This document shows positions 1-64,000 of a DNA stretch of 64,000 nt, in pieces (positions within the stretch are counted from its first letter, which is position 1; every line of letters begins with the position of its first letter). A program made the translations under genes and the position numbers. The notes beneath the pieces are model-generated. The model did not search any database, was not told the DNA's origin, and saw only the letters and a list, made by a program, of their open reading frames with translations. Where the stretch lies: assembly GCA_964583985.1 (NCBI GenBank), contig CAZOYD010000001.1, positions 67,532-131,531 on the forward strand, read 5' to 3'. The stretch comes from an uncultured archaeon. Lineage in GTDB: Archaea; Asgardarchaeota; Lokiarchaeia; Sigyniarchaeales; SOKP01.

Positions 1-667
1 GTTCATTATGTATTTTTAGGTAGTTAACTTTACTTCTTTTCATTTTTTGTTTTATGTTTTCTTTTTCCTCTTCAGGCAAGGGGAAATCAGCATGAATAAA
101 AATTGGGATTCCATACTTAGATGAAATTCCAAAAATCTTTATTAAATTATCAGGATCATACCAATTGATATCACATAAAGGTGATAACGGGTAGATCTTG
201 AATCCAAATACACCTAAATCTAATATTTTTTTTATTTCCTCCTCATCAATATTTTTAGGTACACCAGAAATAAAGCCTACATTGTTAAAGATATTATCTC
301 GAGCTCTTTCCATCCATTTTTTAACTTGTTCTTCTGATATCGCAGGAGGTTGCGTGTTTGGCATATTCAAAACAGTTGTTATTCCAGAAAATAACGCTGC
401 TTTGGTTCCAGTTTGAAAAGTTTCTTTTTCCTGTTGTCCCATATCACGTAAATGGGTATGAATGTCAATTATACCAGGTAAAATAATTCTTTTCTCACAG
501 TCAATCTCGACTATTTTTTTATTTTCAGATCTAATATTTTCAAGGTTTTTTTCACCAGGTAGTTTAATAATTGACCGTATTTTGCCTGACTGGATAAATA
601 AAGTTCCATCTATTAATTTATTTCCAATAAATATTTTCGCATTCTTTAAAATCATTGGAAACGACAT
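1..667 (-). CDS. pyrC: Dihydroorotase / amidohydrolase, 3' end runs off the window
   Basis: Not in the ORF track. Manual minus-strand translation from ATG at 667 gives MSFPMILKNAKIF...ILPGIIDIHTHLRDMGQQEKETFQTGTKAALFSGITTVLNMPNTQPP, with the DxHxH and MPNT motifs of dihydroorotase; frame open to position 1. Confidence 0.85.
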   Translation of the reverse strand, partial: MSFPMILKNAKIFIGNKLIDGTLFIQSGKIRSIIKLPGEKNLENIRSENKKIVEIDCEKRIILPGIIDIHTHLRDMGQQEKETFQTGTKAALFSGITTVLNMPNTQPPAISEEQVKKWMERARDNIFNNVGFISGVPKNIDEEEIKKILDLGVFGFKIYPLSPLCDINWYDPDNLIKIFGISSKYGIPIFIHADFPLPEEEKENIKQKMKRSKVNYLKIHNE

Positions 668-672
668 TTATT

Positions 673-1299
673 TTATAATATTATTTGATCCAGTAAATAA
701 TTGATATATAATATTTTATTTTCTAAAGATTTTATTTCTGAAAAGTTTATTTGTATAATATTAGTCGAATGGTCGAATTTTTCAAAAAATTCTCTTTCAA
801 GTTTATGGCTGACATCATTTAAGGTAATGAAAAGATCTTGTGAGATGAAATTTTTATTTTTAAAATCATTTGGAAGATTTGTATCATTTGATTGGTTAAG
901 TAAGAAAATCCGCTTGATATTCATTTTCTCAATAAAATGAGTAATATTTAGTGGATTAACTAATTTAATCACATAAATTCCAGGAGTCGATTTCTCCCAT
1001 ATTTCATAATTTAAGTTATAGGTTTTTTCTAATGCCTTTAATAATAGTAATGCTTGAGATCTTTCATCGGATCCTAAAAATCTTAGTTCAGATCCTTCTA
1101 ATTTAATTAAAATATGATCTGAATGAAAATATAAAAATAAAGTGTTTTGCTTTCTTATTGCATAAGATAAACAAAAAAATTCTCGAATTCCAGAACACAA
1201 TTTGTATATATCAGGAGGAGTATTCCCTGAATCAATGTCTTTCTTGCTATATTTAGTATAACAATCATTTAAAATTAAGAATAATACCAAATTTATCAT
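673..1299 (-). CDS. TrmY-like SPOUT protein (tRNA m1-psi54 methyltransferase family), divergent C-terminus
   Basis: LCSGIREFFCLSYAIRK, LEGSELRFLGSDERSQALLLLKALEK and STPGIYV match TrmY signature segments; the knot region looks degenerate. Confidence 0.6.
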   Translation of the reverse strand: MINLVLFLILNDCYTKYSKKDIDSGNTPPDIYKLCSGIREFFCLSYAIRKQNTLFLYFHSDHILIKLEGSELRFLGSDERSQALLLLKALEKTYNLNYEIWEKSTPGIYVIKLVNPLNITHFIEKMNIKRIFLLNQSNDTNLPNDFKNKNFISQDLFITLNDVSHKLEREFFEKFDHSTNIIQINFSEIKSLENKILYINYLLDQIIL

Positions 1300-1314
1300 T
1301 TGCTCATTTTCATT

Positions 1315-2691
1315 TTAAAATTTAAAATCCTTTCCTAATTTGTTTAAAAAGGAGGGATCAATATTTCCTAAGCCAGGCATTCCTTTGCCTTTACCTTTTT
1401 TTTGCATTTGCAGGAATCTCTTCATAAATTTCTTCATTTGATTATATTGATCAAGCATTTTGTTTATAGCCGAGTAATCTGTACCACTTCCAATGGCGAT
1501 CCGTCTTTTTCTAGTTTTTTTAATTATTTTGGGGTCCTCCTTTTCTGCCGAAGTCATCGAATTAAGCACAACCTCCCATCGTTCCAGGTTTTTTTCTGCG
1601 TCTTCTTTAAGAACATCTGGAATATTACCTCCTCCCATCATAGTTAAAAGTTGTTTCATTTTTCCTACTTTCTTTATGCTTTTTAATTGATAATAAAGAT
1701 CCTCCAATGTGAACTTTCCACGCATCATCCGTTTTTGCATGTCCGGATCTATATCTACTTCAGCATCTTGTACCGCTTTTACCAATCCTTCTAAATCGGG
1801 TTTTCCTAATAATGATCCAACAAACTTCGTTGGGTGGAATTCTTCTAATTCATCGATTTTTTCTCCAACACCAATAAATCTTATTGATTGACCGGTAGCT
1901 GCACAAGCAGACAGAGCACCTCCACCCTTAGCGGATCCATCCAATTTAGTCACTATTATGCTTCCAATTTTAGTAGATTTGGAAAATTCTTCAGCTTGGC
2001 TGTAAGCTTGCTGTCCTAAAGTCCCATCAATAACTAAAATGACTTCATTTGGTTTTAAGGCGCTTTCTATTTGAGTCATTTCTTTCATCAGTTCTTTTTC
2101 TTCCTTGTGACGTCCGGCGGTGTCAACAAGAATTATATCATGTCCATCGTTAATAGCATTTTTAGTTTCTTTAACTGCGATTTTAATGGCATTTTTCTCT
2201 GCTGGATTTCCATAACTCTTAATTCCAACCTGATTAGACAATTGAACAAGCTGCTCATAAGCACCAGGTCGCCACGTATCTGTGGTGACAGAAGCAACTT
2301 TATATCCTTTACTTTTATAATATCGCGCTAATTTTCCAATCGTCGTCGTTTTTCCCGAACCTTGTATGCCAACGAATAGAATCACGTTATGCTTCCCAGA
2401 TTTTATTCGTATTGGGGCAATTTTTCCTCCGAGAACTTTGATGAGTTGATCGTGAACTAGTTTGATTATAAAATCTTTTCTTTGAACGCGTTTATGCAAC
2501 TCAGTATTCATCGCTTCTTTTCTTATGCTATTGGTCATTTCATAAACTAATTCTACCTTTACATCAGCTTGAAGTAAACTACGTTGCAATTCTTGTATGA
2601 GAGCGTTAATTGCTTCTTTATCTACACTAGGTAATCTCCTTAATTTCCTTAAAGCATTATCCAATGATCTACCAAGTTGCTCTAAAACCAT
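1315..2691 (-). CDS. srp54: Signal recognition particle protein SRP54
   Basis: [27 protein letters not shown] and Met-rich M domain ([10 protein letters not shown]...RRIAIGSGT). Confidence 0.97.
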
Positions 2692-2914
2692 TATAGAATC
2701 GTTACTCGCGTTTTTTATACTTATATATTAAAATCCGTGATAATATTAAATCCTTATTTAATATTTACGATACCAAAACTAATTTAAAAAATTTAAAAAT
2801 TTATATAGATAATAATTTTTAAAAAACTTATTTTAGAATAAACATATTATAGAATATCAGAAAAAATAAATACAAATTTTAAAAATGATTGGAGAATAGG
2901 TGATTTAATAAAAA

Positions 2915-3343
2915 ATGTCAATTAAGAGAATTGAGATACAGAAACTCAAAACGGGTCAATATATCATGGTTGATGATGAACCTTGCATTATCAAAGGCAC
3001 AGAAAGAAGTAAATCGGGTAAACATGGACACGCAAAAGTTAGAGTCGTTTGCGTGGGAGTTTTTGATAATAACAAAAGGTCTCTTACTATTCCAAGCGGA
3101 CACATGTGTGACATACCAGAAATTATAAAAGATAATGCTCAGATCAATTTTATTGAAGATACATTGATCAATATTATGAATCTCGAAACTTATGAATCAG
3201 TGGATGTAGCATGGCCCAAGGATGAGGAGTCAATCACAAAATTAAAGGAATTACAAGCAAATCCAAAGAAACTGTCAAGCGCTCAAGTAGAATATTGGCA
3301 ACTTGCAGGGAAGTTATTGATTAATAGAGTTATCATAAATTAA
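2915..3343 (+). CDS. eif5a: Translation factor aIF5A (eIF5A)
   Basis: SKSGKHGHAK hypusination motif; AGGTGA RBS upstream. Confidence 0.95.
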   Translation: MSIKRIEIQKLKTGQYIMVDDEPCIIKGTERSKSGKHGHAKVRVVCVGVFDNNKRSLTIPSGHMCDIPEIIKDNAQINFIEDTLINIMNLETYESVDVAWPKDEESITKLKELQANPKKLSSAQVEYWQLAGKLLINRVIIN

Positions 3344-3428
3344 AGAAATTCAAGAATTTACTCTATTTTTATTAATTCATTCAGATTTTGTTATTTGAGT
3401 TTCATAATCCGATTATATCTTGAGGTAA

Positions 3429-4361
3429 ATGGAGAAAAAAGCTATTGGTTTGGCATGTAGGATGGATTCGGAAAGCGCAATCAAATTAACTAAGAGAATT
3501 TTTGAATTCTTGATTAAAAAAGGTGAACTAGTTCATTTAGAAACTAGAATAGCGCCAAAAATTTTACCTCAATATGGCATGGATCTTAAAGAGATGACAG
3601 CAGAGAATACAAAGTTTATAATTTCTGCGGGAGGTGATGGTACAGTGTTAAGAGTGGCGAATGGATTGTCTCAACGAAATCCTCCTCCAATTTTGGGAGT
3701 AAATATTGGATCTATCGGCTTTTTAGATGAAACTAATCAACGAACTGTGTTTAATGATTTAACTAAAATATTGAATGGTGATTTTATTGTTGAAACTTGC
3801 TCCAAAATAGCTGCATACATCCTCAAAGAGTCTGATGAGATAAAACTTAATAATGCTTTAAATGAGATCTTAATTATTTCCTCTAAAAGTTCTAAAGTAC
3901 TCTTGATCTCGGTAAAAATTAATGGTACTTACTTAAATAGAAGTTATTTGGACGGTGTTATAATTTCGACCGCTGTGGGTTCGACAGCTTATAATTTAAG
4001 CGCAGGTGGAGCAATTGTTGATCCTTCAGTCGATATAATGGAATTAACTCCTCTCAATAGTTTTGCTAGGTCTGGTCTTAAACCCATTATCCTTCCTATT
4101 GACTGTGAAATCGAAATCAAGTTACTAAGACCTCGGTTAAACGCAAAAATTGTTATTGATGGACAGAGAACGTTTAAAAAAATACAACCTAATACAGTTA
4201 TTAAAATTCGCAAGTCTAATGCTCAATCGAAATTTATTCGGTTATCGAGCGATCTAAGCACTAATTATATAACCCGATTAAGAAAAAAAATAATAGGTAC
4301 AATAAGAGTTCCTCTTGATGATAGCCCCGAATCGGAAGAAGAGTTTAATTCTAATTTTTGA
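3429..4361 (+). CDS. nadK: NAD(+) kinase
   Basis: GGDGT, ALNE, DGVIISTAVGSTAYNLSAGG motifs. Confidence 0.93.
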   Translation: MEKKAIGLACRMDSESAIKLTKRIFEFLIKKGELVHLETRIAPKILPQYGMDLKEMTAENTKFIISAGGDGTVLRVANGLSQRNPPPILGVNIGSIGFLDETNQRTVFNDLTKILNGDFIVETCSKIAAYILKESDEIKLNNALNEILIISSKSSKVLLISVKINGTYLNRSYLDGVIISTAVGSTAYNLSAGGAIVDPSVDIMELTPLNSFARSGLKPIILPIDCEIEIKLLRPRLNAKIVIDGQRTFKKIQPNTVIKIRKSNAQSKFIRLSSDLSTNYITRLRKKIIGTIRVPLDDSPESEEEFNSNF

Positions 4362-4878
4362 TACCAATATATTTCTCACTGGTATTGATATTAACTTGTT
4401 TCCAAATAAGATTTATACAACACCAGAAATTATAGATGAAATAGAGGTTGAAAGATATGAATCTCGTAATAGGAATATTATTAATAGAATAAAGGCTGCA
4501 ATCGAGAGTAAGATGCTCATTATTAAAAACCCTTCTGAGAAATATGTTAACCAAACGAAAGCTACAGCTCGGATTACGGGAGACATAAAAGCATTATCTG
4601 ATCAAGATTATAGTATCATAGCATTAGCCTTAGATTTAATGAATTCTCAACATTATGATATAGAACTGTTCACAAATGATTATTCAATTCAGAATGTATG
4701 TTTTGAGTTGAATATAACAGTGAGATCCTTATATAAAAGTGGTATTGAACACCAGATAAAATTTGAAGTATTTTGTCCTCATTGTCAAACTATACATAAT
4801 TGTGATAAATTAAATGATTTTTGTGAAATGTGTGGTTCCCGGCTCAAACGGAGACCTAAAATAGATTATAAAAATTAA
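4315..4878 (+). CDS. nob1: Nob1-like PIN endonuclease with Zn ribbon
   Basis: IFDTN, LSDQDYSIIALA, TNDYSIQNV, CPHC...CEMCG. Confidence 0.88.
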   Translation: MMIAPNRKKSLILIFDTNIFLTGIDINLFPNKIYTTPEIIDEIEVERYESRNRNIINRIKAAIESKMLIIKNPSEKYVNQTKATARITGDIKALSDQDYSIIALALDLMNSQHYDIELFTNDYSIQNVCFELNITVRSLYKSGIEHQIKFEVFCPHCQTIHNCDKLNDFCEMCGSRLKRRPKIDYKN

Positions 4879-4939
4879 ATGGTGGAAATTATAAATAAAA
4901 GTGTCTACTTATATATTGAAATAATGAGAAGATGATTAA

Positions 4940-5989
4940 ATGGGAATTAAAATAAATGAATTAGTAAAGGATGTACGGAAGACTATCTCTTTTGAAAACC
5001 TTTTAAATAAAAAAATCGCGATCGATGCATTTAACGCTATTTACCAATTTTTAGCGATAATTCGTCAAGGAGATGGTACTTTACTTATGGATTTAGAAGG
5101 AAACGTAACTTCTCATTTATCCGGATTATTTTATCGCAACATTAAGTTTTTAGAATATAATATTAAACCTATATACGTATTTGACGGGAAACCTCCTGAA
5201 TTGAAACTTGAAACAATTATCGAGAGGCGAAAGGTTAAAGCAGAAGCTAAAGAAAAAATGATAAAAGCCCAAGAAGAAGAGGATTTTCAAGAAGCAAAAA
5301 AACAAGCGCAAAGAACTTCCAAATTAGATGAAAATATGATTGAGGAAAGCAAATCATTATTGAATTATATGGGCATTCCTGTTATAGATGCTGCTTCAGA
5401 AGGGGAAGCACAATCTGCTTATTTAGTTAATAAAGGTGAAGCTTGGGCTAGTGCTTCTCAAGACTATGATACTTTATTATTTGGATGCGAACGTTTTCTA
5501 AGAAATTTTAGTGTAAGTCGTAGTAAAAAAGTAAAGGATACGACTGTTTCATTAGATATCGAATATATTTCTCTTTCTAAATTATTACTTAACTTGGGAA
5601 TTTCCCGTGAACAACTTATAGATATGGGAATCCTTATTGGGACGGATTTTTTTCCAGGAATTAAAGGAATTGGACAACATAAAGCATTGGAATTGATCAA
5701 AAAACATGATTCGTTGGAAAATATGCTGGAGAATAATATAGAAATTTCTGGAAACCCATTAATGCTTGATATGGAATTAGTTCAACATGTTAAAGATATT
5801 TTTCTGAACCCGAGTGTTAATTCTAATTATTCAAAAATAGAATGGAAAAAAGTCGATTATGATAAATTAGAGGAGTTGTTGGTAGAAAAACACAATTTTT
5901 CTAAAAATAGAATTGACAGTGCACTTAAAAAACTAAAGGATATAGATTCAGCTAAAAAGCAAATATCTTTGGATAGTTTTTTCAAATAA
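4940..5989 (+). CDS. fen: Flap endonuclease 1
   Basis: MGI start, IDAFNAIYQFL, SEGEAQ, SQDYDTLLFG, GTDF..GIKGIG, C-terminal PIP box QISLDSFF. Confidence 0.96.
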   Translation: MGIKINELVKDVRKTISFENLLNKKIAIDAFNAIYQFLAIIRQGDGTLLMDLEGNVTSHLSGLFYRNIKFLEYNIKPIYVFDGKPPELKLETIIERRKVKAEAKEKMIKAQEEEDFQEAKKQAQRTSKLDENMIEESKSLLNYMGIPVIDAASEGEAQSAYLVNKGEAWASASQDYDTLLFGCERFLRNFSVSRSKKVKDTTVSLDIEYISLSKLLLNLGISREQLIDMGILIGTDFFPGIKGIGQHKALELIKKHDSLENMLENNIEISGNPLMLDMELVQHVKDIFLNPSVNSNYSKIEWKKVDYDKLEELLVEKHNFSKNRIDSALKKLKDIDSAKKQISLDSFFK

Positions 5990-6072
5990 AAAAGAAAAAT
6001 ATGATGAAATGGAAAAATTTTTACAAATTCATTAATTATTAAAACATACTCTTAAAAAAGATTCGATCAAAG

Positions 6073-8304
6073 ATGTCAGCAAAAGACAATCAAAATGGGA
6101 AGGATGAAAAAGGATTGCAAAAATTAACATTGAGAGTTCAAAAAGCAAAGAAAAGAGATATTGGGAGGAATATAATAAGAATTGATACCCATACCATGGA
6201 GAAATTATTGATTAAGACTGGTGATGTTATTTCATTATTTGGTAAAAAGGAAAGTGCTGGTATAGCTTGGCCTAGCTATCCTCAAGATAGCGGTTTAGGG
6301 ATAATTAGAATTGATTCCAGACTCCGAAAAAATACAGGCACGAGTATTGATGATACTATTGAAATCCGAAAAGTTAAAGCATTACCTGCCCAGAATATTG
6401 TATTAGCTCCCTCTAATGTAAAGATTAGAACAAATCCTCGTTTTGAAAATTTCCTAAAAAAGCGTTTAAATAATTATCCTATAACTATCGATGATTTTAT
6501 ATACATATCGATAGGAATAAGCAGAGAAATTGCGTTTAAAGTGATAAGCATGAGACCGAATGGAGTATGTTTGATAAAACCCGAAACGCAATTGCATATC
6601 AGTGAAGTTGTCACAGAAGATGAAGAGCGAGGATCTGAATACCTTACTTACGAAGATGTGGGTGGTTTAGATAGAGAAATTGAACGAGTTAGAGAGATGG
6701 TTGAATTACCTCTCAGACATCCTTCGTTATTTAAAAGATTGGGTATTGATCCTCCAAAGGGTGTTTTATTAAGAGGTCCCCCGGGTTGTGGCAAAACTTT
6801 ATTAGCTAGAGCAGTAGCGAATGAAAGTGAGGCTCATTTTATATCTATAAACGGTCCTGAAATAATGAGCAAATTTTATGGCGAATCCGAAAAAAAGTTG
6901 CGTAAGCTTTTTGAAGAAGCTGAAGAAAAAAGTCCTTCAATTATATTTATTGATGAAATTGATGCTATAGCTCCCAAAAGAGAAACCGTCACAGGAGAAG
7001 TCGAACGCAGAGTTGTTGCTCAGTTGCTTGCGTTAATGGATGGACTTCATGGAAGGGGAAAAGTTATTGTAATTGGTGCTACAAATAGACCTAATAGCTT
7101 AGATTCTGCTCTAAGGCGACCCGGAAGATTTGATCGTGAGATTGAAATTAAGGTACCTAATGAAAAAGGGAGGCTGGAAGTTTTTATGATACATACTAGA
7201 AATATGCCTTTAGAAAAGAAAATTCAACTAAAGGAATTTGCTAATATTACTCATGGTTTTGTAGGCGCAGATATTTCAGCTGTATGTAGAGAAGCAGCAA
7301 TGTCATCTTTGAGAAGGTATTTGCCTCAAATAAATTTAGAGTCTGAAGTTATCGATCCCGAATTATTAGAGCAAATAAGCGTTACACAAGAAGATTTTGA
7401 AAATGCGATGAAAGAAGTCTTACCATCAGGGATCCGAGAAGTTTTTGTAGAAGTGCCAAATGTAAAGTGGGACCAAATTGGTGGATTAGAAGATTTAAAA
7501 CAAAAATTAATAGAATCTGTAGATTGGCCTTTATCTCATCCTAATATATTCATCAGGATGGGAATTAATCCTCCAAAGGGAATATTACTTTATGGTCCAC
7601 CTGGATGTGGAAAGACACTGCTAGCGAGAGCAGTTGCTAATGAAAGTAAAGCTAATTTCATATCTGTAAAGGGTCCAGAACTTTTGTCAAAATTCGTTGG
7701 AGAAAGTGAAAAAGCAATTCGAGAAGTATTTCGAAAGGCAAAATTAGCAGCGCCTTGTATTATTTTCTTTGATGAGTTTGACTCTATCGCACCAAGCAGG
7801 GGTAGACACACTTCAGATTCAGGAGTAACAGAAAAAGTATTATCTCAATTTTTAACCGAATTGGACGGATTAGAAATTAAAAAAGACATTTTAGTGATTG
7901 CTGCTACAAATCGTCCAGACATTTTAGATCCTGCCTTGATTAGACCTGGAAGGATAGATCGAATCTTATTGGTTCCACCTCCTGATGAAGCGGGGATTGA
8001 AGCAATCTTAAAAATATTTACTCAAAAAATGCCCCTTGCAAATGATGTTACAATTAAAAAGATAAATGATAGACTTAAGGGATTTTCTGGAGCAGATATT
8101 GAAACCTTGTGTCGAGAAGCTGCAATGATTGCACTAAGGGAAAATATGCGGGCTAGAAAAGTTACTTTAGAGCATTTTAAAAAGGCTAGAGAAATAACTA
8201 ATCCAAGTATTTCAGCAGAAATGATCAAGTGGTATGCTCAATTTGGAGAAAAACTCAAAAGTCGAATAATTGAACAATCAAAAGAAGACAGGTTGTTTGT
8301 ATAA
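6073..8304 (+). CDS. cdc48: CDC48/VCP-like AAA+ ATPase
   Basis: N domain plus two AAA modules (GPPGCGKT twice, DEID/DEFD, RPGRFDR/RPGRIDR). Confidence 0.96.
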
Positions 8305-8381
8305 TATTCACAAACTTAATTTAAAATCCAATATTTATTTCCATGCATTCTAATTCTATTTAAAATAAAAGGTGTTATAAT

Positions 8382-8654
8382 ATCGAATCAAATCGCTGGA
8401 ATCAAAAGCCCATCGTTAACTCTCTCATTGAGATCTTAATAGAGAATAGAGGTGAAATCCTTGATAAACGCTTGGAAGAACTTTTAAAAAAGGAGTTCCC
8501 TTTTGTCAATAGTTTGTTACTTGAAGAATTATTTATGAAACTCGAGAGTAGAAATATTATAAATCTATTTAGAGTTTCAAAGAACAAGAATATGATAGTT
8601 CTTAATAAGACGAATCAAGAGATTAGAGAAGAAGTGATGGAAAAGTTAAAGTAA
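8382..8654 (+). CDS. Small winged-helix protein downstream of cdc48, start uncertain
   Basis: The ORF-track call at 8472 is open upstream to TAA 8361; the extension (WNQKPIVNSLIEILIENRGEILDKR) completes a wHTH pattern ending LFMKLESRNII. AGGTGT precedes ATC at 8382. Confidence 0.5.
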   Translation: MESNRWNQKPIVNSLIEILIENRGEILDKRLEELLKKEFPFVNSLLLEELFMKLESRNIINLFRVSKNKNMIVLNKTNQEIREEVMEKLK

Positions 8655-10172
8655 TTGTTTATCATTCCATTTTAAACATACTTGAGATAGTGTATTGTCT
8701 TCGACTTTAGACTTATATTTCCTTGCTCTAATTTCAATAAAAATTGGATAATTTACCGCATTACCCATAAGTAATGTTTCACCCACACCCAAACTTGAAA
8801 TCATATCTACATATTCCTTTGTTATGGCTTCAGAACTATCCATAAGGTGTTTTAAATCATAGGGATTTTTGATGTTTAGAACCATTTTCGAATTCATTTG
8901 AGAAAGAGCTGTACTGCTTAATTTTTTAGGTCTTTGGCTGATCAAACACAAACAAGCCATAAATTTTCGACCCTCTCGTGCTATAGTTTCAATTATTGAT
9001 TTTGAAATTGCTTTAGATTGAGCTGCTTCAGGACAGAATTGGTGAGCTTCTTCAATTATGAGAAGAAAAGGAGGGAATTCATCCATCCGACGCATATGGA
9101 AGAGTTGATTACACAAATAATCCACTAAAATTTGTTTTTTTCGGATAGAAATCTCATTCTGAAAATTAAAAATTGTTAATTCTCCTGGTTTAATAGAATT
9201 TTTTAATATAGGATTTTCTTGATCGCCAAATACATTTAATCTTTCTAATTCTGTTAACCACCCGATTAATGCTTGTCGAGTAATTTTATTCCCTTCATTC
9301 TCTTCATCAATAAGGGTAATTATATCTTTTAAAGTGTATTTATCCTTTTTTGATTTATCTTGTTTTAATTTTTTAATAAATTTAGCGAGTTCTCTAACTT
9401 GGACACTAGTAATTTGTGTTTGATATTTTCGAAAATTATAAGCATTCATCTGGGGAATTGAAATTTGGAGATATAAACCATCGAATACTTTAATCTTATC
9501 TTGAAGGTCTGGAATTGATTTGAGGTAAGTATATTCTCCATGCACATCTATAATAACTATTGCCGGTGTACCTTTAGAATTTGGACGCGAGAGTAATTCT
9601 TCCAAGATGATTGAAGTTAAATAACTTTTTCCTCCTCCTGAAATCGAAAGAATCGAAAAATGTTTATTGAGCAACCTGTTCATATTGATTTTTGCTTCAA
9701 TATTTGCAATTTTTAAATTTCCAAGATTTAAGCCATCTTCATAATCAAATCCTATGAATTTTTTAAGTATTTTTGCTTCAACCAAGAAGACGTTCTTTCC
9801 AGGGCTTGCAGGATAAGTCATTCTTTGAATTGATTTTATCTTCTTCTTATCTTCATCATCAAATTTGATAATTCCTAAATTTTTAACTATGGCAATGGCA
9901 TATTCAAATTCATCACTTGGAAACAATCCTTTAAGTATATTAGGATTGCTACTATTATTATATGCCTTTATCGTGAGCGCATCTGAGAAATATTCATTTA
10001 ATAGAATTATTTTTTCAACCATTCCGATTAAGAATCCTTCAATTGACTCAGTGTATACGAACTGTCCTTTTTTAACCATCATTTCATTACTTAATTTATC
10101 AATTACAAATGAAAATTGATGTACGTCTGGTAATTGAAGAAAATTAAATACTGTACCCACTCTAACGCTCAT
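8646..10172 (-). CDS. HerA/FtsK-family ATPase (DUF87, N-terminal HAS barrel)
   Basis: KHFSILSISGGGKS Walker A, IIDVHGEY, IIEEAHQFCP, IAREGRKF, ISQRP. Confidence 0.85.
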   Translation of the reverse strand: MSVRVGTVFNFLQLPDVHQFSFVIDKLSNEMMVKKGQFVYTESIEGFLIGMVEKIILLNEYFSDALTIKAYNNSSNPNILKGLFPSDEFEYAIAIVKNLGIIKFDDEDKKKIKSIQRMTYPASPGKNVFLVEAKILKKFIGFDYEDGLNLGNLKIANIEAKINMNRLLNKHFSILSISGGGKSYLTSIILEELLSRPNSKGTPAIVIIDVHGEYTYLKSIPDLQDKIKVFDGLYLQISIPQMNAYNFRKYQTQITSVQVRELAKFIKKLKQDKSKKDKYTLKDIITLIDEENEGNKITRQALIGWLTELERLNVFGDQENPILKNSIKPGELTIFNFQNEISIRKKQILVDYLCNQLFHMRRMDEFPPFLLIIEEAHQFCPEAAQSKAISKSIIETIAREGRKFMACLCLISQRPKKLSSTALSQMNSKMVLNIKNPYDLKHLMDSSEAITKEYVDMISSLGVGETLLMGNAVNYPIFIEIRARKYKSKVEDNTLSQVCLKWNDKQLL

Positions 10173-10255
10173 TGAGTTAAAAAAGGATATACTTGAAATA
10201 AAAATAAAATAACTGAATTAATTTTCTAATTTTAGAAAGAGAGAAGAAAAAAGGG

Positions 10256-10852
10256 TTATTCTTTTTCTAAAATTCCTATAATTTTCATTATGGCATAATT
10301 GCCATTTTTCCAGAAAAATATCAAAAATAATGTCAATCCTACTATTGCAAACAAGGCTAAACTTCCAAATAATACCCAATTCCCAGCAGAAAATTCGCTA
10401 AATAAGCCTTTTAATGGTGAAGTATCTGATCCCCCGAAGATATCTTGTGTAACAGCGATTATAATACCAACTATAATTGCCATAATGCTAAGTAATAATC
10501 CACCTGCTGCAATTTTAACATCAAGACGATTTTTATACCTCTCTTCTAATTCTCTTTCTTTAAAAAGGAATTTTAGTACTCCTTTAGCTCCTTTTTTAAA
10601 CAACCCAAAGAAGAAAATCAAAAGTAAAAATAAGGCGGCTAAAAATCCAGCAACAATCGTAATTTGGTATCCTAAATTTAAAGCAAGGAATATATCAAAT
10701 TTCCCTAAAGGCATAATAAAATCTAAAATCGACCAAACAACCCCAACAACTATTCCTATGCATGATATCATCATAAAAATGTAAAATAATTCACCTACAG
10801 CTTTTTGATTTGAAGTATATTCTATTTCTTTAAGATTCTCCATAAAATTCAC
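10256..10852 (-). CDS. Hypothetical four-TM membrane protein with internal duplication
   Basis: Four hydrophobic segments in two similar halves ending FFGLFKKG and IFFWKNG. Confidence 0.65.
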   Translation of the reverse strand: MNFMENLKEIEYTSNQKAVGELFYIFMMISCIGIVVGVVWSILDFIMPLGKFDIFLALNLGYQITIVAGFLAALFLLLIFFFGLFKKGAKGVLKFLFKERELEERYKNRLDVKIAAGGLLLSIMAIIVGIIIAVTQDIFGGSDTSPLKGLFSEFSAGNWVLFGSLALFAIVGLTLFLIFFWKNGNYAIMKIIGILEKE

Positions 10853-10956
10853 TTGATTGGTTATAATTAAAGAATGAATAACAATCTAACTATATAAAAT
10901 TGTTCATAAAAGCAGAATCAAGTAAATAGAGAAGAAAAAAGAGAATATTTCAGATC

Positions 10957-12486
10957 CTATTTTTGAAATAAATTATCAAAGTTCTGGTAAAATTCATTTT
11001 CATTTAGTATTGAGTACAATCTATTTGAAAAATTAAAGATTTTATCATAAAGCTCATAGTGTTTTTCATTTGGATTCCATCGTTTGTCAATTTTGCAAAT
11101 ATTTTCGGCAGCTTTTATTATATCTGGAAATAGTCCTGCTCCATAAGCGGCTAATATTGCAGCACCTAAGGATGTGGCTTCTTCAATAACATTTCTCACG
11201 CAAGATATTCCTAAGACATCAGCATATATTTGATTCCATAAATCAGAACGAGACCCTCCTCCAGTAATTTTTAATTCTTTCGGTTCTATTCCTAAGGATT
11301 TAAAAACAAGGATGTTCTTTTTTACTTCATAAGCCACACCCTCTAAAACAGCTCTATAAAGATCTTTTCTTTGATGACCTAGTGATAAACCATATAAGAT
11401 TCCCCTTGCATAAGGATTCCAATGAGGTGCTCCTGCTCCTACTAAATGAGGTATGAAAAGCAAACCATTTGACCCTACGGGTGATTTTTCAGCTTCCGAT
11501 ATCATAATATAATAAGGATCCTGTCCTAATTCTTCAGCTTTATGGCATTCATCAATTGCAATTTGATCTCTAAACCATCTTAATGCGGCTCCTGTGGTAA
11601 AAATACTAGCTTCTTGAACCCATTTTCCAGGTACGGCATGGCAACTACATAACACTTTTTTTTCAGGATCAAATTTCGGTTCTTCTAAAAAAGCAAGGAT
11701 AAAAGTACCCGTTCCGGTCGTGCATTTTATTTCTCCTGGTGACACAACTCCCACTCCCAATGCGGCTGACTGTTGATCTCCAGCTCCAGTGATAACTAAT
11801 GTCTTCATATCAAAATCTGTCTCCTTGGATACGATTTCTCCGATATCGACTCCACTTTCCATTGGTTCTGGCATTTTATCAAGATCAATTTCCAATTCAG
11901 AAGCAATGTCCTCTGAATATTTTAATTTATTTATATCGAAGAGCATGGTTCTTGAAGCGTTTGAATGATCAGTTACAAACTGTCCCGTTAGTTTGTGCAG
12001 TATGAAATCTGAGACCAATAGAAATTTATGAGTTTTATTATAGATTTCAGGTTTATTATTTTTAAACCAGAGTATTTTTGTGGCAGAAAAATATGGATCA
12101 ATGGTTAATCCAGTGGTACTATATATTTTATCAATTCCAATTTTTCTCTTGATATATTCAACTTCTTTCGTTGTTCTTCTATCTTGCCAAACAAGGGCAT
12201 TATGTAATGGATTTCCCTCTTTATCAACAGGAACAATGGTCTCCCTCTGATTAGTAACAGATAGACTAACAATTTCTGATGGATCGATACCACTTTTCTT
12301 AATAGCTAAGCTTATCGTTATTTTTATTGATTCCCACCAAATATTTGCATCCTGCTCTACATGTGAAGGAGCTGGATATATACTCTCCCATTCTTGATAA
12401 TCACTTGACAAAATGCTTCCATACAAGTCAAATATGAAAGTACGACAACCTGTAGTGCCTAAATCAAGTGCTACAATATATGGCAT
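10957..12486 (-). CDS. FGGY-family carbohydrate kinase (xylulo/glycerol kinase-like)
   Basis: ALDLGTTGCR, TNQRET, WQDRRT, GDQQSA, GGGSRS. Confidence 0.88.
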   Translation of the reverse strand: MPYIVALDLGTTGCRTFIFDLYGSILSSDYQEWESIYPAPSHVEQDANIWWESIKITISLAIKKSGIDPSEIVSLSVTNQRETIVPVDKEGNPLHNALVWQDRRTTKEVEYIKRKIGIDKIYSTTGLTIDPYFSATKILWFKNNKPEIYNKTHKFLLVSDFILHKLTGQFVTDHSNASRTMLFDINKLKYSEDIASELEIDLDKMPEPMESGVDIGEIVSKETDFDMKTLVITGAGDQQSAALGVGVVSPGEIKCTTGTGTFILAFLEEPKFDPEKKVLCSCHAVPGKWVQEASIFTTGAALRWFRDQIAIDECHKAEELGQDPYYIMISEAEKSPVGSNGLLFIPHLVGAGAPHWNPYARGILYGLSLGHQRKDLYRAVLEGVAYEVKKNILVFKSLGIEPKELKITGGGSRSDLWNQIYADVLGISCVRNVIEEATSLGAAILAAYGAGLFPDIIKAAENICKIDKRWNPNEKHYELYDKIFNFSNRLYSILNENEFYQNFDNLFQK

Positions 12487-12568
12487 ATTAATTATTAACT
12501 CCTATAATTATATTTTTCGTTATAAATTATATATTCTAATATTTAATAAAACTATTATTGTTATTGTA

Positions 12569-13252
12569 CTATTTCTTTCTTTCATAACTACATTGAGTAC
12601 ATACTAACTTTTGATAACCTCGAGCATGATCCTTTTTCTCAATCAATAATCCTTTACAAACTGGACACATTGGATTATGAGGAAAAAACCATTGTCCTTG
12701 GATGTTTGGCGTATCTTTTAACGAGTTGACAAATTTAATTTTATCAAGATCGTTTTTACTGGCTTGTATAAGTTGTTGTTCTTCAGCCCATGATATCCCT
12801 TTTGGAGCTAATCCCATCAAGAATTTTATTTCTTTTGGATTATTCAATAAGGATAAGATCCTAAGAATTGCGTCATCTCCATATTCTAAAAATAATTTCC
12901 CAAGTTCTGGAGGAGCCAATCCAACCATGATTGCTTGAGAACTTTCAGAAACTCCTAATTTTTGGAATAAGAATTGATACATTCTATTTTCTGTGTCCAT
13001 TGCCCATATAATATTCCAACTTTGAATTTCATAATCTTCTTTATCTGGACCTACAATTCTTTTAATGCATTCAAACCAAGAATAATGCAAATTTTTAGAA
13101 ATATTTGCAGATAAATCATCAAAAAACTTGGTTTCAATTACGGGATATTTTTCAAATATGCTTTTGAGAGATAATAATCTAATTTCAGTTAACTTTTTTG
13201 TTTTGAGCTTGTCCCAAGGTGCATAAACAAAAACTGAAAAGAGTTCTTTCAT
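12569..13252 (-). CDS. Hypothetical protein with C-terminal Zn ribbon
   Basis: 227-aa ORF ending CPVC-x16-CTQC. Confidence 0.6.
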   Translation of the reverse strand: MKELFSVFVYAPWDKLKTKKLTEIRLLSLKSIFEKYPVIETKFFDDLSANISKNLHYSWFECIKRIVGPDKEDYEIQSWNIIWAMDTENRMYQFLFQKLGVSESSQAIMVGLAPPELGKLFLEYGDDAILRILSLLNNPKEIKFLMGLAPKGISWAEEQQLIQASKNDLDKIKFVNSLKDTPNIQGQWFFPHNPMCPVCKGLLIEKKDHARGYQKLVCTQCSYERKK

Positions 13253-13374
13253 AATGAGAAAGAAATAGATATTCTATTTATACTATATGCTTGATTGATT
13301 CTATATATTATAGAAAAAAGGTTTAAGTTAGTTTTTTTCATTTAATTTTATTAGTAATTTTAGGAGTATTTCAA

Positions 13375-14526
13375 ATGAATGGAATTTGGGATATAAAAGC
13401 TGATTCTGTAACAAAAGGTGATAACCTTAGGGACGTTTCTCCCATTAGAGAGAAAGTTTGGAAAGATGAAACCAACTTCATTCATTATGTCTTTACTAAA
13501 GCTAATTTTAATAATCCTTGGTACTCAATTCCTTATGATGATTATGAATTGTTTGAAGATTTTATTACGGGGGGCTCTAGACGTTACCCTTCAGATGGTA
13601 ATATCCCTTGTGATATCGTTGCAAGGGAAGCCAGAAAAGTATTAGAAAAAATAGTTTTGTGTTCGAGTGATCCAAATCACTATTATTGTGAGGACGCGCG
13701 TAAAGCTTTGAAGAATGGGAAGTATGATATAATTAGGGGAACCTTAAAGTTATATTTAGGAAAATATACAACCAGAGATTGGAGAAGAAAAAGATTTACA
13801 GACGATATCGATTTTTGGATGTTTCAAACTAATCTTTTAGATTCCAAACTAAAGGAATGCAGTTTTACAAAAAATAAAAAAACTGGAGAATGGGAAAAGA
13901 GAGTAGAATGGGAAAAACTCGGCACTGAAGAAAAAAGAACGGAATTATTATTTGCAGCAAACAATCTCAACCAATTACTTGATTTTGGAGCAGGTGCTTT
14001 CCTCGAAGGTTCAGATTTAAAAGAGATTTTTGATAAAAAAATTAAAAGAGGCCATGATGTAGATCTTAGTGACATTATAAATGTAGTAATGGTTAATGGG
14101 GGAAACGAAGGGAAACATGAAGATGAATGGTTAAACGCTTGGAATTCATTCGAAGAAGCAGCAAATACTAGAAATGCAAGAACCACTTCAAATTTAATCA
14201 GTTTATGCCGCTATTCCTTAGCAATTGCAGATCATCTTGAAGAAGTAAGCAATGTCTTAATTAAATTTAATGATTCCATTTTTGATAAATCTAAACATCC
14301 AGATGCAAAATTAAAGAAAATCTGTCAAATCTCGCCTCATTGGCTAAAATTTTTAGAAGATAATGGACCAGATGAAACAAGAAAAATGCTCCATGATTTT
14401 TACCACGAGCAAGCTGAAGAAAAGCCTATTCACGCAAAAAATTTGAGAAATTTCGCAAATAAAGTCATGAAATTACTCAATTCTAAATATGAATACTTAA
14501 AGATTATATTTGAAATTGAAGAATAA
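13375..14526 (+). CDS. Putative nucleotidyltransferase (Pol-beta fold, AbiEii/DUF1814-like motifs)
   Basis: IIRGTLKLYL...RFTDDIDFW and DKKIKRGHDVDLSDI resemble the GG/GT..R-x-T/S-x-D-h-D and K..R...D..D motifs; AGGAG RBS. Confidence 0.5.
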   Translation: MNGIWDIKADSVTKGDNLRDVSPIREKVWKDETNFIHYVFTKANFNNPWYSIPYDDYELFEDFITGGSRRYPSDGNIPCDIVAREARKVLEKIVLCSSDPNHYYCEDARKALKNGKYDIIRGTLKLYLGKYTTRDWRRKRFTDDIDFWMFQTNLLDSKLKECSFTKNKKTGEWEKRVEWEKLGTEEKRTELLFAANNLNQLLDFGAGAFLEGSDLKEIFDKKIKRGHDVDLSDIINVVMVNGGNEGKHEDEWLNAWNSFEEAANTRNARTTSNLISLCRYSLAIADHLEEVSNVLIKFNDSIFDKSKHPDAKLKKICQISPHWLKFLEDNGPDETRKMLHDFYHEQAEEKPIHAKNLRNFANKVMKLLNSKYEYLKIIFEIEE

Positions 14527-14575
14527 CCTTGTTTTTTATAAATAAAAATTTAAATAATTATCAAATAATATTTTA

Positions 14576-14875
14576 TTGATGGCTAAATTTAAAATTATTA
14601 TTAAGAAACATTGTGTCTTCTGTGAAATCTTAAAAGAATGGCTAAAAGAGAAGAAAATCGATTATAAAATTATAGATTACCAAGATCCAAATGATTTTGA
14701 TGATCCTTTAATGAAAAATCCGACCTTTAACAGCCTATATTGTGATATGAGTGCATGTGTAGAAAGTATTCCTTTAATAGTAAAAAATGAAAAGGAATTT
14801 TATTACTCTGAAATATGGGATCTTGTGAATAATAAAATTATTGAAGCAAAAGCTAAGGAACTATTCGAAATTTAG
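14576..14875 (+). CDS. Glutaredoxin-like thioredoxin-fold protein
   Basis: HCVFC CxxC, WLKEKKIDYKIID, cis-Pro motif SIP. Confidence 0.65.
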   Translation: MMAKFKIIIKKHCVFCEILKEWLKEKKIDYKIIDYQDPNDFDDPLMKNPTFNSLYCDMSACVESIPLIVKNEKEFYYSEIWDLVNNKIIEAKAKELFEI

Positions 14876-15025
14876 AATTCATTATTTATATACAAATGAA
14901 TTCGTGAAACTAAACTTTCACGCACTTTGACATATACCTTCATAATTCTTCGATATGGACTACGATGTTACTTTGATGATCCTTAAAAATAAGAAAAGGA
15001 AAGATTTCCAATAGAAGGATAGTTT

Positions 15026-16273
15026 TTATTCAATCAATTCTTCGACAGCAATTTCATTGCTGTTATAAAGACGATTTTTTGTGACTCGATAGAGTATCCA
15101 AAATCCAATTATTGCGATCAAACATAAAATTCCTGCTAAATACCAAACCCAATTTGGCCCAATATAATCATAAACTAAACCAGCAACTATAATCCCAAAT
15201 AGACTTGGAATCGACCAATGAAAACCGTATACGGCCATATATCTTCCTCGCTTATCTTGAGGCGCAAAACGGGCAACTATAGCTTGTGAAACGGGTATTA
15301 CGATCATCTCTCCCACAGTAAGTATTGCCATAGCTATGAAAAACAAGTACGGTTCAGAAATAAATCCATACATCCCAAAACCAATCATATATAGAAACGT
15401 CCCAGCAACCATCATTTTCATAGGAGCAAACTTTGAAACCTTTTTAGTTATCCAGAATTGAAATACTACTACCATCAAAGCATTCATGCTCAACAACAGG
15501 CCAAAAGCTGTCTTTGGAAACCCATATTCTGTTAGTAGAAATACCGACAACGTGCTATTCATTTGCATGTAAACCAATACTGTCACGGCAGACACAGCAA
15601 GAAACAAAATATAAATTGTATCTTTAAAAACCTCTTTATATCCTATTAGTGTCTTTAAAACCGATTCCTCTGGTTTATCATCTTGTTTTTCTGGTTTCGT
15701 TTCTGGAATGACAATGAATACAATTAAAGCGGTAATTAAGCTGCTCACAGCGTCCGAAATAAATAAAAACATATAGGATTGGCTTGCTAATAATCCGCCA
15801 AGCATAGGTCCTACTGTTGCTGAAAGATTTACTGCCACTCGTAATAATCCAAATCCTTCCGCTTGTTTATCATTTGGAAGTAGATCCACCACCATTGCCT
15901 GACGTGCTGGACCGCCTAAATCTCCGAGAACGCCTAAAAATGCTGCTATTATGAAAAAAAGATTCAGATTATCAACAAGTCCCATCAAAATACTTCCTAC
16001 ACCACTTGATATTAAACCTAAAAGAAGCATCGACCGCCGCCCGTATTTATCAGCTAACGCTCCTCCTATCGTACTACCAAGTATGCTTCCACCAGAAAAC
16101 ACCCCAAATAAAAACCCCACTTGAACCATGCTTGCACCAAACCTTTCTATAAGATATATTGAGAAATACGGAAATAACAAAAAACTTCCGAACCTATCAA
16201 TGAATGTGGCGAGGATCAGCACTTTAAATGGATTTGGGTATTCCTTATAACTAATTTTGATTCTTGTAAACAT
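15026..16273 (-). CDS. MFS transporter (MdtH/DHA1-like)
   Basis: About 12 TM segments; motif A GALADKYGRR. Confidence 0.88.
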   Translation of the reverse strand: MFTRIKISYKEYPNPFKVLILATFIDRFGSFLLFPYFSIYLIERFGASMVQVGFLFGVFSGGSILGSTIGGALADKYGRRSMLLLGLISSGVGSILMGLVDNLNLFFIIAAFLGVLGDLGGPARQAMVVDLLPNDKQAEGFGLLRVAVNLSATVGPMLGGLLASQSYMFLFISDAVSSLITALIVFIVIPETKPEKQDDKPEESVLKTLIGYKEVFKDTIYILFLAVSAVTVLVYMQMNSTLSVFLLTEYGFPKTAFGLLLSMNALMVVVFQFWITKKVSKFAPMKMMVAGTFLYMIGFGMYGFISEPYLFFIAMAILTVGEMIVIPVSQAIVARFAPQDKRGRYMAVYGFHWSIPSLFGIIVAGLVYDYIGPNWVWYLAGILCLIAIIGFWILYRVTKNRLYNSNEIAVEELIE

Positions 16274-16476
16274 AATTGATTTAACTTGTAGGTTTTTTTA
16301 TAAATTTGATCATACATTTGTTTATTCTTTAGAATTAAAAAAATTTTTACTTAAAATAGATTCTTAATATGAAGTAAGAATGAATAAAGGAATTACAATA
16401 AATACATATAATAAAAAATAATTATAATCTTGAATACATTAATCGTAGTATAAAACTAAGTATTAGGTAAATTTTT

Positions 16477-17721
16477 ATGTACGATTATATAATAAGTGAA
16501 GATGCCAAAAAGATAAAACAAGAAGTACGTTCATTTGTAAGAGACGAGGTACCTCATTCTTTAATTAAAAAGATGGATAAAGAAGAAATTAATTATCCAA
16601 CTGAATTCTTACAGAAACTTGGTAAAAAAAATCTTATAGGTTTAAGATTTCCCAAGGAATTTGGTGGTCGAGGTTTAAATTGGGAATGCGAAGTTGTTGC
16701 GCTTGAAGAAGTTGGCGTGCTTGGAAGCTCATTACCGTGCCTTTATTCACTTCCTATAATTACAGGAGAAGCAATGAATTTATTTGGCTCTGAACATCAA
16801 AAAATAAATTATTTGAAGCCAATGTGTGAAGGTAAAAAGTATACTGCAGAAGCTTTAACAGAACCAAGAGGTGGATCTGATTTTTTTGGAGCAACCTGCA
16901 CCGCTGCTAAAGATGGAGATTTTTACATCTTGAATGGGGAAAAACGTTTTGTTGTGGGAGCTGAGGGAGCTGACTTTTTTTTAGTTTACGCGAAAACAAA
17001 CTTGGATCCAAAATCGGATCCTCGAACATCTCTAAGTTTATTTATAGTGGATCGTAGCGATGGTGTTGAAACGGAATATATTTATGGTCTTTTAGGAACT
17101 AGAGGTGGTGGCGCTGGAAGACTCAAATTTACAGATGTTCAAGTACCAAAAGAGAATATTATTATGGGAGAGGGACAAGGAGGGAGAATTTTTTATCAAA
17201 TGATGGTTCCTGAGCGCCTTACAACGGCTGCAGGTTCATTAGGATCGGCTAGAACTTGTCTTCATATTGCTACCAAGTATTCAACTAAAAGGAAAGCTTT
17301 TGGACAGACGATTAAAAATTTCCAAGCGGTAAATTTTAAAGTAGCAGATAGTATCACGCTTTTAGATGCAGCAAGAGCAATTGTGCTTAATACTGCGAGA
17401 TCGATTGATGCTGGTGCGCCACCCGCTTTACAAAGAAGATTAGTCTCAGAGTCTAAGAAATTTTCAACAAAATCTTGCTGGAAAGTAATTAACAATGCGA
17501 TGCAGATCATGGGTGGTATTGGTTATACAACAGTTTATCCCATCGAAAAAATTTTACGTGATTCAAGGATAGGTGAATTGTGGACTGGAACCACAGAAAT
17601 CATGAATATGATCATTCAACATGAATATTATAAAGAATTATTAAGCGAAAAATGGCTCGATCGAGACGTTGAAAAAGATGCTATTGATGCGGATCATGAG
17701 GAAGAAAAACACTATGGTTGA
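16477..17721 (+). CDS. Acyl-CoA dehydrogenase
   Basis: [24 protein letters not shown]...[17 protein letters not shown]. Confidence 0.93.
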
Positions 17722-17829
17722 TCTTTTTTTTTATTAATTTAAAGGATAATTAGAGGAAAAGATCATTTTATTATTATTTTTAATTAGGTGATTTCTTCAT
17801 AATTTAATAAAAGATGAAGGGAGATGTAA

Positions 17830-19050
17830 ATAAAGAAGGATTTTATAACCACATTAAATTTATCTGCAGTCACATTACTTGTGATGATTGGATTAAGTAT
17901 TGTAGCTCCAATTTTGCCCTATTATGCAGAAACCTTTAATGTGAATTATACGCTTGTTGGTCTTGTTGTATCTGCATTTGGGATAGCTCGCATGTTCATT
18001 GATTTGCCTGCGGGTTTTTTGGCTCAAAAATATGATATAAAGAAACTAATGCTGTTAGGTTTGATACTTGTGTCAACATCCTCTATCATTGCTGGATTAG
18101 CTCAAAATTATTGGATTTTATTATTTGCTCGAATTATTGAAGGTTTTGGCTCTGCAATTTATGTAACAAGTGCAACCATTTTTATAGCATTAATAGCTAG
18201 CCCTGAAAGAAGAGGATTTTTAATGAGCATTTATTCTGGATTTTTATTATTAGGCTCTATTTTTGGTCCTAGTTTTGGGGGATTTATAGCAACTCTTTAT
18301 GGTCTTAATGCCCCATTTTTCGCATATGCTATTATTTCTGCTATTGGGATCATTCCCACTCTCACTTTACCGAGAGTTAATAATTTGAAAGATAAAAAAC
18401 ATTTTAAACCACGAGAACTTTACAAGCAAGCATGGCATAGTTTAAAAGATCTTAACTTTATGCCAGTTCTTCCCGCAATTTTCTCACTGTTCTTTATACG
18501 AACTGGAGTTCGAAATACTCTTTTGCCTCTTTTTTCAGGCAAAGATCTTGGTTTAAATGAGTTTGATATTGGTATTTTATTAACCATAGCAGCTATTGCA
18601 ACAACAATTACAATGCTCTCAATTGGCTTAATTTCAGACAAAATAGGAAGAAGAACTCCACTATTTTTATCCCTTGTCGCTTCTGCACCTATAACATTAT
18701 GGATTCCTTTTACATCAAGCATCATTTATGTATCATTAGTCATTTTTATTTATGGAGCCATAATTGGGTTATCAGGACCAATTGCAGCTTATGTAACGGA
18801 TATCGCACCTAAAGATAAGCTTGAGATTTATATGGGCGTCTATCGGACGATTGGAGATTTAGGTTTTGTAATTGGTCCATTATTAATGGGTTATATTGTT
18901 GATCTTACTGGTGTAGCTATCATGAGAGAAGGAACGCTTATTGAATTGGTAGGATGGCCCCCTTTCGCGATAGCTGCTTGCATAATGATTTTAGCTGGAA
19001 TAATTCTTCTTAAAGCACCTGATCTTAGACAGAAAGATTTATTACCTTAA
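17830..19050 (+). CDS. MFS transporter; probable start at ATA 17830, upstream of the track's GTG 17881
   Basis: About 12 TMs, GLISDKIGRR motif; TM1 (LNLSAVTLLVMIGLSIV) is complete only with the in-frame upstream extension to 17830. Confidence 0.8.
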   Translation: MKKDFITTLNLSAVTLLVMIGLSIVAPILPYYAETFNVNYTLVGLVVSAFGIARMFIDLPAGFLAQKYDIKKLMLLGLILVSTSSIIAGLAQNYWILLFARIIEGFGSAIYVTSATIFIALIASPERRGFLMSIYSGFLLLGSIFGPSFGGFIATLYGLNAPFFAYAIISAIGIIPTLTLPRVNNLKDKKHFKPRELYKQAWHSLKDLNFMPVLPAIFSLFFIRTGVRNTLLPLFSGKDLGLNEFDIGILLTIAAIATTITMLSIGLISDKIGRRTPLFLSLVASAPITLWIPFTSSIIYVSLVIFIYGAIIGLSGPIAAYVTDIAPKDKLEIYMGVYRTIGDLGFVIGPLLMGYIVDLTGVAIMREGTLIELVGWPPFAIAACIMILAGIILLKAPDLRQKDLLP

Positions 19051-19203
19051 TTTTTCATTCCCTGCAATCAATCAACAATTTTTAAGAAGAATAGAAATTC
19101 TAATAAAAAACCTTTATTCCTCCAAAAATGGGAGTGGCAAATTTTTATTGCTGCAAAATATAGTAAGCGGTGATATATAGATAAATTTTCACGATTAAAC
19201 TGA

Positions 19204-19977
19204 CTAGACGACTTCCTTGTAAGAAAAATATCGTTGCCGAAGAATTTCAAATCCAATAATAATTGCGGCCGAATTAAGCGGGAGAGATCCTGTAAATTCT
19301 CTCTTATAAGGAATGGTAAACCTTAAATCTGCTTTATCTAAAAAAGTGCGATTAATGCCTCTTTTTTCACCCCCAATTACTATAAATAGTGGGGGTTTCA
19401 GATCACTTTGATATATTGACTGACCTTTATCTTTAGCAGTACAAGCAATGGTGAAATTATAAGATTTGAAGAAGTTAGCTGTTGTTTCTAAATCTTCAAC
19501 TAATGCTATCGGCATTAATTCTGAAGTGCCTGCGGAAGATTTAATAATAGTTGCATCCACATCAAGCCAACTTCTCTGTTTTATCACGATTCCATCTATT
19601 CCTGCAGCATATAATGACCGAATTGTGTAACCAAGATTATAAGGGTCTTCAATTCCGTCCAAATAAATAATTACACTGGGTTTTGATTTCAAGAGTTCAG
19701 GTAATTTTTGGTAGGTTCTTTCACTTACAATAGCAGCAATTCCTCCATGAGACTTCCCATTGGCATGTTTTTCAAACCACTTATAGTCCACAGGTTCAAT
19801 CTGTATTTCCTTGGAATTTACTAATTCAAGTATCTGCTTGAGAGATTTTAACTGCTTAGTATTTCTTTTCCTCTGGAGCTTAGCAACATCATAAAATAAA
19901 GTCAGAACCTTACGATATTTTGAATGCAAAACAGCATTTACAGACATTTTTCCCTCAATTATAATAGAATCTGTCAT
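19204..19977 (-). CDS. SpoU/TrmH-family RNA 2'-O-methyltransferase (RlmB-like)
   Basis: LDGIEDPYNLGYTIRS, VIGGEKRGI, IPY...SLPLNSA. Confidence 0.85.
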   Translation of the reverse strand: MTDSIIIEGKMSVNAVLHSKYRKVLTLFYDVAKLQRKRNTKQLKSLKQILELVNSKEIQIEPVDYKWFEKHANGKSHGGIAAIVSERTYQKLPELLKSKPSVIIYLDGIEDPYNLGYTIRSLYAAGIDGIVIKQRSWLDVDATIIKSSAGTSELMPIALVEDLETTANFFKSYNFTIACTAKDKGQSIYQSDLKPPLFIVIGGEKRGINRTFLDKADLRFTIPYKREFTGSLPLNSAAIIIGFEILRQRYFSYKEVV

Positions 19978-20396
19978 TTTCTTGTTCCTTTAAATATGAG
20001 TATGATTCTAAAATGATAGCCATGTATTAAACCTATTTCATATAGAACGAGTAAAATTATGATTATTTCATCTCACAATGATATTCTCGTAAAACATCGT
20101 TTTATCCTTTATCGAGGATACTCAAAAGAAGTGCTTGTACCTAAAAGTACTTAAGGAGATAAAAGCTAAAGGATTGAATTTTTCCATCGTTTTGTATTGA
20201 TTTTATTTATATTCATTTTGAATAATATAGATAACGTTTACTTGATTGAGATGTAGCAAAGATTCAGTCGATGCTAATAATGATGAATAAAAGCATTTCG
20301 GTTAAATAAAACTCTCTTTTTTTTTTTAACGAAATTAATATATTAGATTTACTATAGAAGAGAATTTAACAAACTTAGTATTAGAATCTTATGATT

Positions 20397-21545
20397 TTAT
20401 TTTTGTTTGGATAAATACCGCACTTTCACGAGTAAATCTCTTAATTCCATTTTATCACTATCTGAAGTAATGTATTTCTTTTTTACTCCTTCTAAAAGTG
20501 GCATAGTTTTGATTTTATTACCTTGCAACGAAACCATGTTCCCAAATTTAGATTCCAAAACAAGATTCATAGCTGCTAATCCAAATCTCAATCCCAGAAT
20601 TCTATCGAAAGAATTAGGAGTCCCCGCTCGCATTGTGTGTCCTAAAACCACGCTTCTGCATTCGAATTCAACGTCATTTTGGAGAAATACTTCTTTTAAA
20701 TCTTCCCTTAAATTTAATTCATCTACGATAATTTGTGAGATGTTTAACTTTGCTAATAATGGATTACCAAATGTATCTTTAGGTAATTTATCAATGGTAT
20801 CCTTTGAAATTGTTTTAAAATCTCGATTTAAAGAGTCAATATGCGGATGAGCTCCTTCAGATGTGGCAATAATATGATATTTATATCCAGCATTAGCTCT
20901 ATTTTTGAGTACATCAACAACATCTCTTTCTAAACTAAAAGGAGTTTCAGGAACTAATATTATATCAGCACCGGCAGAAATTCCGCTATACATTGTAAGA
21001 AAACCTGCGTCTCTTCCCATTATTTCCACTACAAATACCCTTTGATGAGACCTTGCAGTGGTCGTTAAATTATCCATCGCATTGGAAGCAAGTTGTACAG
21101 CGCTCCAGAACCCAAATGTGTAATGCGTTCCCTTCAAGTCATTATCTATCGTTTTTGGAACCCCTACTACATTTGCATTTGCAATTTTATACATGGTATC
21201 GGCTACTCCAAGAGTATCATCTCCACCGATAGCAATTAAGGCATCAATACCTAACGCTTTAAATTGATTACCTAATTGCTTTGCTTTTTCCTCTTTAGAT
21301 TCCATTCCTTTGAATGGATTAGTACGACTTGTATACAGAATTGTCCCTCCCTTGGTATGAAGATCGTCATGATCAGCTATGTTTAAGGGAATCGTCAAAT
21401 TTTCAACAAAACCTTTCCATCCTTTTAAAATTCCTACGCATTCTACACCCGCATCGTAAGCTTTTAACATTATTCCGTAAATCACAGAATTTAATCCAGG
21501 ACAATCTCCTCCTCCTGTTAAAATCCCTACTCTTTTAATATTCAT
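20397..21545 (-). CDS. pfk: 6-phosphofructokinase, PfkA family, PPi-type signature
   Basis: TGGGDCPGLN, GGDD, PKTIDND, MGR. Confidence 0.9.
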   Translation of the reverse strand: MNIKRVGILTGGGDCPGLNSVIYGIMLKAYDAGVECVGILKGWKGFVENLTIPLNIADHDDLHTKGGTILYTSRTNPFKGMESKEEKAKQLGNQFKALGIDALIAIGGDDTLGVADTMYKIANANVVGVPKTIDNDLKGTHYTFGFWSAVQLASNAMDNLTTTARSHQRVFVVEIMGRDAGFLTMYSGISAGADIILVPETPFSLERDVVDVLKNRANAGYKYHIIATSEGAHPHIDSLNRDFKTISKDTIDKLPKDTFGNPLLAKLNISQIIVDELNLREDLKEVFLQNDVEFECRSVVLGHTMRAGTPNSFDRILGLRFGLAAMNLVLESKFGNMVSLQGNKIKTMPLLEGVKKKYITSDSDKMELRDLLVKVRYLSKQK

Positions 21546-21617
21546 TTCGAGTACCTTACTAATTTTTTGTTTTAATATTATGGTTATTTTCTATTAAAAA
21601 AAAATTATGTTTCTTTT

Positions 21618-22178
21618 TTACTCATAATCTAATTTTTGATATGAATATTTTGATTTATCTTGAGGAATTATATAACTGCCTCCACCTGTATCAGTTATCC
21701 TCAAGGTGAATTTAAAATCTCCTTTCATGGCTTTATTTATATTATTTAAAATTTCATCGATTTCTGCTCGTTTTCCTTCGTCTCCGTTTAGATTATTTCG
21801 ATATATTTGCACAGCTTTCTGAAATCGATCCAAGATGCCTTCTACATTCGTATAATAAAAATCTGCACGTGGACCTGGTTCCACTAATACTTCTAATTCA
21901 GGAATCTCTAATACACCGATAGGTGAACGATAGATTTTAGATTTGAGGTCATTTTCATCCGTAACTTGTAATGTAATAATCCCAGGTTCAAGTCTAGTAG
22001 TCAATGGAATCACGTCATTTTTAGTAAACAAGCATTTATTACATTCAAATTTAATAATCAGCATTTTATCCCCGTCGGTTATGTCATAAACTGTTTTGAT
22101 TAAATTGATTGTTCCATCATTACAAGCCGGGCATTTAAATGAAAATTCTTCTTCTGTTTCTTTCGCTTTTTCAGACAT
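21618..22178 (-). CDS. ZPR1-type zinc-finger protein
   Basis: CPAC...CNKC, IPELEVLVEPGP, TNVEGILDR, DTGGGSYI. Confidence 0.88.
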   Translation of the reverse strand: MSEKAKETEEEFSFKCPACNDGTINLIKTVYDITDGDKMLIIKFECNKCLFTKNDVIPLTTRLEPGIITLQVTDENDLKSKIYRSPIGVLEIPELEVLVEPGPRADFYYTNVEGILDRFQKAVQIYRNNLNGDEGKRAEIDEILNNINKAMKGDFKFTLRITDTGGGSYIIPQDKSKYSYQKLDYE

Positions 22179-22379
22179 TGAATCACGACATTATATTTAT
22201 TTCTTGATTCTTTTTAAAGTACCTCAAGTAGAATTCTGAATATTATGAAGAGATTTACTTTTAATCATTACCTAGGATATTTCAAATGATTTATTCTTAT
22301 TAAAACGCACACTTATGATTCTTTTCCAGAAATTTTTAATGGAATGTTAATTATTTTACTTCTAAATGTGTTGATTAAT

Positions 22380-22976
22380 ATGAGTAATGATACTGATATG
22401 GAAAAAATTGTAGAGGTTACTTTCCACGGTCGCGGTGGACAAACAGCAATTACCGCGAGTCAATTATTAGCACAACTTGCGTATGAAAAAGGGTTTAAAG
22501 ACGCAATAGCAATCCCTATAATTGGTGCGGAAAGAAGAGGAGCGCCCATTCAAGCATATTCTAAGTTATCGAGGAATAAGCAAATAAAAACTTTTGATAG
22601 CGTGAAAAATCCAGATTACATAATAATTTTTGATACATCCTTATTAGAGATTCCAGCCATCATGGCTACTATAAAAAGTGGAGTTACGTTACTCATTAAT
22701 AGTAAAAATCCAATTGACACATGTGAATTTCCAGAAAATATCAAATATTTCATAGTGGATGCTACTGGTATATGTATCAAACATAATTTCATGCATTCCA
22801 GTGGACCCATACTAAATATTCCTATGTTAGGAGCATTTGGTAAAATGACAGGATATTATGACATCGAAACAATGAAAAAAGTCATTAATAAAGAATTTGG
22901 AGAGAGTCGGGGTAAGAAAAATATTGATGTTGCTATTGAAGCATATAACAGTGTTAAGGAGGTTGAATATGAATGA
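22380..22976 (+). CDS. porG: 2-oxoacid:ferredoxin oxidoreductase gamma subunit
   Basis: FHGRGGQ, GAERRGAP, NIPMLGAF; start at 22380 or 22398 is more likely than 22344. Confidence 0.9.
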   Translation: MSNDTDMEKIVEVTFHGRGGQTAITASQLLAQLAYEKGFKDAIAIPIIGAERRGAPIQAYSKLSRNKQIKTFDSVKNPDYIIIFDTSLLEIPAIMATIKSGVTLLINSKNPIDTCEFPENIKYFIVDATGICIKHNFMHSSGPILNIPMLGAFGKMTGYYDIETMKKVINKEFGESRGKKNIDVAIEAYNSVKEVEYE

Positions 22977-23311
22977 ACAAAGTTAAATGGAAAAATATAT
23001 GTGAAGCCAAAGATAAAAGACCAGAAGTGCAAGCATATCATAACTGGAAAGAATTACCCCCGATCCCAATTTCTTTTCCAATCAAAGGTAGTATAGGGAC
23101 GACTGGAGATTGGAGAACTTTTAAACCAGTTCTTAATAGAGAGACTTGTACAAAATGTGGAATCTGCTGGATGTATTGTCCAGAGGGCACAATAGTGAGA
23201 AATGAAGAAGGGGAGTTTGAAGTTGATTATGTATATTGTAAGGGTTGTGGTATCTGTGCTAAAGAATGCCCAACGAAAAGTATAGAAATGGAAAGGGAGA
23301 GTGGAGAATAA
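22973..23311 (+). CDS. porD: 2-oxoacid:ferredoxin oxidoreductase delta subunit (2x[4Fe-4S])
   Basis: TGDWRTFKP, CTKCGICWMYCP, CKGCGICAKECP. Confidence 0.92.
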   Translation: MNKVKWKNICEAKDKRPEVQAYHNWKELPPIPISFPIKGSIGTTGDWRTFKPVLNRETCTKCGICWMYCPEGTIVRNEEGEFEVDYVYCKGCGICAKECPTKSIEMERESGE

Positions 23312-24569
23312 TATGATTGACAGCCAAGATGATTTTATACAAGAGAGAGAAACCAAAATCATTAAAGGAAATGAGGCAGCAGCTTATGCGGCAAAATCTG
23401 CACGTGTCCAAGTGATAAGTGCTTATCCAATTACTCCACAAACAACTGTAGTAGAAAAACTATCTGAGTTTGTGGATAATGGTGAGATGCCTGGAACTGA
23501 ATACATCAAGGTCGAATCAGAACACTCAGTAATGGCTTCTATTGTTGGAGCAAGTACTGCAGGAACTCGTACTTTTACTGCTACTTCCGGACAGGGCTTA
23601 TTTTACATGTATGAAATGGTTCATTGGGCAGCAGGTGCTCGTTTACCAATCGTAACTACAATAGCTTCTCGAGGACCGGCGCCACCATGGAATATCTGGG
23701 CCGATTTTACAGATATAATTAGTTGTAGAGATACGGGTTGGATGATTTCATTTGCTGCTAATCATCAAGAGATATATGATGATATTTTAATGTCTTATAA
23801 AATTTGTGAAGATTATGATATCCTATTGCCTAAATTCGTTGCATACGGAGGATTTACTCTCTCTCATACATCTAAACCAGTAACTATAGAAGATCAAGAG
23901 GTTGTTGATAATTTTTTACCGCCTCTTCCAGATGAAAAAGGATGGCCTCACATCTTTTTGGATCCTGAAAGACCAATGATGCATGGAAATCTTATCATGC
24001 CTTCTGGTTTCTATAATGAGTTTAGATTGAAAATCCATCATACAATGCTCATGGCAAAAGATAAAATAAAAAAAGTAACGAAAGAATTCGAAAGCACTTT
24101 TGGAAGGCACTATGGGAATGGTCTGATTCAAGAATATAGAATTAATGATGCTGATGTAGCAATAATTAATTATGGCGAATTAGCCATGCAAATGGAACAA
24201 GCAGTTGACGATTTAAGAGAAGAAGGATATAAAGTAGGGTCAGTTAAATTACGTTATTTAAGACCTTTTCCAGTTGAAGATATCATAAATGTAGCAAGAA
24301 AAGTAAAAATTCTTGGAGTAGCAGATAGAGCTACGGCATTTGGTTCTCCAACTGGAGGTCCAGTAAGTAGTGAGGTGAAAACAGCTTTATATAATTCAAG
24401 TGTTTCTACACAAGTTTTACCAATAATTATGGGATTAGGCGGTAGAGAAGTAAGTTTAGAGCAGCAGAAGAACCAACTTAAAGCGTTGATAAAATTGAAG
24501 GAAACTGGAGAGCTTCCAAGAGATATGATTGATGGAACTTTCTGGGATGGTTTATTGGAGGTGGAATAA
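23301..24569 (+). CDS. porA: 2-oxoacid:ferredoxin oxidoreductase alpha subunit
   Basis: YPITPQT, VESEHS, TATSGQG, LRPFP, GLGGRE. Confidence 0.92.
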   Translation: MENNMIDSQDDFIQERETKIIKGNEAAAYAAKSARVQVISAYPITPQTTVVEKLSEFVDNGEMPGTEYIKVESEHSVMASIVGASTAGTRTFTATSGQGLFYMYEMVHWAAGARLPIVTTIASRGPAPPWNIWADFTDIISCRDTGWMISFAANHQEIYDDILMSYKICEDYDILLPKFVAYGGFTLSHTSKPVTIEDQEVVDNFLPPLPDEKGWPHIFLDPERPMMHGNLIMPSGFYNEFRLKIHHTMLMAKDKIKKVTKEFESTFGRHYGNGLIQEYRINDADVAIINYGELAMQMEQAVDDLREEGYKVGSVKLRYLRPFPVEDIINVARKVKILGVADRATAFGSPTGGPVSSEVKTALYNSSVSTQVLPIIMGLGGREVSLEQQKNQLKALIKLKETGELPRDMIDGTFWDGLLEVE

Positions 24570-24571
24570 AA

Positions 24572-25510
24572 ATGGTTTCAATAAAAGAGGCTTTAAAGGA
24601 TTATCAAGAAGAATTTTTTCTCGCAGGGAATTCTACGTGTGCGGGTTGTGGTCTTGAAATTGCTTTAAGATGGGCAATGAAAGCACTTGGACCAAACACG
24701 TCTTTAGTCACACCTGCAAGCTGTTTGAATGTTGTTGTTGGGTTATGGCCCAAAACAGCTTCAAACTTTCCCTTTATGAACATGGCGTTTGCAGCAGGGG
24801 CAGCAGCAGCAACAGGTGTTTCTGCTGCATTCAAAGCAAAAGCTTATAGGTTTCCTGGTAAAGTATGGGAAAAAATGACGACTTTAGTTTTTGCGGGTGA
24901 TGGCGGAACAACTGATATAGGCATTCAAGGATTAAGTGGTGCTGCTGAAAGAAATTCAAATATCATCTATTGCTGTTATGATAATGAGGCATATATGAAT
25001 ACGGGGATTCAACGATCATCTAGCACGCCTCATGGTGCAATTACAACAACCACTACTTTAGGTAAGGAACAATATAAAAAAAATCTTCCACAAATAATGG
25101 CGGCACATGAAATTCCCTATGTTGCGACTTGTTCTGTGAGTGAACCTTTAGATATTTTCGAGAAATTTAAGAAAGCAAAATCTATTGAAGGATGTAAATA
25201 TATCCATATATTAGCATCGTGTCCACCTGGATGGGGGATAGCCTCTGAAGATGCAGTCGAAATTCCTCGTCTTGCTGTCAAGACAGGATCTTGGATTTTA
25301 TATGAAATTGAAAATGGAGTAATTACCTTATCAAAAAAGAGCAAACTATTATTAGATCCTTCAAAGAGGGTGCCTTTAATAGAATATTTATCCCGACAAA
25401 AAAGATTTTCAAAGATCTCAGAAAAAGCTTTAATTGAACTTCAGGAGCAACTTGATCTTCAATGGATAAAAATCGCGAATGAAATAAAGTGTCAAGAAAA
25501 TCTTGCTTAA
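24572..25510 (+). CDS. porB: 2-oxoacid:ferredoxin oxidoreductase beta subunit (TPP-binding)
   Basis: CAGCG, GDGG...DNEAYMNTGIQRS, CPPGW. Confidence 0.92.
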   Translation: MVSIKEALKDYQEEFFLAGNSTCAGCGLEIALRWAMKALGPNTSLVTPASCLNVVVGLWPKTASNFPFMNMAFAAGAAAATGVSAAFKAKAYRFPGKVWEKMTTLVFAGDGGTTDIGIQGLSGAAERNSNIIYCCYDNEAYMNTGIQRSSSTPHGAITTTTTLGKEQYKKNLPQIMAAHEIPYVATCSVSEPLDIFEKFKKAKSIEGCKYIHILASCPPGWGIASEDAVEIPRLAVKTGSWILYEIENGVITLSKKSKLLLDPSKRVPLIEYLSRQKRFSKISEKALIELQEQLDLQWIKIANEIKCQENLA

Positions 25511-25567
25511 ATTCATTTATTTTTATATTCCAGATTTTTAATATTATAATAATGGAAGAGAGTTCTA

Positions 25568-26224
25568 ATGGGTTTCTTAATCAAGCTTCAAGGAAAAGAG
25601 CTTAAAGACATAGAATTATACCTTGACGTTGCTGTAGATAACATCATTGAGGGCAAATTAATTGCTTTTCCAACCGATAGTGTATATGGAATTGGAGGAG
25701 ATCCTCTCAATAAAGAGGTGATTGAAAGGATTTTTGATATAAAATTCCGTGATCGAAAGAAAGGTTTATTATTACTTGTTTCTGATTATGAAGAGGCAAC
25801 AAAAATAGTTCAATTTAATAATATCGCGAATGTTCTGGTAAAACATTTTTGGCCTGGACAATTGACTCTGATTTTAAAAAGAAGAGAAACATGTATTATT
25901 CCAGAAGAGGTTTCAGCTTTTCAAAACACACTTGGTATCAGAGTTCCAGAAAATGAAATTATAATGAGCATATTAGAAAAATTAAAAACTAAAGGTCGAT
26001 TTGGAGGAATAATTGGAACTTCAGCAAATTATTCAGGAGAACCTCCTTCCATAAGTGGAGATGAGGTGGCTCATAAATTTTTAAGTCCAATTGATTTCAT
26101 TATTGATGGAGGTAAATCTAAATCTAATATATCCACGACTATTGTAGATTGCACTTCCCAAGAACCGAAATTTCTAAGAATTGGTGCAATATCGGAAGAA
26201 GAGGTCCTCGATGTATTGAAATAA
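25568..26224 (+). CDS. tsaC: Threonylcarbamoyl-AMP synthase, single YrdC domain (TsaC-type)
   Basis: FPTDSVYG, KxR (KFR), WPGQLTLI, TSANYSGEP, STTIVD. Confidence 0.9.
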   Translation: MGFLIKLQGKELKDIELYLDVAVDNIIEGKLIAFPTDSVYGIGGDPLNKEVIERIFDIKFRDRKKGLLLLVSDYEEATKIVQFNNIANVLVKHFWPGQLTLILKRRETCIIPEEVSAFQNTLGIRVPENEIIMSILEKLKTKGRFGGIIGTSANYSGEPPSISGDEVAHKFLSPIDFIIDGGKSKSNISTTIVDCTSQEPKFLRIGAISEEEVLDVLK

Positions 26225-26249
26225 ACAGAAATTTAATTACCTAAGGAAC

Positions 26250-26783
26250 ATGACGAATAATTTCAATTTTTTAGTATCAACTTCCCGTTTTAACGAGACC
26301 AACGCTAAAGCAGAATTATGGTTTACTTTATTAACATGTGGAGATCGATATCCTATCATTTCAAGTTTAGAATTTCAAGGGTTGTTGACAGCATTTACGA
26401 CACTCAGAAAAGAAGAAGTTATTTCTAAAATTAAAGAATTACTGAAAATAGATCCAACCTTTTTTCAATATATTTTAAAAATAGTACCAATTGATTTTGT
26501 ATGCGAAACTGATGTAGAAGTCATAAAAGAAATTATCCAAACACATCATAACGAATATCTCGAAGAGGATGAATCCTTTAGGATAGATTTAAAAAGACGG
26601 AATAATGAAATTATCAATAGATCTCAATTAATTAAGGTTGTTGCAGAAATTTTTAATAATAGAGTTGATTTGGATAATCCTAATAAGATAGTGAGGTTAG
26701 AAATTTTAGGAAATTTTTGTGGAATATCATTTTTACAATTAAATGATATAATTAAAGCTCCTAAAGAGAGTCATGAAATTTAA
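26250..26783 (+). CDS. THUMP-domain RNA-binding protein
   Basis: ILKIVPID, SFRIDLKRR, VDLDNPNKIVRLEILG. Confidence 0.85.
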   Translation: MTNNFNFLVSTSRFNETNAKAELWFTLLTCGDRYPIISSLEFQGLLTAFTTLRKEEVISKIKELLKIDPTFFQYILKIVPIDFVCETDVEVIKEIIQTHHNEYLEEDESFRIDLKRRNNEIINRSQLIKVVAEIFNNRVDLDNPNKIVRLEILGNFCGISFLQLNDIIKAPKESHEI

Positions 26784-27451
26784 TTTATCTTTATTTTTTC
26801 TAAACTTAAGAGTGCCATTTTTTCACAGATTAAATCATTTAGAGCCATGTATAAATTAATTAAATCTTCTTTAGTTGGTTTTGTCGATAAATAACTCAAG
26901 TCGTAAGACTTTAAAATAACAGAAATTTGATTGTCTGATATTTGGAAATAATTTTTAACTCGCTTAAATTTTTCATATTCAAAATTATCCAAGTTTAGAA
27001 TTGAGTGTTTAGCATTTAATTTTTGAAGGATGATTTCATCTATCCATGAAAGCTCTGTTGAAAGGGATATTATGCAATAATTAAGCTCTTTATTTGAAAC
27101 ATTTGTATAATTCAATCCAAAATCCTTTAAACCTTGTTTGATTTGTCTTTTTGATGCTAAGTAAAGAATAAATTCTAAATTTTTTTGATTTGATATGTTT
27201 GTTCCATTATTAAATGCTTTAATTGTAAAATAACAAGCATTAAATACATGTACTGAGTTCAAAGTGAACTCATCGTTAAAAAATTGGATCATAGATCCTT
27301 TTGTTTCGTTTTCGAGATCCTCAACCAATTTAAAGAGATTCTTTGAAGTCAATGAATTTGACCCCATTTGGAGTTTTGAAATACCAAAATTATATTTTAA
27401 ATCGATTTCATTAATTTTAATTGATTTTGTAATCATACTGGAATACTCCAA
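26780..27451 (-). CDS. cgi121: KEOPS subunit Cgi121
   Basis: IQFFN...HVFNA...NLEFILYLASKRQIKQGLKDFG...EKMALL. Confidence 0.8.
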   Translation of the reverse strand: MEYSSMITKSIKINEIDLKYNFGISKLQMGSNSLTSKNLFKLVEDLENETKGSMIQFFNDEFTLNSVHVFNACYFTIKAFNNGTNISNQKNLEFILYLASKRQIKQGLKDFGLNYTNVSNKELNYCIISLSTELSWIDEIILQKLNAKHSILNLDNFEYEKFKRVKNYFQISDNQISVILKSYDLSYLSTKPTKEDLINLYMALNDLICEKMALLSLEKIKIN

Positions 27452-28200
27452 TTAAACCAGATTGGCATATAATTCAAATTAATCCTTATGAGAATTAAAA
27501 AGAATAGTAAAGCTAATAAATAAAATGTGAAAACCCAATCTTTAGCGTTATATTTAATAGTAAAATAATACGTACGTTTCTGTTCACTCCCAAAAGCTCT
27601 TGATTCCAATGCTTCGGCAACATTAAAAGCCCTTTTTATAGAGCTAATTATTAAAGGGACTAAGAGTGGAAAAAGATTTTTAATTTGATTAATTATACCT
27701 TTCTGTTGCATTTCATAACCCCTGCTTTGTTGCGCATCCATAATATTTTGGGCCTCTATTGCAATAGTAGGAACAAATCTAAATGCTAATGAAAATGAGA
27801 AAGCAAATTCGTATGGAATTTTCATGGAGATTAAAGATAAAGCTAAATCATTTGGATCAACAGTTAAGAAAAATATAGAAAATGCGGATAGCATTATCGA
27901 TATTCTAAGAACCATTGCTATAGCAAAATTCAATGAGAGAAATAACGTATTTAAAAGAATAATGATGATAAAGAGAAACGACATGCCTCTTAAGCTTTTA
28001 AACCATAATTTGAATAATCTACCAATAAGTATGAGAGGTATTAAGCTAACAAATAAGATAAATAAGGGAATTATTTCATTGAACATTAAAGCATTTATTG
28101 TATAAATAATTGCAAACAAGAGTTTAGCACGTGGATCAAGGTTATGTATTAATGTATTTTTCTTGAAAAACCTAAATGCATTTAGAAATTGCAAGGACAA
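27433..28200 (-). CDS. ecfT: ECF transporter transmembrane component T
   Basis: LDPRAKL, LAFRFVPTI, AQQSRG, AEALESRAF. Confidence 0.9.
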   Translation of the reverse strand: MSLQFLNAFRFFKKNTLIHNLDPRAKLLFAIIYTINALMFNEIIPLFILFVSLIPLILIGRLFKLWFKSLRGMSFLFIIIILLNTLFLSLNFAIAMVLRISIMLSAFSIFFLTVDPNDLALSLISMKIPYEFAFSFSLAFRFVPTIAIEAQNIMDAQQSRGYEMQQKGIINQIKNLFPLLVPLIISSIKRAFNVAEALESRAFGSEQKRTYYFTIKYNAKDWVFTFYLLALLFFLILIRINLNYMPIWFNWSIPV

Positions 28201-29055
28201 TTATTTCTCCTCCATTTTTTGCAGTTCAAAATAGTTTGATAGGAATTTTACCATATCTGCTTTCATTATAATATTATCAGGAACTTCTAATCCCATACTT
28301 TTCAATCCTAATTTTAATCTAGAGACTTGAGGTAGTATTAAAGAGGACCTATTAACAAGCATTTCATTAGTCAATATTCTATTTGTTGGTCCATCTGCTA
28401 GAATTCTTCCTCCAGTCATTAATACTACTCGAGGAACGTGTTCAAATGCAAATTCTACATTATGTGTAACCATAATTATCGTTTTTTGCTTCCTATACTC
28501 TTTTTCAAGCATATTTAGAAAAATATTAATTTCATTCGCGTCTTGACCGAGAGTTGGTTCATCAAATACCAATATATCTGGATCACGGCACATTATAGAA
28601 GCAAGTGCTAATTTTTTTGATTCACCTCCGGATAAATTCATTGGTGAATGGCTTGCATATCTTTCAAATCCATACTCTTTTAAAATCGTATTAGTTCTCT
28701 GTTCGATTTCATCTTTACTTATATCTAAGCTTTTCAAAGAAAATTTTATTTCTTCTTCTACGGTATTTGAAAATAATTGATGCATTGGATTTTGAAAGAT
28801 TATACCTACTTTTTTTGATAGCGAGCCTATTGTGGACGCGATTATATCTTTCCCTTCAATTAAAACTCTTCCTGAATTAGGTCGTAGTAATCCATTTAAC
28901 ATTCGAATTAAGGTAGTTTTTCCCGCTCCATTTTGTCCCATAATTGCCATCGTTTCTCCTTTGTTTATTTTAAGATTTATCTCCTTTAGTGCTATCGTTC
29001 CATTGGGATAGGAAAAATTCACTCCTTGAAAATAAATTAATGAATTCATATTCAA
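28201..29055 (-). CDS. ecfA2: ECF transporter ATPase
   Basis: GQNGAGKT, FQNPMHQ, LSGGE, DEPT. Confidence 0.85.
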   Translation of the reverse strand: MNMNSLIYFQGVNFSYPNGTIALKEINLKINKGETMAIMGQNGAGKTTLIRMLNGLLRPNSGRVLIEGKDIIASTIGSLSKKVGIIFQNPMHQLFSNTVEEEIKFSLKSLDISKDEIEQRTNTILKEYGFERYASHSPMNLSGGESKKLALASIMCRDPDILVFDEPTLGQDANEINIFLNMLEKEYRKQKTIIMVTHNVEFAFEHVPRVVLMTGGRILADGPTNRILTNEMLVNRSSLILPQVSRLKLGLKSMGLEVPDNIIMKADMVKFLSNYFELQKMEEK

Positions 29056-29888
29056 TCACCATTCTTTTTAGCGCATCTTTTTAATGCTTGTTCAATAGAT
29101 ACGGGGATTAACTTTTGGTCGAAATTCAATTGCTTAAAGATTGAATATATAACCGGTTTATTTATATTTAGGTCATCGAAAACCTCACTACCTATTACTT
29201 TTTCTGTTGAATCATGAATAAGGATACTCCCTCCTTTCATTAATATGATCTCGTCAACTAAGGATATCAGTAAATCTAATCTATGTTCACTAATTAGGAT
29301 GGTAACTTTTTTTTCTTCTTGAATTTTTTTTAATAAATTAATAATTTTCTGAGCAAAGAGGGGGTCTAAACTAGCGGTAGGTTCATCTAAAATGATGAGT
29401 GTTGGCTCTAATGCCAAAATTGATGCAATTGCGACTCTTTGTTGTTCACCCCCGCTCAATTCAAATGGAGCTTTAGATAAAAGATTTTTAATTTCAGTCA
29501 ATTCTACTACTTCTTGGATTCGTTCTTTAATAAGATCAGGGGAAACTCCGAGATTTTCTAATCCAAAAGCAATTTCATGTTCAACATTCATTGTGATTAA
29601 TTGATTCTCAGGGTTTTGAAAAACAATTCCTACTTCAGAAGAGAGAGATGCAATCGGTGTTGATGTTGTATTTCTACCTTTTACCTCAACATTTCCTTTA
29701 TAATGACCTGTATAAAATTGCGGAATTAAGCCATTCATACAACGTATTAAGGAAGTTTTCCCTGAACCAGTTTCTCCAGCTAATAAAATAAATTTATCTC
29801 TTTCAATTGATAATTTGATATCATTTAAAGCATAGATCTCATTTCCTTTATACCGAAAATAAAAATTATGAAACTTAACTAAGCTCAT
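29052..29888 (-). CDS. ecfA1: ECF transporter ATPase
   Basis: GETGSGKT, FQNPENQ, LSGGEQQR, DEPT. Confidence 0.85.
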   Translation of the reverse strand: MSLVKFHNFYFRYKGNEIYALNDIKLSIERDKFILLAGETGSGKTSLIRCMNGLIPQFYTGHYKGNVEVKGRNTTSTPIASLSSEVGIVFQNPENQLITMNVEHEIAFGLENLGVSPDLIKERIQEVVELTEIKNLLSKAPFELSGGEQQRVAIASILALEPTLIILDEPTASLDPLFAQKIINLLKKIQEEKKVTILISEHRLDLLISLVDEIILMKGGSILIHDSTEKVIGSEVFDDLNINKPVIYSIFKQLNFDQKLIPVSIEQALKRCAKKNGD

Positions 29889-29916
29889 CGTGTCAATGGG
29901 TCTATTTTTCTTATAA

Positions 29917-30921
29917 TTATAACGAAAGGTCGTTAATTAAAGTTTGTTTTATTTCATTTATCAATTCATCAAGATTTACATCCGTTTCATCCTTGATGTG
30001 CGCACTAGCTGCCCCATTATGACCACCACCACTACCTCGATATAAATCATTTAAAATTTTGCCAAGATGTAATCTTGTATTTTGGCATACCTCGTTCTTT
30101 GCCCTGCTTGTTATTTTAGTACCTGTATTATCTCTTGAATATACAATACTTACATCAAATCCGACGTTCAAGAGTGTAGATGCAACTGAGGCTCTATAAT
30201 TGCTAACTTGAGTTATTCCAATTAACCAATCTTTTACCCGAATTAATTTTACTCTTTGTAGACCTTTAATTTCAGCAATTTTCTCTGAGATGTCTATATC
30301 TAACTCTAGTAATTTCTTGATTTCTTGAAACTCAATTTTTGGAGTCAGCAATCTTGAGATTAGTTTTATTGAATTATTATTACTATATTTAAAGAAACCC
30401 GTATCTGTTAAAATACCCGAAATGAGAAGAATTTTAGTTTGAGAAGACAATTTTAAAGAAAGATGTTTATAGAACTCAAAGATAATCTCAGATGTGGAAT
30501 AACGAGTATCATCTATTAAATTCAGTGTGGAATTATTTGGATTTAAATTCATGTGATGATCAATGAATATAAACGGAATTTCCAGTTTTGTTATGTCATC
30601 TACTCCATTAATAATAATTTGATCGAAATTATTTGAATCTAATACTATTATTACGTCTATTTGGGAGATATCGAATTCATTGTCCCCGAAGAGATCAATA
30701 TTAGGATATTTCTGAAGGAATTTTGTAATGAAACTCTTTGTTGATTTCGTTATTTTAGAATAAGTTAGATACACTTTTTTATTTGGCCAAATTTGATTAA
30801 GCAAAAATTTGAAAGCTTGAGTTGAGGCGAGAGCGTCATTATCAACTAGATTATGAGTTGTGATTAAAGGCGTTTTATTCTTTAAAAATTGGACTAACCC
30901 ATCAATTTCAGATTTGTACAT
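29917..30921 (-). CDS. DHH/DHHA1 phosphoesterase
   Basis: THNLVDND, IDHH, GILTDTG, GGGHNGAA. Confidence 0.88.
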   Translation of the reverse strand: MYKSEIDGLVQFLKNKTPLITTHNLVDNDALASTQAFKFLLNQIWPNKKVYLTYSKITKSTKSFITKFLQKYPNIDLFGDNEFDISQIDVIIVLDSNNFDQIIINGVDDITKLEIPFIFIDHHMNLNPNNSTLNLIDDTRYSTSEIIFEFYKHLSLKLSSQTKILLISGILTDTGFFKYSNNNSIKLISRLLTPKIEFQEIKKLLELDIDISEKIAEIKGLQRVKLIRVKDWLIGITQVSNYRASVASTLLNVGFDVSIVYSRDNTGTKITSRAKNEVCQNTRLHLGKILNDLYRGSGGGHNGAASAHIKDETDVNLDELINEIKQTLINDLSL

Positions 30922-30937
30922 GAACTATACAAGGAGG

Positions 30938-31297
30938 TTAATTGGTGATTTGCAGATCATTTTGAAGAGATTTTTGCATTGTTTCAAAATTGGTTTTAGT
31001 TCTATTGATATTTTGAGCGAGTGTTTTGGAGCGCATTTCAAGTGTTATTTTTAGAGATTTTTTTTCATCAAGGAGCTTATTTCTTTCACTTTTAACCATT
31101 ATTCCCCCAATACTTTTATATACTATAGTAGTTGGCTCAGCTTTTTCTAATTCCTCTATTGCGAGTGTTGCTTCACTTAATGAGGTTTCATTCTGTAATT
31201 GTTGTTGAGTTAAAATTTCCAAATTCCGACTTAAGTTATTTAAATCTTGGATTTTTTTTTTAGTAGCTTCATCTAATTGGTCAAAATTTATCGTCAT
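30938..31297 (-). CDS. pfdB: Prefoldin beta subunit
   Basis: Coiled coils flanking VYKSIGGIMVK; conserved position after pcc1. Confidence 0.9.
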   Translation of the reverse strand: MTINFDQLDEATKKKIQDLNNLSRNLEILTQQQLQNETSLSEATLAIEELEKAEPTTIVYKSIGGIMVKSERNKLLDEKKSLKITLEMRSKTLAQNINRTKTNFETMQKSLQNDLQITN

Positions 31298-31371
31298 ATG
31301 AAATATCACTTATAATAATTATAATTGAAAAAATGTGACTAACAATTTGAAATTTACTACTTTAAAATTTG

Positions 31372-31641
31372 TTATACAAGCCTAAAAATTTCTAAAGTAT
31401 GATCAAAAATCCTAAAATTGTTTATTATTTCATTAATAGATGCTCGAAAAGCAGTAATATCGATGCTTTTAATATTGAAGGTCAACGAATTACTTTTTTT
31501 TTCCATTGTTATTGTTGAACGTGGGGACTTTTTTGTGTTGAAATCTGGTAAAAATGATTGATAAGCGACATCACATAAATTAGAGTTAGAAAATTTTATA
31601 ATTACTTGGGATTCAATAGAAAATATTTTTTGATTTTCCAT
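31372..31641 (-). CDS. pcc1: KEOPS subunit Pcc1
   Basis: SFLPD...RS...LTFNIKSIDITAFRASIN; synteny. Confidence 0.85.
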   Translation of the reverse strand: MENQKIFSIESQVIIKFSNSNLCDVAYQSFLPDFNTKKSPRSTITMEKKSNSLTFNIKSIDITAFRASINEIINNFRIFDHTLEIFRLV

Positions 31642-31931
31642 TATTCCTCGATAGCTTCTATTTCTCGTTGCTTACGTTTTGAAATCCTATAAGATTCTGC
31701 TCCACGAGGGGTTTCTGTATAATAAGCGCCCCCTGTGAACGTTGCCCCACACTTTCGACAATGCCAAACTCCCGTTGAGACCCTGTTAATAGATCCAATA
31801 GTTTCACATTTAGGGCAAGATAGTTTTTTACTTTTTTCTTTCTCCATTACTAAACGCCATTTTTTTCTGACATTTGCACCATAACGAGGACCAAAACTAC
31901 CGTCAATAGTTACTTTCTTCTTTTTTGGCAT
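31641..31931 (-). CDS. rpl37ae: 50S ribosomal protein L37Ae (eL43)
   Basis: Start MPKKKK at 31931; FGPRYG, CPKC...GVWHCRKCGATFTGGAY. Confidence 0.93.
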   Translation of the reverse strand: MPKKKKVTIDGSFGPRYGANVRKKWRLVMEKEKSKKLSCPKCETIGSINRVSTGVWHCRKCGATFTGGAYYTETPRGAESYRISKRKQREIEAIEE

Positions 31932-32155
31932 GTAATCACGTTCATTTACAATTGAAAGTGTAAAATTTTCAAATTTAATACATGTAATTTTTGTTGATAA
32001 ATTAATTTTTCTATTTCTTTGACCATTATTCATATGAACAATTATTAACCATTTCGAAGGCATGATATAAAGAGTTTTAAGCAAGGGGATATTAAATCAG
32101 TTTATTGGGATAATAGAATTAGTGTTACTAAATTATAAAATATTAAGTGTAAGCA

Positions 32156-34852
32156 ATGTATACGATAAATCTATCATCGAAAGAGAAGATATCTGCGAAT
32201 TTAGTGGGAACAAAAGCCGCTAATCTTATCTTTTTAAATCAAAAAGATTTTCCAATTCCTGACGGTTTTGTTTTAAATGTAAATGCATATAATGATTTTA
32301 TTAAATTTAATAACCTAAATGTATTGATAAAGGACAATTTGATATCCTTTAATGGAAAAAATAATCAATCCATAAAATTTCAATCAGAAAAGATCATAGC
32401 TGCTATTGAGGGTGGTAAATTACAGGATCTCCTAATTGATCAAATCAAGGCAAATATGGAAATTTTTAATAACAATCCAGTTGCAATTCGCTCATCAGGA
32501 ACATTAGAGGATTTACCAAATTCTTCTTTTGCAGGTCAATACGATACATATCTCAACATTATAGGAATGGAACAGGTCCTTATTCATGTTAAGAAATGTT
32601 TTGCTTCACTTTGGAGTGAACGGGCAATCACTTATCGATATAATAATAACCTACCCAATAAAGAACCAGAAATTGCGGTAATAATACAAAAGATGGTTCA
32701 AGCTAATAGTTCTGGCATTCTATTTACAGCAAATCCGATAACAACAGATAAAACCGAATTAATTATTGAATCAAATTTTGGATTGGGAGAATCTGTTGTT
32801 TCTGGACGAGTTAGCCCCGACCAGTTCATTATAAAACGATTAAGAAAAAATAAAGGATTTAGAATTATAAATAAAAAAATTGGCTTAAAAAGTCTTACGG
32901 TTAACCCAATATTGAATGGAGTAGGTGTAGAATATAATAAAGCATCTGAAATTGAAAGTAATAGAGTTTCTCTTTCTGATCATTTAATTATTAAATTAGT
33001 TAAGTTAGGTATCGAACTAGAAAAAGCATTTTATAATAATCCTCAAGATATAGAATGGGTAATAGATAATCAATCCAATATCCATATTGTGCAATCTAGA
33101 CCAATTACTTCTTTTAGGCAAAAAAATGATGCTGAAGAGGTTTTATGGAGTAGGGGTTATTCTGATGACTATTGGAATGATAATACCACTCCTTTATTTT
33201 TTGATCTTTTGGGAAATCACCTAACAAAGATAGTAAACGTAGAATTAAATAGTATCATGGGTTATAGAAAGATGGATTTCCGATTGCTTAAATTATTCAA
33301 ATGTCATGTCTACTTTAATTTAAACGTTTTAAAAAACAAAGTAGAATATGAAATTCCTACTTTTATGCGATTTGAAGATGTATTGAATTACTTTCCAAAT
33401 GGATCTGGATCATATGGTAAGAAGACAATAAAAAAGCTTCCGTTTCATCTCAAGAATTATTTACTCGCTCAATTAAGGGTAAAATTTCATGATCCTAATG
33501 GAGCCATATCACGAACAGCAGAAGCATATGAAAGTTGGACAAAAGACGTATTTGATCCCTTTTTAAAAACTTTTGATATGAAGATGGAAGCAATAATAAA
33601 AAAAGGTGAAGAGATTTCTCTGCTGCGCTTAGTGGACGAGTTGGATGAAATAATGATTTCGCATTTTAGATTAGTCAGGTATGGTATCCCAGTACATAAC
33701 ATCGGCATGAATTTATTAACTCAATATCTACTCACTCGATTCTTAGGTAAAGAAGAGTGCCAAAATAATTTCCCAATCTTAATATCTGGTCTCGAGCATA
33801 AATTGACTCTAACAAATGAAAGCATCTTTGAAATGGTCTCTATAATTCTAGAATCTGAATATCTCAGAAATATCATTTTAAATAATAATTCAAGCTACAT
33901 CTATAGTATTTTAGAATCTGATTCTTCCCAAATCGCACGAGATTTTTTAAGGGTATTAAACAAATTTCTTGAGGAATATGGTGATAGAGGTTTTACTAGA
34001 GAAATGTATTACGCTCGATGGAGAGAATCCCCTGATTTAGTATTGGATATCTGTAAATCTTTAGTAAGAGATAAATGTAACTTCTCTGATAAATCACAAT
34101 TGAAAAATGAGAAGCGAAGAATGATACATAGAAGCATAGTTGAAACCAAAATTAAAAATCAAAAATTAGGTTTTATAAAATGGCTAATATTTTCGACAAT
34201 TTTGAAAAATAGTCGCAAATATATAATATTTAGAGAAAATCAACGATTTAACCTTGATAAGTGGATTACTAGAAATAGGAAAGTTTTTTTAGAGATTGCA
34301 AAAATATTAGTTGACAAAGAAATATTAAAAGAAGAGAGGGAAATATTTTTCTTTCATAAGTTCGAATTAGAAAATCTTGCGAATAATAAATACAAGATTT
34401 CTGAAATAGAAAATCTAAAAAAACTTATAAAGATAAGATTAGAGGAATTCGAGAAATATGAAAATCAAATTCCTCCTAAATTTATTTTTGGTTCAAGAGA
34501 ATATGATGATGAGTTTCCATTCACGCAAGAGAGTGAGACTTTACGAGGAACCCCTGCTAGTCATGGAATAATCACGGCTCCTGTACGTATTCTAAATGAA
34601 GTTAATGAGATCGAAAGCGTTCAATCGGGTGAAATAATAGTCGTTCCAAGAACAGATCCGGGTTGGACTCCAATATTTTCAAAAATTGGAGGATTAATCA
34701 CAGAAACGGGAGGAATTCTCTCACATGGTGCTGTTGTATCGAGAGAATATGGTATTCCAGCAGTGACTAATCTCATTAACGCCAGAAAACTAATAAAAAA
34801 TGGTCAACTAATTACATTGAATGGATATAATGGAGAAGTAATATTAAATTGA
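32156..34852 (+). CDS. PEP-synthase-like small-molecule dikinase (rifampicin phosphotransferase architecture)
   Basis: N-terminal ATP-grasp (VAIRSSG..ED...SFAGQYDT, QDIEW, QSRPIT), large helical middle domain, C-terminal His-swivel (TDPGWTP, LSHGAVVSREYGIP); no PEP-binding TIM barrel. Confidence 0.8.
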   Translation: MYTINLSSKEKISANLVGTKAANLIFLNQKDFPIPDGFVLNVNAYNDFIKFNNLNVLIKDNLISFNGKNNQSIKFQSEKIIAAIEGGKLQDLLIDQIKANMEIFNNNPVAIRSSGTLEDLPNSSFAGQYDTYLNIIGMEQVLIHVKKCFASLWSERAITYRYNNNLPNKEPEIAVIIQKMVQANSSGILFTANPITTDKTELIIESNFGLGESVVSGRVSPDQFIIKRLRKNKGFRIINKKIGLKSLTVNPILNGVGVEYNKASEIESNRVSLSDHLIIKLVKLGIELEKAFYNNPQDIEWVIDNQSNIHIVQSRPITSFRQKNDAEEVLWSRGYSDDYWNDNTTPLFFDLLGNHLTKIVNVELNSIMGYRKMDFRLLKLFKCHVYFNLNVLKNKVEYEIPTFMRFEDVLNYFPNGSGSYGKKTIKKLPFHLKNYLLAQLRVKFHDPNGAISRTAEAYESWTKDVFDPFLKTFDMKMEAIIKKGEEISLLRLVDELDEIMISHFRLVRYGIPVHNIGMNLLTQYLLTRFLGKEECQNNFPILISGLEHKLTLTNESIFEMVSIILESEYLRNIILNNNSSYIYSILESDSSQIARDFLRVLNKFLEEYGDRGFTREMYYARWRESPDLVLDICKSLVRDKCNFSDKSQLKNEKRRMIHRSIVETKIKNQKLGFIKWLIFSTILKNSRKYIIFRENQRFNLDKWITRNRKVFLEIAKILVDKEILKEEREIFFFHKFELENLANNKYKISEIENLKKLIKIRLEEFEKYENQIPPKFIFGSREYDDEFPFTQESETLRGTPASHGIITAPVRILNEVNEIESVQSGEIIVVPRTDPGWTPIFSKIGGLITETGGILSHGAVVSREYGIPAVTNLINARKLIKNGQLITLNGYNGEVILN

Positions 34853-34864
34853 ATGAATTAATGA

Positions 34865-35851
34865 GTGATTTTTATGGAAAGAATCATACATAAAGATAAA
34901 TTAACCAATCATCTTGAATGGAATGAAAGTTTTTATTTTGTGTTTTATGATAAAAAGAATAACATTGGAGGAATGTCTAGAATTGGCTTTAAGCCAAATA
35001 AGAGTGAAGGGATGACATTCTTCTTCTTATTTTTATCCGATGGATCTGCTGCAGGATATCATAAAATAATTAAACTTAAAGATTTTTCTGAGAATTTACG
35101 AGTAGGAGGTATGTCTCACAATTGGCAAAATGATGGATCTTGGAAATATTTTTTCCGAGGAACAATGATATTTGTTTCGGATCCGTTAAATATACCTGAT
35201 GTCCGAGAGAATCCCAAAATCATTCTCAAATCTGAAAAAATATTGATGGATTTAACTTTTTCTCCTCATAGCAGTATTTACGAATATAGTAAATTTATGA
35301 CCCCTGAATCTTTAGAAATTGGTAAAAAATCGGGAGATAAGCATTGGGAGCAAATTGGGAGAATAGATGGTAAAATTAATATTGGACAAATAGAATATCA
35401 CATAAATTCAGTATTAGGTCAGAGAGATCATACGTATGGAGTGCGTGATTGGACAGGAGTTGGAAATTGGTTATATTATGTAGTTTGGTTCAATGAAAAC
35501 TTAGCAATTAATCCTGCTGCAATCATTACTGAAGATGGAAGGTTATCTATTGGTGGATTTTTATTTAGAGATGGTCAAAATATTCCATTAATTTCAATTA
35601 ACATAATAAATCAAGAATATGATGATCAAGGGATTTATCCCATTAGTTCTGAATTATTAATACGGGATAATTTGGGTGAAGAACATAATTTAAAAGCAAA
35701 AGTTGGTCCTATAATTCCCGTACCTTTTACAGATGAGGGAGGAAATCAATCAATCTTAATCCAATCATTTGGTAAATTTGAATTGGATGGAATTAAAGGA
35801 GGATATGGATCTTTTGAAACCCTTAGAAAAGTAATAAATGTAAAAAAATAA
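34865..35851 (+). CDS. Hypothetical protein, probable AttH/CrtC-like beta-barrel fold
   Basis: WNESFYFVFYD and GQRDHTYGVRDW motifs. Confidence 0.5.
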   Translation: MIFMERIIHKDKLTNHLEWNESFYFVFYDKKNNIGGMSRIGFKPNKSEGMTFFFLFLSDGSAAGYHKIIKLKDFSENLRVGGMSHNWQNDGSWKYFFRGTMIFVSDPLNIPDVRENPKIILKSEKILMDLTFSPHSSIYEYSKFMTPESLEIGKKSGDKHWEQIGRIDGKINIGQIEYHINSVLGQRDHTYGVRDWTGVGNWLYYVVWFNENLAINPAAIITEDGRLSIGGFLFRDGQNIPLISINIINQEYDDQGIYPISSELLIRDNLGEEHNLKAKVGPIIPVPFTDEGGNQSILIQSFGKFELDGIKGGYGSFETLRKVINVKK

Positions 35852-35871
35852 CAAAAAACAGTTAAAAAAAA

Positions 35872-36699
35872 TTATTCGTAATTTACTTTATATTGCCAAA
35901 AATTCAAATCTTTTCTCAATTTTTTTCCTATTTCTATTGATTTTTTAGCTAACATGCTTATTTCATCAAAGGAAAATGTTGCTTCACCACTTTTTTGCAT
36001 AGATGTGATTTTATCTTCCGTAACTGAAATTGAGAGCTTTCCATCACTGATTAATTCCTCGGGTAAACTTGGGTCCAGAAAGATCATATCATCAATCTTG
36101 CCGTAAGTTAAAACTAAAGGGAGTTCTTTAACTATAAATTCTCCATCTAAATATTTCCCAGTCCAGACAAGTTTTCCATCTTCCATTTTTCCTTCTGGAA
36201 TATGACTCGATATCAATGCTGTTAATGCACTTATTCCTCCAGCATCAATTAAATTGCCCGCATAATTCAAGACATACATATCGACAAAAAGAATATAGAC
36301 TGCTTTTTTAGCTTCTATGCATAATTTCTTGGTTTGAACACAATCAGCATGTCTAATTCCTCTATCAACTACACGTGCTAATTCAATAGATTGTTCATCA
36401 GGTGGACCTCTTTCAAATAGTGGTGATGCGATAGGTAATAACTCCGCCATAACTGTACATACCCCCTCATCAGGCATGTCTGGAAATGGTTCTCCAACGT
36501 CATATTTTAATCCAGTTACTATTCTTGTTTTACCTAAAGAAACATCAGCAGACCCTTCAGCTGAGGCAATGATATCATGCTTGATGGAAATTTTTCGATA
36601 TTCCCATAATCCACGATCATCAAATCGCTCTTCCCTTCGAAGATTTTGAATAATATAATTCTTTTCTATAGCAGAAATGACGCGTTTTATATTCATCAT
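35872..36699 (-). CDS. rrp42: Exosome subunit Rrp42
   Basis: RFDDRGLWEYR, AEGSADVSLGKT, PFPDMPDEG, ELARVVDRGIR. Confidence 0.95.
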   Translation of the reverse strand: MMNIKRVISAIEKNYIIQNLRREERFDDRGLWEYRKISIKHDIIASAEGSADVSLGKTRIVTGLKYDVGEPFPDMPDEGVCTVMAELLPIASPLFERGPPDEQSIELARVVDRGIRHADCVQTKKLCIEAKKAVYILFVDMYVLNYAGNLIDAGGISALTALISSHIPEGKMEDGKLVWTGKYLDGEFIVKELPLVLTYGKIDDMIFLDPSLPEELISDGKLSISVTEDKITSMQKSGEATFSFDEISMLAKKSIEIGKKLRKDLNFWQYKVNYE

Positions 36700-36700
36700 T

Positions 36701-37462
36701 TTAAGTATTACCTCCACTTACTTCTTCTTGAATAGCAATATACTTCTTTTTTAAAGCTTGTAGTTGCAATTCGTATATTTCTGATAAAGCAGATTTTGCT
36801 AATTTAAGAAATTCATCCATCTGTTCAATATTCATATCGCCATCAAACTGTAACAATGATAATTCTTCATTAAACCAGGTAATAGCACACGGTAAATCCG
36901 CTTGTCCCGCTTTATCTTCGATTCCTGAGAGATCAACAACTAATTGATCATCAATCTTACCGACTGCTACTGCTGTCACCAAACTTTTCATCGGAATGCC
37001 CGCATCTGCTAATGCTAGCGCTGCCACAGTAGTACTTGCACATCTGGTGCCACCATCAGCATCCATGACTTCAATGAAAACTTCGAATGCAGTGCCAGGA
37101 TATAATTCTAAAAACAAAAGTGGCTTTAAACAATCAGTTATAACCATTGAGATTTCTTTTTCTCTGCGTCCCGGAGCAGGTCGTTTTCTTTCGAATACGG
37201 AGTACGTTGTCATTCTATAAAAAACGCGTAAAATACCACTATCAGGTTTGGCTAAATGATGAGGATGTACTTCTCGTGGACCATATACTGCAGCATAAAT
37301 CTTATTATTTCCCCATTCTAGGTAAGCAGAACCATCTGCATTCTCAATAACGCCCACTTCCATCTTGATTGGTCTTAATTCGGTTTTTTCTCGCCCATCT
37401 AACCTTTTTCCATCTTCTCGAAATAATTTTTCAGGATATTCATCTTTTATAACTAACGGCAT
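36701..37462 (-). CDS. rrp41: Exosome phosphorolytic subunit Rrp41
   Basis: RLDGR, ADGSAYLEWG, YGPREVHP, DADGGTRCA. Confidence 0.96.
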   Translation of the reverse strand: MPLVIKDEYPEKLFREDGKRLDGREKTELRPIKMEVGVIENADGSAYLEWGNNKIYAAVYGPREVHPHHLAKPDSGILRVFYRMTTYSVFERKRPAPGRREKEISMVITDCLKPLLFLELYPGTAFEVFIEVMDADGGTRCASTTVAALALADAGIPMKSLVTAVAVGKIDDQLVVDLSGIEDKAGQADLPCAITWFNEELSLLQFDGDMNIEQMDEFLKLAKSALSEIYELQLQALKKKYIAIQEEVSGGNT

Positions 37463-38302
37463 TTATTTCAAACCTCTCTTCTTTTTTTCATTTTCAATAA
37501 ATTCTATCATTCTATCTGTTAATCCAACTGTATGAGCTTCTCGTTCAATTTTTCTTATTGCATCAATTAATAATCGCTCGTGAGCAATATCTTCACCTTT
37601 TAACCAGATACGCCCATTTTGGGTTACGAAAATAGTACTTTTCGTTAAATTTTTCAAATTTTTAATCATGGATCCATCTCGTCCTATAACACGAGGAATT
37701 TTAGGCGGATCAATAGAGATCACGATCCCATTATTTTTTTTGCCTAAATACTTGCCAACCGTAGTTAATTCTGGTGAATTTAATCTATCTGCAGAAAGTA
37801 CTTTAGCAATTAAAATATCCCCAACATCATACATTTCAGCATTTGAATTATTACGATCTGGAGGACCTCCTCTCATACCTCTGGAAATTCTGCCACGTTT
37901 CATCGTATTCTTGGGTTTAAGAACAGCATCATCTTTTGCGTTAATATCACACCTGTATTTTACAGGATTTTTGTCAGTTACTAATGCTATAACCTTATCT
38001 CCTGGACGGGGAGTATAGAATCCTCTAAGAGGGATAACATTGATATAGTTTTTTTTTGTTTGTTTCAACCCAATATTAAGTGATATTATTTTAGATCGAT
38101 CGGGAGTCAGTAATGTTCCTCTTCCAGGTAAGTAAGTTTTTGTATCTGTTGTAAGGATCTCACCAGGAACAACTAAATTACGAGTGGTTTCCTCATCTTC
38201 AAATTCATCAAGATCAGAATCTTCTTCAGAAATTACCGCTTCTTCTTCCTCATCTTCGTGATTATCATCTTTACTTACTTGTTCTTCATCTTTAAAACTC
38301 AT
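37463..38302 (-). CDS. rrp4: Exosome cap subunit Rrp4 (S1+KH)
   Basis: LVVPGE, YTPRPGD, KIPRVIGRDGSMI, QNGRIW, IEREAHTVGLTDR. Confidence 0.95.
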   Translation of the reverse strand: MSFKDEEQVSKDDNHEDEEEEAVISEEDSDLDEFEDEETTRNLVVPGEILTTDTKTYLPGRGTLLTPDRSKIISLNIGLKQTKKNYINVIPLRGFYTPRPGDKVIALVTDKNPVKYRCDINAKDDAVLKPKNTMKRGRISRGMRGGPPDRNNSNAEMYDVGDILIAKVLSADRLNSPELTTVGKYLGKKNNGIVISIDPPKIPRVIGRDGSMIKNLKNLTKSTIFVTQNGRIWLKGEDIAHERLLIDAIRKIEREAHTVGLTDRMIEFIENEKKKRGLK

Positions 38303-38389
38303 TTGTATAATTTCACGCTCTTTACGTATTTTCTTTTGTCTAAACGAAAAAAATATGAAGCAAACAAAAATCAGTCACATTATAAGAGC

Positions 38390-39193
38390 TTAAGATTTTA
38401 AGAGTTTTGTTTGAACTCTTCCATGTGTGAGCTTGTTCAGTTTATCAATTAATTCCATTTGAAGACCTGCAGGAAGATTGATTACAGAAACCCATGATCC
38501 ATCAGCTTGCCATTCTTCTTTTTTAATTTGAGCCATTTGAGCAACAACATTATATCCTTTCGCTGTAAATGCTGATGGGATCTTAATTGCCATCTCCACT
38601 TGTTCCATTCGAATTGGAATAATAGCTCGTAGACTTTTTACAACATCATCTACTTGTTCCTCTGCATTTTTCATCAAAGATATCTTAACTTTCGCTTCTT
38701 CTATAGCTTTTTCAATTCTCTGATATGGATGTGGTTTATTATTCTGTGGATTTATCGCGTTTTTGCTAATAATAGTAATTATTTGCTTTAATTTTTTCTC
38801 TCGTTCTTCTTCTCTCTGTGTCCTAGTCCAGTGAATCTCTCCATCTAATAAAATGTGTGCAGCTATCGTTCTGCCATCAGTAGAGTTAAAAATAGACTCC
38901 ATATCACCATCAGTGGCTTTTTTTCCTCTTTTAAGATCTTCAAAAACAGAAAAACTTTCAAAAATGAGATCTATCGAAATTCTGGGGTCATTTAAAATAT
39001 CCTGAACGGAAAGACGAGATTTATCGCTTCCACTTTTTAGGTTATTGCTAATTTCATCCCGTATGATTTTTTTTGCCTCCCATGCTTTTTCTTGATCTAA
39101 GAGCATTTCAAAAGTTCTTCCTTCTTTTTCAATGCGTCCAATGATATATTCTCCTAAATCAATCCTTGCTCGATCAATCATACGTTTTATCAA
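38390..39193 (-). CDS. Ribosome maturation factor SBDS
   Basis: FEML, GEIHWT, INPQNNKPHPYQRIE, EEWQADGSW, LNKLTHG. Confidence 0.92.
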   Translation of the reverse strand: MIKRMIDRARIDLGEYIIGRIEKEGRTFEMLLDQEKAWEAKKIIRDEISNNLKSGSDKSRLSVQDILNDPRISIDLIFESFSVFEDLKRGKKATDGDMESIFNSTDGRTIAAHILLDGEIHWTRTQREEEREKKLKQIITIISKNAINPQNNKPHPYQRIEKAIEEAKVKISLMKNAEEQVDDVVKSLRAIIPIRMEQVEMAIKIPSAFTAKGYNVVAQMAQIKKEEWQADGSWVSVINLPAGLQMELIDKLNKLTHGRVQTKLLKS

Positions 39194-39288
39194 ATATTGC
39201 TCTTTAATTATAAATTATATATCTCGTCTATTATTTGTCTACATTAATGATTATTATTATAAGGGTGTGCCTTGAAAATGGTTCTATA

Positions 39289-40005
39289 TTATAGCATGCC
39301 TAATAATTCTTCTTTTTCTTCAACATTCAGCAGTTTAAATTTCTTTTCATCCTTTAAAATATAAGTTACATCACAAGTATGAGATGTTAAATTTTCACCC
39401 ATCAATTCTTTTAAAGTTTTTAACGGCAATAATTTTAACTCTTCATCACTCATATCTTCTTTATAATTCTCTTCAAGGTACGCTCTTGCTTCAGTTGCTC
39501 CTGAACCTATCGCAAAAGCTTTATAGCCCCACATAGCTCCACTAGGATCCGTTAAGTATAAGGAAGTGCTCCCATCTGAATCAATTCCAGCAATCAAGAG
39601 ACTCACTCCAAAAGGTCGAACACCAGCGTTTTGGGTGAACATTTGAAGATATTCACATATATTCAAAGTTGAGTCTTTTACTGAAATTTTCTCATCATAA
39701 TTCAATAAATTTACTTGTGCTTGAACTCGTGCACGATCGACTAGCACACGGGCATCTGCAGTGAGTCCAGCAATAGCCACACCAATATGATCATCAATCT
39801 TAAAAATTTTCTCTGAACCGAGAACCTCTTGAAGTTCTAAACTTTTCTTTTCTACTGCAAACACAACAGAATGCTTGTTGGTACAAACAATAGCAGTAGT
39901 ACCTCGTCTTACGGCTTCAATAGCATATTCTACCTGAAATAATCTTCCTTCAGGTGAAAATTGCGTTATAGCCATATCATATCCACGACCTTGCTGACTG
40001 AACAT
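39289..40005 (-). CDS. psmA: Proteasome alpha subunit
   Basis: GYDMAITQFSPEGRLFQVEYA, VRPFGVSLL. Confidence 0.97.
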   Translation of the reverse strand: MFSQQGRGYDMAITQFSPEGRLFQVEYAIEAVRRGTTAIVCTNKHSVVFAVEKKSLELQEVLGSEKIFKIDDHIGVAIAGLTADARVLVDRARVQAQVNLLNYDEKISVKDSTLNICEYLQMFTQNAGVRPFGVSLLIAGIDSDGSTSLYLTDPSGAMWGYKAFAIGSGATEARAYLEENYKEDMSDEELKLLPLKTLKELMGENLTSHTCDVTYILKDEKKFKLLNVEEKEELLGML

Positions 40006-40414
40006 TTATCATGCACCTTCTTTATATTATAACAGATGTTAGCTCAAATATTATGGAATTTTACAAACCGCAAAACTCTAATCAAAATCTTAAGTCTTCT
40101 GAATACAGATTTTTATTTGCGTTATTTTTTTAGTTCTAATTCTGTTAATAAAGAAGTAATAAATCAAATAATTTATATTTTGTTTTTATGGTTTGAAAGT
40201 CGTGGAGGTTTGGGGTAGAGTAGGGAAAAATTTAAGGTGGGAAGATGATTTTTATTTTTGCGTTTGTGATTGTATTGGTCGTGTTTTTTGTTGAATTTTG
40301 AATTTGAGATTAGGGAAGGATATCATTACTCCAGAATAACAATTAGAGGAACAAAAAAAGCAAAATATCATTCTTTCATCAAATAAGGAAACCAATAAGG
40401 ATTTTAAAATTAAT

Positions 40415-41230
40415 TTAACTTTTTGAAAATCCACCATGGTGAAATTCGATATAATAACTGAGAGATTTCCTTTCACAAAATTCTTTAATTTCTAACTCTA
40501 TAAAATCCCAATAGCTCTGATCATGTCGAATTTCTTTATATTTAGAGAGTAGTTTTGGATAATGCTTCTCAATTATCTGATATATCCTTGGAATATTATG
40601 AGGTCTAAAATTTAGGTTTTCAAAAAGAAAATTCTGAGTAAAATTCTCTGCTTGTTCAATGATCACTTTAAAATCAGTTATTTCTGGAAAGAATGGCGAA
40701 ATAAATACATAAGTATCGATATTTTCCTTAGAAATTTGTTCTATTGCGTTTAACCTTTCTGAAGGCTTAGATGCCATGGGTTCAATTATCCTGGCAAAAT
40801 CATCATTTAACGTGTTAATCGAGATTCCAATTTTTATGTTTTCAAATTTCTTGAATAATTCTATATCTCTGGTTACTAATTTTGATTTCGTAAGAATTTG
40901 TATTTCAGCACTGGTTCCAATAAGGCTCTCCAAAACTTTCTTGGTATTTTGATATTTCTTTTCTAAAGGCAAATATGGATCCGTCACAGAACTTAATAAA
41001 ATTGATTTATCATCATATCTTGAAGGTTTAATCTTACTAAAGTCATATTTTTTGACATCCAAGAATTGCCCCCATCTTTCTCCTTTATGACCCGTAAATC
41101 TAATCATAAATTCCGCATAGCAATAAATACAACCATGTTGGCATCCTATATAAGGATTAATCACATAATCTATTGAAGGGATATTACTTTTGGTTATAAT
41201 GCTTTTAGCTTCTCGGATTTCAACTTTCAT
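40415..41230 (-). CDS. Radical SAM protein, spore-photoproduct-lyase-like family
   Basis: NPYIGCQHGCIYCYA, SSVTDPY, LTKS. Confidence 0.82.
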   Translation of the reverse strand: MKVEIREAKSIITKSNIPSIDYVINPYIGCQHGCIYCYAEFMIRFTGHKGERWGQFLDVKKYDFSKIKPSRYDDKSILLSSVTDPYLPLEKKYQNTKKVLESLIGTSAEIQILTKSKLVTRDIELFKKFENIKIGISINTLNDDFARIIEPMASKPSERLNAIEQISKENIDTYVFISPFFPEITDFKVIIEQAENFTQNFLFENLNFRPHNIPRIYQIIEKHYPKLLSKYKEIRHDQSYWDFIELEIKEFCERKSLSYYIEFHHGGFSKS

Positions 41231-41351
41231 ATGTTATGCTCTACTTTTACATTTGGATGTGAAAAAAAGCTTAAGGATTATTCAGGTAATTTCTCTCAGA
41301 ATTAAAAAGGTTGAGGTTTATTTCGAATATAATAAGCACTCCTGTAATTTT

Positions 41352-41723
41352 TTAACTCCAAGCAACCTTATTTATAAAAATTGACCATTCCAACAGGATC
41401 AATCCTTCATCTCTCGTATGTGCTACAAGATAATCTCCTTCTTTAGTGATTGATCCCACGATGTTTCCTTTCCCACCCGTTATGTTTTTCGCAGCCAATT
41501 GAATTTCATCATTCTTAAGAATTGCAAAGCGCAGACCTTGAAAAATGATGGCAGGTTCTTTTTCTTTCCATGCTCTTAATATTGCCTTTGCCTCATCGGG
41601 TGATAAAACAAAATCTCCTGATTTATAGATTATGTCTCCTTCAGAATTTAAAAGAAATATCTCCTCCATTCCTTCATGTTCCTTTAGTTTTTCTACTAAA
41701 TTAAAAAACCTCTGTTCTTCCAT
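41352..41723 (-). CDS. Asgard-type profilin
   Basis: 123 aa; IFLLNSEGDIIYKS and IIFQGLRFAILKNDEIQLAAKNITGGKGNIV follow the profilin strand pattern. Confidence 0.75.
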   Translation of the reverse strand: MEEQRFFNLVEKLKEHEGMEEIFLLNSEGDIIYKSGDFVLSPDEAKAILRAWKEKEPAIIFQGLRFAILKNDEIQLAAKNITGGKGNIVGSITKEGDYLVAHTRDEGLILLEWSIFINKVAWS

Positions 41724-41892
41724 GAGTTATCTTTCTCATTTTTAGTATTTTTCTACCATTTACAATAAAAGAAAAGTAATATAAATTTAGTGAAATAGAT
41801 AGTTCAAGAGAAAAATAACTATTTACCGCATTAGGAGAAAGTATTTTATTTCGTTTAGATTATTTAATATAATATATTAAATATTTCCTCCG

Positions 41893-42687
41893 GTGATTCT
41901 AATAGTAAAGCAGATTGTTTTATTTGATAGACTTTATAACACTAAAAGTAATCAAGAAACAAAAGACTTAATTTCAAGATATCAAAAATATGTCCTTGAA
42001 TTGGCCCAAGATTTTCCTAACACAAAAATAATTTTTAACAAGGTAAGAAAGTTTGACCAACGAGTGGAAATCACGGTTACAGGTCCGGAGGACGTGTTTA
42101 TCATTAACATGTTAAAAAAAGAAATTGGAACGATCCAAGAATTCAAGAATTTAAGTATTGGCATGAGCTTGAAAGGTAATTTAGTAGATGTAGGAAAAGT
42201 AGGTTTTGGTTTATTTGTAGATTGTGGAATTTTAAATCCTAAAACAGATCTGTTGATTTCTTTACACACGCTTAGAGATCAATTATGTAATGGTAAGGAA
42301 AAGTCATTACCCGAAATTATTAAAGCATATGATTTCATAAATGAATTTCCTGTTTACGTAAAAATCACAAAAATCAATAATGAAAAGCAAAATGTTCAAG
42401 GTGAACTAGCTATTCCCACATTAAATTTCTTTAAAAAAGTTCTTGATGAAGATCTTGAAGCTGTACATGTGAGCGGAGAAACAAAAGGGCAATTAAAAAA
42501 AGCCCTGATTAGAACGGGACATCTTAGAGATATCGTGTCCATTTATCGATACAACTTCATAGATAACATCGTTCTTCTCTCTGAAAATACTGAAGCTCCT
42601 GGGATTATCGCTGATATCGGGAAATATCTGCGAAATTGCAAATTAAATGCAATTAGACCCTCTAGAATTAGGAAATTATGCTATTAA
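41893..42687 (+). CDS. Conserved archaeal protein (DUF2110-like)
   Basis: GNLVDVGKVGFGLFVD, TGHLRDIV, TEAPGIIADIG. Confidence 0.7.
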   Translation: MILIVKQIVLFDRLYNTKSNQETKDLISRYQKYVLELAQDFPNTKIIFNKVRKFDQRVEITVTGPEDVFIINMLKKEIGTIQEFKNLSIGMSLKGNLVDVGKVGFGLFVDCGILNPKTDLLISLHTLRDQLCNGKEKSLPEIIKAYDFINEFPVYVKITKINNEKQNVQGELAIPTLNFFKKVLDEDLEAVHVSGETKGQLKKALIRTGHLRDIVSIYRYNFIDNIVLLSENTEAPGIIADIGKYLRNCKLNAIRPSRIRKLCY

Positions 42688-42717
42688 GGAAAATAATGCT
42701 ACTAGGGATAAAGAGAA

Positions 42718-42820
42718 TGGGCCAGGAGAGGTTCGAACTCCCGATATCCACGGTGTAAGCGTGGCGTCCTAATCAATCAAGAGATAATCTTCAGATTTAT
42801 AGCCACTAGACCACTGGCCC
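42718..42820 (-). tRNA. tRNA-Val(UAC) with a 30-nt non-canonical D-arm intron (about 21/22-22/23)
   Basis: GGGCCAG/CTGGCCC acceptor stem, CCACG-CTTACAC-CGTGG anticodon arm, GGGAG-TTCGAAC-CTCTC T arm; 103 nt gene versus 73 nt mature. Confidence 0.88.
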
Positions 42821-42839
42821 CTTTTATTTAACATAAAAG

Positions 42840-42920
42840 CGCAATCGGTGGGGATCGAACCCACGAGTCCGTCGGACACCGGTTTAGCAGACCAGCGCCA
42901 TACCACTAGGCGACGATTGC
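42840..42920 (-). tRNA. tRNA-Ser(GCU), no intron
   Basis: GCAATCG/CGATTGC acceptor, CTGGT-CTGCTAA-ACCGG, long variable arm, GTGGG-TTCGATC-CCCAC, G73. Confidence 0.93.
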
Positions 42921-43032
42921 TTTTTATATAATTATATAACATGGTAAATTTTTAATACTTTTTTATTGTAAAGGTTGAATCCAACAAAATGAAAAAAAAG
43001 AATAAAAATAAGAAAAGGGTTTATTCGTGCTA

Positions 43033-44244
43033 TTATTCGAACACGATGTTTTTTCTAATAATTTTCTTTAATTTAGTCTCGGCATGCCACCAAAACACGC
43101 CAATTGGAATGCAAATGATCCAGTTAATTATGAGATATAAAAATGCGACTATATCTTGAGAGGGGTTAATACCAAAAATGCTTGCTCTATAGTGATCTCC
43201 ATATAATGCTACTACAATCGCAAAATACAAAATTTGGGTTAATAAGATGTGGTATGTTGATCGACTTATCATTTTTATTCCCTTGGCGAGCCAATTCTTG
43301 GATTCACGGGGTAATAGTTTCAACGCAATTAAAACCAGAAACGCTGAATAGGGGAAGACTAAGAAATTGTAATCACCGGTTATATAAGATACTCCATTTT
43401 CATTTGTAAACTTAAAGCCAAAAAATTGGTATGCTATGAGGTAGGTTAGGCTGAGGGGAAATAGTATCCACATGAACCAGTTATGAACATTAAAAATATC
43501 ATGGTTACGGGAAAACCACATCCCTAATCCCAGTGCCGAAAGGTAAAAAAATACGCTACATTGAATTAACAGAGTATTATAATAATCATCCCACGTAAGA
43601 TAAATTGGATATAATGGTGGAGGGGGATCGTGAATTTTCAAAGCTTCATAAATAAATATTTGCAGGCTTATTTCAATTAAAAAGCATATAAATAACGATG
43701 CTATTGCTTTGAGAGTTGATCCTGAGAATCCTTTATATAACAGTGGCATGATGAAAATACTCCCAAAAATCACGGGAATGAACCAATTTCCTGGTCCCCA
43801 AAAGGGTAATATCCCAATGAATAAATGACGAACATCCCAATGTGTACCCCACTGTCCCAACATTATATCGTGGGAACTAGTCCCGTAAAATATTCCTCCA
43901 ATTATGGTAGAAATAATATAAAGAATGATGAAAGGAAAAAGGTAGCGAATGAATTTATGTCGGAAATACTTCCATGAGTATAGTTCTTCTAAAGTTTTAC
44001 CTTTATATTTTTGAAATGACATGCCATTGTTAAATCCCATGATGACCAAGAACACTGGAATGGAGATCCGTTCCCATAGAGCGACACCCATGTTATTTTT
44101 TATATCCCACGGAATGGTATGGTCAAAAATCACGAGAAATATCATTATAGCCTTCAAAACATCAACTTGGAAGAAATTCGAAGGTTTATGAACTTCTTTT
44201 GAGTTGGCATTCAAACCTACTTTAGATTGTTCCATTGTTTTCAA
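43033..44244 (-). CDS. Acyltransferase-3 (OafA/YrhL-like) membrane protein
   Basis: VDVLKAIMIFLVIFDH, IPVFLVIMG, WFIPV, SRSTYHILLTQ; about 10 TMs. Confidence 0.78.
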   Translation of the reverse strand: MKTMEQSKVGLNANSKEVHKPSNFFQVDVLKAIMIFLVIFDHTIPWDIKNNMGVALWERISIPVFLVIMGFNNGMSFQKYKGKTLEELYSWKYFRHKFIRYLFPFIILYIISTIIGGIFYGTSSHDIMLGQWGTHWDVRHLFIGILPFWGPGNWFIPVIFGSIFIMPLLYKGFSGSTLKAIASLFICFLIEISLQIFIYEALKIHDPPPPLYPIYLTWDDYYNTLLIQCSVFFYLSALGLGMWFSRNHDIFNVHNWFMWILFPLSLTYLIAYQFFGFKFTNENGVSYITGDYNFLVFPYSAFLVLIALKLLPRESKNWLAKGIKMISRSTYHILLTQILYFAIVVALYGDHYRASIFGINPSQDIVAFLYLIINWIICIPIGVFWWHAETKLKKIIRKNIVFE

Positions 44245-44357
44245 TTTTCACAGTTGAAATAATTAACTTTACTATAATTCACGTAAACTTTTAAACAAAT
44301 ACTACAACTTTTCCTAATTGCTAGGGGAAAATAAGAAGAAGTGAAAACCGATCCAAG

Positions 44358-44846
44358 TTATTCGGAGATAACTTCAAAAACCATTCTTTCAATTATTGGT
44401 TTTTTTGTGTATCGTTTATCATAATACCAGCCAATTAGATTCCCTTTTAGATTCTCTTCAGGTTTTTCGGGTATGATAATGATCATCACTCCATTCGAAA
44501 GGTATTTCAGTATTTTTCTATCGATCGTGTGGAGTTTTTCGTTACCAGAGGGATGTGTATGAGCTTGCCACACGATATCAACCCCCAATTCTTGCTTAAA
44601 TTTACGCATGTTATAAATTTTAGATTTTTTATATCGCATCCAACTTCTAGGCTTCATGTGAGTTCTAGATTTTCCCTGATTCAAATCAGGGTTTGGAATG
44701 AATTTTGTTACAATACCAAAATTCTCCTTGCGATCTGCAAATATCCAATAATGTTCCACATTAGGCCATGCTTCCCCGGCTTTTTGCGTGATTTCATCAA
44801 ATATTTTTTGAGGAATTAAATAACGAAAATCTTTAGCAGTACTCAT
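44358..44846 (-). CDS. JAMM/MPN+ metalloprotease-like protein
   Basis: N-terminal Glu (PNVEH) and H-x-H-x10-D (HTHPSGNEKLHTID). Confidence 0.72.
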   Translation of the reverse strand: MSTAKDFRYLIPQKIFDEITQKAGEAWPNVEHYWIFADRKENFGIVTKFIPNPDLNQGKSRTHMKPRSWMRYKKSKIYNMRKFKQELGVDIVWQAHTHPSGNEKLHTIDRKILKYLSNGVMIIIIPEKPEENLKGNLIGWYYDKRYTKKPIIERMVFEVISE

Positions 44847-45095
44847 GTAGTATTTTTATGTACTACAAAATTTATATTTTACGAAAAATTTAGGTCTGCT
44901 CATAAAATTCGTAAATCTCTCTCAATTTCATGCCTTATTGATATAAATTGTGCAAGTAATGCACGTGAGGTCAATGTAATTACATTTTGACATTCCATCG
45001 AGAAAAAATGAGGACAAACTAAAGATAAAATAAAAAAATTCATAATTAAGTATTAATTATAAAAAAATATTAATTGCATTTATCATATTAAACAC

Positions 45096-45196
45096 GCAGA
45101 CGTAGCCTAGTTGGTAAGACGCCAGCCTTGAGTGATCTCATATTCGAGTAAGCTGGTGCGTGAAAACGCTCGGGGGTTCGAATCCCTCCGTCTGCG
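45096..45196 (+). tRNA. tRNA-Ser(UGA) with 18-nt canonical 37/38 intron (45133-45150)
   Basis: GCAGACG/CGTCTGC acceptor; CCAGC-CTTGAG|A-GCTGG; BHB central helix CTTG/CGAG; long variable arm; G73. Confidence 0.9.
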
Positions 45197-45320
45197 TTTT
45201 AAGTGTAGGATTAGAAAAGATGATATAAGAAAAATTTTTATTCTATCATCTCAAAGCTATTCCAGTTTGATGATGAGAAACTTAATATATCAAAAAATAA
45301 GAAAATTAATAGGATAAATA

Positions 45321-45485
45321 CGGGCTATGAGGGATTTCCAACGGTTTGAGAGTTTCAAACGTCATATTGAACCCCCGACTTGCCGGTGTCTCAAAACGCA
45401 AGTAATTAAGCGCTAGATAAGAGCCGGACGCGCTACCTGATTGCACTAAAAGCGTGGGGTACGCTTAAATCTGCGCTAATAGCCC
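45321..45485 (-). tRNA. tRNA-Lys(CUU) with three introns (15/16, 37/38, 59/60)
   Basis: Removing 45441-45470, 45388-45417 and 45335-45365 gives a 74-nt cloverleaf: GGGCTAT/ATAGCCC, GCGC/GCGC D stem, CTCTTAA loop, GGGGG-TTCAATT-CCCTC. Confidence 0.85.
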
Positions 45486-45612
45486 ATATTTAGTATACAA
45501 TTAAATCAAATCGGGGATTATTTAAGAAATCTTCTATTTCGGTAAAGGAAAATTTAAATGAATTAGTTAAAGATAGAAGCGTAAGTCCCTAACGACCCTC
45601 TATTTTTTTCAC

Positions 45613-46566
45613 TTACTCTTCCTTTTTTAGATAATCAAATAGAATTTCAAAATCAGAGAAATCAAAAGGTTTCAGGATGTATCCATCGGCATTAGTTTCT
45701 TCGATGTGTTTTTTTACTTCATAACCTGGGATGGCTGTTAATAGAAATATTTTAATATCTTTAAGCTTGTTATTGGATTTTATTATTTTGCAAATTTCAT
45801 AACCACTGTAATCTGGAAGAATTATATCCAATAATATAATTTTGGGAATGTTATTGTTTAATTCATCCAATCCTTTAGTACCGCTAACAACACCTTGACA
45901 AACATATCCCTTGCTCTCAAAATAACTCGTCAATAGTCGGATAGTTGCCTGATCATCTTCAATTAATAAAATATCATAATGTGTTTTTTCGGTTTTGATG
46001 TTATCGAGAATGTTTACAATTTTATTTTCTAAGAGTTGCGATTGTTCAAAGATGTTTTGGATGGTGTTAAAAACGTCATCTTCCAGTTCCTCCTTATAAT
46101 TTTCAATTAATAATTGTGAAAATCCTTTAATAGAAGTAAGAGGTTCTTTAAGTGCGTGTGATATGTTGGAAATCGCTTGATCCTCGGTTTTAAGTAGGGT
46201 CCCATTGAAATTTCTTCCTTTTTTATTAATAAAGAAATTCACACTCTCTCTTATTAATCTTGAGATAGTATAATTATTTTCTTTGATAAAATCTTGCCAA
46301 CTATTTTTTGTATCTTCTGAGACATAAAGGGATATTCGTTCTTTATCTCGATCGTATATTTTTTCACCTTTAAGCCATTTTTTAAAGCCCTCAGTGATTG
46401 AATCTCTCCAAATTGCATATTTATCAAAAGATTTTTGATATTTTCGCATCAAATCTTGCGCTTTTTCACTATTTAAATCTAATTTTTCGATCTCGTCATC
46501 AGTCATGTGAGGAGAATCATAAAATTCATCGGTACTATCTTTCTCTCCTTTTTTAATAATTAACAC
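45613..46566 (-). CDS. Signal transduction protein: unknown N domain + RHH + HisKA-like + REC (no HATPase)
   Basis: RISLYVSE..K..W...ISRLIRESV (RHH); ISHALKEPLTSIKGFSQLL (H-box); LLIEDD...LLDIILPD...LTA...KPF (receiver). Confidence 0.8.
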   Translation of the reverse strand: MLIIKKGEKDSTDEFYDSPHMTDDEIEKLDLNSEKAQDLMRKYQKSFDKYAIWRDSITEGFKKWLKGEKIYDRDKERISLYVSEDTKNSWQDFIKENNYTISRLIRESVNFFINKKGRNFNGTLLKTEDQAISNISHALKEPLTSIKGFSQLLIENYKEELEDDVFNTIQNIFEQSQLLENKIVNILDNIKTEKTHYDILLIEDDQATIRLLTSYFESKGYVCQGVVSGTKGLDELNNNIPKIILLDIILPDYSGYEICKIIKSNNKLKDIKIFLLTAIPGYEVKKHIEETNADGYILKPFDFSDFEILFDYLKKEE

Positions 46567-46707
46567 CCTTAGGATATTTTAAACATCATTGTATTATCGT
46601 GCAAAAAATTAGATCCTTTTTGTTATAACAATTCTTGCTTTTTATTTTTTATTCCTTTTTATTATTTTTCTTATGAAAATTAAAAAAATTTTGCATGATA
46701 ATATAAA

Positions 46708-47745
46708 TTACGCTTTACCATTTAAAATATCGAAGACTATTTCAAAATCAGAAAAATTAAACGGTTTTAGAACGAAACCATCTGCCCTTGTTTCATTTAG
46801 GTGTTTTTTCACTTCAGATCCCGATATAGCAGTTAAAAAATAAACGGGAATTTGGTTCCATTCTTTATCAGACTTGATTGTTTTACATATATCATATCCA
46901 CTAAGGTCAGGCAAAATAATGTCTAATAAAATCACCTTTGGAATTGTTCTTCCTAATTCCTCTAATCCTTTAGAACCACTAACTACTCCTTTGCAGATAT
47001 AACCCCTACTTTCTATAATTTTAGTTATTAATCGAATTGTTGGGAGATCATCCTCAATTAAAAGAACATCAACGTGATTATTCTGAACTTTTATGTCATC
47101 TAAAAAATCTTTAATTATATCTTCCAAGATATTGCTTTGATCAAAAATATTTTTAATAGTATCTTTCACAATATCGGTAAGTTTATTTTCATATTCCTTG
47201 CTTTCAAGAAGGAGTTGTGAATATCCCTTTATCGATGTTAAAGGCTCTTTCAAGGCATGAGAAATGTTTGCAACTGTATTGGAGTCAATTTGTGAAAGAT
47301 CATTGGTATTTCTAACTGAGTCTTCTATGAATGTTTTCACACTTTCTCGAATAAGTTTTGAAAATGAGCGATAATCATCCTTATTTTTATCGAGAAAATC
47401 TTGCCATTCTGATTTTGTTTCTTCAGATACATATAGCGAGATTCTTTCCTTATCGCGCATGTAAATCTTTTCGCCTTTTAGCCATCTTTTAAAACCCTCA
47501 GTAATCGTGTTTCTCCAAATTGCATATCTATCTGTCTCATTTTCATACATTTCCATGTAGAATTTTGCCATTTGGCTTTCTAAATCAAGATTTTCAATTT
47601 GTTTATCCGTGAAATGAGGTCGATCGTTATGATTGGATTCTTTCTCTTTTGATTTTGAATTTTTTTCTGAAATGAATTGCTCTTTGCCATCCCCTTCTTC
47701 GGGATCTTTTACTTCTTCATTAGAATTTGGAGCTTTTTTAATAAT
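46708..47745 (-). CDS. Paralogous RHH + HisKA-like + REC protein; probable ATT start at 47745
   Basis: Same architecture as 45613-46566; homology to the paralog continues upstream of the track's ATG (47571), and the frame is open to ATT ATT AAA AAA right after TAA, with an AGGTGA RBS. Confidence 0.78.
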   Translation of the reverse strand: MIKKAPNSNEEVKDPEEGDGKEQFISEKNSKSKEKESNHNDRPHFTDKQIENLDLESQMAKFYMEMYENETDRYAIWRNTITEGFKRWLKGEKIYMRDKERISLYVSEETKSEWQDFLDKNKDDYRSFSKLIRESVKTFIEDSVRNTNDLSQIDSNTVANISHALKEPLTSIKGYSQLLLESKEYENKLTDIVKDTIKNIFDQSNILEDIIKDFLDDIKVQNNHVDVLLIEDDLPTIRLITKIIESRGYICKGVVSGSKGLEELGRTIPKVILLDIILPDLSGYDICKTIKSDKEWNQIPVYFLTAISGSEVKKHLNETRADGFVLKPFNFSDFEIVFDILNGKA

Positions 47746-48716
47746 TTATGTTTCACCTAATGGGATCGTCGCGTTTTTTTGTTCAAAAAGATGATTTTGT
47801 TGTTCAAAAAAATCATAAGAGATAAATTATTTAAATTTAAGTCTTCTATCTTCATAGCGTTAGGGTTAGTGATACTAAAATTTCCATTCCAAGTCTCTGA
47901 TGGTTTTGGAATGAAAAAATATTTGATTTCTCTTTTTCTATCCCCGTAGAGTAATCCATTGATACTACTTGAGGAAAAGTTAACTTTTTGGTGATTTGGT
48001 CACCACTTATAATTCATTGCTTTCTTTTTCACGTCATGCCTATTATTTCAATAATATTCACATACCATTTTTTCCGTATTAAAAATCAAGATTTAGTGAA
48101 AAATACATCAGACTTTTTTTTAGATTTCAAGAAAAACGTCAAGAAATAAGGAAGGAATGGTAGAAAATGACCTCGAGATTAGGAAGATATTAGAGGACCT
48201 CCATTTCAGAAGTGAATTTACAGGAGTATCTCACCATGATTATCATCTGAATGATGGTTTTATTGCTTTGGATTCTAATCAATACAAGGAAGAATCTATT
48301 AAAAATCCAATTTTTAACAAATTTAATTATGGAAAAAGTAACTATATAGAGATCTCTAAATATTTTTTCCTCATTAAATGAGGGGAAGGGTTGATCTTAT
48401 TTTGTTATCACTAACATCATATATCCTTTTTTTAGTTATTAAATAATAATTTGTTTTTATAAAACACATGTAATCACATGTTTTTTGTTATAAAAAAATA
48501 AAAAAATAAAAAAAAGGGTTTTTTATCAATTATTAAGATATACATCGCCACAATTTTCAAATCGTTATCGAAAGATTTAAATATCAATGTGTGATATTTG
48601 GATCATAACAAAAAAGTTGTGTGTAAATTTTTATTTTTTTGTTATCCCATTTTTCCACGGGACAAACAAGAAATTTAAATATATCATTGTAAAAGAATTG
48701 TAAAAGGGTAAAAAAA

Positions 48717-49598
48717 ATGGTCGTTGAGATTGATCTCGTAACAAACTTGTGCCCAGAATGTGGGGGGAGCACAACTGCCAGCGAAGAGCGAGGAGAGACA
48801 GTATGCATGCAGTGTGGGCTTGTCGTTTTTGAAAAGGGTCTTGATATTAACCATAGCGGGATTCGAGCTTATTCTAAATCAGAAAAAGACAAAAAAGAAC
48901 GTACAGGTTCTCCAATGTCTATATTAATGCCTGATATTGGATTGAGTACCGTAATTGATCGTTCTAAGATTAAAAATCCTGATCTTCGGCGAGCTGCAAA
49001 ATGGAATACTCATTTATCATGGGAAAAGCGAAACATGTTAATGGCGATAACGGAATTAAAAAGAATTGGAGGAAATCTTAATTTTCCTGACCGAGTCAAA
49101 AAATCTGCAGTGCGGCTCTACAAGGAAGTATTTAAACGCCAATTACTCCGTGGTCGTTCAATTAATGGGATGATTGCTGCTTGTGCATATTATGCTTGTA
49201 AAGATGAAAAAGTTCCTATTACTCTTCAAGAAATTTTAGAGGAAGCATCAATTAATGATAATATTGTAAAAAAGTGCTATAAAATCTTAGTTAGAGAACT
49301 CAATCTGAAAATTTCGCATATAAACCCTGTTTCATTAATTCCTCGTTATTGTGCGGATTTAGCTCTTGGGATTGAGGTTGAAAAAGAAGCCATGCGAGTA
49401 CTTCAGAATTTTATTGATAAAACTTCAATTTCTGGCAAGGATCCAAAAGGTCTATGTGCTGGTTCGATTTATTTAATTTCCAAGCTAAGAAATGTGAAAG
49501 TAAGTCAAAAGGACATTTCCAGAATTATTGGGGTTACCGAAGTTACTTTACGATCACGCTATAAAGAGCTTTTGAGCTCAGTCCAATTCTCTTTTTAA
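48717..49598 (+). CDS. tfb: Transcription initiation factor IIB
   Basis: CPECGG...GETVCMQCG, ERTGSP, LRGRSI, GKDPKGLCA, VTEVTLRSRYKEL. Confidence 0.95.
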   Translation: MVVEIDLVTNLCPECGGSTTASEERGETVCMQCGLVVFEKGLDINHSGIRAYSKSEKDKKERTGSPMSILMPDIGLSTVIDRSKIKNPDLRRAAKWNTHLSWEKRNMLMAITELKRIGGNLNFPDRVKKSAVRLYKEVFKRQLLRGRSINGMIAACAYYACKDEKVPITLQEILEEASINDNIVKKCYKILVRELNLKISHINPVSLIPRYCADLALGIEVEKEAMRVLQNFIDKTSISGKDPKGLCAGSIYLISKLRNVKVSQKDISRIIGVTEVTLRSRYKELLSSVQFSF

Positions 49599-49901
49599 AC
49601 TCTCCATTTTAATTTTTCTTATTTTATTTTTAATTCGCTTAAAACTGCAATTTTAAGAGACTAGTCAAATAATTTTTTATCCCGCCATCATATGGATGTG
49701 AACTTACGTTCATTATCGAAGAAAATTTCGCGACAAAAAAAAACAGATTTTCAAAATCTCGATATTTATCTAATTTTGATCTGATTGAAATATTCAATTA
49801 AAATTGGTTAAGTGAACCGTTAATGTTTATGATGTTGATAAATATATAAGATATACAGAACGAATCTTCCGTATTTTTGAATAATGAATATTGTAAATAA
49901 T

Positions 49902-50630
49902 TTAGTTCTGATGACCCGTTCTGCGTGCTGCTATCTGCCCAATTTTCCTACCGGGAGGAGCATTGCGAGAAGTTGTTGTCGGCTTATGAGGAGATTGCTT
50001 TGCACCCCCCCCATATGGATGAGAGCATGCATTCATCGTTACACCACGTACCACGGGCCATTTTTTAGCCTTAGATTGGTAAGCGAAGAATTTATTTCCC
50101 GCTTTTAAAAAGGGTTTATCAGTTCTCCCGCCTCCTGCTACTACTCCAATTGTACAGAGGCAACTGTCATGGAACCAACGCATTTTTTTTGATCGAAATA
50201 ACAGTTGAACCTTGTCATCTAATTTATCCCTTACAATAGCCGATACTCCAGAGGCTCTAGCGATTTTTCCGCCATCTTGGGGCGTGCTTTCGACGTTGAA
50301 TACTAATGATCCAAGAGGGATTTTTTTGAGAGGCAAGATATTTCCTACTTCGACAGGAACACCATAACCCGTTTGTGATTGAATAAACTCTTGACCTTCA
50401 TAAATTCCTTCAGGAGGTAACCATAATCCTTTCTCGCCATCTTCGTATTTAATACGTGCTAATGGTGCGCCTCTTCCCGGGGAATGAATTAATTCCGATA
50501 CCCTAAATGAAATTTTTTTGACCCCTTTATCAAACGATCGGTATTTAACTTCTCCCGCGTGTCGATGGCTTGGAGATCGTGCCCATAAGTTTCCATATCC
50601 TTTTCTTCGAACAAGTATTCGTTTTCCCAT
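49902..50630 (-). CDS. rpl2: 50S ribosomal protein L2 (uL2)
   Basis: MGKRILVRRKG, HSPGRGAPLA, WPVVRGVTMNACSHPYGGG, AARRTG. Confidence 0.96.
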   Translation of the reverse strand: MGKRILVRRKGYGNLWARSPSHRHAGEVKYRSFDKGVKKISFRVSELIHSPGRGAPLARIKYEDGEKGLWLPPEGIYEGQEFIQSQTGYGVPVEVGNILPLKKIPLGSLVFNVESTPQDGGKIARASGVSAIVRDKLDDKVQLLFRSKKMRWFHDSCLCTIGVVAGGGRTDKPFLKAGNKFFAYQSKAKKWPVVRGVTMNACSHPYGGGAKQSPHKPTTTSRNAPPGRKIGQIAARRTGHQN

Positions 50631-50739
50631 GCATACCACTAAATAGAGTAGAATTACATTAACAAATTAACTAAAGTATAAATTTTTTATTATTTTGATG
50701 TCTTCTCATGAAATTCTAGAGAATTGAGTCAAGAAATGG

Positions 50740-52101
50740 TTAAAGCTTATTATTTTTTAGCAATTCATCGATATTGTAATTAAATGCTATGGGTAATTCT
50801 CGCTCAATAAATTCCCCTGCAATGTTTGTTAACAATAAGTCCTTAATTTCCTTTTTATCTTTGGTTTGACCAAGAACCCATCCAAGTTTAACATAAGCAA
50901 CTTCTGGTAACATGTTTCTTCCGGGTATTACCCCAAGATTTTGGAGCTCTCTTCCAGTCGAATAGACGTTCATGCCCACGAAACCGTGTAAAGTTTGAGT
51001 GGTCATTAAAATGGTGATGTTTTCTTCTATCGCTCTTTTGATTGCCTTGTAGACATCGGTACTAACGTGCCCTAATCCCGTGCCAGCAAAAACAATTCCT
51101 TTATACCCACTATCAATGTAAAATTCAATTAATTCATTTTGCATCCCGGGATATGAGTAAATAAGAGCTATTTTGTTTTCGAAGCCCGTTTTGAGTACAA
51201 TTTCTCGATTGTTTCGCTTTTGGACATCATCTTTGAACAGTTTTATTTTTCTATCCTTTCTAACCATTCCAATTGGAATATCATCGATAGTTCGAAATGT
51301 GTTTCTTACAGAAGAATGCATTTTTCTAACGAGTGTTCCCCTATGAATTAATCCGTAATCATGAGATGTAGATCCAAGCATAACAACTACAACTTCTGCT
51401 ATATCTGAAGTTGCAACTGTTGCTGAATTGATAAGATTCAAGGCAGCATCAGACGAGGGTCTATCTGAACTTCTTTGACTACCGGTCAGTACAACTGGAA
51501 TTGATAAATCTTTTAGCATGAATGATAATGCCGCACTTGTAAAGCTCATTGTATCTGTTCCGTGTCCAATGATGATCCCATTTATACCTCCATCAGCGGC
51601 TTTTTTAATTTTAGTTGCTAATTGTTGCCAATATTCGGGTTTCATGTTTTCGGATAATATTTCGAACACGATTTCACAATCAAGATTACATATTTCGGCG
51701 AGTTCTGGAACAGAACTAAATAATTCTTCGGGTGTGAACGAGGGGATTACTGCTCCCGTGATGTAATCTAACCTAGACGCAACCGTCCCGCCTGTTCCTA
51801 ATAGTCGTATGTTTAAGAGATTGTCATTAATTGGGAACTTTTTTTCAGGGATCTTGTAGGTAGCTTCTCTTTTTCCGGTTTTAGTGATCTTTTTCACCTC
51901 ATTGAGATTTATACCCAGATTATAATTGTTCTTAAGCTTAATTTCAATGAAATCAGGATTTGCATATTCATTTCTAGGAAGAATGATTCCTTTCAATGTT
52001 GTTTTGATAGTTTCAATCTCAACTATATCCCAGATCCCTATTTTATTTTCTTCTAAAAACTTTTTCGTTTTACCCTTATAACCTTGTAATTTACTGGTCA
52101 T
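50740..52101 (-). CDS. gatD: Glu-tRNA(Gln) amidotransferase subunit D
   Basis: KLKNNYNLG, GTGGTVASRLDY, HGTDT, GSQRSSDRPSSD. Confidence 0.95.
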   Translation of the reverse strand: MTSKLQGYKGKTKKFLEENKIGIWDIVEIETIKTTLKGIILPRNEYANPDFIEIKLKNNYNLGINLNEVKKITKTGKREATYKIPEKKFPINDNLLNIRLLGTGGTVASRLDYITGAVIPSFTPEELFSSVPELAEICNLDCEIVFEILSENMKPEYWQQLATKIKKAADGGINGIIIGHGTDTMSFTSAALSFMLKDLSIPVVLTGSQRSSDRPSSDAALNLINSATVATSDIAEVVVVMLGSTSHDYGLIHRGTLVRKMHSSVRNTFRTIDDIPIGMVRKDRKIKLFKDDVQKRNNREIVLKTGFENKIALIYSYPGMQNELIEFYIDSGYKGIVFAGTGLGHVSTDVYKAIKRAIEENITILMTTQTLHGFVGMNVYSTGRELQNLGVIPGRNMLPEVAYVKLGWVLGQTKDKKEIKDLLLTNIAGEFIERELPIAFNYNIDELLKNNKL

Positions 52102-54021
52102 TTATTTCAATACCTCCAATCTCTTTTGAATTGCTGTTTTTAATTCTTCAGAAACAATTGCCCCATCAATTTTACCACGTACTTCTTTCATAACTTCACC
52201 CATTAAAGGTCCCATTGAACGAATTTTTTTGCTTTTTATGATTTCAATGTTATCATTGATGACCATTTCTATGACTTTTTTTAGTTCATTTACATTCATC
52301 TTTTCAATTTTTAATTTTTGTTTGATTTCTTCAATAGATAGATGAGAGTTATCTGCTTTCATAATCAACATTTCTTCAATTGCTTCTTTACTAATCTCTT
52401 TTTTTTTTAACTCCATAAATATGTCTTCAAAATCTGAATCTGCAATATTTTCTATATTCTTTCCATCTCTCCTTAAAGCAGTAGTCATTTCTGATATTAC
52501 ATTAATAATTAAGGAGGGATTTTCAGAAAAGATCTTGATTAGTTTTTCGAATAACTCAAGTTTATCATTAAAGATTAATTTCATGATTACCTTCTCTTCC
52601 AATTTATGCTTCTTCGCATATCTTTCAATTGTTAACCAGGGGTATTCTGGAAGTTTTTTTCTTATAATTTCAGCTTCTTCAGGTGGATTGAAAATAGCTT
52701 TGGAATCAGTATCAGGATATAATCGTGCTCCGCCATGTAATTCCCTCAAAAATTCAGTATTGCCATTTTCTAATGCTTTTCGTGTTTCAGGAGGGACGCC
52801 ATTAAATGACACTTTTACCCGTTGAATAATGATATCGATAGCTTTTTTGCATTCTTCTTTTAAACCTAAAATCAATAGGAAACAATCATTTTGAGAGTCT
52901 GAATTTAGATTTTTTCTAATTTTATTTAATTCCTCATTTGATAATTTATACTTGTTAAGATCTTCATCTGAATGGATCAAACCTTTCAATCCTACGAGCG
53001 TTTTTATTTTACTACTAACTTCAGTACCAAATCTATAATCCTCCATCAGTTCAATGCCGAAAATACCCTTAAAGCCTTTCAGATTAATGCCATAGAGCAT
53101 TTTTCCTTTCTTAATGCCCATTCCTATGAATCCTGAGTTATTATTAATCAGTTTTGTTAAATCTTGACCATTAGGGATAATATCATTTAGTTTTAGTTTT
53201 CTTTTTTCTAATTCTTCTTTAATTTTAACTAATCCAAGTTGTCGAGAAATTTCATGATTAATTAAAACGGGGATCCATCCTAATTTCTGAACCCCTTTTA
53301 TCTCGATCCGAGTCCCTGACTTAATGCTCACATTAATATCTTGACGTATTGAGCCTAAAACTTTTTTTACTTTTGTTGACCATAAAAGCAATCCTAATCG
53401 TTCAGCACATTCTCTACATTCATCTGGATGATTTATATCAGGATCGGTAGTGATTTCAACAAGGGGAATTCCCAATCTATCCAACCTAAAATAGTTAGTC
53501 TTGTTTTCAGTCTTAATTCTTCTAGCAGCTTCCTCTTCTAAGCTTAAAATATCAATGCCAATTTTTTTTCCATTTTTTAGCTCCACGTATCCATCTGTTC
53601 CTAAGATCATCGTTCTTTGAAATCCACACGGTACGCTACCATCTAAATAATTTTTCCTGCAAACGTGCATTTCTTCAATTATATTGGCGTTTAATAGCAT
53701 TGCTACTTCCAACGCAATTTTTCGTGCCTCTTCATTGCATGAAAAGGGAGGAGTATCATCCATTTCATAAGTACATATCACGTCATTATAACCCTCATAT
53801 ATAACATCCATGCCTTTTTCATATTCTGTTAGCATTGCTTTATCAAACGTCCCCATTTCTCCTAAGACAGGTCGCATTAATCTTTTAATGGTAAAATCGG
53901 GTTCTTTTGTTCCTTGGAGATTTGTTGGACACCTGCAAAACAGTTTAGTATTAGTATCAAGTTGTTGATGTATTTCTAAGCCACATTTGAGGCCTAACTC
54001 TTTATAATTAAATTGTTTCAT
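52102..54021 (-). CDS. gatE: Glu-tRNA(Gln) amidotransferase subunit E
   Basis: GLKCGLEIHQQL, KLFC, GFQRT, LDRLGIPLVEI, GVPPETR, RLYPDTD. Confidence 0.95.
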   Translation of the reverse strand: MKQFNYKELGLKCGLEIHQQLDTNTKLFCRCPTNLQGTKEPDFTIKRLMRPVLGEMGTFDKAMLTEYEKGMDVIYEGYNDVICTYEMDDTPPFSCNEEARKIALEVAMLLNANIIEEMHVCRKNYLDGSVPCGFQRTMILGTDGYVELKNGKKIGIDILSLEEEAARRIKTENKTNYFRLDRLGIPLVEITTDPDINHPDECRECAERLGLLLWSTKVKKVLGSIRQDINVSIKSGTRIEIKGVQKLGWIPVLINHEISRQLGLVKIKEELEKRKLKLNDIIPNGQDLTKLINNNSGFIGMGIKKGKMLYGINLKGFKGIFGIELMEDYRFGTEVSSKIKTLVGLKGLIHSDEDLNKYKLSNEELNKIRKNLNSDSQNDCFLLILGLKEECKKAIDIIIQRVKVSFNGVPPETRKALENGNTEFLRELHGGARLYPDTDSKAIFNPPEEAEIIRKKLPEYPWLTIERYAKKHKLEEKVIMKLIFNDKLELFEKLIKIFSENPSLIINVISEMTTALRRDGKNIENIADSDFEDIFMELKKKEISKEAIEEMLIMKADNSHLSIEEIKQKLKIEKMNVNELKKVIEMVINDNIEIIKSKKIRSMGPLMGEVMKEVRGKIDGAIVSEELKTAIQKRLEVLK

Positions 54022-54093
54022 AAAAGATCATCATAATATTTTAAACAATAATAATAACAAGATCTAATCAAGTAGGAAAATTTAAAATTATTA

Positions 54094-55719
54094 TTAAAAA
54101 ACTAAGTTTTTTGCGACATATGGTCCATCTGATTTGTAACCTAATTTATAAAACCAGTTTCTTGCCCCTACTCCGCTGATAACTGCTAATTTTTTTGCAT
54201 CATACTCTTCTCTTGATATTTTTTCTGCTTCTTCCATAAGTAACTTACCAAAACCACGGTGTTGAATCTGGTTAAAATAATTAGGAATCGTCTCTGTTGG
54301 AACAATTTCACCGACAATTCTAATTTCTCTTACAATTAATGTCTTCCCATCATTTAACTCAGATCTATGTGAAAGTTCAGAAGGTTTTCGCAATCGCAAG
54401 TAACCTATTAATAAATCATCCTTTTCATATGAAAGAAATATTTCATCTCCTTGGGATGCTTCATAATTTAATCTCTTTAACTTAAATTCTTTAAAATTGT
54501 TTTCAAAATATGGTTCTTTATTAAAAGCGAATCCATACTCTCGACATCTGATACATTTACATTTTGAGTTGGTCTGATCCAATCTCAACTTTACTAACTG
54601 TCTTAAGTTACTTTTATTACATCCCGCCTCGATTAATGGAGCTGGTATATCTCTCATTATTCTTTGAATTCTAACATAAGGGGGGATTTCTTTTTTAACT
54701 CGTGCAATCAAATCTATTAATCGATCAGTCGAGTATGGATGATATATGCCGTTTTTCCACCATTCATATAATTCCGTGCCTTTTATCACCAAACACGGAT
54801 ATATTTTTAGCATGTCTGGTTTATAGTCCGAATTAGAAAATAATATATGAAATAGCTTTAAATCTCGATCAAAATTTGAACCAGGCAAGTTCGGCATAAT
54901 ATGGGCATTAATTTTAAGCCCGGCGTCTCGAGCAATTCTTATTGCTTCAACACTATCCTTTGTAGTATGTCCTCGGTTTACTAACTCAAAAACGTCATCA
55001 AAAACGGTTTGAATCCCAAGTTCTACACGTGTTACTCCATAAGATAACATTCTATCAACATGTTCTTCTTTACAGTAATCGGGTCTTGTCTCAATAGTTA
55101 AACCAATTAACCGTCGTTTTGAGTTTTCGGCCAATCGTTTCGCTTCATTTAAATTGGATACTTTTTTCTGCAGAATACCTTCATAGGCTCCTTGAATGAA
55201 TGATTCTTGATAATTGAGTGGAGTAGATAAAAACGTACCACCCATACAAATCAGTTCGACCTTATCTATAGCATGACCAATCGCTTCTAGATCAGTTATT
55301 CTGCTTTGAACTTGTTTATAGGAATCATATTGATTATTAATGGATCGGAGTGCGGCAGGTTCTTGTCCTGTATAAGATTGGGCTACTTTTTGCCCAGGTT
55401 GAGATTTTTGTCCTGGACAGTATATGCAAGTACCTGGGCAAGGAAGTGGTTTTGTCATAATAGCAATTACTGAAACTCCCGAGATTGTTCGTGTCTTTCT
55501 TCTTTTAAGTAGTGGCGTTATAATTCTTTTTTCTTCACTTGAAGCGAATTGTAAAATAGTTGCATTCTTTATGACGTTATCAAGAAAATATTTTTTTCCT
55601 ATTTTTCCCTTTAAAGTTGTAATTTTATGACGTGGTGTATTGGGGTTTTCAATTAAAAAATTTATCATTTCTCGAGAAATCTTTTCCAGTTTATCAGAAT
55701 CATCAAAATCTTCAACCAT
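54094..55719 (-). CDS. elp3: Elp3 tRNA U34 acetyltransferase (radical SAM + KAT)
   Basis: RTISGVSVIAIMTKP, CPGTCIYCPG, SYTGQEPA, ETRPD, QHRGFGKLLM. Confidence 0.95.
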   Translation of the reverse strand: MVEDFDDSDKLEKISREMINFLIENPNTPRHKITTLKGKIGKKYFLDNVIKNATILQFASSEEKRIITPLLKRRKTRTISGVSVIAIMTKPLPCPGTCIYCPGQKSQPGQKVAQSYTGQEPAALRSINNQYDSYKQVQSRITDLEAIGHAIDKVELICMGGTFLSTPLNYQESFIQGAYEGILQKKVSNLNEAKRLAENSKRRLIGLTIETRPDYCKEEHVDRMLSYGVTRVELGIQTVFDDVFELVNRGHTTKDSVEAIRIARDAGLKINAHIMPNLPGSNFDRDLKLFHILFSNSDYKPDMLKIYPCLVIKGTELYEWWKNGIYHPYSTDRLIDLIARVKKEIPPYVRIQRIMRDIPAPLIEAGCNKSNLRQLVKLRLDQTNSKCKCIRCREYGFAFNKEPYFENNFKEFKLKRLNYEASQGDEIFLSYEKDDLLIGYLRLRKPSELSHRSELNDGKTLIVREIRIVGEIVPTETIPNYFNQIQHRGFGKLLMEEAEKISREEYDAKKLAVISGVGARNWFYKLGYKSDGPYVAKNLVF

Positions 55720-55799
55720 CTAGTAAACATAGTTTTTATAATAGGATAAATTTTTTGATAAGTTGACAAAAAAACTGAGTGAATTTTTAGATTCATAAC

Positions 55800-56636
55800 T
55801 CAAATTCTTATTTTTTTTCCTGTGAAATCCCTTTTAAATTTACCAAAATCATCCATTTTACTTAGTTGAGATAGACTAAAAATAGGACCGTCCTTACATA
55901 CTAACATTCCAACGGGATCAATGTTACAAAGTCCGCATAAGCCGCAACCACATCTCATAATTCTCTCCAAACTGGCGAATAATTCTATTCCTTGCATTTT
56001 ACAGATTTGAAAGAGCTTATGCATCATAATTTCTGGACCACATGTATATACAATAATATTCTTCAGATCGTCTTGGTTAAATTTACTAATAATTTCTTCA
56101 AAGACATTCGTTGGAAAACCTTTTTGACCATAAGAACCGTCGTCTGTACAATATAAAAATGCGTTATTTTTGTTTTTTAAATCGAACGACTTATCTAAAA
56201 ATATTAATTCATTCTTATTTTTTGCTCCTTCAATTACTTTAAACATGAAGCCAGACTCTTTTAATCGATTTGCAAGGAATTTTAACGGAGCCATACCGGT
56301 ACCTCCTCCAATTAAAAATATGTGCTTTGATGATTTAGAGGGCATTTTAAAATGATTACCAAGTGGACCTCTTATCCCAATATAATCTCCAATTTTTAAT
56401 TCTTGCAGAGCATTTGTGCATTCTCCGACTTTTTTAACCGTAATTGACCAATTGCCACTTTTCTCGTGATCGGATATTGACATAGGAATCTCATCTACTC
56501 CCGGTACCCATATCATAACAAATTGGCCTGGTTTTGGAGTGGGATAATTCTCCAATTTGAAGGTAATTGTTTTTACGGCAGAGCATTCTTCGATAATTCG
56601 ATTAATTTTTACAGTTTTTATTATATTTTCAGTCAA
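55800..56636 (-). CDS. pyrK: Dihydroorotate dehydrogenase electron transfer subunit
   Basis: PGQFVMIW, RGPLGN, GGGTGMAP, CGPEIM, MRCGCGLCGLC...CKDGP. Confidence 0.93.
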   Translation of the reverse strand: MTENIIKTVKINRIIEECSAVKTITFKLENYPTPKPGQFVMIWVPGVDEIPMSISDHEKSGNWSITVKKVGECTNALQELKIGDYIGIRGPLGNHFKMPSKSSKHIFLIGGGTGMAPLKFLANRLKESGFMFKVIEGAKNKNELIFLDKSFDLKNKNNAFLYCTDDGSYGQKGFPTNVFEEIISKFNQDDLKNIIVYTCGPEIMMHKLFQICKMQGIELFASLERIMRCGCGLCGLCNIDPVGMLVCKDGPIFSLSQLSKMDDFGKFKRDFTGKKIRI

Positions 56637-57556
56637 AAATCGGGCACCTTTTGTGTTTCAAAGTTATGAGATAATCCTTTTATCTCAGTTAAATTTTTAA
56701 AATTATTTAATGTTAGATATTCTCTTATCCCTGAGTTGATCTTTTCAACTATATCAAAGCCTTGATATAAGATTGAACCAATTTGTATAGCTGTAGCTCC
56801 AGCAAGAAAAAATTCAATAGCATGTTCCCATTTAGATATACCACCACATCCAATTATGGGAATCTTTAAAATCTTATAAAGATCATAGACTTTTTTCACG
56901 GCGATTGGGTGAATGGCCCTTCCAGAAAGTCCTCCGCTTCCGTGGGACAGAATTGGTCTCATTGTGTTAATATCAATCACCATTCCTGCTAAGGTATTTA
57001 TTGCAACAACGCCATCAGCACCTCCTTCTTGGGCAGCGAGAGCAATCTCACAGATATCAGTGACGTTAGGGTTTAATTTCACAAATAAAGGAATCGATAA
57101 TTTTTCCTTAAGAAGTTTCGTGAGGTTAAACGTGAGATCTTTACTTATACCAATAGAAGAAACCTCAGCATGTGGACAAGATATGTTAATTTCGATTGCA
57201 TCTGCTCCTGCCTTTTGTGCTTTTAATGCTACATCTAAATATGATTCATTAGTATCACCAAATACACTCACTATTAAAGGAATATTATTTACTTTAATCT
57301 CTTTTATTTCTGAGATGAAGTTCTCGATTCCAGGATTCCCTAATCCTACACTATTTAGGAAGGTCCCCGGAAAAATTTCTATAATTGAAGGATTTTTATA
57401 TCCTTTTCTGGGTTTTGGACCAATAGATTTTGTTGTTATCGCCCCTAAGCCTGTATCCATAAGTTTCTTCATATTGGAAAAAGAAACTCCTAATATACCG
57501 GAAGCTAGAATGATTGGTGATTTTAAATTTAAACCCGATAAAATTACCTTTAGCAT
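56633..57556 (-). CDS. pyrD: Dihydroorotate dehydrogenase catalytic subunit (class 1B)
   Basis: Start MLKVIL at 57556; ASG, TKS, NSVGLGNPG, EINISCPH, KLNPN, GGLSG. Confidence 0.93.
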   Translation of the reverse strand: MLKVILSGLNLKSPIILASGILGVSFSNMKKLMDTGLGAITTKSIGPKPRKGYKNPSIIEIFPGTFLNSVGLGNPGIENFISEIKEIKVNNIPLIVSVFGDTNESYLDVALKAQKAGADAIEINISCPHAEVSSIGISKDLTFNLTKLLKEKLSIPLFVKLNPNVTDICEIALAAQEGGADGVVAINTLAGMVIDINTMRPILSHGSGGLSGRAIHPIAVKKVYDLYKILKIPIIGCGGISKWEHAIEFFLAGATAIQIGSILYQGFDIVEKINSGIREYLTLNNFKNLTEIKGLSHNFETQKVPDF

Positions 57557-57626
57557 TACATTATAATTTAAGAAAGTATTATTATTATTATTATTTGAGA
57601 AAATCAAATTGCAAGTTGGTTGAAAA

Positions 57627-58859
57627 ATGAACTGTTTTATCATTGATACTTTATTAGGAATCTATGCCTTGGATGAGGGAGAAACAATTGTCAATTTTAT
57701 TGACTTTAGCAAAGATGAAAAGAAAGCTATTGATTTTTTCAAATCTTTAAAGGAAAAAAGTATCAGTAAGGAATATGAACAATTTCTCCAAGAAATCAGT
57801 AGTTCTGGGTTTGATAATTTAATTTTTGATAACGAGATATTAGCAAAAACTACGAATATCAATTTGGGATTAAAAATAACTCTTACCCCTGAAGACTTAG
57901 AATTCAGAAATTTTCGATTGAATTTAAAAGAGCAACTTAAAAAAATTGGAAATTACCAGAGCTTAGATGATCTCTCATACCATTTTAAACGTGTTCAAGA
58001 AATTTTAATCAAAACCAATATCAGAGAAGCTGGAGGAAAAGAGGATTTAATAATAATTCAAGTTACTGAATCACTTGAAATTGTAAAAAAGTCAATAAGC
58101 TTATTTGCAAGTCGATTAAAGGAGTGGTATGGATTGCATTTTCCTGAATTAACTGATAAATTGATCGAAGACAATATAATTTTAGCGAAAATGATTGATA
58201 GAATAGGTCATCGAGATAATTACACACTAGACAATATTAATCTATATTTTGATTTCAAGGATGAAAGAAGTGAGATGCTGCAAGGATTAGCAGCTCGTTC
58301 TATGGGAGCAGATATAGATCTTACTATTATTAAAAAATATGCTCAAGAGATTTTAGATTTAGATGTTTTTCGGGAAGAACTTGAACAATATCTTGAAGAA
58401 TTAATGATGGAAGCAGCACCTAATCTTACAACACTTATTGGGAGTTTGATTGGAGCAAAATTGATAGCAAAAGCTGGAAGCCTGAAAAATTTAGCTTATA
58501 TGCCCGCCTCAAGGATTCAGCTTTTAGGAGCTGAAAAAGCATTATATAGATTTCTTAAAACTGGTGAAAAAAGACCAAAACATGGATTAATTTTTCAGTG
58601 GAATTTAATTAGAGGAAGTAAAGCTTATATCCGCGGAAAAATTTCCAGAGTTATTTCAGGGAAAATAGGAATTGCTTCAAAAGTAGATTTTTTTAAAGGA
58701 GCCTTCATAGGAGATATTTTAGCAAGAGAAAGTGAGGAAAAAATTAAAGAACTGGAAATGAAATATCCTAAACCGCCCGTAAAAAAAAGTCAGGTGCAAA
58801 CAAAATCAAAATCAAATAAAATGCAAGCAAAGAAGAAACCTAGAAGGAGGGAAAGCTAA
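57627..58859 (+). CDS. nop5: Box C/D sRNP protein Nop5 (Nop56/58)
   Basis: EWYGLHFPEL, APNL, PASRIQLLGAEKAL, PKHGLIF, RGKISR. Confidence 0.95.
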   Translation: MNCFIIDTLLGIYALDEGETIVNFIDFSKDEKKAIDFFKSLKEKSISKEYEQFLQEISSSGFDNLIFDNEILAKTTNINLGLKITLTPEDLEFRNFRLNLKEQLKKIGNYQSLDDLSYHFKRVQEILIKTNIREAGGKEDLIIIQVTESLEIVKKSISLFASRLKEWYGLHFPELTDKLIEDNIILAKMIDRIGHRDNYTLDNINLYFDFKDERSEMLQGLAARSMGADIDLTIIKKYAQEILDLDVFREELEQYLEELMMEAAPNLTTLIGSLIGAKLIAKAGSLKNLAYMPASRIQLLGAEKALYRFLKTGEKRPKHGLIFQWNLIRGSKAYIRGKISRVISGKIGIASKVDFFKGAFIGDILARESEEKIKELEMKYPKPPVKKSQVQTKSKSNKMQAKKKPRRRES

Positions 58860-58860
58860 T

Positions 58861-59550
58861 ATGAGTAATTTTAATATTAGAACCCATCCAAAATACGCTA
58901 ACGTTTATATTTCTGGTCCTCCACACAACCTCAAGCTTTATACTAAAAATTTGGTTCCTGGAAATAAAGTATATGGGGAGAAATTGATTGAATTTAAAGG
59001 AGAAGAATACCGAGAATGGGATCCCTATAGAAGTAAATTAGCAGCCATGATATTGGAAAACCCTTTAACTGATTTCTTATCCGGCGATTTAAAATGTTTG
59101 TATTTAGGTGCATCATCAGGTACTACAATATCTCATCTTTCAGATATATTTTGTGAAGGGATAATTTATGGAGTTGAATTTTCTGAACGGAGCATGCGTC
59201 AATTAATTCAAAATACAAATAAAAGGAAAAATATTATTCCAATTTTAGGTGACGCTAATTTTCCAGAAAAATATTCTAATTCTATTTTTACGAATATTGA
59301 TATAGTTTATCAAGATGTAGCTCAACCAAACCAAGCACAGATTGCTATTGTGAACTGTGATTATTATCTTAAGGATAAAGGATTTTTAATTCTCGCAATT
59401 AAATCTCAATCAATAGATAGCGTTCAAAAACCTGAAAAAATTTATATTCAAGAAATAAAGATTTTGGAAAAAGCTGGTTATGAGATAAGTGAAAATTTTA
59501 ATATTCACAGATTTGCAGCAAATCACATTATTTTAATTGCACATAAATAA
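58861..59550 (+). CDS. flpA: Fibrillarin
   Basis: YGE, WDPYRSKLAA, LYLGASSGTTISHLSD, DVAQPNQ. Confidence 0.96.
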   Translation: MSNFNIRTHPKYANVYISGPPHNLKLYTKNLVPGNKVYGEKLIEFKGEEYREWDPYRSKLAAMILENPLTDFLSGDLKCLYLGASSGTTISHLSDIFCEGIIYGVEFSERSMRQLIQNTNKRKNIIPILGDANFPEKYSNSIFTNIDIVYQDVAQPNQAQIAIVNCDYYLKDKGFLILAIKSQSIDSVQKPEKIYIQEIKILEKAGYEISENFNIHRFAANHIILIAHK

Positions 59551-59614
59551 TCTTAGCATTACTTCTATAAGCGAATTTTGTTTTTTTCAAAAGGTGTTAA
59601 TTTTTTTAAATTAT

Positions 59615-60304
59615 TCATATAAAATCGGTAAATTTTTTCGAGTATAATTCTTCGCGAATTATTTTTTTCGTTGTTTCCCATGAATTTCTCGCAATAGGGG
59701 GAGCTTTCTTATGCGTTCTAACCCAGTCACGAAGGAAAGTAGTACTCCGCAAGTCTGATGGATACCCTGATCCAAAATCTCCATATTTATTCTTTAGTTC
59801 TTCAATGATTCTATCTCTCTTATCTTTAGCAATTATTGAACTTGCTGACACGATTGGATATGAATCATCGGCCTTATGTTTAGAAATGATTTTTTTTGGC
59901 GAATAATTTAGCAATTTAGCAATTGAACGCCCAAATCGATCTTCTTTAACATCAGCAGCGTCAATATATACAAAATCTGGTTTTAAGTGATTTATTATTT
60001 CAGCCATTTTTAATTCTTCAAGGTGATTTAATGAAATTCTAAGAGAAAGTCTTTCATCAATTTCTTTCGGTGATACAATCACGTTTTGATAAGAATAGCA
60101 TATTGATTTTATTTTTATAGATAATTCGCTTCTTTTTCTCATTGTTAATTTCTTCGAATCCTTCACTCCCAAACGTGAAAGTAAATTGATATTTTCTTCG
60201 AGAAAGCAAACACCACAAATTACCATTGGGCCTAGAACGGGTCCTGTCAACATATAATTCGATATGAATTATATTCTACCAGCCTCATCTAATCCACAGA
60301 TCAA
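59615..60304 (-). CDS. rnhB: Ribonuclease HII, interrupted by a 30-nt intron (exon 1 60304-60276, exon 2 60245-59615; 219 aa spliced)
   Basis: TTG ATC TGT GGA TTA GAT GAG GCT GGT AG|A GGA CCC = MICGLDEAGRGPVLGPMV after removing 60246-60275; DSKKL, IDAAD, HKAD, VSASSIIAK, GSGYPSD; C-terminal PIP-like KKFTDFI. Confidence 0.92.
60246..60275 (-). other. Putative BHB-type mRNA intron in rnhB
   Basis: 30-nt insert with in-frame TAA; perfect 9-bp hairpin ATATAATTC/GAATTATAT; 3-nt bulges AG|A and AC|A around a 4-bp helix UGGU/GUUG. Confidence 0.82.
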
Positions 60305-60305
60305 T

Positions 60306-61313
60306 TTAGAGGTTATTTGCTGTTCCTTTGACGAGTTCGATAAATTCATCTTCGTTATCTATATTTTCTAAATCTCTAACTTTTACAATTGGTATGACGT
60401 TATTCTTAGTAGTATCAGATACGTTAATGTCATTGTTTATAATTAAAAGACTTTTTTTTTGAAACAGATTTGTAAATATTTTCAAGCAATTTAAATTGAT
60501 TTCAGAAATTTTTTTCTGTTCTTCAGAGATCCCAGAAAAGATAGGATAGATATTGACTTGTTTTTCAGAAGATGAATAAATTGAAAATTTGAACGGGATG
60601 GGTCCCTTACTATACCAGTATGTTGACATTCCAATATCCTCAATTACGTCATTGATATGAGCTTCAAAAGGATTTAAATCTTTTTCTTCCCCAATAGTTG
60701 ATTCTTGAAATTTGAATTTTATTTTCCAACTAAAAGGGTCCATTCTTTTTAGGATCATATTATCGTGTAATGTTTCAAGAATTTTTAAAGCAATACTTTC
60801 CGATGGTCTCATGCTGTCATTTTCATAAGCACATACGGTTCTTTTCGTAACTCCCAACTTTTCAGAGAGTTCTTTTCTTGAAATTGATTCTGATTCTCGT
60901 TTAAATTTCATTAATTGCCCATCCAAGAAGATAATGCCCCCTCCTCGCCTTGCTAAGATGTAGGGATAGTCATCATGTTCGATTATTTTTTGAAATGTAT
61001 TCATTGAAATAAAGGGTAATCCATATCGCATATAGACGGAATTATCCTCTAATTGTTGATACCTATTTCTAAGTCCAATCAATAATGGTTTTGATTTGAG
61101 TAATAATGATAGTGATTTAATGTCATTTACTAATTCAATATTAAGATTATCGATATTTGGAAATATTTTAACACTAAAAATAGAGTCTTTTTTTTTTGCT
61201 AGTAAATCAAAACAAAATTTATTCTTCTTATCGTTAAAATTATCAAGCAAAAAAGTCTCAAAATTAGCTTTTAGTAATATGGTATTAATTTTTTCAATAA
61301 TTTCACTAATCAT
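60306..61313 (-). CDS. Archaeal XRE-HTH transcriptional regulator (COG1395-like)
   Basis: CFDLLAKK, LEDNSVYMRYG, ARRGG, SRKELSEKLGVTKRTVCAYEN HTH. Confidence 0.82.
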   Translation of the reverse strand: MISEIIEKINTILLKANFETFLLDNFNDKKNKFCFDLLAKKKDSIFSVKIFPNIDNLNIELVNDIKSLSLLLKSKPLLIGLRNRYQQLEDNSVYMRYGLPFISMNTFQKIIEHDDYPYILARRGGGIIFLDGQLMKFKRESESISRKELSEKLGVTKRTVCAYENDSMRPSESIALKILETLHDNMILKRMDPFSWKIKFKFQESTIGEEKDLNPFEAHINDVIEDIGMSTYWYSKGPIPFKFSIYSSSEKQVNIYPIFSGISEEQKKISEINLNCLKIFTNLFQKKSLLIINNDINVSDTTKNNVIPIVKVRDLENIDNEDEFIELVKGTANNL

Positions 61314-61376
61314 AATATCGGCATTATATGAAATACAAAACTCTTAAAAAAATATCTGATTAAGAATAATTACGAA

Positions 61377-61958
61377 TTACCTGAGTGTTAATTTAAGAAA
61401 ATTCGAATCTGTAATGATCCCGAGGTATTCATCAAATTCTTTCACTAATACAGCTGAATATTTCACTAATAGGTTTGAAATATCCTTTACACTCCAAGTT
61501 TTTTCAACTTCAGGAAAAGGTAATTCCTTAAAATTCATAACATTGATATTAATTAACTCTGGATTTTCAATGATGAGTTTTTGTATTTTTTTGGAAGTTA
61601 TACTCCCTAGATTCTGCCCATTATTCCCTATTATTGGTATTTGGGAAATACTATATTTATTCATTATTTCCATCGCATCTTTCATTGTTGAATTTGAATT
61701 AATGCTATAAATTTGTTTTGTCATAATATCCGAAGCAATATTTTCTGTTTGTTCTCTCTTTCTACGTTCTTTTTCTAAAAATTCATATATCTTTTTAAAT
61801 TTAGAATAAGGAGGATCCATTGTCTCATTTTCAATTCGAGAGACGGTTGATTGGGGGATTTTTAAGATTTTGCCAAGTTCTTTTTGGCTGATATTCAATG
61901 ATTTCCTTAGACTCTTGATTTCATTTAGTTCTGGTAAATTATTCATTACTAATTCCAT
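61377..61958 (-). CDS. HTH-XRE + tandem CBS domain regulator (COG3620-like)
   Basis: ISQKELGKILKIPQSTVSRIE, DPPYSK, ISQIPI, GIITDSN. Confidence 0.85.
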   Translation of the reverse strand: MELVMNNLPELNEIKSLRKSLNISQKELGKILKIPQSTVSRIENETMDPPYSKFKKIYEFLEKERRKREQTENIASDIMTKQIYSINSNSTMKDAMEIMNKYSISQIPIIGNNGQNLGSITSKKIQKLIIENPELININVMNFKELPFPEVEKTWSVKDISNLLVKYSAVLVKEFDEYLGIITDSNFLKLTLR

Positions 61959-62108
61959 TTATCCATAAAATTTATTTAGTATAATCTGAACGCATAAAAA
62001 ATGCTGCAGAGTTATTTTCATTTCAATAATTATTAAATAAGCTCATTAATTTAAAAACGTAGTTAATATTTAAACATCGTTATAGATAGAAGAACTTGGT
62101 TTAGCAAT

Positions 62109-63350
62109 ATGTTAAAAATTACAAATGCAAATTTTTTACCAATCGAAAAAAGTGAAAATCCAGAAATAGTTGAAAGAAAGGGTATAGGGCATCCAGATTC
62201 CGTATGTGATGCTGTCGCGGATGCTTGCTCAAGAGCGTTATGTGCATATTATTTGGAACATTATGATCGCGTATACCATCATAATGTTGATAAAGCAGCT
62301 TTAGTTGGAGGAACTGCGAAACCTACTTATGGTGGAGGGATGATAATTCAACCTCAATATTTTCTAATAGTAGGGAGAGCAATCAATCAGATTCTTACAC
62401 AGTGTGGAACTGAATCTAAGTTAGATTATATACCTGTTGCGACAATATGCATCGAAACCCAACGAATTGAATTAGCAAAAATTTTTAGAAATCTCGATTT
62501 AAATCGAGATATTCAATTTGATTATGCTGTTCGTCCTGGATCAATAGATTTAACAGGTGTTTTTGACTCATCACATCATTCTGAGGAGGTTCCTTTAGCA
62601 AATGATACGAGTTTTGGAGTAGGCTTTGCTCCTTTCTCTGATGTTGAGAATATAACCTTAGAAGCAGAAAGATTGCTCAATTCTGCAAAATTTAAAGATA
62701 AATGTAAGGGTTCAGGTGAAGATATCAAGGTAATGACTGAAAGAATTGGTAATAACGTAGGAATTACAATCGCAGCTGCAATGGTTAGTAAATACATACA
62801 TGATCTTGATGAATATATGAGTTATACTAATCAAATTAAAGATGCTATTTTAGATTTAGCAGCAAAATTAATTCCAGATAGAGAAGTCACTTGCCAAGTA
62901 AATGTTGGTGATAATATTGAAAAAGGATTAGTTTACCTTACAATTACAGGAACTTCTGCAGAAGCTGGTGATGATGGTGAAGTTGGTCGAGGAAATCGAT
63001 CTAATGGTTTAATCACTCCTTGTCGTACAATGAGTTTAGAAGCTGTCTGTGGAAAAAATCCTATAAATCATGTCGGAAAAATTTACAATATTTTGGCAAC
63101 GAACATGGCCAGAGCGATTGTAAAGCGGGGTGAGGGAGATATCGTTGAAGCACATGTCAAACTACTATCACAAATCGGTCGTCCCATAACTGATCCCTGG
63201 ATTAATTCAATTGAATTGATCCCAGCTGAAAATGTGAACTTTAAAAGCATAGAGAAAATAGCAGCTGAAGTAAGTGAAGAAATGCTGAGGAAAGAAAGTC
63301 TAATTGATTTGAGGAAACGATTAATAGAAGGGAAAGAGCAAGTATTTTAG
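62109..63350 (+). CDS. mat: S-adenosylmethionine synthetase (archaeal type)
   Basis: [57 protein letters not shown]. Confidence 0.96.
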
Positions 63351-63483
63351 AATTTTAAAATAAAAAAATTATTTTTTTTACTCTTTTATATATAACAATA
63401 CTATTATTTATAACAAGAATAAGTAATATTAATACATGATTTTATTTTGATCTAATAAATACTTCAAAATCAGTGATTGTGCC

Positions 63484-63759
63484 TTGAGTTTAGATAAATG
63501 GATAACAGATCCAAAAAAAATAAAAAAAAAACAAATTCCAAAAAAGGAAATTATTGAAGAGCAAATTGACGATATTAAATATCAACCATCTGAATTTGAA
63601 ACCAAGATAGACTCACAAATGCTAACCAAATTTGTACTTACGTGTTCAGATTCGAAGTGCAAGTATAAAAAAACATTAAGAAAGAAAAATCTTAAAGATA
63701 AAGATAAGACTTGCCCACGATGCAAGAAGGAAATGAAGGTTAAAATAATAACTGATTAG
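63484..63759 (+). CDS. Small basic Zn-finger protein
   Basis: CSDSKC...CPRC; Lys-rich; GTGA RBS-like motif upstream of TTG. Confidence 0.6.
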   Translation: MSLDKWITDPKKIKKKQIPKKEIIEEQIDDIKYQPSEFETKIDSQMLTKFVLTCSDSKCKYKKTLRKKNLKDKDKTCPRCKKEMKVKIITD

Positions 63760-63995
63760 TCTTCCTTCAATACATTAGGAAGGTTATCGAGATCAAATTG
63801 GGTTTCACAATTTGGGCAACGATTTTTCTTTTTACTGTATTTTAAAATGAGATATACAAAGAATCCTAATCCTGCGGTGAGAGTGACTAAGAAGCATAAA
63901 ACTTCATGATAAATGTGTTCAAAGTTTTTTCGCCTTAGTTCTACATTTGCTTCACACACTGGGCAATAGACCACGTTTTTTCCCGTATTAATCAA
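63756..63995 (-). CDS. LITAF-like Zn-ribbon membrane-anchored protein (5' end may lie outside the window)
   Basis: CPVC, a hydrophobic stretch of about 20 aa, then CPNC. Confidence 0.6.
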   Translation of the reverse strand: MINTGKNVVYCPVCEANVELRRKNFEHIYHEVLCFLVTLTAGLGFFVYLILKYSKKKNRCPNCETQFDLDNLPNVLKED

Positions 63996-64000
63996 CCAAA

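Follow-up and report, generated by a model that had tools for sequence, protein, structure and literature searches.

The closest described counterpart of the locus analysed here is the BHB intron in the pre-mRNA of the crenarchaeal gene cbf5, which Watanabe in 2002 and Yoshinari in 2006 reportedly described. The gene codes for a pseudouridine synthase, its intron occurs in Desulfurococcales and Sulfolobales, and cleavage takes place between bulge residues two and three (Yokobori 2009, PMC2738675). Within coding sequence, cbf5 was the only BHB intron found in the open-access literature that was searched; it keeps the place of the established mRNA case that a preliminary description of the present locus had given it. 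In Asgard archaea and Thermoproteales, non-canonical tRNA introns with HBh' or hBH motifs (10.64898/2026.10.13.758758; PMC5829648) measure approximately 20-30 nt, and combine a 3-4-3 motif with a hairpin inside the intron. The former source, a 2026 preprint, deals with Asgard tRNA introns and does not mention mRNA. In eukaryotes, splicing of HAC1 and XBP1 through IRE1 also proceeds independently of the spliceosome: stem-loops of the mRNA are cut by an endonuclease, whereupon a tRNA ligase, which in animals is RtcB, links the exons into the functional reading frame. Finally, in T4 gene 60 ribosomes bypass a gap of tens of nucleotides next to a stop codon and a hairpin, a process that needs matched take-off and landing codons and no cutting of RNA.

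Here we analyse an insert in rnhB, the gene for RNase HII, of an uncultured Asgard archaeon; the window, i.e., the whole stretch of DNA under study, comprises 64,000 nucleotides. Judged by the names that its closest protein relatives bear, the organism is a member of the Promethearchaeota/Lokiarchaeota. The insert is very probably an intron whose splicing is obligatory and is carried out by EndA and RtcB, where excision and ligation, as well as the identity of the two enzymes, are what we infer from the sequences. Splicing of rnhB would extend a known mechanism, BHB splicing of mRNA, to a further gene and to a phylum new for it, and this assignment is supported by comparisons of unusual depth, which are outlined below.

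Both cbf5 and rnhB harbour a short intron at the codon of a catalytic residue, which adopts a relaxed BHB and is cut, or in rnhB predicted to be cut, between bulge residues 2 and 3 by a hetero-oligomeric endonuclease. Moreover, the cbf5 intron is ancestral in its clade and repeated losses have left a contiguous motif, a history that is also the likely one for rnhB. The two cases differ in the gene and in the phylum (Crenarchaeota versus Asgard/Promethearchaeota), and while cbf5 splicing was demonstrated by cDNA and in-vitro cleavage, splicing of rnhB is deduced from comparative data. Unlike cbf5, rnhB shares its genome with other interrupted protein genes. The tRNA introns share with the rnhB insert its size, the 3-4-3 motif, the hairpin and the presumed enzymes, yet in rnhB the host molecule is an mRNA, the exon strand of the helix includes codon wobble positions, and the junction has to keep the reading frame. 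The preliminary description had also drawn a parallel to IRE1 and HAC1/XBP1, which holds for spliceosome-independent splicing with a tRNA ligase, but not for the endonuclease, an unrelated kinase-RNase rather than an EndA/Sen homologue, nor for the motif or the regulation by stress; the likeness is one of analogy only. Gene 60 resembles rnhB in its gap, stop codon and hairpin, whereas rnhB lacks matched take-off and landing codons.

The interrupted rnhB gene and its distribution

On the minus strand rnhB reads TTG ATC TGT GGA TTA GAT GAG GCT GGT AGA ATA TAA TTC ATA TCG AAT TAT ATG TTG ACA GGA CCC GTT. The catalytic DEAGRGP motif is split by a 30-nt insert (60275-60246), such that the codon AGA (60277-60275) is followed by an in-frame TAA (60271-60269), and the motif resumes with GGA (60244-60242). 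Our reading of the sequence confirmed this arrangement as previously described, including an intact remainder of the gene: 209 codons are open downstream of the insert, up to the stop at 59615 (ORF 59615..60253). Exon 2 (59615..60245, minus strand) consists of a single A followed by GGA CCC and the further codons to the stop, and its 209 RNase HII codons include the remaining catalytic Asp residues. Exon 2 alone is recognized as RNase HII (PF01351, E 6.7e-41), covering profile positions 8-199 only. Positions 1-7, the CG(L/I)DEAGR segment, are encoded just 5' of the insert, where exon 1 specifies CGLDEAG.

Exon 1 (60276..60349, minus strand) ends with the AG (60277-60276) of the Arg codon and codes for MNLSNSSKEQQITSKLICGLDEAG plus two thirds of the Arg codon, including the catalytic Asp and Glu. 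The preliminary description had let the gene start at TTG 60304-60302. An ATG at 60349-60347 lies upstream within the open exon-1 frame, and its product, MNLSNSSKEQQITSKLICGLDEAGR, is similar at the N-terminus to intron-less relatives such as MMKRNSLSSSKNQGTNQEVICGIDEAGR. Because of this similarity, and since the close relative L004 has ATA in place of TTG 60304, the ATG is probably the start codon, which would render exon 1 74 nt long. With this ATG, rnhB would overlap the 3' end of the upstream gene (60306-61313) by 44 nt; the latter is read in a different frame and has an ortholog on another contig with matches to PDDEXK_19 and HTH_3.

When the whole genome was searched for the family in six frames, PF01351 positions 1-199 were recovered at the rnhB locus by reading through the single TAA, and no second RNase HII gene was found in this 100%-complete genome, while a type-1 RNase H gene is located elsewhere, on contig C17. 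A second intact rnhB copy and relaxed dN/dS had been put forward as signs of pseudogenisation; the genome holds a single RNase HII locus, and selection on the gene is not relaxed. For exon 2, comparison of this genome with its three nearest relatives yields dN/dS values of 0.10-0.12, and there are pairwise values of 0.10-0.42 among intron-bearing species, close to the 0.11-0.25 of intron-less pairs. All 80 intron-bearing species retain CG(I/L)DEAG in exon 1, and the only changes in its codons are synonymous ones. Both exons are under purifying selection and the gene is alive; given the single locus in a complete genome and a truncated ORF devoid of Pfam positions 1-7, rnhB is needed. In the nine pairs compared, the divergence of synonymous sites exceeds that of the intron itself by a factor of 1.3 to 13, as expected if the intron is under structural constraint.

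We looked for rnhB first in 40 relatives and subsequently in the genomes of 134 species of the family; the latter provided 131 usable loci, whose N-terminal regions were aligned at the residue with which exon 2 begins. At the identical site, 80 of the 131 species and eight of the 13 genera have an insert of 28-31 nt, and the remaining 51 loci show an uninterrupted DEAG(R/K)G. Presence and absence at this exact site, as foreseen in the preliminary description, are thus both observed, although the species share ancestry and do not count as independent events. In other families of the order no insert was found in seven genomes sampled. The inserts measure 30 nt in 76 species, 29 nt in two, and 28 or 31 nt in one species each. 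In every one of the 80, the exon-1 frame runs into a stop codon; four have a length that is not a multiple of three and breaks the frame at the DNA level, and in 31 the exon-2 frame offers no ATG, GTG or TTG beyond the last stop. The insert recurs in independent assemblies, among them two single-contig genomes (G083 and G084), which contradicts an origin as an assembly artefact.

On the rnhB gene tree, the pattern of presence and absence requires 15 changes by parsimony, at least seven of which are forced by well-supported branches, with gains and losses not being separable. Most introns can be aligned with each other, and every intron-less gene has a contiguous motif. The sequence similarity among most introns favours one old intron followed by several precise losses as the simplest history, as for cbf5, with a direction that the tree does not prove.

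Probable splice sites and RNA structure

In three species (L114, L115 and L127), the DNA reads GGG AGU ... AAA GGN and the Arg codon is split as AG/U...A/A (slashes denote cuts). Here, Arg can be encoded only once AG has been linked to the A that ends the insert, and hence the cut sites are fixed by the data. Across all 80 species, a single pair of cuts restores DEAG(R/K)G, namely after the second base of each 3-nt bulge, i.e., the same position as in cbf5 introns (PMC2738675). The cuts AG/A GGA proposed on the EndA rule are therefore the only ones that work throughout, and they define the intron as 60275-60246, with cuts after G60276 and after C60246. The restored codon is AGA in 76 species, AGG in three and AAA in one, in each case followed by GGN; Lys at this position also occurs in the intron-less relatives L089 and L102. 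Bulge 1 reads AGA (75 species), AGU (three), AGG (one) or AAA (one), and bulge 2 reads AAA (56), ACA (ten), AUA (ten) or another triplet (four), the final base always being A or G. Insert lengths of 28, 29, 30 and 31 nt all lead to one and the same protein junction. For the present genome, the spliced RNA would comprise GCTGGTAG joined to AGGACCC, that is GAGGCTGGTAG joined to AGGACCCGTTC, and the protein spanning the junction would contain the peptide LICGLDEAGRGPVLGPMVICGVCFLEENINLLSR.

In the window's own sequence, where all features lie on the minus strand, central helix H has as its exon strand UGGU (60278..60281), which is composed of the Ala wobble base, GG and the Gly wobble base, and pairs with the intron strand GUUG (60248..60251). 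The 5' bulge AGA (60275..60277) would be cut between G60276 and A60275, and the 3' bulge ACA (60245..60247) between C60246 and A60245, where A60245 provides the third base of the Arg codon. Between them lies the intron hairpin h' (60252..60274), which pairs 60274-60266 (AUAUAAUUC) with 60260-60252 (GAAUUAUAU) around the loop AUAUC (60265-60261) and contains the TAA. Of the fold put forward earlier, the hairpin (9 bp, 5-nt loop) appears in both the MFE and the centroid structure, but the UGGU/GUUG helix is absent from the MFE. Its four pairs are all possible and all G-U, and the outer exon-exon helix in strict register amounts to one invariant C-G pair, which agrees with the caveat of a relaxed BHB already voiced in the preliminary description. 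In a 57-nt context at 37 C, adopting the BHB conformer instead of the MFE carries a penalty of approximately 10 kcal/mol (-2.6 versus -12.8), and a 76-nt fold reaches a z-score of only -1.5. Due to the weak G-U helix, this energetic cost and the low z-score, the predicted BHB is no better than chance when judged from this one sequence. On the other hand, 80 species conserve the structure at this very site, with covarying bases, and this places it far beyond chance.

The structure alignment (80 sequences, 75 of them distinct, with the structure assigned by hand) shows standard pairing in 90.6% of cells and both-sided changes in 11 of 16 pairs, a covariation score that was matched by none of 500 shuffles; the covarying stems anticipated for relatives are thus present. 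If the 3' partners are slid by 1-3 columns, pairing falls to 25-43%. In hairpin h', 88% of cells pair and eight of the nine pairs have changed on both sides. In helix H, 93.3% of cells pair, and double changes are found in two of the four pairs. All four H pairs can form in 59 of the 80 species and three in the rest, while the MFE includes three or more of the four central-helix pairs in only 20. Variants of this helix comprise UGGU/ACCA, UGGU/GUUA, UGGC/GUUA, CGGG/CCCG, UGGG/CCCA and AGGG/CCCU, and accordingly, the exon wobble positions of the Ala and Gly codons covary with the intron strand. The wobble base of the Gly codon is A in none of the 80 intron-bearing species versus 19 of 44 intron-less family members, a comparison whose weight is limited by shared ancestry. 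Between the UGGU/GUUG of this genome and the UGGC/GUUA of its nearest relatives lie two transitions, and both pairs stay wobbles.

Based on the 9-bp hairpin h' and an outer helix h of just one pair, the motif is best called HBh' rather than full hBHBh', following the classification of the preprint 10.64898/2026.10.13.758758. HBh' motifs are cleaved by hetero-oligomeric EndA enzymes (PMC5829648). An outer helix of 3 bp (94.7% paired) is obtained only if the 3' bulge is taken as 4 nt.

Two further features of the alignment are of note. The C-G pair closing the hairpin, together with the two bases at the end of its loop (U-C), is completely or almost completely conserved in the 80 species (columns 25-31, 60266-60260), even where the stems have been wholly replaced, and the BHB model does not require this. 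The conserved bases might ensure a stable loop, or might serve a function of the excised, probably circular, intron. Moreover, in genus g22, the largest intron-bearing clade (e.g., L036, L057 and L075), DEAGRGS replaces the otherwise invariant DEAGRGP through a change from CCN to UCU. In a 5-pair register of the outer helix, the U of this second exon-2 codon would pair with the A of the Glu codon.

Taken together, the 30 nt at 60275-60246 would constitute a relaxed HBh' BHB intron of the rnhB pre-mRNA, in which exon UGGU and intron GUUG form the 4-bp central helix flanked by the bulges AGA and ACA, and the 9-bp hairpin serves as the inner helix. EndA, composed of a catalytic subunit and a second paralogue, is predicted to cut after the second base of each bulge, and RtcB would then ligate AG to A-GGA, yielding ...DEAGR-GPVLG.... 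Ligation would return two of the four catalytic carboxylates to the front of the enzyme. In an unspliced message, translation would halt two codons into the intron.

Candidate splicing enzymes, public records and rival explanations

The genome encodes two EndA paralogues (PF01974) and one RtcB (C1:155665-156978). For the EndA gene at C4:51753-51977, the best matches are catalytic alpha subunits of crenarchaeal heterotetramers (3p1z_B, 2cv8 and 2zyz_B, from Aeropyrum, Sulfurisphaera and Pyrobaculum), and the second one, at C3:71349-71597, is more divergent. Asgard EndA belongs to the (alpha-beta)2 type with a loop that confers broad specificity (PMC5829648), and the enzyme of this organism is likely a heterotetramer that accepts relaxed motifs.

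Several protein genes of this genome, rnhB among them, are interrupted; cbf5 itself is uninterrupted. A covariance model of the rnhB intron retrieved as the next-best genomic match C27:35872-35910 (E 0.15), which corresponds to the first of three hairpin inserts in the gene for uL11 (C27:35761-35904, outside the window). These inserts are 31, 35 and 28 nt long, and their removal restores the N-terminus of the protein; in insert 1, helix H is UGGG/CCCA and the bulges are AAC and AAA. The same model detected no second close copy of the rnhB intron in the genome, and hence there is no evidence for a mobile sequence family.

Introns are also common among the tRNA genes. ARAGORN reports only 22 tRNAs in this 100%-complete 3.8-Mb genome, 13 of them with introns, whose boundaries are not precise enough for bulge compositions to be compared cleanly. 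Non-canonical introns presumably conceal many tRNA genes, as has been described for Asgard archaea (10.64898/2026.10.13.758758). Within the window, a tRNA-Lys(CUU) gene of 165 nt (45321-45485, minus strand), which seems to contain several inserts of approximately 30 nt, was missed by ARAGORN. A BHB motif scan recovered one of these inserts (29 nt, H = GAUU/AAUC), which falls into the size class of the rnhB intron.

In public records, the RNase HII proteins of these genomes begin at the intronic ATG with MLTGPVLG or MLKGPVLG (212 aa), or with MLKGSVLG in the Gly-Ser clade (213 aa). Sixteen protein clusters of 78-100% identity from ENA, JGI, Logan and NCBI assemblies share this start; they are named ribonuclease HII where the source names them, and lack positions 1-7 of Pfam RNase_HII. 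The gene callers consequently behave as had been supposed. An exact-pattern scan of JGI metagenome contigs, with a junction pattern degenerate for the organism's own clade and the Gly-Ser clade, returned 71 loci, none of which closely resembles an intron-bearing species; the best family-like matches are intron-less types with 84-86% nucleotide identity. Likewise, a junction-spanning 62-aa peptide of the Gly-Ser clade retrieved from 5.8 billion proteins only truncated (82% coverage) or intron-less Gly-Pro proteins. As rnhB is weakly expressed and transcripts of the lineage are scarce, these negative results say little. Two proteins of 221 aa, P0115 and P0085, were considered as spliced products and rejected, since they stem from ordinary genomic contigs of intron-less species.

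Every sequence-level prediction of the BHB-intron reading was borne out, and it is splicing itself that this reading adds to the observations. Excision from the RNA might be real and yet be carried out by a nuclease and ligase other than EndA and RtcB, or on a relaxed structure that is not a BHB. Such a scenario would suit the thermodynamically poor BHB of the organism's own sequence, as well as the near-invariant closing C-G pair and U-C loop bases. We nevertheless regard it as improbable, since the cut positions, the 3-4-3 geometry, the helix covariation and the size of 30 nt match tRNA introns of the same genome and cbf5. To our knowledge, no other archaeal system makes such cuts. Alternatively, the ribosome could bypass or read through the insert in the manner of T4 gene 60, where the break is also soon followed by a stop and then by a stable hairpin, and no RNA processing would be involved. 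This seems very improbable: the take-off and landing codons do not match (AGA or AGU before the gap versus ACA or AAA before GGN), no hop yields Arg from the split codon of the three species mentioned above, and a recoding event would have to deliver one protein junction from four gap lengths, while the covariation between exon wobble bases and intron is nothing that hopping needs.

Explanations that dispense with a contiguous product fare no better. rnhB could be expressed from the intronic ATG as a truncated protein, or as two peptides, with exon 1 being a relic; indeed, a 212-aa ORF starting MLTGPVLG is called, and an AUG at the junction of hairpin and helix is common in the family. Such a protein would be devoid of the Asp and Glu of DEAG, its start codon is missing in 31 of the 80 species, CG(I/L)DEAG is conserved in all 80 with nothing but synonymous change, and intron-less relatives keep the segment contiguous; hence, we give this reading as little credence as recoding. 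Least credible of all is a recent disruptive insertion that turned rnhB into a pseudogene, or an artefact of assembly. An in-frame stop within an invariant motif and a palindromic, AT-rich hairpin as the insert are what either would look like, yet the insert recurs in 80 species and in numerous assemblies made independently of each other, some of them single-contig genomes, dN/dS lies at about 0.1-0.4, rnhB is present in a single copy, and intron-less lineages feature a contiguous DEAGRG. Introns of other classes were rejected as well, self-splicing ones because they far exceed 30 nt, and spliceosomal ones because the rnhB insert bears no spliceosomal signals. An obligatory intron processed by EndA and RtcB is the reading that we adopt.

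Implications for the family

Beyond this one gene, we lean slightly towards the view that rnhB is the visible case of a genome-wide set of obligatory, endonuclease-spliced mRNA introns across this Lokiarchaeia-type family, which would be conserved from genus to genus, make use of wobble positions as a component of the splice signal and always bear a stop. If this is true, the 30-nt circles that are released, with a loop that is conserved, might also be functional in their own right. Public annotation is systematically in error, as the deposited RNase HII proteins of these genomes lack two catalytic residues. The family also offers a natural experiment on the co-evolution of exon coding and splice signals, with 80 variants, precise losses and splice sites that are exact to the nucleotide.

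With an intron probably located 74 nt after the start codon, the question arises how coupled transcription and translation are reconciled with an unspliced message. A housekeeping enzyme of DNA repair and replication would depend on the enzymes of tRNA splicing, and, provided that the genome-wide view is correct, these prokaryotes would routinely have to complete the splicing of mRNA before translation, or in competition with it.
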